Shown piece by piece: positions 1 through 64,000 of a stretch of DNA of 64,000 nucleotides; position 1 is the first letter of the stretch; each line of letters starts with the position of its first letter. Where the stretch lies: contig CM119372.1 in assembly GCA_051294905.1 (NCBI GenBank), forward strand, positions 16,494,001 through 16,558,000, read 5' to 3'. Source of the DNA: Botryllus schlosseri. Taxonomy: Eukaryota. Made by a program: the position numbers and the translations under genes. Under the pieces are notes generated by a model, which did no database searches, was not told where the DNA came from, and worked only from the letters and a program-made list of their open reading frames with translations.

Positions 1-3000
1 CTCCTCGTCTTCCAGGTATCCGTTCTTAAAGTCCTTCGACGTGAGCTCCACGACTTCAGTTTTGGCATATCTGCAAACAAGCGATAGAAACTTTCATATA
101 AACGCGATGACGCATCCGAAAATTATCGCCAGGTACGATAAAACCGCAGCGTTTAATTGTATTTTTCGAGCACCCTCGAAACTAATCTTAGAAGTGGGAT
201 TAAAAAAACATACGGGAGTATGATTCGGTTCCAAACACAGCTTCGCGTAATCACCTAGCGAAAGCACGGGTAAATCACGCCGATAATCAAGCGGACGAGA
301 TCAACGCGAAATGTCAATGATTACTCATCGCACAGCAACACTAAGGTCAATTAATAAGCATTTCCAAGCCGATTACAGGTCGTCAGCTCAAGCAACCTTA
401 TCCGATAGTACCATGTCACACATACACACACGCGCGGACGCGTTATCCAAATCAGCAGAATTTACTTTCAAACCCGCATAGTATAGTGGCTCAGCTAGTC
501 CCGCAAGTCGCCTGGCGCATTTGCTTACTAACACATGCCGGTAGGAGTTCAAACCACGAATTATCATCACGACTGTATTATGAGCAAACAACAGCGATCG
601 AAGGAGTAAAGAAAAGAACGGAAACGCGGTACGAAAACATTTCGCATATCCTCAAGGTCGATAGCATATAATCCGGGTGTAGTAAAATTTAACGCGAGAA
701 CACGCGACTCGCCTAAAGGCCGCTGACAAAACGCGTCATACGTTCTCGATACAACGGTGAGAACACGCGACAATACGCTCGCTATCTATATGCCTGCGAG
801 TGTAATTCGTTTGCGGTAGTAAGTACGATACATTATGATTATGTTCCTAGTCGCAGCAGTGATTCCGCGGATCGTGAAAAAACGGCATTACAACGCAGTG
901 TTGTCGACTAAAGGAGTCCGTACGTTTTCAATGTAATTGCAGCGACTATCTGCCTATCAATAAACGCATCTCCGCAACGCAAGTACTGGCCGAGTTCGTC
1001 GGAACAACTTACTTCATCGCCCATTCCGCCAGCTTAAACGCTCGCCGATCCCAGCCACGAAACACCTCGTACAGCGGGTTGTGCGATTCTCGTTTCCTAG
1101 GCGGAAAAAGTCGAATTTCCGGATAGGAATCGACCGCGTGAATCCGGCAGAATTCGCTGTGGCCCGGTTTCGCGCAGTCCACAGCGCCGACTTTGATGAT
1201 TCCCCCGAGAGTCTGCAGTAGACACCAAACACCAATTACAGCGAGATGTCGAGTAAGTATCCGATTTTTGAATAGATATATATTATGATATATTCGGCCG
1301 ATATTCAAAGGATATGGCATCTAGTTTAAGGCGATTATCCCAAACTTCAGAGGATTTATTTGAATTGCTATTGCTATGCTTGGACAAAACGTAAACTAGA
1401 AAGGGTCGCATCTGGACGCATGTAAGCTATAATAAATATATCAATATTCCCAGTCTAACAGTCGCAGATTTATAGGTCTCCCACTCCATACTAACATGTT
1501 GTGACGTCACCAACACTACCGATATGTCTGTCAAAGTCCGGTACCAACTGGACATTATTGGCGAAATAATCGGTCGGTCTCTAGTCAGAGCCACCGCAGA
1601 ATGTTGGCGTGGAAAAGCACAGTGGAAAATTCAATAACAGCGCGCTGCGTACGCCATAAGATATACAACATTTATAGCCCGTGCCGGCTAATTAAGAGGT
1701 GTCACTTGAATTCAAACTTCGCTGAGAGCATTCGACTACTTTCGCGACGTTTTTTTTTCAATGTCGCAATATGACGCTTCAGAACTACGGAATCGACAAA
1801 CTAACGAATAAATGAATGGTTAATAAATGTCAGCAGCCGTGTCACAATCAGTCAGCGGATAAAATAGGAATTCGCGATGTCGCGGAAGAGTCCGGCGTGT
1901 AACTTAATCAGCTTTGATGCGACGCAAGAGTAAGATAAGCCTGAGCATTAGCGGCAATCCAAACGGCAAAGCGCAGAACACGAAGAAAGAAACTATAGGC
2001 GTTATGAGGCCGGATAGCGTAACGGTAAAGTGATATATAGTCTGAGGCTGCAATTAGCGGCGGGTAATGCCACTGGCGGAAGCGATCATTCGAGAAATTT
2101 TGATGACACTGGCTTTTTCTTATTGAGATACCCCGAATCGCACTGCCCACCATTTCCGCGCTTTGACGCAAAACAATCCATTTTCAAGGCGTATCACCAA
2201 TCACCATTCGGTTGCCCGCGATTGGAATTGCCATTTAGACCGCCTAAATGCCCTAAATTGTCCCAAAATACACGTCAAATTAGGTTCGCAGGCATGAACC
2301 ACAACGGCGAATAGGGATAGACGGTTCCAGGAAGGTTGCCAGCGAATTCGGCACTTGGCAGTGAATTCTAATTATAATATACTCCTATACCCCATCCTAA
2401 CCTAAACCATAACCCAAAATCTCATACCGAATTCATTACTATATGCATGCCAATTGTCGAGTGTCGTATTCACTAAGTGCCGTATATCACAATTCACGCT
2501 CACAGTCAGTCTACCATTCGTTTTCAAATTCAATAATTCAATATTGTCCCAACGCTTTTATAGTTATTACATTCTCAGGTCAAATTCCCACCTTGGTCAG
2601 TACAACCGTGGATGCACCAATTCGAGAATGTGCATGCCAATTTCTCAACATCGAAGTCCTCGGGAAAGAACAGCATTTCGTAATCGCATCACGGAGCAAG
2701 CTCATGCCCAGGCTTCAACACGACTGCGTCCGTTATCGTGACATTCAATCCGGATCGCCGAACCGGTTTCTACCGATCACGCCGCCGCCGCGTGTCAAAG
2801 GCGTGACTCGCAAAAAAAGAGCGCCTTCGCCTTGAACCGCGCCGGAGCGCCATTTTTTCGCCGGAAAAGCTCCTCAAAACTAGTAATTCCAGATTTAAGC
2901 GCCGCTCAAGAAAGCCCTCGAGCGGCGCAGCGAAAAGAAATGAAAAGCGATTGCGAATCAATGTTTTAAAGCATCAGCCGGCTGCGCATCGGCAAAAAAC

Positions 3001-6000
3001 TTTAATCAGGAGCATGTAGCATGTGCTGTCATGGAGCTCCAACACGAAATAGAGCAAACCTTAGCCATCCTTCTCCACTCCGGCAAAAGGCGCTGACATG
3101 GCCCGCACCAATTCGCGTAAAAGTCGACCACCCAGGTTTCTCCGACAGGTCGCCGTTGTACCATCGACAGGAATGTCTTCGGCGTTAAGTGCACGTACGG
3201 CGGGTTGATTAAATCCTGAAATTCAAACAAAAAATGGATGAGTATACGCCAACCGTCGCGCGCATGGGTGTCGGGTTTGTCCTGCAGAGTTAAAAATGTC
3301 AAATCGTTGCATACCGTAAATCGTGATTGATTCTATCTGTCGGATATCTCGCCGCCTGTGACAGGCACAGGAACCGCAAAGGTACATCTGACACGGGCGA
3401 TGGCAATCTCCGTTCGTATGCGACGTAACAGAGACTTGTCTAGCGCGTTGCTATCGCAAGATCCAACCGTGAAAACCGGTTGGGTTACGAAAAGGCGCGG
3501 TCTGCTGGATAGGAGGAATTTACAGCATTAATTGCGGCGAATTGACAAGCCATTACGCTAGTTTCTGAACGATTTTCGACTACCGCGCGGAGATTGATGA
3601 AATTTTGCGACATGGTGACGAGGATGAGTGCATTTTTCATTAGTTGCCTGCCACCTATACTACGTAAATTCAATATTCAGATACAGATACAACTTTCAGT
3701 ATGGAAAATACACATGTTAGTAATATTGCAACACCTTAATTAGCACGAGGTATAATCGCTTCTACGTATCCGAGACATTCGCCCACTTCGCAACACAAAT
3801 TACACTACACGGGTTGTGAAGTCACACAATACGGTACTCTTGACAAAGTACGGTTTAAGACATAAACGGCGCCATACGTAATGACGGCGAAGGACTGAAA
3901 GAGAGCAAGAAGGATATAGCACGTCATTATTCCGTCAAAAACAAACGCGAATTCACCGAAATAGCAACGAAAACGCAAGTGCCTTGACATTTGCGCTCTT
4001 GAACCCGCGCGGCTTAATCACATCGTAGACGTGTAGAGTAAAGTATGATTTTTCAATTACGATCCTTATGACAAATTGCGACAAAGTATGCGTAGCTTCA
4101 AATGCCAAAAATGAACGAATATCGCAACGGCTTCCATGGATACGTCATCAAAATAACGATCGGAGAATGGAAGCCGCTCGGAAGGCACAAGTCCGGAAGT
4201 TAAATCAGTACCGGTTTACTTGAGGTCATCAACGCATGGGTGTACGAAGCGAATAGCCACGCGTTTCGAAAAAGCGATCTGGCGTAACAAATAATAGGAT
4301 TTATTAAGTCTATTTTAACGTAGAAACTATTATCCTGTACTGATATCGCGAAGATTAAAAGCACTTCAGAAACCATAGAGGAAATTACGGGCAATTAAAA
4401 TAATGCCCGTCGATAAGAATTGTGGTACTTCTAACTACATCTACATCCCCAAGTGCGTCGGTGAATAATGAATATCGGGTTCATTCATACTGCGAAAGAT
4501 GAGTATAATTAAGTATGGTTGAGGTGAATGGGTTTATATATAATTCTAGCTTATTTCCGCGGCTGTTTGAAATCTGTCAGCAAATCATGCAGAAATGTTT
4601 TCAGAAACGGTTACTTTTCAGGGTATCGTATGACATTCCACAATCGGACATCATTTCAATGAAAAATGTTCATGTTAACCGTATCTTAGCTCAAGTACAT
4701 ACCTCAAGAAGTAAAGCACTTTCCAAACCCACCAAGCCTATGCAGGCATTGAATCACGTCCCCACTGATTTCGCCGTTTCGCACCGGCAACCACCCTAAG
4801 GTGGTCAGTAACGAAGTACTTCTATACTTTTCGGAGTAATCAAATAGGTTTTTCCTGCTTGCATGACTTATTCAAGATTACTTCCACATCTACTTGTACA
4901 GTTTGCTTGTACTATTTACTGTTTACACTTTGGACCATATAACGTAGAAAGCAGTCCTTGGAATGGATATGTTGGCACCACTTTCACGAGCGAAATGATC
5001 ATAACAGCCGGACGAAATAGCCCCTGTAACGCGAGAACTGGAAATATTTTGGAAAATTGCACCTAAGGTGCAGTTGCAGCGCAATTTACAATGTCATTAT
5101 TCAATTTACATTAGTCGCAAAGACAGATATTGCAGTTTCGATAATAGTCACCTCAGACACTTTTGTGAGTGAAATTATCATAACCGGGCACGTAACAGAA
5201 TATATTTTAGAAAAACTACTCTGTTGTAGTACCATCAGTCATTCTGCATCGTCGTGAAGATGCATCTTGAAATTTCGGAAGTTGCTCCCTTCGATTTGCT
5301 ACTAAAAAGTATGCAGTACACTTCATAAAACTAGTAGAGCACTTTTTTTTTCGCAATTCACTTTTCGGCTCCCACTTGTGGCAGTTTTGACTCACCTTCC
5401 ATATCGCTACTTCTACTTGTAATTCAGCAGAAATCGACGATGTTACTTCTACTTCTACTTTGAGTAGCGACGGTCACTACTCTGTCCACCATTGCAACAA
5501 TCGTAATGAGGAATGGAGAACGCATTTCGATCAAACACCACTGTGAGAGGCAAGGTAAAGATCGATAGATACACTAGGCACAAACCTGCACAAACTGATT
5601 GATCCCGTACGAGCTATGCTGTCCGTTGTACTCGGTTACGATTGTGCCGTTGAAGAGCATCGTGGTTGGGTAAGACTCGACGCCGTACTGCGAAGAAAAG
5701 CCAATTACCGAAACATCGATGACGTCATACACGCCTTGCTGCGTCTACACTCACGTTATCGCAGATTTCCGAGAACTTCGTGCAGTCGATAGTTCCGAAT
5801 TGAATGGAAGGAAGAATGCGAGACGCTTCTCTCAGCTCGGGGAGCAACGCACGACAGGGCGGACACCACTGCAAAAAAACGCGCTATTACAACAGCCTAG
5901 ATCAGTGGTTGCTAATCCGGGGTTCAAACGAGCCCCAAGGATTCGCTGAGACAGTGTCGGGGGGTAAACCGAAGGTCAAGACACATACCCAACTCATACC

Positions 6001-9000
6001 GCAGAAGTCACACTTATTTGCGGTAATTATTTGTTATCATCTTCTTGCCATGTTTTAATGATCCTGATGCACATTTCATTTTGTGCACATGTATTCTCTA
6101 GAAATTTCATTGTTTGGCATTGCGGCAGATCTTTGTTTGTGTGACTCTGCGAAAATGTGGGATTCGCCAAAGGCTTCCAGGTTAGCGTAATGGTTCATCG
6201 GGTTAACAAAGGTTAAGAATCACGGATATAGTGGCAGATTATTAAAGTGTGTTGGCTATTCATAATGCAAAAGTCGAGGGATGAAGATCCCGACTGCGCT
6301 AATCAGAAGCCCGGCAACGATGTAACACGAGAAATGGTCAAGTGATTGTGAGCCTCACAGCTCAATCAATAGTGCCCTCTATGTGGAGATTGTCTTTCGA
6401 TCTCTCTGAGTAGTAAATTTGTGATTCTACTTGGTAATTGTTTAAGTTACATTTGACCGTGTCTCAGGGATAAGCTCGGATTATAGGCGGCAAAGAAAGT
6501 GAGCTGGTAGTCTCAATCGAGTTGGCAATCAAGACTCCATTGAAACAAATATAACGAAGACGAACTATCGTTTGAGATGGGCAACGACCAAAACGTACGT
6601 TACAAACGACAGTTCCTATTAGTTTTAGTGAAACGAGCACTCACCGGAGCAAAGAAGTCGACAAACCAAGGCTTCTCGGAGGAATTGATTTCCCCGTCTT
6701 CGAATATTTCCGGATTGAGTGTGGTCACCTTCGTCTTGGCGCTTTCCTGCGCGAACGCGCTCAGTTCTGAAGTGCCCTGTCGCCCTACATGGGGAAATGG
6801 AGGCGTTGTTACCCGATATTACACAATAGTGTGCGACACTTGATTGCGAATTGCGAATATGTGTCAAGATCGGAGGTAGTTAGTAACGAAGTACTTTGAA
6901 CGCTCTCGTATTCGACATTTCGTGCTTGTGACGTCATATTTTGTGTTACGATTGTTGATATACGATGTTCTTTTGAATTCTCTACTAGTTGCTGACGATT
7001 ACCCCTGACGAGTGTCAGCCGAAAATATTGGGGTTCATTTCAATATGAATATACTATTCAATTGTATATTGAAGTTCTGCACCTCCAAGAAGCCGTTTAA
7101 ATACTTTTTATGAGTACTTACAAAGTATATTTTGTCTACTTCCACTACATACTGAAGTGGTTATGATTTTTGACCAGTTCCATTTCTACTTAACGATGTT
7201 TCAGTTAAACTGAGTTACTTTTCCCATTTTCTATTAGTTAGTTTTGGGTAAAGTTTGCATCACTTTCACGAGTGAAATTGTCATAAGAATCACATGAAAT
7301 AGCCTCTGTATCCTGGTAACTGAATATATTTTGGTAGATTGCACATATTTGTAGTGTCCTTGGTACTTTTCAAACCTTCCATTATCCAATTCCACTTGAG
7401 GTAGATTTTACACAACTTAAAAATCGTTAATTTTTACTTGTAATTGAGTAGGAATCTACTTAATCTGACTTCTACTGGAGTAGCAACACTGACTATTTTG
7501 ACCACCTCTGGTTACTGGTTTGGTTATGGTTGCGGGTAGCAGTACCACATGCAAAAATGTCACATGCCAGGTTGCTGTTTCTCATTGTTTTACATGATCA
7601 AATGTCGGGCAATCACAAATGTCGGGTACCATTGATATTGAGAAGGAAACAAATGGTCCATGCCACAAAGTGTGGATGAACAACTTGGCTAGCAGTCGTA
7701 TGTTCGTTCAATCAAGGGTCGACGTACAATTGTACATGCAGTACAGGTTATACCAAGATGTAAGTTACAAAGTCTGACCTTGAAGCGAATAAGCCATCCT
7801 ACCAGTGTTGGGATGACTCCAGTCACCTTTTTCGTGTGACTTGACTTGACTCGAGTCACTTCGCTAAAATGACTTGACTTGACTCGGCGTATCAGAAATG
7901 TGGATTGACTCGTGACCCGGAGCAAAATTCACGAGTCAATTTCAAGTCATCAAGTAATCGGTGTCGATAAAAATCACTGTATCTTGCATGATACATATGA
8001 TTGTTGGCGAAACGCTGGTGTAACCCGTGAGAGCGACCAATCATTCAATGATCGTGCATTCTACTGAGCCTGCATTGCTCTTTCACAAATAAATTGACCA
8101 CAAACGAAGTGATCGAACTCGGAGTCATAAACTAGTAGTAAAGTAATTTAAAAACAAAATCTATATTTCTGTTCTCTGTTCTTGCCTTAACAAAACCTCT
8201 TGTTTTATTGAAATTGAATTCGAATATAGTTTATACTCAACCATTGGCGCAGGCTCGAATTGTATCATATCAATTTGTAAATGGCTAATAAATCGCATTT
8301 TTCAATTCGTTTCTCTAATCTGCATTCTCTATTTTGGCTGGTAACTAAAAACTGAGGCTATGCAATTACTTACGTAGTTGAACAGTTCTACGTGTGTGTG
8401 AGCGATACAGCGCCTTCTTGCGTGTATATATTTAACTCTATATTCGTTCATCGGTTTAGAATCTATGACCACTCAATCTATTTCAGACCGCTAGCAAAAT
8501 GCAATGACGTAATCATGCCTCATGCCCCATACTTCGAAAAGGCAACTTGACTTGAATTGTGACTTGACTCGAGTTACCTCCAAAAATAGAGTGACTTGAC
8601 TTGACTCGAGTCACCATTGAAAATCGATTGACTTGAGTTAACTCGAGTCAAAATGTGCAATGACTCGAAATGACTTGTGACTCGAATGTAGTGACTTGAT
8701 CCCCACACTGCATCCTACCATAGTTGACCATGTTGGGTTTCGTAACGAACGCTTACACATGGGTGCCAAGTAAATCCCTGGAATTTACAGTCAATCATGA
8801 GAAGACAACATTTTATTGCAGTGTGTAGGCTACTCGGGGACTCTGATGACAAAATTAAAAAGCCCACAAATTTCTTACCGTGGAATATTTCAAACATGTC
8901 CACGCCTCTTCCCTTGAATACGACAGTGGTCGGTGCTTCGATGTACATCGCTTTCTTACAGAAATCCTTTTCCTTATCACAATTGATAATCACAACTTGG

Positions 9001-12000
9001 ATATTCTGAAAATGAAAAGTTGGTGAAGCGTCGGTGATTTGAATAAGGAGCGGTGCAATCCGAAGATGTAACGATTAGTAACGTTGACATGATCGCTAAT
9101 TTTGTGCAATGCGCTGTGTGCACACCTGGTTTTACGCCTTCCTATCCCGATAATGTTGAAATATGGGTATTGGAGGTACATTTCCTGTCGATCGTCACAT
9201 TGAAGATTTTCGTATTACTCGGTACATAGTTTTGGTCAGATATTTACTGTCTGGTAAAAGCTTGATTGAGTGACAGCTCATTTGAATTAGAAATGAAAAT
9301 GGCAATCAATTTTATGTCAAATAATTCAAGTTCATGTGGGTCGATTATATCTGAGTGACAGTTCCCTCGGATGATAATGTCGATGATGGTCATTTGAGCA
9401 ACAGATAAATCAAGGTCAGGTTGGTTGATTTCATTTGTACGACTGTTCACCCAAGTGAACAATGCTGAAGATGGGATAGCGGTTAGGTATTGCGGTTTGC
9501 GGTCAGGTTAGGTGGGGTTTACGGGTTAAACACGAGTGAATAAAATAGAAGGTGCTAACACGTCGCCCGGAACAACTTTATTTCTGTAACTCAAACCAAT
9601 AAAACAGCACTTTTTTATAAATTGACTCAGTTGATATACACAAGGAGAGACTACACCTGATGAGAGCAGCTCTAAAAATTTGAGTTAACAATTTATCAAC
9701 GTTGATAGGTTTGATTCAATTACATTGCATTCAATAGGTTTCCTCTAGTCCTTGGTTGCTACGTTGCAGCTTCCATAGTACTTCGATGAAAACGGATTTT
9801 AGATTAGCTTGATTCGATATGGTTCGAGGTTGTAGCCTAGATTTTTCCTTTTGATACCTTGTGATATTTTACAAGTTGTGAATAAAACATGCACAGCACA
9901 GTCGATTGATTAGCTCTACAGATTATGCTGCTGAAACGTCCGCATATCTTCTAATTTCTTCTCTTGCCACAAAATGATTACTATCAAGCATGATCAATAT
10001 TAGAGAAAATACAGGCCTACACACTCATCCCTGTGAAGTGCAATTCTTGTCGGTTTGTACTATTCATTTATCAGTTCATCACACTCGCTGTTCATCAACG
10101 CTAGTTGGAGGCTACTGAATGACCGGCAATTTAAGATCATTAGGGCTGTCGTCTGGTAAAATTGAATGATTTGTCATCCAATCACATCGCTGTGCTTCAG
10201 TCATTACTTACGGAATAATCAATAAATTATTATTGAAGCAGAAGCATAGAAACTGTCAAAGTGAAAAATAGCAACTTTCTGAGCACACCAGACTCAGTAA
10301 AAGATGGATTATTGATTGCTATAGCAACAATGTAAAAATACATGACAGTTTCTGCACTATGTACTGCAGTACAGACACCACAGTTTTATGCCACTGGGCT
10401 ATCAAAGGAGTAGGTCTACTGTCGCCAGAAACAGTTGAAGCAGACCAGCCTATCTTATGTTCTGAAATACACGATCACGGCTTTATATGAATGATCAAGT
10501 GCATGCAACTCGATCACAGTATTAGGACCCACAGCAGCTATATTTCCTGCAAAACCAATCATTCATCGACGGGAAGTAAGCCTTGCAAGAAAGAAACAAC
10601 TGTCACATAAGACAAGAAAGTTAACTAACGTGTTTTTTCAGTATGATGGGCAATCTCTTCAGGCTCGTGTCGGTCCGGTCCACAGACTCCTCGCCGAATT
10701 GAAAAAACACCAAGCTGGCTTTGGTTTTCACTTGGAGCTGGTATAAGAACATTCGAAATGGCACACAGCAGGGTATATACATATCACAGCAAAACTGCTC
10801 ACCTCCAGTTGCTCGCTTGTGACAACCGGCAGTCCGGGTACGAGATCGCGCAAGATTTGATCGTATATTTCTTTCGCATCGAGGGAATTCAAAGGAATTC
10901 CGCGTTCAAGTTGATCCGGAAACGCATCCCGGGGGTAAAATATCAGTTCGTCATTATGACCAAGTCTCTTGCACAATTCCGGCGAGTTGACGCAGTCAAT
11001 GGTGGCGACCGCAGCAAAGTCCCTCTGCGGAGAAAACCATGGTGATGAGCATACTCAGACTCACGCATGCTTAATATCGTACTAATGCTGTAACTTTTTT
11101 TTCAAATTACAAGTAGAAGTAGCAATTTCAATTCATGCTAAATATACCCAAGATATAAATGCATAGTTTCATAACTACTCCAGTAATGATGAAGTAGATA
11201 GGGATGAGGTGTCACAAACCTTTAACAGTTAGTCAACTGACACAGACAGCTTTCAAAATTGCAAGGTGCATCTCGACACATAATGATGCAACTTTTCAAA
11301 TCATGTTTTTTTACACAGAGACTACACACAGCCCGGTTATGTCATATGTCAATTCTCATGAAAGTGTTGCAGATTCATCAAAACACTACTTTGTACACAG
11401 CAAAGTTGTAAAAAAGTAGCTTGTCTCAAAAGCGGAAGCACTCAAAAACAAAAATCGAAGCAGAAAAAACCGACACCTAAGTCAATATCGGAAATCTGGT
11501 GACTTATTTAAATTTCAGACATGACAGATCAGAAGTTCTATTCTCGAGTATGGCAGCTACCGATAAGGTCTAGTCTATGACCAAAATTGAAAGCTTTGCG
11601 AAATATCAAGTAACAAATATGCCAGCAACCACACAATTCTATATGAACACATCCCATATACCAGCATTCCAGCTAACTTCCGTTTCGTTTTCAGAGTGGG
11701 GCAGTTCATTCCCGAATCAGAATCCTCTTCGCCTTCGTTGGAATCTCCGCCACAATACGAGACGACCCACGGCAATTGGGTTTGTTTCGAGACTTCGCTC
11801 TCGAAATTGCCGTCCCAAAGCTCAACCAACTGGACTGTGACGTACTTCATCACAAACTTCACCAGATCCCTTTTGTTTCGGTCGCCCTGATAGCGAATGG
11901 GCTGGACGGAAGATATGCGAGAATTAATACGTCACAGATATTGACTTTATAATTGTTATTGGAAAATCCCAATTGATTCGGACAAAACGAAATTAGGAAA

Positions 12001-15000
12001 TCTAATAGCATGCACTGACATCTGAGAGGACCGTACATAAATAGGCATGCAATAAGAGGGATTTCAAATGCTGAAGCTGAGAAAACCGATGCATAATCAG
12101 TGGACCCGAATAACCAAGAAGTAATTTGCACCGGTCCAGACAAGCAACTTTGCCAGAAACCCTACTTTGAATAGACACGCTTAAGCTATCGTATCCGGAC
12201 AAGTGTATTCCGGGTCACCAGCAGATCAAATTGCGCGAGTTGAAGATATCGCGCATTATCATATCAGATTATTAAGGCACAATGTAGACATGTTGGCCAT
12301 TTCTCCAGAAATATCACTTCTTTTCCAGTATAACGTGTTTTCTCCGTATGAGAGGCGTGGACTTGTAGATTTTATGCAGTATATATGCAACACCATAGTA
12401 ATGGTAGTTCAGTATAGTTGTAGCAAAACTCTTTTTCGAAATAAATTGGTAGGATTTGCCTAACAGCATTCTAGTGTCATTCGTTTCCAGCACTTCTGAG
12501 AACGGAGGTTAGAAAATCTTGTGAAATTTGATATCATTCGGAATCTAATCACAAAGACTTGAAGTCGGACAAAATCTGGAGCTCACAAACCGTAAACAAG
12601 ACAATGAAGTGCACTGTGCGCAAGCAAGGGTCATTGAGTGACATTTTCTAATATCAACAGCAGCCGAACCGCCTCTCGCAACGAAAAAAGCAGATGGTAC
12701 TCATTGATTCGACGATTCAAATCACCAAACATAGGCTCTACACTCAACTCATTTGCTGTTGAACACTCGTTCAAAATCATTGAAATTAAGATCGGTCATC
12801 ACGCGCAACTGTGGTGGGCCATGCAAGTAAAATCACATAATATTCTAACCGGTTTGCTGAGATGAAAGGGATGAGGACCGTATCAAAAGTGCGTGTGCTA
12901 CGGTCGCCAGTAACAAAGTACTTCTATTTCTCAAAGTACTTAAGTAGGTTATGTCTGCTTCCACTACTGACGCAAGTGGTCATGCTTTTAAACTTGGAAT
13001 TTTTCAAGAAGGAATTAGTTTTAGGATGTGTTTAATGTTTACGTCCTTTCAACACGGGAAAATGTCATAACAGCAACGTGAAATAGGCCCTGTATCACAG
13101 CAACTGAATATAATTTGTAGCATAATTAGCCATTTTGTGTTAGTAGTATCGGCGATGCATCTTTCAATATTGAAAATACCATACCTTCGATTACACACTT
13201 TTACCTCTACTTGAGTGCCAACTCTGACTACCATGACCCCCTCTGGGCACGTGAGGGAAATATAATGAAGCATAAATTTGACATAGCCGGTGATGCCCAG
13301 CATGGTTCAAATCGGTATTCAGCACATAACACTGAATACAAGAACCTTACACAATATTCCGACCACAGCGAGCTCTACGCTATACCTCTGAACCATTGTG
13401 ATAGAGGTTTAGTCTTGGGTATGAAGTCAATCCACGCCGTATGCACCAGAAGCGATTCTTTCCTGTTTTGTAATACAATGTTGAATGAGACAAGTTTGCA
13501 CGCAACCATTCAACAATGAACCATTCGCCATATGCACTACGCAGTGACAATAGAATGGTATTCCCGCTATTTTAAAATTGATACCAAGCGGACAGAACGA
13601 GCAAATAAAAATGTTACTTGCTAAAGGAAGACATATGTTTCATTGTAAACAGCCAATCAAATCACCTCCACATTCAAATGCACCGATATTCACGACTCCT
13701 TGCAGCTCGTTGGCTACCTCTCGCCACTTTTCATGCAAAAGAAAAAACCACATATTCAAAGTAACGGCGCCATGCAACTTGCTGAAATCAACTGAAATGA
13801 ACTTGCGAACGGAAGAGTTAGTTGTTAAATAGATTCTATATCGCAAAATATAAAAGATTTAGTTTCTTCTGCTCAAAAAATCGTGCAGTGGCGGTCGATG
13901 TACCTCAGAAGGAACATGCAGTATTAGTAAATCAGAGAAGGCTGCTGCATGCTCATCATGCGTCGGAGTCCCGTTGCGACTTACCCTTCGACCTGGCGTG
14001 AACAGCATGAGAGTTGGATAGCTGTGGACGCCATTGTCTTGGCAAGTCCATCTATTGTCGCGGCAATTCATTGCGCCGATGTTGATAATGCCTTCCATCT
14101 CTTGGGCGAATGCTCTCCACTACATTTTACAGAGTTTTAACAATGACAACTTCGGACGATACAAACACAGGGCCATAGATTGCCGACTCGAATAACCGAA
14201 CCCAGTCAGGTATTGGTTGGGACAAATATACATCGTATTCAAAATGCACGAAGCCTTACAGCACCGGAAGTAGCTCGCATGTAAGGAAATACATTTAATC
14301 AGTTAACTTATTGTTTAGAAGCAGCACGTATCACTGCGCATGAACAACATGACTTTGTGCGACACAATTTTGGTTGGTCTGGTATAAGAAGTTACAAGCT
14401 GGAACAATTCCGTGTCCTTTTACTACACACTACTATCACATTATATCCTTGTCTGTGACACTAGCACATGGTAGGCTACTCGACTAGGAATCAAATAATA
14501 TAATTCGACTAGACTTGTTTTGACTAAGTCCTATCACATCATATATACTTACAGTAGGTGCAAGTTCGTGACAATGTGAACAACGCGGAGAATAGAAATT
14601 AATGAACCATATCTCTCCAGACTTGACGGCGGAGTCTGTGGAAATAAGAGAAAGATTAGAGCGTGGTAACACAGAATTCTCTAATCTATAAAACACTGGC
14701 TTGTACACAAAGTAGAAAAACATGGGTAATATAGGTGGGTAGGTAGGAATTCTTACCAAACTCCGACTGGTCCAGCGTAGTGACTTCAGGATCATCATCG
14801 TAGATACCTGGAATTTTGGTGAGAATGTTATTAAAAATTCATAGGAGAGCGTAAGCTTTTGAATTTGCGGGTCGGTATAGGTTGATATCTTAGAAAGTCG
14901 TCAGCAAAGAGCATTCAGAGTCAGTGCGTAAGCCCTGATAAACTAAAAGTGCACGCATTGCTTACCCAACATGTAGGCAAATAAATGCATTGTCAAGATA

Positions 15001-17648
15001 AGTCAATGATCCCTTACACAGTTACACTTGATGATATCACCTCGTCGCCATGAGATATTTGCAATTCAAAATGACGTCACGTGTGGATGATTTTTGAAGT
15101 TATGAACAAAATCAAGAGGTCACAGGTCAACTACACAACCCCAGGGGTCAAGCAAAGGGTTAAAGTATCAAGTAGGATGTAAATGACCAAGTGCACCCTC
15201 AACAAATTTAATATGATCAAAATATGGCAAATATAAATTTCATGTATGGATTTTTGACATTTTATCCGCTTGAGTCATCACAAAAACAGCGATTTTTGAA
15301 TGGGCAAATCTTCAGTTCTAGTTGACAGGTTTTCATAAAAGTAGGTTTTCTGAAATCAGAAAATCAAGTTTTGTAAGCATATCAATTTTCAGTAAAATCT
15401 AAGACGTTGCATTACATTTTTTTCGTTTTCCTGGATCACTTGATATGGAATGACCCGCTTGCAATTAGAGCAGGCCAATTTGCCATGGTTATGAATTATG
15501 ATATGTAGCAATCACACTGCATAGACTATGGATCAAACAATCTGGAATATCTTTGCAAATTCTTCTATGTGCCAAAGCATTGTGCAAGTGAAAGGTGACT
15601 ACATCGTAGTTTGTAAATATCGTAATGAATGATACACTAAGGACGTCCGGCCGTTCGTTATGATTACCACTGGCCTTGGAATTTTCTAGGACCAACATCA
15701 TATGCACAGAAATTATTCAAGAGGCTTGTATAAGACTAATACTTGGCAGTCAGAATTTTGAACATCACCGAGTAGTATTTTTTATTCCAAATTTCAAATA
15801 ACAGAAGGTTGAGAAAAATAGATTGCAGGTTGCAGCCATGCATTGTACCAAATTCATCTTTGTAGAAGTTGTAGCTTTCGTATCTTCCTCCCTTGAAGTC
15901 TTCTTTCAAACCCTCTTCACCATAACGATCATATTTTTTTCGCAGTTCTTCGTCCTTGAGCACTTCATAAATATTTGTGATTTTCAAAAATTTTTCATGG
16001 GCTTCTGGATCATTCTGAAATAATGGTGGTGTGAAATTAGTATTCATAAAAGTATTCAGTTACATAATACAAATATGCATATTACAGATACATACCATCC
16101 AAGACAAATTATGGTAATAATAATTCTTTAAGGCAGTGTATGCCCGAGATTGGTAGCATCATAGGCCAGATTAAGAGAGGCTTTATCTCTGTAATTACCA
16201 TATATAATAGGCTACATAAAAATAAATACGAAATACAGGAAATCATTAAAACTACCATCACAGTTATCACAAACTTGACAAGAATTCAAGATAAGTACAA
16301 AATTTACAGCGATTTCGAGTTGAGCACACCAAAGAGAAATTTCAGTAAATGAGAAGAGACTAGTCTTTGCCTGATTTTCTCAAAAAACGCGTTGCATCGA
16401 GTACACAAAATACCTGTTGCTATTAAATTAATCAAATCACAGGAGATTGCGGCGCTTTCAAATGTGAATCATGGCTAATTATATCAAGTGCAAAATACTG
16501 ATGGCTGGTATGGTGCATTTTATTATCAGAATATTACAACGATGTTGAAAAGAACTGATTAAGAAGTTATGGTCTGTTGTAGACTTGTAGGTATGTGAAG
16601 ACAGTGTGATTGACACGACATACTTAGACAATAGTTATCCTATAATCTAGGGTTGTCAGACACGTTTGAAGGGAGTGGAGGGTGCTTCTACTCTAGAAAA
16701 ACACTGGACTTGGACGACTGGACGTCATAATGTGCATATTAGATTTGTGACATCACTTCTTACTACTTTATCTACATCCATGCTATATTATTTCTTGTGA
16801 GAACAACATACTTTTCAGCAATTCTATAATGGTTGCATGTTTGGTTGCTTGGTCTGCTTACAAAGAGGTGCGGACAAGTAAAAATGTTCTGCTATTTTAC
16901 AGTACCGTATTCCAGTTGAAAGCTCAACACTCATTCTGTTCAACTGAATTCCTGATGATTCATATAAATATAATGGAATAATTTTTCTTTTTTGTACCGT
17001 CTGTTTTACAAAGGCTCACTATCAGGCATTTGGTTTGTTACTATTATAATCATTTCAAAACACCAAAATATTGCAAAACCATCTAAAGCTGCATTTCGGT
17101 TCTATCATTCCATGCAATGCACCTCTATTCACACTGTCTTATGGGTCAGGCTGCAGGACTGTTAGCAGTTACAAACAAATTTCTTATTGCAGTGGTCATG
17201 GGAGAATCAATTGTTGATTAGATAACGCCCGTAAAGGCCAGACTGGAACACTGGTTGTTTTTGGAAATAAATTGCGAGTGAGTGGCGTGACAGATGGGTT
17301 TGTTGCATAGAATAATTAGGTAACCAAGCCACCAATTCCATTCCACTATGGGATAAGGGTAGTACCGTAATGTTAGCCTTGTATGAGGAATGACATTTGT
17401 TTGATGCTTTGCACGTGTGCACTGTGCAGAAGTTACTACACAGAGTTCACTACGGTACTTACAGTGTTTTTATCGGGGTGATGAATTAGCGCAAGCTTTT
17501 TAAAGGCTTTTCGTATTTCTTTGTTCGTTGCATCTTTAGAAATCCCCAACACTTCATAGTAATCTTCGGCATATACAGCGTGGATCCATACGAGCTCAAT
17601 AAGGGAGGCTAGCACGATAGCAGTCCGGAATGTTTTTGCCCCGTTCAT
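1..17648 (-). CDS. DNAJC10: DnaJ homolog subfamily C member 10 (ERdj5), ER disulfide reductase/co-chaperone; multi-exon, 3' end beyond the window
   Basis: Phase-consistent GT-AG exons: 17463-17648 (signal peptide, J domain with HPD), 15849-16014, 14757-14807 (GIYDDDPEV), 14553-14635 ([13 protein letters not shown]), 13985-14119, 11662-11901, 10803-11024 ([10 protein letters not shown]), 10630-10737, 8879-9005, 6645-6784 (PWFVDFFAP), 5755-5868 (WCPPC), 5586-5687, 3060-3215 (WCGPC), 1013-1212 (YPEIRLFPP), 1-70 (partial). Order and motifs are colinear with vertebrate ERdj5 as recalled. Confidence 0.96.
4799..5494. mobile_element. Non-autonomous DNA element, family N (GTGGTCAGTAACGAAGTACTT end; TTCTACTT-rich)
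   Basis: The same terminal motif recurs at about 6871, 12901 and 56396; body similar to 7100-7510. Confidence 0.6.
5903..6225. mobile_element. Degenerate hAT-like MITE
   Basis: CAGTGGTTGCTAA ... AAGGTTAAGAATCACGG ends resemble the CAGTGGTTCTCAA TIR family in this window; no clean TSD. Confidence 0.45.
6871..7510. mobile_element. Family N element carrying a nested Penelope-like fragment (about 6890-7093)
   Basis: Ends CGGAGGTAGTTA / TGACCACCTCTG; the insert matches 62208-62410 (reverse) and 50226-50390. Confidence 0.65.
7803..8710 (+). mobile_element. hAT-type MITE, family A, copy 1 (GACTT subterminal repeats)
   Basis: TIR CAGTGTTGGGAT; perfect 8-bp TSD CATCCTAC. Confidence 0.9.
13386..13462 (-). 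CDS. DNAJC10: Putative alternative exon 5b, part 2, of DNAJC10 ([26 protein letters not shown])
   Basis: Acceptor caaaacag, donor GAG|gtatag; 77 nt, phase 1 to 0; paralogous to the second half of exon 5 ([25 protein letters not shown]). Confidence 0.75.
13666..13726 (-). CDS. DNAJC10: Putative alternative exon 5b, part 1, of DNAJC10 ([20 protein letters not shown])
   Basis: Acceptor ttttcttttgcatgaaaag, donor GAG|gtgatt; 61 nt, phase 0 to 1; paralogous to the first half of exon 5 ([19 protein letters not shown]). Confidence 0.75.
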
Positions 17649-18921
17649 CCGATTCTTCGCCAGTCGAGAACTGTCACGAATCACCCAACGACGCGTCTAC
17701 GGACGAGACTTGCTGTTTTGGTTGGAACTAACACCAATGCAAATATCAGTTGCAACTTGCAATCACCCTTAGCTCAAAAGCCGGAACACACAAGCAACGC
17801 AATCGTCTCATTTCCTGGTTCAAAGGTTAGATGCTCAATGAATGCTTGATTAGTGTTGCATGTCACCAGCACAAACGTCACAAAAGTGAATTCGGCATTT
17901 GACGGCCCCTAGTCGTAATCCCAATGATGTATATGACTGACTGATACTAACCTGGCCTATCCAACCCCTAACCCTAACCTAGTCAGTAATTCCAACCCTT
18001 GCCCCCCTCTTTGATGGTGAACGTACTCGGTTTTATTCTCGGCAGTAGAACTTTCTGAACTGTCATAAGCCAATATCTGGGCTTACGGTGACAACGAACG
18101 CTAAAAAAATCTGATAAAGGACGCGCTCAAAAAGTAAACTAAAACACCAAGGAAAGGCGTCTAAGAGAAAAGATAGCCGAATAAAGATCAGGATGAGGCA
18201 CTGTAGCCGACAGAGGCTAGTGACAGATTAAGTAGGCTTACCATACGTCCTCTTGTAAGAGGATTAGTCCACCTTTTTGACTTTGTTGAAAGTGTCCTCG
18301 GACGCACTGGCGTAGCAGCATGTGCTGCCGCCCCTGGCTCTCTTGAAAATGCCGCCCCCCTCGGTAGACCGCATCAAATTTCGACATCGATTGATGTTCA
18401 AGTAATCTTGTCAATAGGAATAATTACAAATAATATGCCGCTTCTCAGCCTCACCGTCTCGACGTTAATGACGCCAAAAATATTAAAAACAAGAAATAGC
18501 GAACGAATGTATTGTACAAATAGAAAATCAATGGCCGCCTCAAAGCAAAAGCAGCGATAATATCCTCAAATTCAAGTTTTTGAACGCGTAGTCTCTTTCT
18601 ATAGACAGAATGGATGGAGCTGATAGCCGATCATTATTCATGATAGAACTAAATATATAAGACTTAATCAGTTTGAGCTTTGAGAAGCTCCTCACACAGC
18701 TCGCAGTTGAAACACCAATGTTCAGATAAAGTTTCAGACACGAGCATAAATACGGTGTCGAATCAAGTAGCTTTGCATTAAACAACCACTGTAAAACATC
18801 AAACGTTGTTGCACTACGATCAAACGTGGTTTCACTGCTCCGCACCAGCCTCTTAACCCTGTTAAAATCTCAAGTTGAACAACTTCAAATGATTATAACT
18901 TAATTTGTGTTCGTCCTAGAG

Positions 18922-19241
18922 CAGTGGTTCGCAACTTTTTTTTAGACACGCCCCCCTTTAGGATAGTGAAAAATTCCGCGCCCTCGTATCGTCATATTAC
19001 AAGATCCAACCGGGATGCTAGCAACCCTAACAGATTGTTTGATGGCATGGAAGGTTATGACTGTTGATGAGAGAATTCAAAAATAAGAAACTGGGTCTAT
19101 ATATAGAGAAACACGCGTGAATTGCAGGTAAATCGCGCATAGCGCGAAAAAAGTCATTTGACCGATTCTTCGCGCCCCCTTAAGATGCTTTCACGCCCCC
19201 CCCCCCCAACGGGGGCGCGCCCCCCAGGTTGAGAACCCCTG
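18922..19241 (+). mobile_element. hAT-type MITE, family C, copy 1
   Basis: TIR CAGTGGTTCGCAAC / GTTGAGAACCCCTG; perfect TSD TCCTAGAG. Confidence 0.9.
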
Positions 19242-19782
19242 TCCTAGAGGCCTCATATTGGTTTGTACGAAAAGCTAGCAATCTTCTGCTTTATATGATC
19301 CCTAATTCGACGTATAAGGCATGACAATTTTCGCAGCTAACTCCAAAAAGTCCACCTCGTCGTCATAAGTGCTTCTAAAAGCGCTGGTGAATAAATTGTG
19401 ACTTTCGCTTTGCAGCAGCGCGTGGGAATTAAAAAATTCAAATATATCATTTAAGTGGTGAATGCCGGTAAACCTAGTTTCAGCTACAAGTTTAAATCTG
19501 TCCTATGCTTGAAACATGCATCGTCTAAATTCTTCAACAACACTGAGGCCAGTATCTTCTGTTTGTTCGCCAGACATTCTCCTTTTTCTGCGAACTCTCC
19601 GAACAATCGGCCGTGACGGCTATTTCGGAGTGATTCCATCGCCATGTTAACATATTAATTCGTGTTTTCGGAATCAGCGCGACACTAGCTTTCGATTGAG
19701 ACCGGTTTGATTAAATTTTAGCTGACGGGACGCCAGCTATAGGACTACCAAGCACCCTTCTTTTAGCCGGCTGTCTACACGA

Positions 19783-19920
19783 CGCGCGAGATAGTGTAAT
19801 GGTGATGCGTCCGGCTTCTTGATCGGTAGGTTGTGGGCCCGATCCCCGGCCGGGTCAGACCGAAGACTCGAAAACTGGTATCCGTGGTTATCCCGCTAGA
19901 CGCTCAGCAATCACGGAGGA
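19783..19920 (+). mobile_element. tRNA-derived SINE fragment
   Basis: A box TAGTGTAATGG (19792-19802) and degenerate B box GGGCCCGATCCC (19835-19846), followed by a non-tRNA body. Confidence 0.6.
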
Positions 19921-21631
19921 GAAAAAAAACGGGGTGCAAAAAAATGGGGTGCAGACTAGATGACCTTACTATAAAGTCCTTATCGCATCTCCGTCTTCAA
20001 ACCATCACGATGATGCAGGCATCTCTCTCACCGTGCAGCCTCATTTTGCCGCCCCCTTGGAGCCTGCCGCCACTGCCTCGGAGGATACCCTTTTGTCCTC
20101 ATTTTTGAGAATTTTGGTCATATTTATAGCGAAATTCGACTGAGATGCCGTAAATCAGCACCGAAGGGACGCTCCGGAGGGTGCTTCGGGAGCTGAATGG
20201 AAAGTTGACCTATTTTTTTTCAATCAACCGACCACAAACTGGTAAAAATTTACCATTTTTTTGAGAATTCTCCTCCGGTTTTGCAAGTCTAAAAATTCTG
20301 AAAAAGTGTCCTCTTTTCAGACTTCCAAAATATGGTAATATGGTAATATGGTTAACCCTAACACAGGCTAACAGTTACAATACAATTTTACACCGCTACA
20401 ATCACTCGGGGTTCTGCGACAGCGGATCAAATGTCCGATACCTCCGCCAATGTGTGGATCATACTTATTATAACTTCATTAACCAACATCAGGGTGTCCA
20501 CTGTCCATGTCCACTGTGCATTCTTTTTATTAGAGATAATCAACAGATTTAATGGAGTTACAATTGGTGTTGGAGGCCGGCATAGCGTGACGTCGCTGCG
20601 AGACAAGTTACATATTTTGAAGTACAATGATGCTTATGTCAAATAGATGTTGCGTGATGATCATCCGAGCAAAGTGCAGGAAATAACTTCCAAGTTCAAC
20701 AAATTGATAATATTGCTACATTCACAGACTCTACGATTTTAAAACGACTCTTGGTAGTTTACGGAGTGGAAGTCACTATAAGCGAAATGTAAGCTGTAAC
20801 GCAACAGCGAACAGCGGTCGAATATCACTCGTTTTTATTATATTCAGATTGGAATAATTGTCATTAATAATATTTACTTTCATATGCGAGTTGCTTAACT
20901 TTTTTGCCTTCACATAGGTGCCGACCAGGGTGGATGAGTCAGTGTCGCACTTAGAGATGTGAACATTATATAGGCCTACCTGTCAGTGATCGATTTCCTG
21001 ATATGTGCAATAGATTTGACAAATCAAAAGTTGCACCATTGTCATGGTTATGGCGAAATTGTAAAAGTATGAAATCTATGAAAAACAATTCCATACCTTA
21101 CTTGGAAATTTCCATTCCATACCATACCATAGTTGCACATTTTCATATTCTATATCGAAATTTCGTCCCATACCACTACACCAGGGGTCGGCAACCTTTT
21201 GCTAGTCACGGGCCAAATTCCGAGTGCACAACTTTTAGGCGGGCCGGAATTTTTCTATACTATGTTTAACGCTAACGTCGGTATAGTACCCTACATTGAT
21301 GCAATCTCCACAGGGATATCTAGAACTAGTTCTAGATATCCCTGAATCTCCATCATACAAATCACAAAAAGGGCAAAACACATGTATTTACACTTCAACA
21401 ACGCATGATAAATGTGACACATGGCTCAGCTCGCTTTGTGATAGGTTTTCAACTTCTGATAACAAGTCAGATGAAGCAAGAATCAGACGATATTCTAAAT
21501 GGGCGTTGGAATACGTGATCTTAGCTTGCTCTTCGTGAATTTCATTGTTGAAAACTATTGTTCACATGCGTACGCGCTACCAAAAGTCGATGCCATTTCT
21601 TTTGCATTGTTGGTCAAGCTGGGATAAAGAC

Positions 21632-22148
21632 TAGGGCTGGGCACAATGATTCGAGTACTCGAATCTGAATCGAGTATTAATTTCAATGATTCGAGTCGAG
21701 TAGCAAAATATGAAATTTTCGAGTACTGAAATTATACGCTTCTCACCACTGAAAGTTAATTATTCAACGAGAATTATAGTTTCGATACTAATTTTCACTG
21801 TTGAAGCCTTGAAACCTTGATTGGCGGTATCATAGCATACGAAATCTGTGGTACAAAGCTACGAAGGTTACTGGACGTAGCACATTTCCGAAGTAATGAT
21901 TATCCCACAACATTGTAACCAAGTGGAATGAAGTCGGTATGGTCGAAAAAATACGAAAGTATCTTTTATGAGATGGATAACAGGCATTATATTCTTTGTG
22001 GTGGCATAAATGGTACATATTTGAACTTTGACGTAATGCATTTTGGTATGACGTCATAATGAGTGATACTTGATTACTCGACTCGACTCGAAGCATATTA
22101 CGTGATTCAGAATCGATTCACTCAGGTACTCGATTTTGCCCAGCCCTA
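21632..22148. mobile_element. MITE, family J
   Basis: TIR TAGGGCTGGGCA; perfect TSD ATAAAGAC; relatives at 35154-35264 and about 49487-50611. Confidence 0.88.
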
Positions 22149-22490
22149 ATAAAGACCCATTTCAATATTGAACTCTTTGTCAAAGTCGTGCAGCGATATG
22201 CTCTTTGTATGAAATTTGTCATTCAATTCAACTGCATCGCATTTCAAAAGGGCCCATTTGAAGTTTTCAGGCAATGCTATTGGCGTTCGCATTAAACGGA
22301 GTGCTGGTACTAGGTTTAGGCTACTCTCCTCCAGTATAGGAAAGTGAGCATAATTTTCTTTTTACTGTTGTAATTCCCAGAGTCGCAGTTTTGTTTCGAA
22401 TGCGCCTCAACATCTCATGTATTCAGTTATTTCCCAAATTCAATTTGTTTAGATGTGACGTTTAATGTACTACGAAAGCAAGATTAGATC

Positions 22491-24562
22491 TAGGGATGGT
22501 GTGAACCTCTGAAAGGTTCAGGTTCGTGTGAACGTGAACCTTTTTGAAAGGTTCTGTGTGAACACGAACGTGAACCTTATGACGTCACGTGACGTCATAT
22601 TGCTAATTTAAACCCCATATTTCACTTAAGTGATTGCCTATATTAATCTACTGTACACGATACCGAGCGACGACTCGGGGCCACATAATAGCTCAGTACT
22701 TAAGTATACATATTGACGTTTTAAACGTCGCCAAATGTATCAACTGAGGCAATCAAATGATATATTAATCCCATAAAATCAGAATCTTGCGTCGCTTTGC
22801 CATAAATTTCGACCTGATCGTACAATGTATTCGGCGTCTGAGTATTGCCACATGTATATTACGCAGAGTGTAAAATAGGTTTCTATACTTGCTACCGATA
22901 TTACATCATTAACAAGTTATACAGCAGTATAGCCAACATCCCAGTCCCACGGATTTGGTTTTTATGATAGAGTATACATATGTAGTCAAGATTGACCCCG
23001 TACGCCTGCTAGATTTTTACATCAGAAGACGATATCAATCTCATTGATTGGACGGGTTGGATTATCCGGATAACGGTTAACCGGTTAACCGCAGGTATTT
23101 TCACTATCTGATATCCGGATATTTTTCTGCCGGTTAACCGGATAAAAAAGAATCGTTGCTAATGCATTTTATACGTTTTAGTAAGCTTCAATAAGTCGTA
23201 TTCAGTGTTGGCGCGGCCGATTAACGAGAAGCGTGTTGCCAATTAGCGAGATGCGTCTGTACACATTGCACAGAGTAATGTGACGCGATCTCCTGCTGAG
23301 AAGATCGTTAAATTAGGTCGTTGTACTGTACACACTATTCCATCGCTGGCCTGCACAATCGCATCTTCATTGGCTTGGTGCTCACGATATTATCGTTGAC
23401 CTACACAATCGCATCTGCAATAGGCCTACGAACGATATAATCGCTGGCCTAACCATCTCGGACCCAGCATGCATTGGCTCCTATCTCTCCATGGCTTGTT
23501 GACGATATGCCGTTAAGTTTATTCTAATTAGTGATTCTGAGAGTGACACCGCGAAACTGAATGACATCGAATGTTCGCAAAAATGTGCGTGCGTGCAAGC
23601 GTAATTGATTACCGCTGATGATTAATTCGAAAAAAAAGATCGAAACCCCCTGATTTTATTTCAATCCCCCTACATTTTCGGCTGGCTGCGTGTGGGATCA
23701 CGTGAATTAGAGCGAGGTATCATGTCGGCATCAATTCCAGTATCAGCTAGTCGTCCTTCTAGTACTCCAAACCTAAACATAAGGATGGTCAAAAAGATGT
23801 AAAGCCGTTGAAGTTTCCGGCGTACGACCTGCCAACCTTTTGACCCTCTATGAAGCGCTGCTTTCTATTCAGCCCACTTCTGTGGAAGCTGAAAAAGCAT
23901 TCAATGAACGTGGACTCTTTGTTACAAAATGCCGGTCCCGGCTACAGGATCCCACAATTGATGCATCTGTGCTTTATAAAGAGGGCATTGCAGAAGCAGT
24001 GAACATTAAATTTGCGTGGTTTTTCTCGTATTCGCTCATACTGCGCGCGTAGGTAGGTACTCTACAATAACACTGTGTAATGATTTTGCGATCCGTTTTA
24101 CATGCAGCCCTAATGAAATCGATTATCTCACTTAGCAGTTATTATCCGGTTAACCGGTTAGAGAAATTCCAAAATATCCGGATATATCCGTTATCCGGAT
24201 AGTGAAAATTATTGATATCCGAACTAACCCTATGATTGGTTGAATTAGGATCATTCGCTGACAAAATTTATGTACAAACGGAAAGCTGGATATTTCGAGC
24301 AAACTTTTGTAACAATATTTTTTGAGATTGTCAAGGGCATTTTCGTTTAGTGTTGAATGTTTATACTGTCAGCTCCATGCATAGAGTGGCCCGCAGTTGA
24401 AAGTCAATAAATTTGAACCAAAGATATGAAGTGAAAATTGCAATATATGAAAAAGGTTCACAGTGCAGAACCTACCAAGGTTCTGTTGTGAACGCGATCC
24501 TCAAATTTTCCGAGGTTCACACACAGAACGCGAACGTGAACCTCACGTTCACACCATCCCTA
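22491..24562. mobile_element. Non-autonomous element, family K (GTGAAC subterminal repeats)
   Basis: TIR TAGGGATGGTGTGAAC; near-TSD TTAGAT(A)C. Confidence 0.8.
23053..24232 (+). mobile_element. Deleted hAT element nested in family K
   Basis: ATCCGGAT/GGTTAACC subterminal repeats at both ends; TSD TGATTGGA/TGATTGGT; hAT C-terminal remnant LLSIQPTSVEAEKAF..GLFVTKCRSRL (23840-24052). Confidence 0.75.
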
Positions 24563-25333
24563 TTAGATACCCATTTCGAAGACAAGATTATGAGTCGGCG
24601 ATGTTTGTATTTTCAAGGAAAGTTGCTAATTCGTTTCTCAGTTCATACACTCGTGCAAGCATAGCTGCTCAACTTAATGCGCGAACATGGCAGATATACA
24701 GGGCATCGCCATATTGATTCTCTGCTTCTAGTAATATATGGGGTAGGCTATCTGTCGGTGATTAAGTTTGTGAGACCAAAATCAGCTTTCGCCACTGTGT
24801 CCAAAACATTATTCAGGTTTGTTGTCTTGGCGTACAATGTCCTCTGGTGAATTAAACTGCAGTTGACTAACCTATACGGAGGCTAGTTATCTACAATGAA
24901 ACGGAAAGTTTGAGATTTTGTCATTGCGTTTTTGAAGCAGACGAACGGCACCTTTATTGTCACACCCTATCAGAGTGGCAAACCTTTAAAAAGTATGGTA
25001 GGCTATACCTTTGGTTGCGCGATACACCCGCTTCATAAGCACTGGTTTAGTCTACTCTACAGACATTCATATCTCCTACTTTTTAGTACGATATAGGCTC
25101 CTAGTCAACCGCCTTCGCACCAGTTTTATGGCGTAACAATAGACGTAGGATAGTTAAATATCGCAGCAATGCCGCATTCTTTCCAAGCAGTGCTGCACTG
25201 CAGATTGGAACTCATTACCAAACGGCGGGCCGTATTCTTGTGGTAAGTAATTACTTGGTCGCGGGCCGGACGATTTCGCTTGGCGGGCCGGATCCGGCCC
25301 GCGGGCCGTAGGTTGCCGACCCTTGCACTACAC

Positions 25334-28261
25334 CAGGCCTGGGCAAAGTGCGGCCCGCCGAGCGATTCTGTGCGGCCCGCGAAAGGCTGCTTGAAATTTA
25401 AAATATCAAACCTACTTTTTAATGTTGCTGCGCGGACTAAAACCATACGATGTATAAACTGGACCAGAAATTCGTTTACTAGCAAGCCTGTTCATTAACA
25501 CACGTGATTACGCAGCCTAGGTACCTCACATTCCTAATCCAGACTAAAACTAAAGTCAATGCAGCAAGTTATGCCGTTAGGGTTAAAGTCACAAAAAATC
25601 ACCAAACCTTCTTTGGTGCCATTGTCACATTACGCATTACACGGTTTGTATTTCAAATTATTACGTGATGTGTTTCCAAATCCATAATTCATGAAACAAG
25701 TGAATCAATGCCCATGATTTCTATGAATATATCACCACCCATAAAGGATGTCAAAAAAAGAAAGTCGAAGGATGAAATTCAAAGATGGTTAATAACTGCA
25801 AATTTCGCTAATCAACAAGGCCATTTCGGCAAGCTGCACACTTCTCAGAAACCAGCTACCAAGACAATAAGCTATATATTATCCTTAGGACCGTAACTAC
25901 CGCACCTCAAGCCCCCAATTGTGTGGCGAGCTCGACGGGCGCCCAAAATTATTTCATGAGTGAACATAAATTATAGGGTATTATTTTGAAAATTTATGCA
26001 ACTTTATTCAATGGTTTTTAGAATGGGCATTTCGGTGTTAGCCATTACCGCGCCACAACGCACCAAGATAAATGAACTTTATAGGCCAGCACGGGATTCC
26101 GAGAAGGCACTGCAATTGCAACTGCTGATCAAATTAACTAAGTAAAGGGAATAAAGCTCGACAGCGAGAAAACCTTGGCCGAAAAGGACTGCTTTTATGT
26201 TGACCGAAAACCACAAAGTCCAATTGTCCATAGGCAATATTTGCCAGTGAAGAAATACCAATCGGGGTCGTCATTTTAGTTTGGTACGCTTCGGCGATTT
26301 CAATATATTTTCACATAGCAGACGGGAGGTCACGAAATAACAACATGTAACGAAGTAGTCATACTAACGGACCCTCCCGAATATTTCCAAGACAGTAGGG
26401 GAGACCGGGGACAATTGTAACACTTTTCGTATTTTCCAACATTACGTGTTTTTCTCGTGGAAATTTCACTTCCAACGTTTTACATAAAGAAGCCAACAAC
26501 TCGATAGTTGATATAAAAACTAAATTGGAACTCAATCAACAATCAATCATGGTAATTTTGGGTCGCAAAAATCGCTGCTCAAATGTTACAATCGCCCCGT
26601 ACCCAGGGGCAATTGTACCACCCTTGCGGGGCAATTGTAACAGTGTTATTTATAACTAAACACAAACTAAATGAACAACGAAAACCGAAGCACAAATTGT
26701 AATATTGCATGAAACTAAAGGAAGAGATGTTTGAACGCTTCCATCAGGCTACGTCCCATCGCATTTATGGCATCTGAATGCAATATATCACCCTTCGTGT
26801 CTTGTTCAAGCTTAAAGTGTGCAAGAGACACATTCATTCCATCATCTCCCTACACATATTCGGCCTCTTCTACCAAGGTTCTGTTGTTCAGCGTGCATAA
26901 TGGGTTGTTCATTCGGTCACCTGCGAAGGTGCGAAACCGACCTGGCTAACATATCTTGGTTGAATGGACCGATGATAGTAGGCCTATAGTTAAACGAGGA
27001 CGCAACATTGTGTGGCGTCAAAGCTATAATGACATTCTTCTGTGCTGTAGAAAATTAACATAAATTGTTCACATCAAATATCAAAATGTAAGTGGGCCAT
27101 GATCAAAGTCAGAGGACGAGAATTAAGCCATGACTATTGAAGTTCGACACACCAAAAGTCGATCAACATGAGAAAGGGTGGTTGAATCACGAAAATAACC
27201 GAACCGTCAGATTCACATCAGAACTATTGCATGGCCGTTTCGACAGATGATCATGTTAGAATCGGTATCGCAAGGCAGTATCCGTTCTGGTGAACTTCTG
27301 GCTGTTGCAAGATTATTCTGCAGTAGATGAATGGTAATACCAACATATGAACAAAGACATTCAGAATTGATAACATATTGTAACGGGGCAAAAGTAACAG
27401 AGTGTTACGATTGCCCCTGACACGCTCGACCATGATTAGTGTCTAAGTATGGTACCTTCCCGGCGATGCAAGTCCTATTCTTTCCATCACCACGGTAGAC
27501 TATAGTAACATTGTTCCAGCTACACATATTACGTTGTAACTACTTGAGGTACTATTCGTCTAGACAAATTATTCCAGACTAGAAAAACTTTACTCAAGGG
27601 TCAAAAATTACGTTTTTTGCAAATTATTCCGGGGCTTCACATCGTAGCTCAACGTAACTCCAGGTATAATAGGAGAGATAACTACTGCATGCGCACCTAA
27701 AATATCAAGCTGATTTCTCCATCCTACTAGCGGTGAGGTCGATTGTTACATTTGCCCCTAGTTACATTTGTCCCCGGTCTCCCCTACCTCACTCAGCTCT
27801 AGCGGTAAAACTGAGTAGGCCACTACGTGGGCTGAGAGAGGTTAAAAAATATAGCAATATATTTGAAATCACCAATATTATTGACCGATTGAATCATGAA
27901 TCATGAAAAAATTCCGCGCTTCGCGCGAGTAGGGCATACAAAACGTCTCGTATTACATCGTGCATCTCAATGGGGGCTGGTATTGATAGAAAAACGCGGA
28001 TAGGGGTTTAAAGAGAGTTCAAAATGTATCATGTTTAACACTGTTTCAAAATATGAAGGCAAATAGATATTTTTCGGGCAATTAACCGTCACTTTGTTAT
28101 TTCTCCATATCAACACATCCACTGAGCACCAATTCGTGTAATACCCTGCTTCCAATTTAGAAAGAAAATCAATACGCTGGATATTCTAATTTTTGACTCG
28201 GCCCGTCAACATATTTCAGCTTCTCATTTGGCCCGCGGAGAAAAATAATTGCCCACCCCTG
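25334..28261. mobile_element. hAT-type element with nested insertions
   Basis: TIR CAGGCCTGGGCAA / TTGCCCACCCCTG; GGCCCGC subterminal motifs; TSD CACTACAC on both sides. Confidence 0.8.
26398..27784. mobile_element. pogo/Tigger-like (Tc1/mariner superfamily) non-autonomous element
   Basis: TIR GGGGAGACCGGGGACAA(T/A)TGTAAC; TA on both flanks; nested in a family D copy starting near 25886. Confidence 0.8.
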
Positions 28262-28489
28262 CACTACACCATACTTCCATACCGCCATGCCCTGTTTGTT
28301 GGTCATTGATGAAATTAATATTAAAACAAACGAACGAATTTCCAATCTATTGTACATAGAAATACAAAATTTCGTCAGTCATTTAATTAATGCGAGAGTT
28401 GCTGTTAGTTCAATTTCTTTATAGTCAGTTGTTGCGCTGCTGCTGGTGGGTATTATGAAGAGGTGTAGCCATAGAGTCAAGTGTACCTG

Positions 28490-28670
28490 TTCGATGAGGG
28501 TGTGATCAGACTAGTTGACCCTCAAGGTCGTCGTATCGATCATTCCTATCTAATACCGAATACTGTGCAATGTGCATGCATATTTTGTGTACCAACATCA
28601 TTGCCGTCTGCTGTTATGTATTTTGGTTGGATGAAAATAAAGACTCTCTCTCTCTCTCTCTCTCTCTATC
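28490..28670 (+). mobile_element. 3' tail of a CR1/L2-like LINE with (CT)n end
   Basis: Matches 60550-60665 (GATCxTTCCTATCTxATACCGAATA...GAAAATAAAGAxTCTCTCT). Confidence 0.7.
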
Positions 28671-28710
28671 TATATGTAGGTTAGCCAGTGTTGGGATCAT
28701 GTCACTAGGG

Positions 28711-30218
28711 CAGGACCGTAACTGCCGCACCCCAAACCCCCCAATTAGGGGGAGCCGAGCTCGAAGGGGGCCCAAAATTATTTTGTTATTTTGGAAATTT
28801 TTGCAACTTTAAAAAAAATTCGGCACTTCGCGCGATTTAATGTTGCCAAATTTCTGGATTAGGTACTCCCCTTCCCCAAAGAAAAAATACACATGATTTA
28901 TGCAGAAGGCCATTTCGGCGTCGGCCATTACCGCGCCACAACGCACCAACACATGTACACTATACAGTTTTAGACCATGTAACATATGCGATTCCAAGAA
29001 GTGTGCCAGAACGATCGGTGGCGAGAAAACCTGGGCCGAAAAGGACTGCCCTTATGCTGACCGAAAACTTCGGCATAGGCCAATACAGTGGCTCCCAACC
29101 TTTTTTTGACACGCCCCCCTTTATGATAGTGAAAAAAATCGCGCCCCCTTATCGTCATAGGTCACAAAATCCAACGGGGATGCTGGCAACCCCAACAGAT
29201 TGTTTGATGGCATGGAAGGTTATGACTGTTGATCAGAGAATTCAAAAATATGAAAATCGGTCTGTATATAGAGAAATACGCGTGAATTGGAGGTAAATCG
29301 TGCAGAGCGCGAAAAATTTTTCAGTTGACCGCTTCTTCGCGCCCGTCCTCAGATGCTTTCACGCCCCCCACCCCCAAGGGGAGCGCGTCCCCCAGGTTGG
29401 GAACCAGTGGGCCAATATGTTTAATTGTCCATAGGTGCCTATATGGATGGCGCCGAATGTTCCTGTCCTGGCAATCTGAACCCCACAAGACAAATGCCTA
29501 CCCGCAACGAAAATTTAATTGCCAGTGAAGAAATACCAGTTTGAAATCGTGTGCGTCTTCTATAGTCTAATACATATGGGTGATTTCAATATCTTTTGAC
29601 ATAGCAGACAGGAGGTCACGAAACAACATCATGTAATGAAGTTATTATATAGTACACCATACGTCTTCTTTTAAGAGGATTTTGTCCTCTTTTTTGACTT
29701 TTTTGAAAGTGTCCTCGGAGGACGACCTTTTGTCCTCTTTTTTGAGAATTTTGGAAAAATTTTCGGCCAAAATGGACTGAGATTTCCCACCGGTTTTGCA
29801 TGTCCGAAAATTCTGAAAAAGTGTCCTCTTTTCATCTTTCCAAAACATGGAACCCTATTATACAGCCCGAATGTGTTTAATATTTAGGACCTGCAGTTTC
29901 CAAGACACCTCATTCAGCTCTACCGGGAAATCTGATAACGTGAGCGGGGAGGATAAAAATTGATAGCAACATATATGCAATTCCCGATCATACTGACCAG
30001 TACGATCATGAAATGTTAAAAAATTTTGCGCTTCCCGCGTTTAGGTGTAGTAATACGTAGGCTATCACTAAAAAGTAGGCCTACAATAAATGTTGTTTGT
30101 AAGTCACGGCAAACACGACTAACGTGGTGGGGGATCTGGGGTTTGGTTTGTCCCTCTATGGGAGGCCAAAGACCAACGTTTTGTGGGGGAGGGCTGACGA
30201 AGCGCCGTTACGGTCCTG
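28711..30218. mobile_element. hAT-type element, family D, with nested C and E MITEs
   Basis: TIR CAGGACCGTAAC / GTTACGGTCCTG; perfect TSD CACTAGGG; second copy at about 25886-27950. Confidence 0.85.
29086..29409 (+). mobile_element. hAT-type MITE, family C, copy 2
   Basis: Perfect TSD GGCCAATA; body matches 18922-19241. Confidence 0.9.
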
Positions 30219-31098
30219 CACTAGGGTATAGGCTTACCTTCGGGTCAATCAATCTACCAGTAATTTTATTGAAATTTTCATTAGATCAAAACACCACAAG
30301 ATTGCGATGTAATAAAAAGATAGAAAAGCTCGCGTCCTTACCGTTCGTCTGCTATATCTTTGAACATGACCATATATATTACATCCCTTCCTATGCGTGA
30401 AAGCGTCTCGATTTCATTGATGACTGTGCCTTGTTTAAGATGTTCGAGAGAGAGCCACCAAACTATGGTGTTCCTGACTTAGCAACGGCATAACTCCTCC
30501 GCTACCACGAACAAGTTAAGTTGAAGTTCATATCGAATCATTAACTATACACTCCACCACACAACTTATCCGACATTGTATGTCAACTCCGCTCAATTAC
30601 ATGGCTGAGTTGTACAACTGTACCCGACAGACCGCGAACGCGATTATAAAAAATATTTACCAAGGACATCTAGTATACACCTGATTCTAGCTCGATATCC
30701 CTGATATCTGTCAACAGAGAAATTTTGAGGCAGCGGAGTAGGACTGCATTCACACCGCGGCAGCAATCTAGTGAGACCTCACTGTACCAGTCGACGCCCG
30801 TGTCGCATAACTCTTTAGATTCTTACTGACAAACCCAGCAAAGTGTGTCCGCAAAAGACTGAGCGTTATCGAAGTATGAAAGTGCGTTTGGAGCCGCTTT
30901 CCGACCCGATTTGGTTCAGATATGGCTTGTTGTACCCGAGCTGTATGCCTTGGCTAGAACGATTCAGTGCGCTGACATTGTTGTCGCATTTATTGTGTCC
31001 CACCCCTGAAGGAAGCAGAACGTTTTAGTGCTACCCTTCACCAAAAAGACGAATATAATTATATGGCACATAGGTCTACCTAGGACGCTTACTCAAGT

Positions 31099-31897
31099 CA
31101 GTGTTGGGATCAAGTCACTACCTTCGAGTAACGAGTCACGAGTCATTGCACATTTTGACTTGAGTCAAGTCAAGTCAGTCGATTTTCGAAGGTGACTCGA
31201 GTCAAGTCAAGTTGCCTTTTCGAAGTACGAGGCATGCTTATGTCATTGCATTTTGCTAGCTGCCTGAAATACAGATTAAGTGGTCATTGATTCTGAACAG
31301 ATGAACGATTATAGAGTTGCCGAATATACATGCAAGAAGGCCCTATATCACTCGCATATAGCCTGCGTAGAAATGCTAAACTACGTAACCAATTGCATAG
31401 CCTCAGTTTATAGTTACCAGCCAAATAGAGAATAGAGAAACGAATTGATAAGATGCAATACATTACCCATTTACAAATTGATACGATATGATACAATTCG
31501 AGCCTGTGCCAATGGTTCGGGACTATATAAACAATATTCGAATTCAATTTCAATAAAACAAGAGGTTTGGTTACGACAACGTAAGCTGCAAGCTTCGATC
31601 ACTTCGTTTGCGGTCAATATATTTATGGGAGAAAAATGGAGGCTCAGTAAAACGCACGATCATTGAATGATTGGTCGCTCTCAATCCGACCTTATTCAAA
31701 ATACTGAGATTTTTATCGACATTTATTGCTTGATGACTTGAAATTGACTGGTGAATTTTGCTCCGAGTCACGAGTCAATCCACATTTCTGATACGCCGAG
31801 TCAAGTCAAGTCATTTTAGCAAAGTGACTCGAGTCAAATCAAGTCATACGAAAAAAGTGACTCGAGTCAAGTAATGACTAGAGTCATCCCAACACTG
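31099..31897 (-). mobile_element. MITE, family A, copy 2 (reverse orientation)
   Basis: TIR CAGTGTTGGGAT; degenerate TSD ACTCAAGT/ACTCAGAT. Confidence 0.88.
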
Positions 31898-33176
31898 ACT
31901 CAGATTAGGGGGACTGCAGACTCCATCGTGGTGCGACCCGATATGAATGCACACTGCACAGAAACATGTGGAACGGTATTATTATATTTCGAGAAAAGAG
32001 CGGATTAATGAATTCATGCAAAAATGTACCACATATGGGTCACGTGACAGTCACGTGCAGGAGACAGCATAACAAAGACCCCTGGAAAACTAGGGGGTGC
32101 GCACAAGACGAGAACGGCTACAAATCATCAGCAATGTCGCATTTTATTCAAAATAACCCGACTACCGGATGCTGGGATAGATTGGAGTCTGGTGCACCCT
32201 TCAGCCTAAAACATACGACCTCAGCATCTAATTTCAATAGATCAAGTTACCTCCGTTACGTTACTATTTCCGGCATCAATGCGACGTCGCAATCGCAATC
32301 AAACGTAGTCAACTACCGTCGTCATATGTTCGGGACCAACCAGAGCTTTAACATGATACCTTACAACCGCAATACTCTAGTTATATAAATGGCGCACATT
32401 ACCACATCGGGTGTGCAAATGTACTAGCAACGGTATGATTAGAAATAAAAAAAGAATCTAAAATATCGAGAACTATACATTCAAAGCGTCAAAATCGATA
32501 GAAGAAGTATCATTCGCGATGGCAATTTTCCGCAGATACACAATCGGCTATCGTGCGTTACATCGAAATCTATGTAAAGTAGTTTGTAAACTAGCTCTGC
32601 GGCGTGAAATAATAAAAAATACATAAACATCTATAAAAAGTAGCTGGTCATAATGTGAACAAATGAGATCAAGAGCGTTGCTGAACCCTATACTCCTATT
32701 TAAAATCTGATCGTTATGCAAACTCGATTCTTAAAAATAAAGAAAAGGAAAGAGCCCGTGTTTAAAACGGATAAAACGTCAAAATGGCAAAGTAGGCAAT
32801 CTGATCAGCTAGCATCCGACAGCTGTCGCTAAGCTGACACGCGGCCAGAGCGAGGACGAAACAACAAAAGCACATCACAATAAAATAAGTCGAGCAAAAG
32901 CTGGAACATTCGGAAAAAAACACAACATCCAGGGAGAAGCTGAATGGACACGGTTCCACAACGAGATAGGATGCAACAGAATTGTACTCGGGTCCTTTTG
33001 GCATTACGGACACATCGACTCCCACCGACTGATATCTGCAGTTACTTTCCAATCTTTCATAACGCAGTAAGGTTTCAAATCTAAAGGCACTTTTCGTGCT
33101 CATCGCTACTTGATTCGTACAGAAGGATTCCAATGAGTAAGTCTTTTGTGTGTTATATTTTGCGTTCCGCATCAAT

Positions 33177-36100
33177 TTATTGATTGTCCGGACGAGAATC
33201 GATGGTGACTGCGACACCCATCTTTGCGCCGGGCACCCTCTGCTCTAACAGGGCAATTGTATCATATAAATGGGTCAACGTTGTTGCGACTGTAAAATAT
33301 CTCTCATATGTGAAGCATAATATGATTACTCTCAATCCGGAAATACTTTGTGTTCAAACGATGGTCAGGCGACGAGGCTAGAAGCAGTGTCGTGTCGCTG
33401 TCACGTGCCGGCGGTGGTTGACAAATTAGGATTACTGCCGTAGTTCGAGTTCATGGTGATTGCCGAAGTACTCGTGACCTGATCGAAAAAAGGGCATTTA
33501 GTCGAGTAATTTCAAGAGTTGGACAATACTACTGTAAGTCAGACGAGGAACTTGAATAAAAGTACCCACGTCAAAGTAACGAAATCTGCTAGCGTACTGG
33601 CTTAAATTATCCAGTTGGCCCACATACAAAACGGCTGACTGTGCCGCACACGTATATAGTTGGGAATTTCAAGCTGTTGGTGGATACAACACTACGAAAT
33701 ACAGAAACGCTTCTGATGGTGAGGACTAGGGCGATTTTGGCATTTTTTACTTTAAATAACTAAATTTTGACAAAATGTTGCACTCAAGTATTTAAATTAG
33801 GCATTGTTGCGCAAAACGTTAGAATTGAGGTACATTTCTGGCGTAAATTATCTGTCCTTACAAAGTAGCTTTGCAAGAATAGAGAAATTGTTTGGTGGCA
33901 GCATTGAATTTCAGTGTATACTGCCGGAGTGCCTGTAACAGACTTACCGCTTCATACGGACAATTTGATCAACATCGACCTTTTTAGGCCGCAACTCAAA
34001 TGTGAGATTTGTTAAGATCTCGCGATCCACCCATAAGTTGAGAACCACTGTGCTATAAGAACCAATGTTAATCACGCAGTCAAGTTTCAGATTTGAGATA
34101 TCGGTGTGAGCTTGTAAAAATCGCTGACCTACTCGGAAAGTCGCTCGTTTTTAGCCGCGTCAACTTATTCGTTTCATTCGATGGTTTACGATTCACAATG
34201 AGTAGACAACGGGCTAACTGCAACCGCTACATTATAAAGTAGTCTACGAGCTTCCCAAATGCTATTCAGAATTTCAATGTACTTAACTTTTGTTATAATA
34301 TATCGAAGGTATCCTTCTTTACCTCATTTTCTCGTGGCACCCGAATTGAGGACAACCGTCCTACACTAACAAATGGTTGAAATTTCATCGGCAATCGAAT
34401 GTGATATTTTCGATAATGCGCTCATTTCTCGTCATGTCAATATGGGCTCACCTGTGGATAATCGTCGAGAGGATGTTCTGTTTTGCAAGCGTGGTTCGAA
34501 TTGTTGTGTAGAGACGACGAAATCCGCATGTCCATGCTGGAGGCTGCTGAACAGACAGATGGTTTGTGACGCAAAGCACACGCAGTCACCGTCAATACAA
34601 TCGCCAAGTTTATGAATCATTCCCGTTGCTTTCCCACATAATTCAACGAATTTTTTTACGGGATCTGAAGCGCATCGCTACAACAAACGAGTGTCCGCGT
34701 TGTCCAATTACGACGTGTCCCGAGCGAATAGCAATTTAAAACGCATCACTTTATCAAATCAAGTATGAAGGACCCTAAATGTGGAGCAGTATTTGGCTGA
34801 CAATATGACAGTCATCAATTGCGTCCACATTCACGACAAAATACAAGTAGCTTCTGCTGAACGATTACCAGTCTGCCTTCCAGATTACCATAATCTGACA
34901 TCTTGATAAGGCCCGCCGACACACACAATCTCATTTTCATTGCATGTCCTTCTGTTACCTTCTGTTACTTTTCATCCAATACACACAAACACCTCTTATT
35001 AATAGCTGCATACTGCATGCAGTGGTCGGATTCAGCCGGGTCGTACCGGTTTTACGGCACCTCTTTCATAAATATTTGATGCGATTGCACACAGCATACG
35101 GAGACCTTACAGCGCAAATCTTGTAAAATATGATAAACCAGGTACATTGTCAGTAGGGCTGGGAGAAATGAATCCGATACTGTTATATCGTCATAATGAG
35201 TGATACTCAAACACTCGATTCGAGGCCAATCGAATCACTCAGTACTAGATTTTGCCCAGCCCTAATCTTCACATGGGTACGGGTAAGAACAACCAAATCC
35301 AGCCGCTTACCTAAACCAGGCTTGACGTCGTCCTCATCTCCGTTTCGGGCGTCCATGTTCTCGCCCCTCTCAATGCCGAGCAGGCTGGCCGCGGCCTGGA
35401 CCGGATTGGTCACGACGGCTGACGGGTCACCGCCGGCGATGGCCAGCTTCTGCTGCTGCAGACGGGTGATCGGGCAGTCGCGATGGGCCAGCAGAAGCTG
35501 CTTGAGCGAGGCGACCTCCTCTCGCAGCTGGGCCACTTCGCCCTGTCAAAACGGCGGGGATGTAAATCCGTGACGACAAAAATGTGTTGGTGCACCAGGG
35601 TAGACGTGCCGTGTTTGCGCGGGCACCTCCACATTCTTGTAATTGACTCATCCTACTGGGTAAACTGTGCTTACAATCAATGCAGAAAAAATATCATACT
35701 GGGCAACACTTATAAATAGGAAACAATGATAAGCGAGTAAAAACAGAGATAGCACCCAAGCCAAACTTCAGAGGCGTGGTACCAAGCAGACATGGGGTAA
35801 CGGTGATTGGTAATCGTAATCGATTAATTCACATATCCAATTGATTTCTTTGTAAAATAACGATTCTATATTACTAAAATATTCACCTTTACTATGACAT
35901 GACTACGACTGCGTCAACCGAACATTGTGAGTGAGTGCATGATACCACAATACTGATAGCAGAAACGGATTTTTAACCTCCACATTACATTATTACATCT
36001 CAGTGTTAGCAGTGCTCTTCATAGTTCAACAATGATGTATTGTGACATAGCCAGCATATGACATTAAATTTTTTAAAAAGGCTATTATCATCGAAATCGT

Positions 36101-39100
36101 TATATTGTCTTTCAATGTGCTTAATACTGAAGTTCAATGAAGCAAAATATGCAATTGTGAGTTATCATGGTTGCTGTTCCATGTAATCTTTATCATAATC
36201 GTTTACACTGGTGCAGTAACCACCCCATGTCTGGTACAGAGTCACACCAAGTCTCAGGTCAATTATCACTTTACGAGAAGTATATTCCTGACGCAACAAC
36301 TACGAGTGAGAAACCCCCGGGACCTACTTTCTTATTTGCAACCGCCCGGGTGTGCAAGCCGTCATAAGAATATCTCTGTACATCAAAAACAACATTCGAT
36401 CGCTTAATGGCTGATAGGTTGAAAGTTCAAAACATAAGATTGTTTCAGAGAACATCAGAGATAGTCGCACGTGTGGCGACCGTAAACATGTTTTTACAAA
36501 GTGCAGAGCGGAAATTTAATGAATGTACTTCTCGCTTATGTACAGCGAAAACACTCTATTAAACGAGGCTCAATTTCCTCTCTTCTATGGTGTCGAACAT
36601 TTAACGTACACTGATCGATTTCATGTCACGTTCAGTCGGTCATTTACTCTACAGTGTATGAAACTTGGGGCTATTGATCAGACGCAACGGATGCAGGCAA
36701 AACGACATGCGACGCAATTCGCATTCGAGCAATCTGCCTCAACTTTTGTCAACTGAAACGAAAAGTGAGGCCAAAGCCCTTCCATCTCGGTAAACTTAGT
36801 GGATGGTGTACGCGAGAAGACAGTTTTGCAGCAGCAATTGCAAATTCCGTGATATAGTTGAGGAAGAGTCGTGATGAAAAATGTTATCACTCGCAAATAT
36901 TTAGTTCAAAAATGATTTGACGTTCAACTTGAGCATTGTCGTTTATCAATTCACTCACTTGCCTCATTGATATCATTCCACACCATAAGATTTTTTGCCA
37001 TAGCAGTATTGGTAAACAATTAGCGGTGGGGCGCAATAAAATAGTAAGATGTATCTCAAACATATCAATGACAAATAGGGAATTTCTACATGCCTGACTC
37101 TGCCGTTAAAAGTCTGTACCTAGGGAAACGTACGCCTTTATCCGTAACATACCTGAAGGCTAACGTTGGAATTGGAGAGTTCTTTCGCTTTGGATTCCAA
37201 TCCGTTGACCCACTGTTTCTTTTTGGCTCGGCATCTGGAACATACAAGACGTCGATCTTACCCGACAGCATGCAGTTGCAAGCACAGATTTCAACAAAAT
37301 CACATCAGGGAAAGAATACTTCTCGATAAATGAGGCTTACGGAAAATGATCAAATATTAATGTAACGCAGACTATCCACCGCGTTGGTCACACCTTTTCA
37401 TCTTCATTCGATACAATTAAATCGTCTGGGGAGTAGATTGACGGAGTGCTTCGACCTTCGACACGACGCGGCAGAAAAGTTTGGCCAGCAATTCGATTGT
37501 CATTGATTTTTTAATGTCAAAGTTTAAACGGGCGAGATACAGCCGAATGACGATAAAGATAAAGCAAGCATGTGGGTTGAGTTAGGGTTTGATTTGGGGT
37601 CTGGCTTGGGGTTATGGTTGATATAAGTGTTAATTTTATGGTTAGGAATAGGGTTAGATTTGTTTTAGGGCAGAGGTCTCAAACACACGGCCCGCAACCG
37701 TATTTTGGATTTCGAAGTATTGGACAATATTTAACTGCCATATCTCCTTTTTTATTAGAAAACTGGAAATTCGCCCCAAAACTACTCATTAAACTTCACT
37801 ATTACATCACTTTCAAAAGTTACCACTGAGTGGAAGATCAATGAATACTTCGGCGATTGGACATTTCTATTGCTATTGCACAGTAATCATTATATTCAAG
37901 TTGTTTTAGATCTGTTCCAGTTTTCAAAGGTGAATCTAACACTGATTAAATTTGACATAGGTAATGACATGATCAATAGTTTTGTTATCAGGAGTATGCC
38001 CGAAACCCGGATTAGGCTGTACTGCTCCAATGCTCTGATTTCAGATCAATCTTTGTAAAATTCTAAAATAGTCTACCTATAATTGTGACACGTCAAATTT
38101 CCGCTAGCTGCAAAATCATAACGCGACAGCTTTTACGATGTCCTGATGCATTTGTACTCTCGCATGATGTCTTCAGCAGCTATGCCAAGTACAGCAGAAA
38201 TTTCATTCATATATTTTAAAATGTGATTTTTTTCGTGCCAAACGTGAATTCACAATAGTAAATCACATATGTCGGTCTGCAAGGTCCCGTCAAGTAAGGC
38301 CTACTCGGAAACACATTGAATTCCCCTATTATTGGTGTTGCGGCCAGCGGCGCCATCAAAAAGTAGGAAATTGGCCCGCGAGCACATTTGAGGGTATAAA
38401 GTCACGTTCTTAAGTGCCGCATGCTAAACCGTTGATTTTCATTGTGTCGCATACTCAAATATCAAACAACCAATAAATATACGCAGACTCGAATAACGAC
38501 ACGTTACAGCGAGCCAACGTACAGTATCCCGCAAATACACCGAGTCACTGACCTGCTGGCTGCGGCTCGATTCCGCTCCAAAAACCTCATCCGCTTCGTA
38601 TCAGGGTCGATGTTGTTCTGTCGTCCTCTCCGACGTCCTGTCTTTTGACCTTCGTCCATCCCGCTCGATGATGTGACCTCGTTCTGCGAAGGACAAAGAC
38701 TTTTCAAACGGCATTTATGAGCAAAGTACGAAGTTTTCGCAGATTCAATCATTAAACCAGAGGTGCAGAAGAGGCGGCAAAGGCTGTTTCGGCTACGAGC
38801 AACTTTGGGAGAAGTTTATTAGCCCGATGGAAGTCTTAGTCTAGGAGTTTTCAAAGTATGGAGTATCGAAAGTTTGAAGATGTACCTCTTATGCGGCCCC
38901 AAAGAGTATGATGCCAGGTTGCCAGTGCTATATTTTCTCAACAATATCTACTGCATATTGCTTTCAGGACTACATTGAAGATTTTCGTGTGCCCCTTATC
39001 ATATCTACTGCGTTGCATGTGTGACGATGCTGTGGGTTGATCGCTACTTCACACGTTTCCGTTAACGAGCGTGACTTTCTACTACACGTTTTGCTGCAAC

Positions 39101-42100
39101 ACGACCAACACAGGCTTCCACGTTGGTAAAAATGTATCCAAATCAGAATTGTCGTTGATATAATTCAACTTGTAGTGTTAACTTAGTGCTCAAAGAAATT
39201 GTCTCTCACTAGGACGTAAATTAGGGTCACCCTATTTTGGAAATCTGAAAAGAGGACACTTTTTCAAAATTTTCAGACCTGCAACACTGAAGCAAAATCC
39301 TGAAAAATGGGTAAATTTTCCGCACTTCGTGGTCGGTTGACTAAAAAAAAAGACAGCTTTCTGGCTCAGCTCTCAAAATAGCCCTGGGAGCGTTACTTCA
39401 GTGCTGACTTACTGTATCTCAGTCAAATTTTGCCCTATATTTAACCAAAATTCTTAAAAAAGAGGACATTTGAGCGTCCTCTGAGGACACTTTCAAAAAA
39501 GGCAAAAAAGAGAACAAATTCTCTTAAAAGAGGACTTGTGGTAACCCTAACATAAATCGTTACTCTACAAAATAGGTCCGTAGTGTCAAGGAGCATGCTC
39601 AATTTGGATTAGAGTACTCGAATCCTCGTGCCCAAACCTAGTATTGAGGCCTTGGCGTACCTTCTCCCCAGACTAGGCGAAAGAGATGAGCTTTTTCAGC
39701 CGTTAGCCTCCCAAATAAACCGAGTATTTTTTAGTCATCAGTATTGCGATTTTTTTACATGTCAAAAAACGTCAAAATTAGGTCAAAATGGTAGCGTGAG
39801 GTCAAAAAATGTCATTTTTTTTACAAAGTCGAAATTTTTTGGCAACCTGTCTTTCGTTTGTATCATAGATTTTGCACTGTCGGTGAACTTATTATTTGAC
39901 ATTTTACAGCTTGCAGCCTTCTTTATAAGGCCACTTAAACTTTCAAATGAGACAAATAGGTTGACATGGATTATGCTCAACGTACCGCAATATCTAACTG
40001 ACGCAAGACTGCGTGGGCACTGCATGGTTCTTATATCAAGAAGCGCATGATGAAAAAATGTGATGTAGACATCATAGCCAGAATGAAGCAACACGGTTTG
40101 TCACCAGTGTTGTCAGCCAACAACTGCTCCTGTTGAACGTTCTTTCCCTACTCCTTGCAAGCTACTTAGTAAGGACAGACACTTTCTACCCGAGAATGTA
40201 GTAGGAAAGTATCTTTCGCTGTACAACAAAAACTTTCAATTATTTCTACCATAATGCGTAATGTAACTACTGGAATTCTTCATAGGGCAAGATTTCGTTA
40301 AAATAAAGTTTTTTCATGTAAAAATTTGTCAATTTTGAGTCAAAAAAGTTTTTTTTCAAGCCAAACTACTTCATAAGGACAGATAGTTCCATCCAGAAAT
40401 GAAGATAAGTAGTACAAGTAAGACATTATGTGAGAAAACACCCAATTTGCATATTTTTTAAGGTCAAAAAATGTCAAAATTTAGAGTTTTTAGGTCAGAA
40501 TCTTCCGTTTTTTAGGTAAAAAAAAACGCCCTAGTCATTAGTTTTCCAAATTTTGCAGACAGGTTTTCATTAGTTGTACATGAACAAAGAAAGGTTGAAA
40601 CCCCCGGCGCAGTCGGATTGAATTTTAAAAAAACTCCAGGCCCATAGCAAGTTAGCTATCCGTCGCAAGCAACATGAAATAACAAGTACTCTTCTTGCCA
40701 GATCGTTTTCGTCCGAGTCGAGAGAGTATTGGCTTTCCAGATCGATGTGCAGGTTCGGATTGTTTGACGTCAGCGTCTGCTTCAGCTTCTGCGAAACGGA
40801 AAATCGCGTATTCATAACTTTAAAATACTGACGCCAAGCGCATGTGGGTTCCCGTTCCAATTTCTCCAGCTATAGCTCCAATATGATATAAGTATGAAAT
40901 ATGTTGAAATTGACACATTTAAAACTAACTCAAAATCGGAAAATTTGAGATTACTCGGCACGACTCGTCGCTTTGCAATTTTGTGTGACCCTAGTGGCGA
41001 GATGGTGAGGTGGTATGATCCACAGCTGCAACAACAATGAGTTCCGGATCCGACTCCATAATTCCTTCCCAAGTGTTGGAGGGTTATTTATATGCTACAA
41101 GTCAGGAGCGACGGAATCAAAATAAAGAATATCGGCCTGGTGCAAATGACCATTGCAGTCGATAAACATCACACCATGCCACAAACACCACACTCGACAC
41201 GAGTTACTTTGAAAACTTCCGTAAATTGACTTGAAAAATTTTGAGATGACGGTCGCGAGTCACTTTGAAAATACGCGTGACTTGCCTTGTGAATGAACAC
41301 TGGACAGTTCCCGGAATGACTTGACTATAGTCCAAATTTGAGCTGTCTCAACGTTAGCGCAAGAATGCGTACCTGCTTCGCGTCCATGCTGCCTAAGGAA
41401 TTTTGATGAGGCAACGACTGCCGTTGATTTTGCATGTGCGACGGAGTCGGCACCGACCGAGACGACGTCAAAATCTGATGGTTGGCCATTCGACCGGAAG
41501 TGTCCGCGGCAAGCTGCGAGAAAGGCGGCAGGCTCTGTTGCACCGACATGTACGGGTATCCGTTGGCGTTTCCCGTGTGCATGCCCCTGAAACCCATGGT
41601 TTTTCGTTAATTAATCGATCGTATCGGAAATTATCTGCTGGTCGTTGAGGCAGCAGTACGGATAGGTAGATTCTTAGTGAATACTAGGGTTGTCCAAAAT
41701 TTGGCAAATCTCGAAAATGCTCAGTTGTAATGTCTCATTCTAAACAATAAGCCTGCAAGAAGCTCACAGGAAAATCGTCAAGATTTCGGACAAAGCTTTT
41801 GAAAGTAGCTGGCAAAGAGTGGGCGTGCCACCGACCATAGGCCGACGAGAAGACGAGTAATCACGAAACCACGGCTCTTGATTAGCTAATCGGCTATGCC
41901 TCGATGATCACGACAGCAGCAGCTTGCTGATTAGGTGTTCAAAGAGTCCGCTACCGGCGGTGATTCCGAAAGCGTATTGTAGGTAGGTTGGCAGATAATG
42001 ATTTAACATTAATTCGGGGCATGTTGAGTTATAAAACACACGATGAACGAACAACAGCTGCTTCACAAAAACTTCTAAAACATGACTACTTTATTGCGAA

Positions 42101-45100
42101 GAAAATCGTTGTAGCCTACATGCCTTGTTTTCATCAGGGGACAGCAGAGGCGCTTACGCAAATGGTGACCAAATTCATCATTTCAGAAGAGATCCATCAT
42201 CATTGAATACAAATATGCAACTAAACAATGACACTATACTTTGTGTGATCATATTGGGCTCAAGTTGTAGTATATAGTTGAAGTTTTGAATGCTCTAGGA
42301 AATTGCTGAATCAGCCGGTCATGCTTGGCACTTTTCAGATGCTTACAGCAAATTGAATGCACTTGTAAGTGTTGTCATAGCGTCTTTCATGCTCACTGTT
42401 GATTCCTATCAATAATCTATAGAATGAGACATTACAAGGGAGCATTCCTGAGACTTTCCAAATTTTGGACAGCTAAAGTGAATATGTAGTACATACTGAA
42501 TAAACTGCCATAATTTCACTATCAGCTTCAACTCTTTCCCACATGGGTTAGTAGAACGGCTCACTCTGGGTAATCTTATCTGATCTTCACATCAAGATGG
42601 ACCGACATAGTGATATTACATTCATATTTTGGTCAGTGAAAAGATTTTAGATTCAAAATACGAGTAATGATAACAATAGCAGGAGGCGTGAAACAAAACT
42701 AGTATCAGTGGCACTGTAGGCCCAAATCAACGTCCGCAAAACTCGCTGTTGTACCGGGCCTTGAAAAGGACGGAAACCGTCAATTATTGAGCCACAGCTT
42801 GACGCACTGCTGAATAAAGTGAGTGAAAAGCTACACATGCTGCACTCAATATGTAAAAAAATTTCGATGTAGTCCGCAGAAGAGTCAACTATCGTTGTCG
42901 TAATCAGGTGACAGTCCGAGGCAGGCCGATGGCTATGAAAGTCCATAGGTCGCGACCGACTCATATGAGTGTGGCATCAGTCAGTTACAGCGAAAATTCC
43001 GTTTATCAATAAAAAATCTCCCATTGATGAAACACAAACATATCCTTTGCACACCATAAGGTTAATCGGCTTTGCGTGTTATACGTGGTTTATCTCCCTA
43101 TCTCCAGGTGACTCACCATTCAATAATGCATCGACGACACAAAGCCTAAAGGTAATACAAATACGCAATTTGCACAGCCGAAAGCTGGCAAGACCAACTC
43201 ACATATTGACGTTGATCTGACCGGTGGATGAGTGGGCCGGAACCTGCGTTATCACTGACGTCTCCCCGTGGAAGCTGGGCTTTCTTTCCAGGTTTGCAGA
43301 ATCAGGATGATCCAGCGAACCGGACTGTGATCGAGAAGAAAAATTTGACGGAGTCATTCCGAGAGCCATATTTGTTAGGTTCAAAACCAACCACTAGGCC
43401 TACTATACTATCCTTGCACTTCATTCTCAAGTGTGTAGACGACGACTTACTCTACTGAATAGTATTTTAGTAAAGACATGCTAAAAACTGGGCAACGGAA
43501 CCATTAGGTTTAAACAAGAGACGAAATAATCTACACACAAGCCTGCAACATAAACCGTTCGAACCTGGGACAGGGGTCTCCTTTGCTCCATGTTTTGTTG
43601 AACGTGCTGCTGGATCACCGACGCAGATCCCCCCGGCGCAGACGGCATGTTTTGACCGACGGGCATTGCGCGGCACGTAGGCGGAGTAGGATTGTTGTTG
43701 ACCGGCACAGACACGTTTTGAGTAGGGAAAGGCGGCCTGAAAACGTTACAAACGTTGTTATTTTTTATTACACTTTTCGGGTGATTATTAACGTAATCTT
43801 ACTATTATCATTACACCAGTGAATAGACTTTCCGCAAATATGTTTGAAGAATCAATTTTTCAGATACGATAGGTCAAACATCCTCTTTCTAAGGCTGATA
43901 TCGAAATTCAGTGAGGAGCCGTCAAAACAAATCATACATCAAATAAACCGCTGTATATTGACCGATCAAAAACTTTAACGCAGAATTTTGGATGCAATAT
44001 CATCCGATTTTAGTGTTTGGTACACAAGCGGTCGTCGAATTTGATGATTCCTTGTCGCACCAAAATTGCGTTTCAAGCTTATAATTGAGGCAGGAAGCAT
44101 TTTAATTAAACAGTTTGAAATCACTGAGAAAATGTGGAAGCTAACAACTTTTCTACAGCCTCGCCTTGGGAGGGCACTCGAACACCGAACTCCGATTGAT
44201 AGACGGCTCCAAAGATAAGTTGGCATTGGAAGAGTGGTTCTTAACTTGGAGAACCCTTACGCCAATCTGAAAGCCTCTATCCGCGAAATTCTACCTCATT
44301 AACATCTAATCAACTGTGCATCAACAACAGTGTCAAAATAACAAAACCATTAAAACATGATGACTTCTGCTGTATGAGTCGGGTGTGTGGTTGTTTGTGG
44401 TATTCATGGTGTCTGTCGCCTACTATGGTCATTAACACCAGACCAATTTTCTTAATTTCTATTTCATATTACAACTACGCTATCTCGCCCGACTCGGGTG
44501 ACCGTATGTCTTGACCTTCAGCGAGCCCGTGAGACTGGGTCAGTGAATTCCCCTTCGAAACCCCATTAACAACCACCGCAGTAGACGAAACAGATATTAA
44601 ATCCTACTCACGCAACGGAGCTGGGAAGGTCCGTTATTGAAGAGGTCCTGGACGCTGTCAAGTGCGACTGCGACGTCAGAATGTGCGACTGAGACGGCGC
44701 GGCCATGCTCTCCGATTGGCTGTTGATGCTGGTCATGGTGGCAGTGCTCGCAGATGCTGCGTGGATGAACGCCTGCGCCAGCGCAGCATGCTGTGCTTCT
44801 ACAACTGCCTGCACGCTTGGGTAGAGTCCGGCTAAAAAAACGACGAAAATTACGTGCCGGTTCTGCGCTTGTAATCAAATGCGATGCGAGTAAGTTGAGG
44901 TAAATCAAGAATTAGTTTATTGCAGTGGGCTAGAAGTTAATCACCTCTTCGCTCACAGCTTCTCATTCAATTAAACGACCAGTTTCAAACTTCCCGTTAC
45001 AACACGGGCTCCCAGATTTTCAAACGAAATCTTGTGAATCTGTCGGGTACTCCAGACTTGATGTACACTAGCACACAGACAGACACTTTCAAGAGACCTG

Positions 45101-48100
45101 ACTATTTTTGAAACGCAATGCTGCCTATCGGTGATGGAGCTTGACAAATCACATTCAACAAAAATGAATTCATTCAAATTGCGGGTCCCCCTCACCCCAA
45201 TAGCATCAAAAATTAAGATAGGGCGGTCACAAAACAAAGCCTTATTAACAACCGTGCGTACTATCATGCGCGAAGCCAGCCGAGAAAAAAGAGGGGGCTT
45301 GAAAAAAGGCAAAGGTTTGGATTTTTTGAAATATACCAATATAGCATCAATTCATTAGGGTTAACTGGGTCAAGTAGGCATGTGGAAATGTTGATTATAG
45401 AAGCTTCTCGTGTCGACGAACTTACGCGTACGGCAAGTTTACCAGCGAGTCCGGCAATGCCGACAATTAGCGAGAGGCCTATTGCAGATGCGATTGTTCA
45501 GGCCAGCTTCTCGCCAATCGACAGCACGCATCACTGCTACTACGAATTACTGATTAGCAACTGAATATTGGAGATACAAGGGGGATTTTAAAAGGACATT
45601 TCTTGATACCAGAGTCAACGTCCCAATTAATCAAGGCAGCACATCCTGAAAAATCTCCTCGCATGTCACAGTTTCGTTTCCGAGAAATTTCACGAAACCG
45701 AGATCGCGAAATATGCAATTGCTGTACTAATTAGCAACTGAAAACTCATTAATCAAGATACACTGAGAAAATGAGCTCAATCGATTCTGTATACCAAAGA
45801 AACTTTAGAGTAAGCTCAACCTGGTCAGGCCAGATTTTTTAAATTTGATTCGAAAAACAAGACCATTGATTCAGCACACTAAACTGATTCGAAAACTTGA
45901 ACACCGCGCAAATAACCTGACATTAGTGTCCAGACAACGTAGGCAGAAGTCTAAAAGTACAAGATGATCAGCGGAGCAAACTTCAATACCTGTGTGATAC
46001 ATGGCTGCTTCTCCCGAGTGACTAAATACATTTGAATGGCACGAAGACTGGTGTATACCAAACAGGATGTCATGGATCAATATGCATTTCCCTCAAAACC
46101 CAAAACAAGTTGCCTAACTCTAAACTTATAGAAAATAGTCAACACATACAGGTCGTGCAGCACGGTGCACAGATACGAAAAACCTAATGTGATAGAGCGG
46201 CGGTACGGGAGTGTTTCATATCGAAACCGTCTCTAATTGTCCGATATCAGAAATGGGAAGTTTGGTATCCTTACTGGTCAGTAAATGCCGCTAATCACAT
46301 GCACATATGCAGTAACGTTGGTAGCAATAGAATTGATAATGTTGGCCAGAAAATCGCAAATTTAGGATGAATATCATATGAAGCGATTTGAATTTGTAAT
46401 TGAGCTAGTTTTAGGTAATATGTTCTTAAATCTAGTTCACATGAAAATTGCCCTAGCTAGTTTTGATACTTCACAAAGAACCGAGCAAACCCAGTTTACT
46501 TATATGCGGTGTTAGTCTACTAATACGGTGTTAGTCTACTAATACATCGCAGATCAATAGACTACATTGTGGTGGTCATTCGAGCTGAACAACGCAATGC
46601 AAAATTTCATTTCGTGCAATCTTTTAATCCTTGACATCCAATCCATTGTTTGAAGGCTAGGATAAGTGGCTGCGCATATGACTAGGGAAACAACAAACAA
46701 ATGACTGTATTAGGAAATATGAGAGGAGAATCTATCTTAAGCGGATTTTAAATAATGCTTGATACATTATCTCAAGAATAACATCGACGATATCTTTATT
46801 CATCAAGGAATTCATAAACTTTATCTTCGGGCAGAGTTGAAATAGAAATATGACCGACTGTTTCAAGTGTGTAGCTTACGTAATAATTCCGCTATAAACA
46901 TGATATTATTGAAGTGTATTTAGTGCCATGTCTTATTTCACTATTTCAGAAAAAAATTAGATCACACAGACGCATAACGGCCCATCAAAGCCGACAAAAC
47001 GGAAGTCTCAAGCATACCGGGCAGAAATCTAGCCTCTAGGCACATACCGCTCCACTGATATTTGGATATTCCATTGAACATGGGATTAGCGTAGAGCAGT
47101 AAGTAGGATAAGGATTTGGTTGGATGGCGAGTAGGAGAAAGTCATCGGATAGGAGAGAGTGTACCTATCGCCATTCATACGGAATGAAATCCAACACCAA
47201 GTGAACAAGATTTGATTTAGGAACGCCAAAGAATGTGCCGTTAAAAATAAGTGTGCGAAAGCTCGATTCAGACGCTAACGTGTGAAGGATATATTTACAC
47301 GAGATGAGCTTGACATATAACTCAATGTTCAAAATATGCCAAAAAGCAGCACCTCCCTGCTTCATATTACTGCAGTGATCTATTCAACAAAATCACTCGA
47401 AACCTTGAAACCATATAAGCTTTGAAAGTCGATATGATTCACAGCACATACATTTTCCATCATACCTCAATGACTAAAATAAACAAATCCAGACCAAAAC
47501 CACAACGTATAGTGTGACCAAACTATTGAGAGTATTCAAGGACTAACACTGAAATCATAAAACGGAGCCATGGCATAGTAAACTTGTAGTCATTCCACTA
47601 GGGTAAAACATTGGCAATTGCCAAATAGTTTACTGCACGGCAATCAAAAAGCCTAATTTGCCTATACGTCCCAAAGGACAAAGAACGATACCATATCTAG
47701 CAAGAACACGGTGATCAATTCATGAATTGCGCAAAGTGCAATCGATCACATCCGTAGCGCTGAAACTTTCATTCCACTTTCAATGGCCTTGAAAGAGAAA
47801 CGTGTCAGCATCAAAATAGATGACGTAACTTAAACCATAGTGATATGAGTCTGTGACAATGGGGATTTTCCAATGACAAGTACTTGATGAGGAAAAACGT
47901 CACAACTGCTAGCGTTAATACACTATCTCGCAAGACAAACAAGCAATGACAAGGCACAGGAAAACCAGGGATGGGCAGTGTAGACTGCCAACTTCCATCT
48001 TGAATTCATAAAACACCAAAACGTAGCTGTCATACTAAGTTTGCAATCACAATATGCAGCTGGAAAGAATGAATTCAAACCACCATTACTTTACTCACAC

Positions 48101-51100
48101 TCACAAAATCATTGGAATATCCCATTGAAGGTTGAAATTAATAAAGCACCTATCACATGTTATGCATACACGAACATGGAAATAGAATGTCACACAACAT
48201 CAGAATTTTTGAATTTAACAAACGTCAGTGTGTGACATTTGAGTTCCGAGTTCTTATAAAGCACTGCCCTTTCGGTCATTCTATCGGCATCAAACTTAGA
48301 ATAGAACTGTGCGTGAAGATGAGAAAAACTTCAGTAGGCTACCGTTGAATATTGAGGTGAATCGCAGATTAACCTACGGAGCGTATAGCCTTGACCCAGC
48401 ATGACATGCTTCGTTACCATACTTCTATTGGAATGCACAGAGAATTAGTCAACAACATTTTCACCATAGAAACTAGTGGAACAGATAAAAATTGCACCGC
48501 CCAACACATCACTTCGTGAGAATTGAAGGAAATCAACTTAACCACAGATGCTAATACTCACGAGCTGAAAATGGAACTATCGAGGGACTGATCAAAGTCG
48601 CTGGACTGAATCCTTGCGGCGACGGTAAAGGGGGTAGAAAAAATTGGCTTCCTGGAATTATCGGCGAAGGTAGGGTCGGCGTCAACGTAATAACATGTAC
48701 CGGTTGCTGTATAGAACGAAATGTGCTTTTACCAGGAATGGACGAGCAACACAATAAAATCTTTACCGCGACTGGCTGTCCGGACTGCGACGCGAACGGG
48801 AGGCTGGTCGGTGTCCTGGATTTGTTGCCGTCGATAATCAAGCCCGGCACAGCGGATCGGCGTGCTTTCTGTTGAAAATAACATTGCCATCCAGTCAAAA
48901 CCATTTCGGTTAGGATTGAGTAATCCACCGAGCACTGATGAATAATTCAATCGTCTTTTCAACCGGAAAGCGCATGTCCTCTAAAGTCAAGATTTCACAG
49001 GTGGAAACCACTTACGATCATGCACGATTTTGTATGTATACCTTTGGTGTAGGTTGAGAAGTCTCAATCCTAACGAGGCGTATCATGAATTCGAACAATA
49101 AACACTCGAATATAATTTACTTATTTACTTAAATCAGTATATTGGACAAATTTGAATTACCATGCCGCACGTAAAGTCTTCCAACCTCACCTCTCTCATG
49201 CTGGAAGCTGTCCTTTTGAACTCGGAATCGAAGGGATTGCTTATTTCTTCGAATAAACCAGATTCTTTGCCGTACTGAAGGAATTTTGTCGGGGTTGGAG
49301 TTTGGTCTGTGAGAATGATACGCGGTAATCACTTGCCTGCTGCCTATACTGACGGATATTTTGTTCCGCAATAGGCCTTGTGGAACAGCCAGTAAACATC
49401 GCATGAAAATCGCAAGGATTTCAGTCAATACTCTTGTATGTAATGGAAAATACATGGGCTACTCACAGAAAGACAGATTTGAAATGAAGGCGGGGCAAAA
49501 TCAAGTACGTTGGTGATTCGATTCAGAATCGAGTACTATGTGCCCTATTCTAGTATCACTCATAATGATGTCCCAATGGTGTGGATGACTGGTAAGTTCA
49601 AATAGGTATCTCTTATGCCACCAAAAAAAATATCGGCAGTTGTCGATCATATAAAAGGTGATGGAGCTATTCATAACCTATCACTTCATGGCTATTTCGC
49701 AGAAATGTCGTTTCCAGCAACGTGCATATCTAGGTGGTACATGTTTTGGACGCTGTGACATGACGAATCACGCTTCCACGGCCGTAAATAAGAGGCTACG
49801 TCTCAAATTCTGATATTTTGAGAGATCTGTTCCCTTCTTCAATTATGGCTTATTGTCATTTTGCATTGCTTGACCAGGACAGGCATAGTGGATCACTAGT
49901 AGTCGCCAGGCTTTGCACTAGCTATGGCCTACTGATGCTTGGTGACGTTTCTTTAACGGTAACAACCCGTGCGTATCATAAAAGTACCGTACGATTGGGG
50001 TTGTTACCCACTTGCTTGCAATAAACTTATAGACTCAATTAGACTGTCTAGATCAGTGGTTCTCAAACAATTTTAGACACGCCCCCCTTTATGATAGTGA
50101 AAAATTTCACGCCCCCTAATCGTCATATCACAAAATGCAACCAGAAAGCTAGCAATCTCAAGGGATAGTTTGATGGCATAGAGATAATAACGGATGAAGA
50201 GAGAATTCTCATATATGAAATTTGAAGAGCTTCTTGAAGGTATAAAACTTCAATTACAATTGAATAGTATATTCGTATTGAAATGCATCACGATTGTTGA
50301 TATTTAGGCCTATACAACGTTCTTTCAAATTCTCCACTAGTTGCTGACGATTACCCCTGGCGAGTGTCAGTCGAAAATATTCGGGTTCCATTTTATAAGA
50401 CCGCAGCTTCACGACCCCCTTCAGATGCTTTCACGCCCCCCAGTTTGAGAACCACTGGCTTAGATGGAGCATTGTGTGGCATCTATTAGTAGGGTTTAAA
50501 TTTTATGATTCTCTTTGATAATAATTGAACTCTTAGTGGCTGGAGGTATAAAATATTTATAGATAATATTCGATCCGGATTCGAGTACTCGAATTGTTGG
50601 GTCCAGCCCTATTTAACAGTAACAATACCAACATCATGTTCGAAAGGCAGAATATCCCAGCAGGAATGAAAGGGATGACAATTAGCCGAAGGCAAACCAA
50701 TAATCACAACACAGTAATTTGAGATCCATTCAAGACATCACAATAGGGCGGTTCAAAAATAACCTTTTTTCCTTAATCTTGCGGGCTACGTGATTAAATT
50801 GTTAGGTTGCCTTAAAAAACGACGCATACCAAATTTGAATTCATTCCAACCAATATTCGCGGTTTACGTAGAGTTTGAAAATTTTGAATTTGCCCAGAAA
50901 CGCAAAAAAAAAAAATTTTCAAATTTTTCTGCCAACCCCATGAAATTGTTCGGCTGTCTTCAAAGACTATGCAAAACAAATTTTACTCAATTCCAAGCCG
51001 TAGAAGCGGAGTTATTCCAGTTTTTCGATGAAAATTATTGAATTATCCACCGATCAAGGATAATCCCAGAATTATCAAAGAAAAACTGATATAACTCCAC

Positions 51101-54100
51101 TTCTACGGCTTGGAATTGAGTCAAATTTGTTTTGCATAGTTTTTGAAGACAGCCCAACATTTTCATGGGGTTGGCAGAAAAATTTGAAAAAAAAAATTTT
51201 TTGCGTTTCTGGGCAAATTCAAAATTTTCAAACTCTACGTAAACCGCGAATATTGGTTGGAATGAATTCAAATTTGGTGTGCGTCGTTTTTTAAGGCAAC
51301 CTAACGATTTAATCACGTAGCCCGCAAGATTAAGGAAAAAAGGTTATTTTTGAACCGCCCTACATCACAATTTTTAAAGATGGTTTATTGTGCCACTAGC
51401 AATAGTAGCTGTAATGATAATCACCGCATCAACCAACTGGAAAATACAGTGCAATGTTGAAATCAATAATCTCATATTAATTACTCTGAAAAACACGAAT
51501 TTGGTCACCATGGTAATGTCTCCTTGATTCTAAGCCTAACAATCGCCTACTTACCAAAGGGTAACATATCGGAGAGTCCAGTACGAGCTGGTCCTAGTTT
51601 CAAAGTCATCTGATGTTTTTGTTTATGAACGGCCAATTCCCCGGCGCTGTTGAACGTCTAGAAATTTCAGACAGCTGATGAACGAAGTCCACTAATTCGA
51701 ATATAGGCAAAATGAAAATATATACACCACCCTACTATGCAACAGTATTCCGATTTACTTTTAGCTGGTTGCAGTGGCTGTATGTCGACAAACGACAATG
51801 AAATGAGTCTTCAAAATATTAGAATAAAATTATTGAATGCACATGACATAGGCTACTACCGATCATACACAGTGAACTGTAATTAAATCAGAGTCGGCAA
51901 GAGCCTAGAATGTTGCACAAAGGTTACTTTTTCTTCAAGCACTTTACACCATACTAGTGTGGAGTACTATAATGATACGTCTTCAAGTAATAGTATTTAA
52001 AAAGGGTGCATGGTACATAGCTCATCTATACCCTCCCTCCAGGGTAGACACCGTATCATACTGGGTCACAACTAGAAGAGATTACTGAAACCTTTTACAG
52101 GTAATCAACTACTATGCAACTCTCTAATGTATTCGTAATTTTTCATTGGGGAATATTCCACAGAGTTTCTGCGCTCATGCACCCAAAACCAGTCTGTAGC
52201 CTATTTGATTTTCACTGCCTGCTTGGGATGAATCATTGGCTTTATCAGGCAATTATATGTTATGTTGTGTGCATGTCACCCCGTATTCTGAAAAATGGAC
52301 AGGTTAGGGCTATATTGGATCTCCCGCAGGCTGCAGCGCCACTACTGTGCAATAGGGTTGTTCAAAATTTGCAAATAGCTTGGAATACTGCGGATCCATG
52401 GCTTATTCTGTAGATTATTGTTAATAAACAATAATGGGCCTGAAAGAAACTCGCAGGAAAGTCGGTAAGATTTGCCTAAATGCGTATGAAAGTCGTTGTT
52501 GAAGACTGGGCGGGCCACCGACAGCAGAGTTGCGAAAAGGCGGACAATCACGAAAGCACGTTCTTGATTGGGTAATCGGCTAAGCTTCAATGATTACTGG
52601 AACAGCTGACTCGGATTCGGGTGCTTCGCTTTACTAAATTAAAAGTCGGTTTTGCTGAGGTCAAGTCTGTTAGTACTTAGTAACTGCTGTGGTTCTGTAA
52701 TCTGTACAAGCGGATCTGGGTGGATGAGTCATCAGTAGTACTGTAACACGTGTTCTCTGAATGCTTCAGAGTTGATAGCAGTAGTTTATGATTTGGAGCA
52801 ACAATATTGCGCGGTCATGGCAGAGGCAAAACGGCGAAAGAATGTACACATGGCGCAGCGAAGAACAAGATCTAAATCTGAGCAGTACTTGGTCGGATAT
52901 ACTTGCGATTGCATCTGTGGCTCGAGATTACCTACTATACGAGAAGTAATGAGTTACTTTCTGCATCTGAAAGAGCATTGTCCTCAGTCAATCCCTACTC
53001 ATGAACTGTGTAATGTGGTGTTGGATGATGTAATGACAGTTTGGAAAATGGCGAGAATTGCAACCATGCAGAAATCACTTGTGGTGCCATCACTTCAAAA
53101 CCTGCACAAAAGATGGCGTGATCACATGGTATGCCCACCTCAAGAATAGCTTGAGCGGTCTTGACAGAAAACAGCAATTCAAGACTCTTATGACTATTCC
53201 TATATGGTTTGAAGAACGAGCAGCAACGGCAGTTGATAACTTCAAGCTACTATACTGACCAGAAAAGATTTCTTTACAAGGATGACTACAGACAATGTGC
53301 GACTAATGCTCTTGCCCTTCTCGGTGCAGGTGAAGATATACATCATCACAAACCCTGCAAGATGGATGGGCACAATTCTGTATGCTCAGAAGATGTTAAT
53401 GTGGGCTTATCAGTTACATTACAAATCTGAAGAAGTGGAACTGATGCATCGCTCCAATTTATTTTTAGCTCTCTTTTATATCCCTGCATGGGTTGATTCT
53501 AGCATCGGTCGTGATGCAGCCGGTAATGGCTTGAGATTCATTCAGGACATGTTGAGTTACAAGTTCCCAAAGCTGCTTCACAAAAGCTTTTAAAGCATGA
53601 CTGGTATATCGTGGAGGGAACCGCTGTATATGCCTTGGTTTTGCCAAGTGAAAGCAATGAATCTCGAGAAAATATGGCAAAGACGCTCCTGCAGGCAGAG
53701 CCAACTTCAAAGTTTCAGATAGGGGCCCGCCTTCGTTAAATGCAACTGCACAGATTAACAAGGACACTACTTTGTCTGATTTTATTAGGCCACAGACGTG
53801 GTACATATTTGATGTTTTTCAATGCTCTGGGGTGTGGCTAACTCGACCGGTTGATGTTTGGCACTTATCAGATTCCTACACCAGAATGAGCTCCTACATC
53901 AGTTCTGTCAAAGTCGCTTATGATGCCATAGAACGAGGTGTAAAGCTAAGCACAGACTATGCTGCAATCTTGACTGACAATGAACAACAAAGAGACAGTC
54001 CGCTTCAAGCTGTGGAACAGCATAGGAAGACAGTTGGAGACAGCAGGAAGTCAACTCTAATCAAAAGCCTGTAATCTGCAACTTGTGCCTGACAATGCAA

Positions 54101-55381
54101 CACCGATCCTGCAACATACATTTTTTAATGTCTTTTGTAAATAGTGCTTTTTGCCTTCATTCAATCGCGAATAAAAAGTTTAATATGCGTTCGTTATGGG
54201 TGAGACGTCGACTAGTCATAACAAGTGCTACTGAGTTGTTGACTGCTGGTGGAAAATTTTTGAGTTTCACTCACTGTCAGTAAGTTTTGGAAAGGTCGAA
54301 GGTAGCAAGATGCATGCATCTAGTTTATTCGTATCTCAACTACCGAGAGCAACTGTGCAATACATAGCAACACTGCTATACACGTTCTGTAGGTAGATAA
54401 TAACTTGGGCGGTTGCCATGTTGTACTATGGACTCTCGATGACAACATTAACAAAGGCAATATATTATGTCTGCAATGCCACCAACAGAAACGACTGCAC
54501 TACAGCAGACAGAAATCGTTACCAGCAGTGTTCACAAAGTCGGTCTTTCAGCTAATCAGTAGCTTATTATTACTGGCTTCAACCAATCAAGATTATTGGC
54601 TTCTGTTTGCCCGCCCACTTTATCGATTCTCCGCCCACTCGCCGACGGCTACTTTCAACCGCATTTAGACAAATCTTACCGGCTTTCCTGCGAGCTTCTT
54701 TCAGGCCCATGGTTGTTTTTAACAATAATCTACAGAATAAGCCATGGATACGCAGTATTCCAAACATTTTCCAAATTCCGAACAATCCTACTGTGCCACC
54801 ACTCCGCCCACCAGTGAAAATAAACTTCTGACACAACTAGTATCGGTTGAATATGAATAAAATAGGTCTACCATACTTTGGAATCAGGAAAGGAGGAACC
54901 TTTGTTCAAATCATAAAGTTACCGTATATTACCGGAATTGAAGAAGTCTGAAATTATAATTTTTACTGGAAATTACTCCGATTTGACTTCAAATCACCCG
55001 CTTGAACGTCCGCATAATATATTTTGCATCATTTATGGTGTTTTTTAGTAGCTGTCAAAGCTGAAAAGGTGGACATTTAGGCGTCCTCCAAGGAGATTTT
55101 CAATTCCTGAAACGGGATGAAAAATCCTTCTAAAGGAAGACGTATGGTAACCCTAAAATCTAATATATAATAATAACCATGTAATACAAACAATATGTAA
55201 TACGAATCACGAGGCCTACAATGGTCTAAGAAGAATTGACAGTAGCCAGAATATCTCGATTCAGGAGTCTGCTTACCTGATTACAACCCTGTGTAGTACA
55301 CACGATTTTTCCATTCCCTACTCTTGCGTCATCGTTCGATGTGTCAGAAGGTGGGGACGAAGATGAAGTAACTGTTGACAT
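33177..55381 (-). CDS. ATF2: ATF2/ATF7/CREB5-family C2H2 zinc finger + bZIP transcription factor; multi-exon
   Basis: Exons: 55277-55381 (M...CTTQGCNQ), 51555-51657 (TFNSAGELAVHKQKHQMTLKLGPAR), 49191-49306 (DQTPTPTKFL, MAPK sites), 48767-48868, 48562-48706, 44612-44831, 43565-43736, 43203-43324, 41373-41586 (ends DAKQ), about 40690-40788 (KLKQTL; donor ambiguous), 38553-38683 (KRMRFLERNRAAASR), 37153-37234 (CRAKKKQWVNGLE), 35311-35542 (LKQLLLAHRDCPIT), then 34452-34546 and 33177-33239 (C-terminal exons less certain). Phases are compatible. The symbol denotes the family; exact orthology is not resolved. Confidence 0.92.
37671..38395. mobile_element. hAT-like MITE, family M
   Basis: CAGAGGTCTCAAACACACGGCCCGC start; a related copy begins near 63630 and runs off the window. 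Confidence 0.6.
39222..39549. mobile_element. MITE, family E
   Basis: TIR TAGGGTCACC / GGTAACCCTA; TSD ACGTAAAT/ACATAAAT. Confidence 0.8.
41685..42477. mobile_element. Non-autonomous hATm-like element
   Basis: About 55-bp imperfect TIRs starting TAGGGTTGTCCAAAATTTGG; TSD GTGAATAC/GTGAATAT; terminus similar to the 52353 element. Confidence 0.75.
50054..50457 (+). mobile_element. MITE, family C, copy 3, with a nested Penelope-like fragment (50226-50390), inside a family J copy (about 49487-50611)
   Basis: TIR CAGTGGTTCTCAAAC; near-TSD GTCTAGAT/GCTTAGAT. Confidence 0.85.
50744..51362. mobile_element. Foldback (almost fully palindromic) MITE
   Basis: About 285-bp near-identical inverted arms starting TAGGGCGGTTCAAAAATAACC; perfect TSD CATCACAA. 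Confidence 0.93.
52353..54790 (+). mobile_element. Decayed hATm-like DNA transposon with a fragmented transposase
   Basis: Long imperfect TIRs (over 130 bp) starting TAGGGTTGTTC; TSD CTGTGCAA/CTGTGCCA; frameshifted ORF pieces 52772-54074 (RLPTIREVM, ARWMGTILY, LFYIPAW, VKVAYDAIERGVKL..LQAVEQHRK). Confidence 0.85.
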
Positions 55382-56013
55382 ATTTTCACTCAGATCTGCA
55401 TTATCCAGTCAAGCAAGCTCCGCATGCATAATATCATGGAATTGATACAGCTCACGATGGTCAAGATGGTCTGAGGTAATCAAGCTCAGGAACTAAACTG
55501 GTTTGAAACTCACAACTCCAAAGTTCCAATCAAATACTAACTGCTTTGCTATAACTATGGCAAAATAAAAAAGATACGGTATGTATTGAATTAGACTCTT
55601 ACACTTTATATATAACAGTCTCAACTGTAGCCATTATTTACAAATAATGGTAATCTTATTTAAATTACAAACCACAATAAGCTGTCAAATCCTCACACGA
55701 CGTAACTTAACCAACCTATAGATAGCTGCCGGGCACTGTGCGTATTCTACCAGTGAAATCAATGGATCGAAAGCTACTGATAGTGAAAATACATAATATG
55801 CATAGGATAAAACTAGCTAATGAAAATTATGAACTTTTGAGCTGAGTACTAAGTACTTGCGCAAAATACATCGGAGATCGGAGTGAACAGTGAAGGCTTG
55901 AAGGGCCATAACTTTTCTAGCAATAAAAAATCGAAAGTGTCATGTAGCGCGAACACGTTAATATCATCACTAAAATGAGCGACCACAATAATATGTGCTC
56001 TAGCTCCGTACTA

Positions 56014-56384
56014 TCAATCAATCAATGATTATATTTTCATCTGGAACACACACACAATATACAATGGGATATACAAGACACACAATGCGATGTGTTCCAA
56101 CCAACCAACCAGTCTGGGTCTCCTGAGCTGGCATTCACCTCGACCTATAGGACCCGATGTCCGATGTCACAGTCTTCTTCGATGTTATTCTTTCTTCGTC
56201 GGTTCTTTTTACAAGATGTTTCTTGCTCTTTTTCTTTCTTTATCTGGTCTTTTTTTCTGGGCTTTTTTGTCGCCGAACGGACAACGACACGCGGGACGAG
56301 GAGCCCAGAATAACAGTGACGGCGGGAATCGAGCCCAGGTCGCCTGCTTGGATGGCGCCGACGTTTACCACTACGCTATCTCCT
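56014..56384 (-). mobile_element. tRNA-Gly(TCC)-derived SINE, apparently full length
   Basis: Minus-strand head with A box TAGCGTAGTGG, GCCATCCAAGCAG arm and B box GGCTCGATTCCC; tail GATGAAAATATAA + (ATTG)n; flanking direct repeat CGTACTA (56007-56013, 56385-56391). Confidence 0.75.
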
Positions 56385-56703
56385 CGTACTAGGTCCAGAG
56401 GTGGTCGGTCAGTAGCGAAGTACTTCTACTTTTTTAAAGTACTTGAGTAGTTTTCCGCTACTTGGGTAGTTACTCAAGTAGATCAAATTTCCCGTTTCTT
56501 CTACTTCGTATTTTTTTGTTGTGATCTTACTTACTTACTTTTCGCTATTTTCAGTTTGTCAAGAAGAAGTAGTTTATTCCTACAATCAGGAAGACAGCCT
56601 GATGAAATTCGGGGCTGTTTTCACGGAGCATCAACATTTAATTTTCATTATAGTTGAGTAAAGCCCAGAATTTTCGTAGCGCTTCTCGCACAGTGGTATG
56701 GAG

Positions 56704-57693
56704 CAGTGTTGGGATGACTCGAGTCATGACTTGACTCGAGTCAGACTCGAGTCACCTTTTTCGTATGACTTGACTTGACTCGAGTCACTTTGCTAAAATG
56801 ACTTGACTTGACTTGACTCGGCGTATCAGAAATGTGGATTGACTCGTGACTCGGAGCTAAATTCACGAGTCAATTTCAAGTCATCAAGTAATCGGTGTCG
56901 ATAAAAATCACTCTATCTTGCATATGTTCGGATTGTTCGCGAAACGCTGATGTAAGAACCCGTGAGAGCGACCAATAATACAATGAACGTCCGTTTTACT
57001 GAGCCTCCATTGTTTTCTCACAAATAAATTGACCGCAAACGAAGTGATTGAAGCTTACAGCTTACGCTGTCGGAAACTAGTATAGTATATTAATTTTTAT
57101 AGCAGAATGTCTATTTCTGTTCTGTGTTCTAATAGCCTTAACAAAACTTCTTGTTTTATTGAAATTGAATTCGAATATAGTTTATGTAGTCGATCCTCAA
57201 CCATTGGCGCGGGCTCGAATTGTATCATATCAATTTGTAAATGGGTAATGTATTGCATGTTGTCAATTCGTTACTCTATTCTCTATTTTGACTGGTAACT
57301 ATAAACTAAGGCTATGCAATTACTTACGTAGTGAGCAGTTCTACGTATATGTGAGCGATACAGCGCCTACTTGCGTGTATATTTACTCTATATTCGTTCA
57401 TCGCTTCAAAATCAAGGACCACTCAATCTGTATTTCAGACAGCTAGCAAAATGCATCAGCAATGACGTAATCATGCCTCATAGTTCGAAAAGGCTACTTG
57501 ACTTGAATTGTGACTTGACTCGTGACTTGACTTGACTTGACTCGACTTGACTCGAGTCACCTCCAAAAATCGACTGACTTGACTTGACTCGAGTCACCTT
57601 CGAAAATCGATTGACTTGACTTGACTCGAGTCAAAATCTGCAATGACTCGAAATGACTCGTGACTCGAAGGTAGTGACTTGATCCCAACACTG
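56704..57693 (+). mobile_element. MITE, family A, copy 3
   Basis: TIR CAGTGTTGGGAT; perfect TSD GTATGGAG. Confidence 0.92.
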
Positions 57694-59913
57694 GTATGGA
57701 GTGACCAGTATGATTTCACGAAACTATTGGTGAATATAATTTAGGTAATGGGTTGCGTGGTTCCGTTCACACCGCATTGTCGCCCATATGAAATATTTCA
57801 TCACAGTATGGCCCGTCATAACGTTTGAAACGGATGTTTCGAAATCCAGCATTTACTTATCATATCGTAATCTAGCAGTCCATCTCGTGTCCTAATCTGG
57901 AAAAATGAACTCGGGACTTTTTCTTAGCTTTAGACCTGCTTTAGCAAACCACCTTTGAAATTTTTCTTGACTAAAGACATGAAATACATTTTACGCTTTT
58001 AGAAGTAGTATTTATATTTCTCTCTCAATTCCCATGCAGTATCCTACTTTGAGTTCTAATTAGTTTCACTTCTTTAGTCAGGAGAACATACATGTTGAAG
58101 TATAGAAGAAAGTGTAGTAATGCCTTTAATTTCCGGAAATAAAGCTACACAATATGGCATTTTTACGATCCACCATATTTTTATCAACGTGTACTAATCG
58201 TGCAAAGTGTTCACACAGTATCCGATACAACTTCTCCGTATTGCTGTCCGACTAAACAACAAGTCTTATAATATGGGGGAGTGCGCCATACCATGATATT
58301 TTCTAAAACAGGCAGTTTGAGTAAAGAATTCCGATCGTTTTCACAACTACTTACTTACTTGAATGGATTTAAAGTCAGTCAATTCTACTTCTACTTCAAG
58401 TAGTTTTAGGTTGCTGGAGGAAATACTTCTACTCGTTGAGAGAACTGAGAGAACGATTCTGTAAAGGGCAGTTGACACCTCCAGAAGATGTACAGTTGGA
58501 CCCAATTTGCACCAAATTTCATCGAGATCCACCCGAGGAACAGTGTCAAAATCCCCAACGTCCTTCCGAAAACTGTTTTAAAGAGTTCTATGCGCGCAAC
58601 CCGACACACGACAAAAACCGAGAAAAATCGTAATAATCGTAACAATCCTTGGTCTTAGATTAAGAAAAACTGCTTGGATTATATATTTTCATCCGCTCAA
58701 GACACACGAGACGCAAAAATGTGATGTAGCCTAGTAAACGAACAGATATGAGGAGACCGAAGCGACCAGTTATGCATCCATCTGGGTCTATTGTTTGATG
58801 AAACAGAGTTTTATCTTTATTTGACTGTATTTTTTACGCTCTCTTTGCTCGTCGATTCGATGTGAAAGACATCGGGTCTTTTTTCGGTGGTTTTTTATCG
58901 ACGTAGGAACGAGCGACACCGGGGTATTATGATCAAAACCACACACTATCATGTATTAGAGTAGACTTTGATGCTGACGCAAGATGCACCAGCACCTAAT
59001 GCCCAATAAATTTTATGGAGAATTACTGGGAATCGGGCATCGGACCCCCCACCCCCACCCCACCCCCCAAAAAAATCTAAAAATGAACTCGAATACTGAG
59101 TTTCTACACGCGGATTCACCAACGCCGAAACTCTATATCCATACAAATTTTCATCGAAATCCATCTGGAAGCTTATAATTTCAAAATTTTCCAACCCCAA
59201 CTCGATTGGATCGACTGGATTGATTATACAAAGGATTTGCCGTAAATCTAGGATTTAGTTACACGACTTTTTAGCCCATTCCCCGCGACTTTGATTGATA
59301 TTTCACTGATCCCTTGGATCTATTCCACCCAAGTTCTGTAAACCTGACCTCCGATAAATTGGAAAATATGGATCGAAAACTACAGCGACAAGATTTAGCA
59401 AAAATGAACAAGACGAGATGCATTGTGTGGGAATCGTTGCGTAGATTTATTTTGTCGGCAAAAATACAGCGAGAATGACAATATCATAAAACTTCACAAA
59501 GAAGGGTACACAGTACACACTTTCCTGATTCCATAGACTACTCAAAGTCGCTTCGACACCTTTCTATCTGTTCATTGTATCGCATTTTTGTGGTGTATGG
59601 AACTGATAAAAATTGCTAATATAGCCTACCAATGATGATGATGTTGCCTTAGGAAAAATAGTGTTTGTTCACACCCGTTTATCACCCCTGATACACGAAA
59701 CTAGAACCTTATACTCGTACTTGGCCTACACCACGGTATAAATCAAACACGAATTGTCAACCCAAATGATGCTTGCACGTAGGGAGGTAGAAAGATATAC
59801 ACGTAGGCACGCGGGATATAATTCCAAGTTGTTTATCTGTATAACCTATCAGTTAATATTTGCACAAGACAGATGACTGTTGCACGATAATAGAGCCATA
59901 TTTGAACTAAAAC

Positions 59914-59962
59914 TGTGTGTGTGTGTGTGTGTGAGTGAGTGAGAGAGAGTGTGAAAGAGAGA
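59914..59962. repeat. (TG)n/(GA)n compound microsatellite
   Basis: Read directly; adjacent to a MITE end AAGGTTGAGAACCACTG (ends 60039). Confidence 0.85.
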
Positions 59963-60149
59963 GGGGTGGGTGTGTGATCCGCGGGGGTCCGTTGCAGTCC
60001 AAAGGGGGTCCACGAAGACAAAAAGGTTGAGAACCACTGTCCTAGGCCAAGGTGAGTGTCTGATCTGATATGCGGAAACTAGAAATCGCAAAGTTTATGT
60101 ATCAGTTGCACTGCGGTCATTGCTCTGAATGTTTCAATGACTTCTTCAC

Positions 60150-60665
60150 CTCGGAATGAAAAGCGCACAAGTAGCCTACGACAAAGGCGCGTCCACGCCG
60201 TCCAATTATCACATGATCGACCGACAAGATCATCGCTATATCAAATATACCGGGCCTGACGTGTGGAACATTATCCCGCCGGCTATCCGACAGTCGACGA
60301 TCATGTCCAAGTCCATGTCCACATTCAAGTCGAAATACATGCAATTTCTACTAAATGACTACTAGTCCGTCCTCAAGATTACCGTACCCGGAACTGACCT
60401 TTCGATCTCGCCTTCCGTGACATGCCACCTCATCTCTGTCGCTTTCTTGTCTATATTATATATCTTCTTTTACTTTTCATTCAGTGTGCATGCGTCCTCT
60501 TTACGTCGCTTAGGCCAAGGGGGTCTCTGCTTTCAAGAACTGCTCCAAGTCACGATCGTTCCTATCTGATACCGAATACCGTGCATGCATATTTTCTGTA
60601 CCACCATCATTGCCGGTGTTCGTTATGTATTTTTTTTAAATGAAAATAAAGAATCTCTCTCTCTT
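60150..60665 (+). mobile_element. 5'-truncated CR1/L2-like LINE: end of ORF2 plus 3' UTR
   Basis: YIKYTGPDVWNIIPPAIRQS..MSTFKSKYMQFLL* resembles CR1/L2-group ORF2 C-termini; ends AATAAA + (CT)n. Confidence 0.8.
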
Positions 60666-61504
60666 CGCTTAAGAGTGTACGATCAAACTCATCAAGCGAG
60701 AAGCCGGGCGATATATACGATATATTGACAAATGATGAGCCTATAGGGTTGCATTTGGAACAAGAAGAATCAATTTAAAACAAACAAGCTTAAAACATGG
60801 CCCTTGTAAACAAGCCATAACCTCACGAATATTGAATTGTGACGTCACAATGGAAAGGCATTGACAACTGAAAATTAGGATAAATATGGCTCCTTTGTCG
60901 AAAAATGCTTCCGACCTCTGTCTTAAACGGGCCAATAAATATGTTTGGCCAGTTCTACTGACGGTCGGGGGTCATCATCATCAGAACATCCATTCTAAAC
61001 AAAGGATCCAAAACTACGTGCTAAATGTTGGACCGGGGTCGATTTCGAGGGTTCCAACCATTCCATATCGACTATCGTGTTCGTCGACTTTATCGGGTGA
61101 AAATCGTCCGTAGGCTCTACTACATGTTTTTTCGAAAGTATTTGCACAAGTATGATATAATAATACCAAAACTTATAAAAAATAAAAAAAAAACTGTTCT
61201 TTATAAAATGGCAATGCTTCAAAATTACATTCTATTATATTCTAAGCTTTAGGACACGTTTCAAAGCAATGTTTTTAAAATATCATTCGTATTCAATGCA
61301 ACCCTACATGAACCCAATCTTATATATAGTCTATCTATAGTGGATGAGCTGCGAAGTTCATATAGAGACCCGTTCGAAACACTTGCTGAAAATTTCACCT
61401 TGGTATCGATCAAACCGATGCAGCAACAAACAGGTTATCGTTATTTTGAACTAGCGCCCGTTAGTGGAAATAATTTTGTCAGTATTTGTTCCGAGATAAT
61501 AGTG

Positions 61505-61928
61505 TCACAATTTGGGGTGCTCGATATAGCTAAACTCTTTCCTCACTAAATCAACCCATGAAGGATCGTCCGGTGGATACAGAAATAGCCAAAGGCGTGC
61601 AAGCTGGTCATTCTTCAACGGCGAGGTATTCTTGATTTCAGCAACTTCGATGAAGCCGCATTTTTTGGTGAAATTTCTCGCTCGTTGGTGGTCGCACACG
61701 CAGTAGGCCAACGGGGGTTTCGGGTTTTTCAGTCCTGCTCGCCTCTTGCGTCGGACTATTTCGTCGCTCATCATTTTGACGGATTCCATTACAAATCTGG
61801 TGCCGATTCCTTTGCCGCGGTATCCGTCGTCGATGTTTTGAAACACGCCATGCATAAGAGTTGTGTTGACTTTATCCGCGACTTTCGACAGCTTCGGAAA
61901 ATATTGCGACCATTCCCATTCGTCTCGT
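61505..61928 (-). CDS. Terminal exon of a GNAT-family N-acetyltransferase-like protein
   Basis: ORF with acetyl-CoA motif A (IDDGYRGKGIGTRFV) and a motif-B-like segment (ARNFTKKCGF); AG acceptor at 61929-61930; stop at 61505. Confidence 0.7.
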
Positions 61929-62207
61929 CTGTTCAATTCAATGCGGTTTGGTCAGGCTAACGCAATAACTTCAGTTGGAAGTATAGTTTTGGTCGTACTC
62001 AGTATGCAATTATGGGGCAACAATATTAGCGATAAAGTCACACAATGACATCATCATAGCAGTGTTGGGATGACTCGAGTCACTTTTTCGTATGACTTGA
62101 CTTGACTCGAGTCACTTTGCTAAAATGACTTGACTTGACTTGACTCGGTGTATCAGAAATGTGGATTGACTCGTGACTCGGAGCAAAATTCACGAGTCAA
62201 TTTCAAG

Positions 62208-62628
62208 AGCTTCTTGGAGGTACAGAACTTCAATATACAATTAAATAGTATATTCATATTGAAATGAACCCGAATATTTTCGGCTGACACTCGTCAGGGG
62301 TAATCGTCAGCAACTAGTAGAGAATTGGAAAGAACATTGTATATCAACAATCGTATCACAAAATATGACGTCACCAGCATGAAATTTCGAATGAGAGAGC
62401 GTTCAATGTACTACTTTTTAGGTGATACACGAACTCCTTTTGTTGACAGAGTTTTGGTTGGTGTATTTTGATAAAAGTTGATTCCAAGGCACACAAATGG
62501 AATTGTGAACGGTGATATACAATGTTCTTTCCAATTCTCTACTAGTTGCTGACGATTACCCATAACGAGTGTCAGCCGAAAATATTCGGGTTCATTTCAA
62601 TATGAATATACTATTTAATTGTATATTG
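62208..62628. mobile_element. Penelope-like retroelement fragment with inverted arms
   Basis: About 115-bp inverted arms (62231-62346 and 62513-62628); 14-bp flanking duplication GAGTCAATTTCAAG (62194-62207, 62629-62642); hammerhead-like motif in the arms. Confidence 0.7.
62266..62301 (-). ncRNA. Minimal type I hammerhead ribozyme motif
   Basis: Minus strand ACCC-CUGACGA-GUGUCAGCC-GAA-AAUAUU-C-GGGU: intact core boxes, palindromic helix III, UUC cleavage triplet, helix I ACCC/GGGU. Confidence 0.65.
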
Positions 62629-63450
62629 GAGTCAATTTCAAGTCATCAAGTAGTCGATGTCGATAAAAATCACTGTGTCTTACATATGTTCGGATTGTTC
62701 GCGCAACGCTGGTGTAACCCGTGAGACCGACCAATCATTCAATGATCGTGCGTTTTACTGAGCCTCCATTGTTCTCTCGCAAATATATTGATCGCAAACG
62801 AAATGATCGAAGCTGACAGCCTCTGTTGTCGTAAACTATAGCATAGTAAAGTAATTTTGCAAAATGCTATTTCTGTTCTGTGTTCTTAACTTAGCCAAAC
62901 TTCTTGTTTTATTGAAATTGTATTCGAAAATAGTTTATATAGTCCTCAACCATTGGCGAAGGCTCAAATTGTATCGTATCAATTTGCAAAAGGGTAATGT
63001 ATTGCATCAATTCGTTTCACTATTCTCTATTTTGGCTGGTAACTATAAACTGTGGCTGTGCAATTACTTACGTAGTTTATTAGTTCTACTGATATGTGAG
63101 CGATACAGCGTCTTACTTGCGTGTATATTTACCTCTATATATTCGTTCATAGGTTCAAAATCAATGACCACTCAATCTGTATTTCAGACAGCTAGCAAAA
63201 TACAATGACGTAATCACGCCTCATACCTCGAAAAGGCAATTTGACTTGAATTGTGACTTGACTCGCGACTTGACTTGACTTGACTCGACTTGACTCGAGT
63301 CACCTCCGAAAATCGACTGACTTGACTTGACTCGAGTCACCTTCGAAAAACGATTGTCTTGACTTGACTCGAGTCAAAATGTGCAATGACTCGAAATGAC
63401 TCGTGACTCGAAGGTAGTGACTTGATCCCAACACTGCATCATAGTAATAC

Positions 63451-63572
63451 GCGGGAGAGGCAACATCGATTCTTGGGACTCTTGGCCCATTTTGGTGAAG
63501 TGGTACCACGTAATGTTATCGGGGCCCCGCGATGTTATTAAGTGTGCCTTCAACTTCAGCAAATACAGCCAA
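63451..63572 (-). CDS. Possible upstream exon of the GNAT-like gene (WLYLLKLKAHLITSRGPDNITWYHFTKMGQESQESMLPLP)
   Basis: Unique sequence between repeats, tacag acceptor, one open frame; donor and phase match to the next exon not resolved. Confidence 0.35.
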
Positions 63573-64000
63573 CTGTATACAGCGTAATAACATTACGGGC
63601 AATCCCCCCAAGAGTGTATCATATAGAGTGCATTTTGTGCGGCCCGCAACGGCATTTTGGAATTCCAAATATTCAACAATATATTAAAGTGCCATATATC
63701 TTTTTTAGATATAAGAACTTCAAGTTCACGCTAAAACTACTAGGAAAATCCCTGTAATCTCAACAAACTTCACCGTCACATCACTTTTAAAAGCTACCAT
63801 GCGGTGGAAGATCAGCTATTACGTAACATTTCTAGTTCATGATGATAAAGCATGACCCGTTGATGATTCGTGACTGAAAATTGTGATTTGGTTTGGTGCG
63901 ACCTTCTTGTAAAATTACTCGATTTCGGATTGATTGGGTGATTAAATAAAAATGACTGGAGTTGAGTCGGGTCAAACGTTAAAATCAGAGAAGGGCTTGC

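What the first reader, a model, noticed from the sequence alone, without database searches (positions are those of the whole stretch)
13386..14119. Hidden one-exon versus two-exon mutually exclusive switch that rebuilds half of ERdj5 thioredoxin domain 1
Seen: downstream of exon 5 (13985-14119, 135 nt, phase 0-0; [45 protein letters not shown]) lie two small AG/GT-bounded segments, 13666-13726 (61 nt) and 13386-13462 (77 nt). They join in matching phase into a stop-free 138-nt, phase 0-0 paralog ([46 protein letters not shown]). By my manual alignment 20 of 45 residues are identical, including both Cys, NIGA and SYP. Known: this segment follows the CSHC active site and carries the cis-Pro loop that contacts substrates in thioredoxin folds. 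Inference: strong divergence with preserved frame, splice sites and structural residues suggests purifying selection, giving two ERdj5 isoforms with the same CxxC but different substrate-facing surfaces. Classical mutually exclusive exons are single-exon pairs, so a split partner would be unusual and easy for annotation to miss.
Basis: partly seen in the sequence, partly recalled or inferred. Interest (0 to 1): 0.88.

Follow-up and report, generated by a model that had tools for sequence, protein, structure and literature searches.

The report
Ancient alternative thioredoxin exon in ERdj5
This sea-squirt gene for the ER disulfide reductase ERdj5 carries an old, still intact second version of the exon that builds half of its first catalytic domain; related sea squirts use one version or the other, so it is a real but so far undescribed splice switch.

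Summary
On the minus strand, exon 5 of an ERdj5/DNAJC10 gene (13985-14119) has a diverged in-frame copy, 5b. It is split into 13666-13726 and 13386-13462. All pieces have AG/GT borders, and 20 of 46 aligned residues are identical.

The organism is an ascidian. Styela clava, Ciona intestinalis and two unnamed marine transcript sets each have full-length isoform pairs that differ only in this segment. A Clavelina lepadiformis model also carries the 5b type.

In a tree the six 5b-type segments form one clade (support 96/88) and the nine exon-5-type segments another (97/96). A recent duplication in this genome alone is rejected (p-AU 0.001). The copy therefore predates the split of three ascidian orders and is under selection.

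Exon-sized reading frames that look fish-like and protostome-like suggest the ancestral exon was unsplit, so the intron inside 5b looks like a later gain (inference).

In this species only the exon-5 form was seen, in three contig runs and one thin raw-read run. Use of 5b here is inferred.

The event is already in automatic RefSeq models of relatives. I found no paper on it. It is a new member of a known kind.

The parts
17463..17648 (-). ERdj5 coding exon 1: start codon, signal-like N-terminus and first half of the J domain
   Evidence: Sequence read. Pfam DnaJ, E 7.9e-14. Matches P0003 residues 1-60.
15849..16014 (-). Exon 2: second half of the J domain
   Evidence: Pfam DnaJ, E 3.3e-7. 96% identical to P0003 residues 63-118.
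14757..14807 (-). Exon 3 (51 nt)
   Evidence: AG/GT borders. P0003 residues 118-134. The loose ends of the RNA contigs at 14636 run on into this exon.
14553..14635 (-). Exon 4: start of Trx1 with the CSHC active site; constant in both forms
   Evidence: The joint 14553>14119 stands in 3 contig runs and in 4 raw reads.
13985..14119 (-). Exon 5 (135 nt, 45 aa): the common, ancestral-type version of the second half of Trx1 (end of helix 2, strand 3, helix 3, cis-Pro loop, strand 4)
   Evidence: The joints 14553>14119 and 13985>11901 stand in contigs of X2, X3 and X6. 82% identical to Styela X2 and 93% to P0003. Secondary structure is taken from the Styela X2 model.
13666..13726 (-). Alternative exon 5b-1 (61 nt, phase 0 to 1)
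   Evidence: tblastn with Styela 5b, E 2.6e-8. No joint seen in RNA of this species.
13463..13665 (-). 203-nt GT-AG intron inside 5b (phase 1); probably gained after the duplication
   Evidence: An in-frame stop follows 7 codons into it. The homologous exon looks unsplit in 9 exon-sized reading frames, fish-like or protostome-like (inference).
13386..13462 (-). Alternative exon 5b-2 (77 nt, phase 1 to 0), with the cis-Pro loop of the alternative form
   Evidence: tblastn with Styela 5b, E 1.4e-8.
11662..11901 (-). Exon 6 (240 nt): end of Trx1 and linker; constant
   Evidence: Contig pieces 11662-11901 in X2, X3 and X6. 80% identical to P0003.
1..11027 (-). Rest of the ERdj5 gene in the window: exons near 10803-11024, 10630-10734, 8814-9008, 6645-6785, 5740-5877, 5586-5687, 3057-3218, 1012-1221 and 1-93. 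The last exons lie beyond the window's start.
   Evidence: Exon-by-exon matches to P0003. CPPC is visible in the frame 5725-5883.

Best explanation
The region holds an ancient tandem duplicate of the ERdj5 exon that encodes the second half of the first catalytic thioredoxin domain. That half is the end of helix 2, strand 3, helix 3, the cis-Pro loop and strand 4, directly after the CSHC site.

The duplication happened before the three ascidian orders sampled here diverged, and both copies have been kept. Mature mRNAs carry either exon 5 (45 aa, C-x6-C) or 5b (46 aa, C-x7-C, Glu before the first Cys, more basic helix 3 and loop). This gives two ERdj5 enzymes with the same active-site motif and a different surrounding.

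In this genome 5b is cut in two by a 203-nt phase-1 intron, probably gained after the duplication. Its halves are 61 and 77 nt, so either half alone shifts the frame. Only 'both halves' or 'neither' gives a full-length protein.

Shown: the duplicate, its borders, its conservation, and either/or isoforms in relatives. Inferred: that this species splices 5b, that choice is exclusive here, and that the two forms differ in redox or substrate properties.
For: - Anatomy.
- Family: J domain and thioredoxin domains. The Styela orthologue matches mouse ERdj5 structures 5AYK and 3APO over its full length, E 2e-225.
- Gene copy number: the genome holds one ERdj5 gene and one copy of this region.
- Isoform pairs that differ only in this segment:
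  - Styela X1/X2: 30 differing columns, all within columns 165-208.
  - Ciona X1/X2: 30 differing columns, within 160-203.
  - P0008/P0138: 26 differing columns.
  - P0010/P0142: 28 differing columns.
- Distribution: of the 139 fetched proteins of 200 aa or more that were screened, the 5b type occurs in six, all from tunicate-type clusters. All non-tunicate ones that could be read there are C-x6-C.
- Tree of 27 segments: 5b clade 96/88, exon-5 clade 97/96, window 5b with Styela 5b 97/95. Holding window 5 and 5b together is rejected, p-AU 0.0011.
- Rate: window 5b is 59% identical to Styela 5b. Whole-protein identity of the near relative P0003 to Styela is 68%.
- Conserved positions: 11 of the 14 invariant 5b positions are kept and the other 3 changed conservatively.
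- Codons: 11 of the 20 residues shared by 5 and 5b use different codons; dN 0.68, dS 1.67.
- Fold: AlphaFold2 gives the same elements for both Styela isoforms. Block pLDDT over the segment is 80-89 for the 5b type and 85-89 for the exon-5 type.
- Frame: half inclusions shift the frame and meet stops.
Against: - In this species no contig or read joins 13726, 13666, 13462 or 13386. Three contig runs carry only 4>5>6. The raw-read run gave only 10 reads. Contigs drop minor forms, so this does not show absence, but use here is unproven.
- The one Clavelina 5b-type model starts in the intron before 5b and lacks the J domain and CSHC, so not every 5b record is a clean either/or partner.
- Including both exons (273 nt) or neither keeps the frame, so nonsense-mediated decay cannot enforce exclusivity.
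- The intron between exon 5 and 5b-1 is 258 nt, too long for steric blocking.
- I found no intron complementarity better than shuffles.
- Whether the 5b intron exists in other ascidians could not be tested.
Confidence: 0.8

Rival explanations
1. 5b is a relic in this species. The ancestral switch existed, but this lineage stopped splicing 5b recently and the exon pair has not yet decayed.
For: No 5b joint in four runs from four studies. The near relative's only transcript-derived protein, P0003, has the exon-5 type. 5b evolves faster than exon 5: 59% against 82% identity to Styela.
Against: The frame is open and all four splice borders are intact. 11 of 14 invariant 5b positions are kept and 3 changed conservatively. 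A 14-residue identity to Styela spans the junction. In the one unspliced X2 contig over 13608-13868, the six located substitutions and the 2-nt deletion all lie outside 13666-13726; this is suggestive only.
Confidence: 0.12
2. 5b is used, but not as a strict either/or partner. It is co-included with exon 5, or it serves as the first coding exon of an internally started, N-terminally truncated transcript like Clavelina X2.
For: Co-inclusion keeps the frame. Clavelina X2 (P0125, 658 aa) begins with 12 residues read from the intron before 5b. An in-frame ATG lies 10 codons upstream of 5b-1 in the window. No enforcing mechanism was found.
Against: Four full-length pairs carry J domain, CSHC and exactly one of the two segments. 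No cluster member read carries both. A duplicated half domain would not fit the thioredoxin fold (inference). The upstream residues look like a translated polypyrimidine tract, as expected where a model is extended to the nearest ATG (inference).
Confidence: 0.06
3. Chance open frame with chance similarity.
For: 10.9% of intronic 138-nt windows are stop-free.
Against: Orthologous 5b segments exist in six sources, and their clade has support.
Confidence: 0.01

Closest known systems
Tandem exon duplication-derived, mutually exclusive homologous exon substitutions (surveyed for human genes in PMC8373072 and PMC9741552; passages read)
   Same: Adjacent homologous exons with the same phase and nearly the same length. 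Both copies are conserved across distant species. The isoforms are identical except for the swapped region, which rebuilds part of a folded domain.
   Different: DNAJC10 occurs in the main text of neither paper, and the event looks tunicate-specific. One partner is split by an intron. Co-inclusion would stay in frame, and no enforcing mechanism was found.
Multi-exon homologous swaps: GNAO1 (two final exons swapped for a duplicated pair) and the tropomyosin N-terminus (first two exons swapped for one homologous 5' exon) (passages in PMC8373072 and PMC9741552)
   Same: A homologous region is carried by a different number of exons in the two forms. The exons of one form always go together.
   Different: Those are terminal swaps tied to alternative ends or promoters. 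Here the swap is internal, between constant exons 4 and 6.
NCBI automatic isoform models of ascidian DNAJC10: Styela clava X1/X2, Ciona intestinalis X1/X2, Clavelina lepadiformis X1/X2
   Same: Orthologous event. Segments of 46 and 45 aa are placed directly after the CSHC-bearing exon.
   Different: These are database models without a description in print that I could find. Their exon structure could not be read here, so it is unknown whether their 5b is split.
Mouse/human ERdj5 (DNAJC10), PDB 3APO, 5AYK
   Same: Same domain order. The full-length match of the Styela orthologue has E 2e-225. Trx1 carries CSHC.
   Different: No 5b-type segment was seen in any vertebrate sequence screened. Cluster representatives can hide isoforms.

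Membership tests
ERdj5 / DNAJC10 | N-terminal J domain | tested here: met
   Pfam DnaJ on window exons 1 and 2, E 7.9e-14 and 3.3e-7.
ERdj5 / DNAJC10 | Several catalytic thioredoxin domains with CXXC motifs, Trx1 = CSHC | tested here: met
   CSHC in exon 4. CPPC in the frame 5725-5883. The remaining exons match P0003, which has four Pfam Thioredoxin stretches, E 8.2e-86.
ERdj5 / DNAJC10 | C-terminal KDEL-type ER retention signal | not testable with these tools
   The last exons lie beyond the window's start and I did not fetch them. The relatives P0003 and P0005 end in KDEL and NDEL-type tails.
ERdj5 / DNAJC10 | Full-length collinearity with solved ERdj5 | tested here: met
   Styela X2 against 5AYK and 3APO, residues 27-804, E 2e-225. 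This was tested on the orthologue, not on the window's own spliced protein.
Mutually exclusive exons from tandem exon duplication | Neighbouring homologous exons with matching phase and similar length | tested here: met
   135 against 138 nt, both phase 0-0, 20 of 46 columns identical.
Mutually exclusive exons from tandem exon duplication | Both copies conserved as separate orthologous groups | tested here: met
   Two clades with support 96/88 and 97/96. A within-genome clade is rejected, p-AU 0.0011.
Mutually exclusive exons from tandem exon duplication | Transcripts carry exactly one of the two | tested here: inconclusive
   Met in relatives: four full-length pairs, and no member read carries both. 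In this species only the exon-5 form was seen.
Mutually exclusive exons from tandem exon duplication | A mechanism that enforces exclusivity (short intron, competing RNA pairing, frame/NMD, incompatible splice sites) | tested here: inconclusive
   The intron between exon 5 and 5b-1 is 258 nt. All sites are GT-AG. Co-inclusion stays in frame. Duplex energies are no better than shuffles: -97.0 against a mean of -107.1, and -104.0 against -108.5, 12 shuffles each. Only the two halves of 5b are coupled by frame.

The most novel reading that the evidence does not exclude
Ascidians run ERdj5 as a two-state reductase. Splicing swaps the shell around the unchanged CSHC site of Trx1: the residue before the first structural Cys, helix 3, and the residue before the cis-Pro. 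This retunes redox potential or client choice, and it is deployed by tissue, stage or stress. It may be linked to the role of dnajc10 level in thermal buffering of Ciona embryos (PMC4649386; passages read, which mention no isoforms). The later intron gain inside 5b, giving halves of 61 and 77 nt, acts as a frame lock that makes inclusion of the alternative all-or-none.
Probability: 0.3. Interest if true: 0.65.

Novelty: new member of a known kind. Interest (0 to 1): 0.5.

Why it matters
ERdj5 is the main disulfide reductase of the ER. It feeds ER-associated degradation and helps fold LDL-receptor-type clients (established knowledge, recalled). A switch that rebuilds half of its first catalytic domain and has been conserved across ascidian orders implies that the shell around a fixed CXXC motif is a tuned, selectable property.

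It offers a natural pair of enzymes for asking what sets redox potential and client choice in a PDI-family domain. It also matters for work on ascidian stress tolerance that measures dnajc10 as one transcript. And it is a clean example of an intron gained inside one partner of an alternative exon pair.

Tried and rejected
- **RNA holders:** no RNA holder listed. 14 small-share rows were only guessed to be RNA.
- **Lay of X2, X3, X6 and X23:** no 5b joint. X23 gave only 10 reads from about 6% of the run.
- **Homologue search with a 5b-only profile:** only the two cluster representatives already known, 2 of 149 candidates.
- **Profile search of 1.84 billion representatives:** 132 hits with E up to 0.001. 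None scored like a 5b type. None of those my pattern matched had C-x7-C. Many rows did not match the pattern at all, so the screen is partial.
- **Metagenome scans with the 5b profile and with P0138:** nothing. I therefore got no genomic DNA of another tunicate and no nucleotide pairs for dN/dS between species.
- **Vertebrate isoforms as a guide to exon borders:** none breaks inside this segment.
- **Repeats and duplex scans for competing RNA structures:** nothing above chance.
- **A third copy or other hidden duplicate exons in the gene:** none.
- **Papers:** searches found no description of an ERdj5/DNAJC10 alternative thioredoxin exon. I read only listings, plus passages of PMC9741552, PMC8373072, PMC4649386 and PMC3912159. 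I read no supplements, and the qPCR primer table of PMC4649386 might show which isoform was measured.
- **Earlier scan notes:** nothing on this gene.

Full report
**Observation.** The window's minus strand carries an ERdj5/DNAJC10 gene.
- Exon 1 (17463-17648) and exon 2 (15849-16014) encode the J domain (Pfam DnaJ).
- Exon 3 is 14757-14807.
- Exon 4 (14553-14635) ends just after the CSHC active site.
- Exon 5 (13985-14119) and exon 6 (11662-11901) follow.

Between exons 5 and 6 lie two AG/GT-bounded pieces, 13666-13726 (61 nt) and 13386-13462 (77 nt). Joined by coordinates, they give a stop-free 138-nt frame in phase 0-0. It aligns to exon 5 with 20 identical positions in 46 columns and has one extra residue between the two cysteines.

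The open frame by itself is weak evidence: 245 of 2240 intronic 138-nt windows of this gene are stop-free.

**What the gene is and where it comes from.** The window lies in a 495.5-Mb assembly of 219 contigs. That assembly has one copy of this region and one ERdj5 gene. The gene's last exons lie just beyond the window's start.

The nearest protein in the large collection is an unnamed transcript-derived ERdj5, P0003 (809 aa). It is 80% identical over exon 6 and has the exon-5 type. The next nearest named proteins are DNAJC10 of the ascidians Clavelina lepadiformis, Styela clava, Ciona savignyi, Phallusia mammillata and Ciona intestinalis. So the organism is an ascidian, closest to Styela among named species. 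The Styela orthologue matches the solved mouse ERdj5 structures over its whole length (E 2e-225).

**The decisive result: relatives use either segment.** The 90%-identity clusters of the ascidian hits hold isoforms. Pairwise alignment shows that these isoforms differ only here.

| Source | 5b type | Exon-5 type | Differing columns |
|---|---|---|---|
| Styela clava | X1, 821 aa | X2, 820 aa | 30, all within columns 165-208 |
| Ciona intestinalis | X1, 812 aa | X2, 811 aa | 30, within 160-203 |
| Unnamed marine transcript set | P0138 | P0008 | 26 |
| Unnamed marine transcript set | P0142 | P0010 | 28 |

In each pair one member has a 45-aa C-x6-C segment like exon 5. The other has a 46- or 47-aa C-x7-C segment like 5b. 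All eight carry the J domain and CSHC upstream.

Clavelina X1 has the exon-5 type. Its X2 model has the 5b type but starts in the preceding intron.

I screened the 139 fetched proteins of 200 aa or more. The 5b type occurs in six, all from these tunicate-type clusters. Every non-tunicate sequence that could be read at this place is C-x6-C.

**Age and selection.** I built a maximum-likelihood tree of 27 segments: 9 tunicate exon-5 types, 6 5b types and 12 outgroups, over 45 columns.
- The six 5b types form one clade (support 96/88).
- The nine exon-5 types form another (97/96).
- The window's 5b sits next to Styela's (97/95).
- The tree that holds the window's exon 5 and 5b together is rejected (log-likelihood 31.5 lower, p-AU 0.0011).

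With so few columns many inner forks are open, but these groupings are the supported ones. Styela, Ciona and Clavelina belong to three ascidian orders, so the duplication predates their divergence.

The window's 5b is 59% identical to Styela's 5b; exon 5 is 82% identical to Styela's exon-5 type. Whole-protein identity of the near relative P0003 to Styela is 68%. So 5b evolves about as fast as the average of the protein, not like an intron.

The window's 5b keeps 11 of the 14 positions that are invariant among the other five 5b segments, and changes the other three conservatively. A 14-residue stretch spanning the 13666>13462 junction is identical to Styela X1 residues 177-190. This confirms that splice junction.

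Within the genome, 11 of the 20 residues shared by exon 5 and 5b use different codons. The rough estimates are dN 0.68 and dS 1.67.

**The split.** Nine exon-sized reading frames from the representative library resemble teleost or protostome DNAJC10. Each carries the homologous segment uninterrupted. Each starts right at the conserved Trp after a residue that fits a CAG acceptor, and each ends where a GT-type codon begins. I infer two things:
- These frames come from genomic contigs.
- The ancestral exon was single, with the same 5' border as exon 5 and 5b-1.

The 203-nt phase-1 intron inside 5b would then be a later gain. It sits at the extra residue that all 5b types share. Whether other ascidians have this intron could not be tested, because no tunicate genomic DNA was reachable.

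The split has a consequence that follows from the sequence. Any transcript with only one half of 5b, with or without exon 5, is frame-shifted and meets an early stop. Both halves together, exon 5 plus both halves, and neither all keep the frame.

**Structure.** AlphaFold2 models of the two Styela isoforms (38-row alignments, mean pLDDT 84.0 and 83.5) give the same elements:
- helix 155-170, beginning at CSHC;
- strand 176-181;
- helix 186-192 in the 5b type, against 186-191 in the exon-5 type;
- strand 200-204, against 199-203.

Block pLDDT across the segment is 80-89 for the 5b type and 85-89 for the exon-5 type.

The 5b types share three consistent differences:
- Glu instead of Asn before the first Cys.
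- One more residue between the two Cys.
- A more basic stretch from the first Cys on: net +4 to +8, against +1 to +3 in the exon-5 types.

In the five other 5b segments, Phe replaces Tyr before the cis-Pro; the window's 5b keeps Tyr. That the residue before the cis-Pro tunes thioredoxin-fold redox properties is established knowledge that I recall and did not check here.

**RNA in this species.** No listed holder is on record as RNA. I laid three contig runs guessed to be RNA, from three studies, and one raw-read bulk RNA run.
- Each contig run has one long contig joining 14553>14119 and 13985>11901, at depths 53.8, 96.9 and 34.8.
- The raw run gave 10 reads, four of them across 14553>14119.
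- No joint touches 13726, 13666, 13462 or 13386.

One low-depth X2 contig (259 nt, depth 4.3) covers 13608-13868 unspliced. Its six located substitutions and its 2-nt deletion all lie outside 5b-1. That is suggestive but not significant.

Contigs drop minor forms and the raw sample was thin. So the exon-5 form is the major one in these samples, and use of 5b here remains unshown.

**Mechanism of choice.** The intron between exon 5 and 5b-1 is 258 nt, all sites are GT-AG, and co-inclusion stays in frame. So steric blocking, splice-site incompatibility and decay of double inclusions do not explain exclusivity. Repeat and duplex scans found no intron pairing better than shuffles. Without a second genome such scans are weak. 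The enforcing mechanism is open.

**Comparison with what is known.** This is a tandem exon duplication-derived homologous substitution, a known and usually ancient kind of event (PMC8373072, PMC9741552; passages read). Those papers describe multi-exon cases: GNAO1 swaps two exons for two, and tropomyosin swaps its first two exons for one homologous 5' exon. Unequal exon numbers are therefore not unheard of, but those are terminal swaps. DNAJC10 is not mentioned in either main text.

An unchecked note of this scan reports intron-split alternative exons in a springtail Dscam1.

A study of Ciona found that dnajc10 transcript level tracks thermal buffering of embryos. Its main text does not contain the stems 'splic' or 'isoform' (PMC4649386).

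My six paper searches found no description of this switch. It does exist as automatic NCBI isoform models in three ascidians.

**Verdict.** It is a real, old, selected alternative segment of ERdj5 Trx1. It is new as a described case but belongs to a known kind. Its use in this species, its regulation and its biochemical effect are untested.

Noticed in passing
window 18540-18869 (-): An open frame upstream of the ERdj5 start matches the hAT transposase C-terminal dimerisation domain (Pfam PF05699, E 3.1e-7). It is probably a transposon remnant.
   Followed up: partly
window 12589-12694: A 147-nt low-depth X2 contig lies on this intronic stretch twice, with 11 other letters between the two parts (a fold-back-like joint). 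It may be an assembly artefact or a small inverted structure.
   Followed up: no
P0125 (Clavelina lepadiformis DNAJC10 isoform X2): This automatic model starts with 12 residues read from the intron before the 5b-type segment, and it lacks the signal sequence, J domain and CSHC. The window has an in-frame ATG 10 codons before 5b-1. Either the model is 5'-incomplete or a real internal start exists.
   Followed up: partly
window 11662-11901: RNA contigs of three studies differ from the window at 4-5 of 240 exon-6 positions, and the differences are partly shared among runs. The species appears highly polymorphic.
   Followed up: no
P0146 (98 aa, marine metatranscriptome): This transcript fragment of the P0010 species reads on past the CSHC exon into intron-like sequence. 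That indicates intron retention at the same exon border as in the window.
   Followed up: no
P0134, P0135 (Ciona intestinalis UniRef models): These older models end the exon-5-type segment differently from the RefSeq X2 form: 43 residues before the next conserved motif. A different donor or strain may explain it.
   Followed up: no
window 1-93 and beyond the window start: The ERdj5 gene runs off the window. Its last two exon matches lie at G000:C2:16493064-16494081.
   Followed up: no
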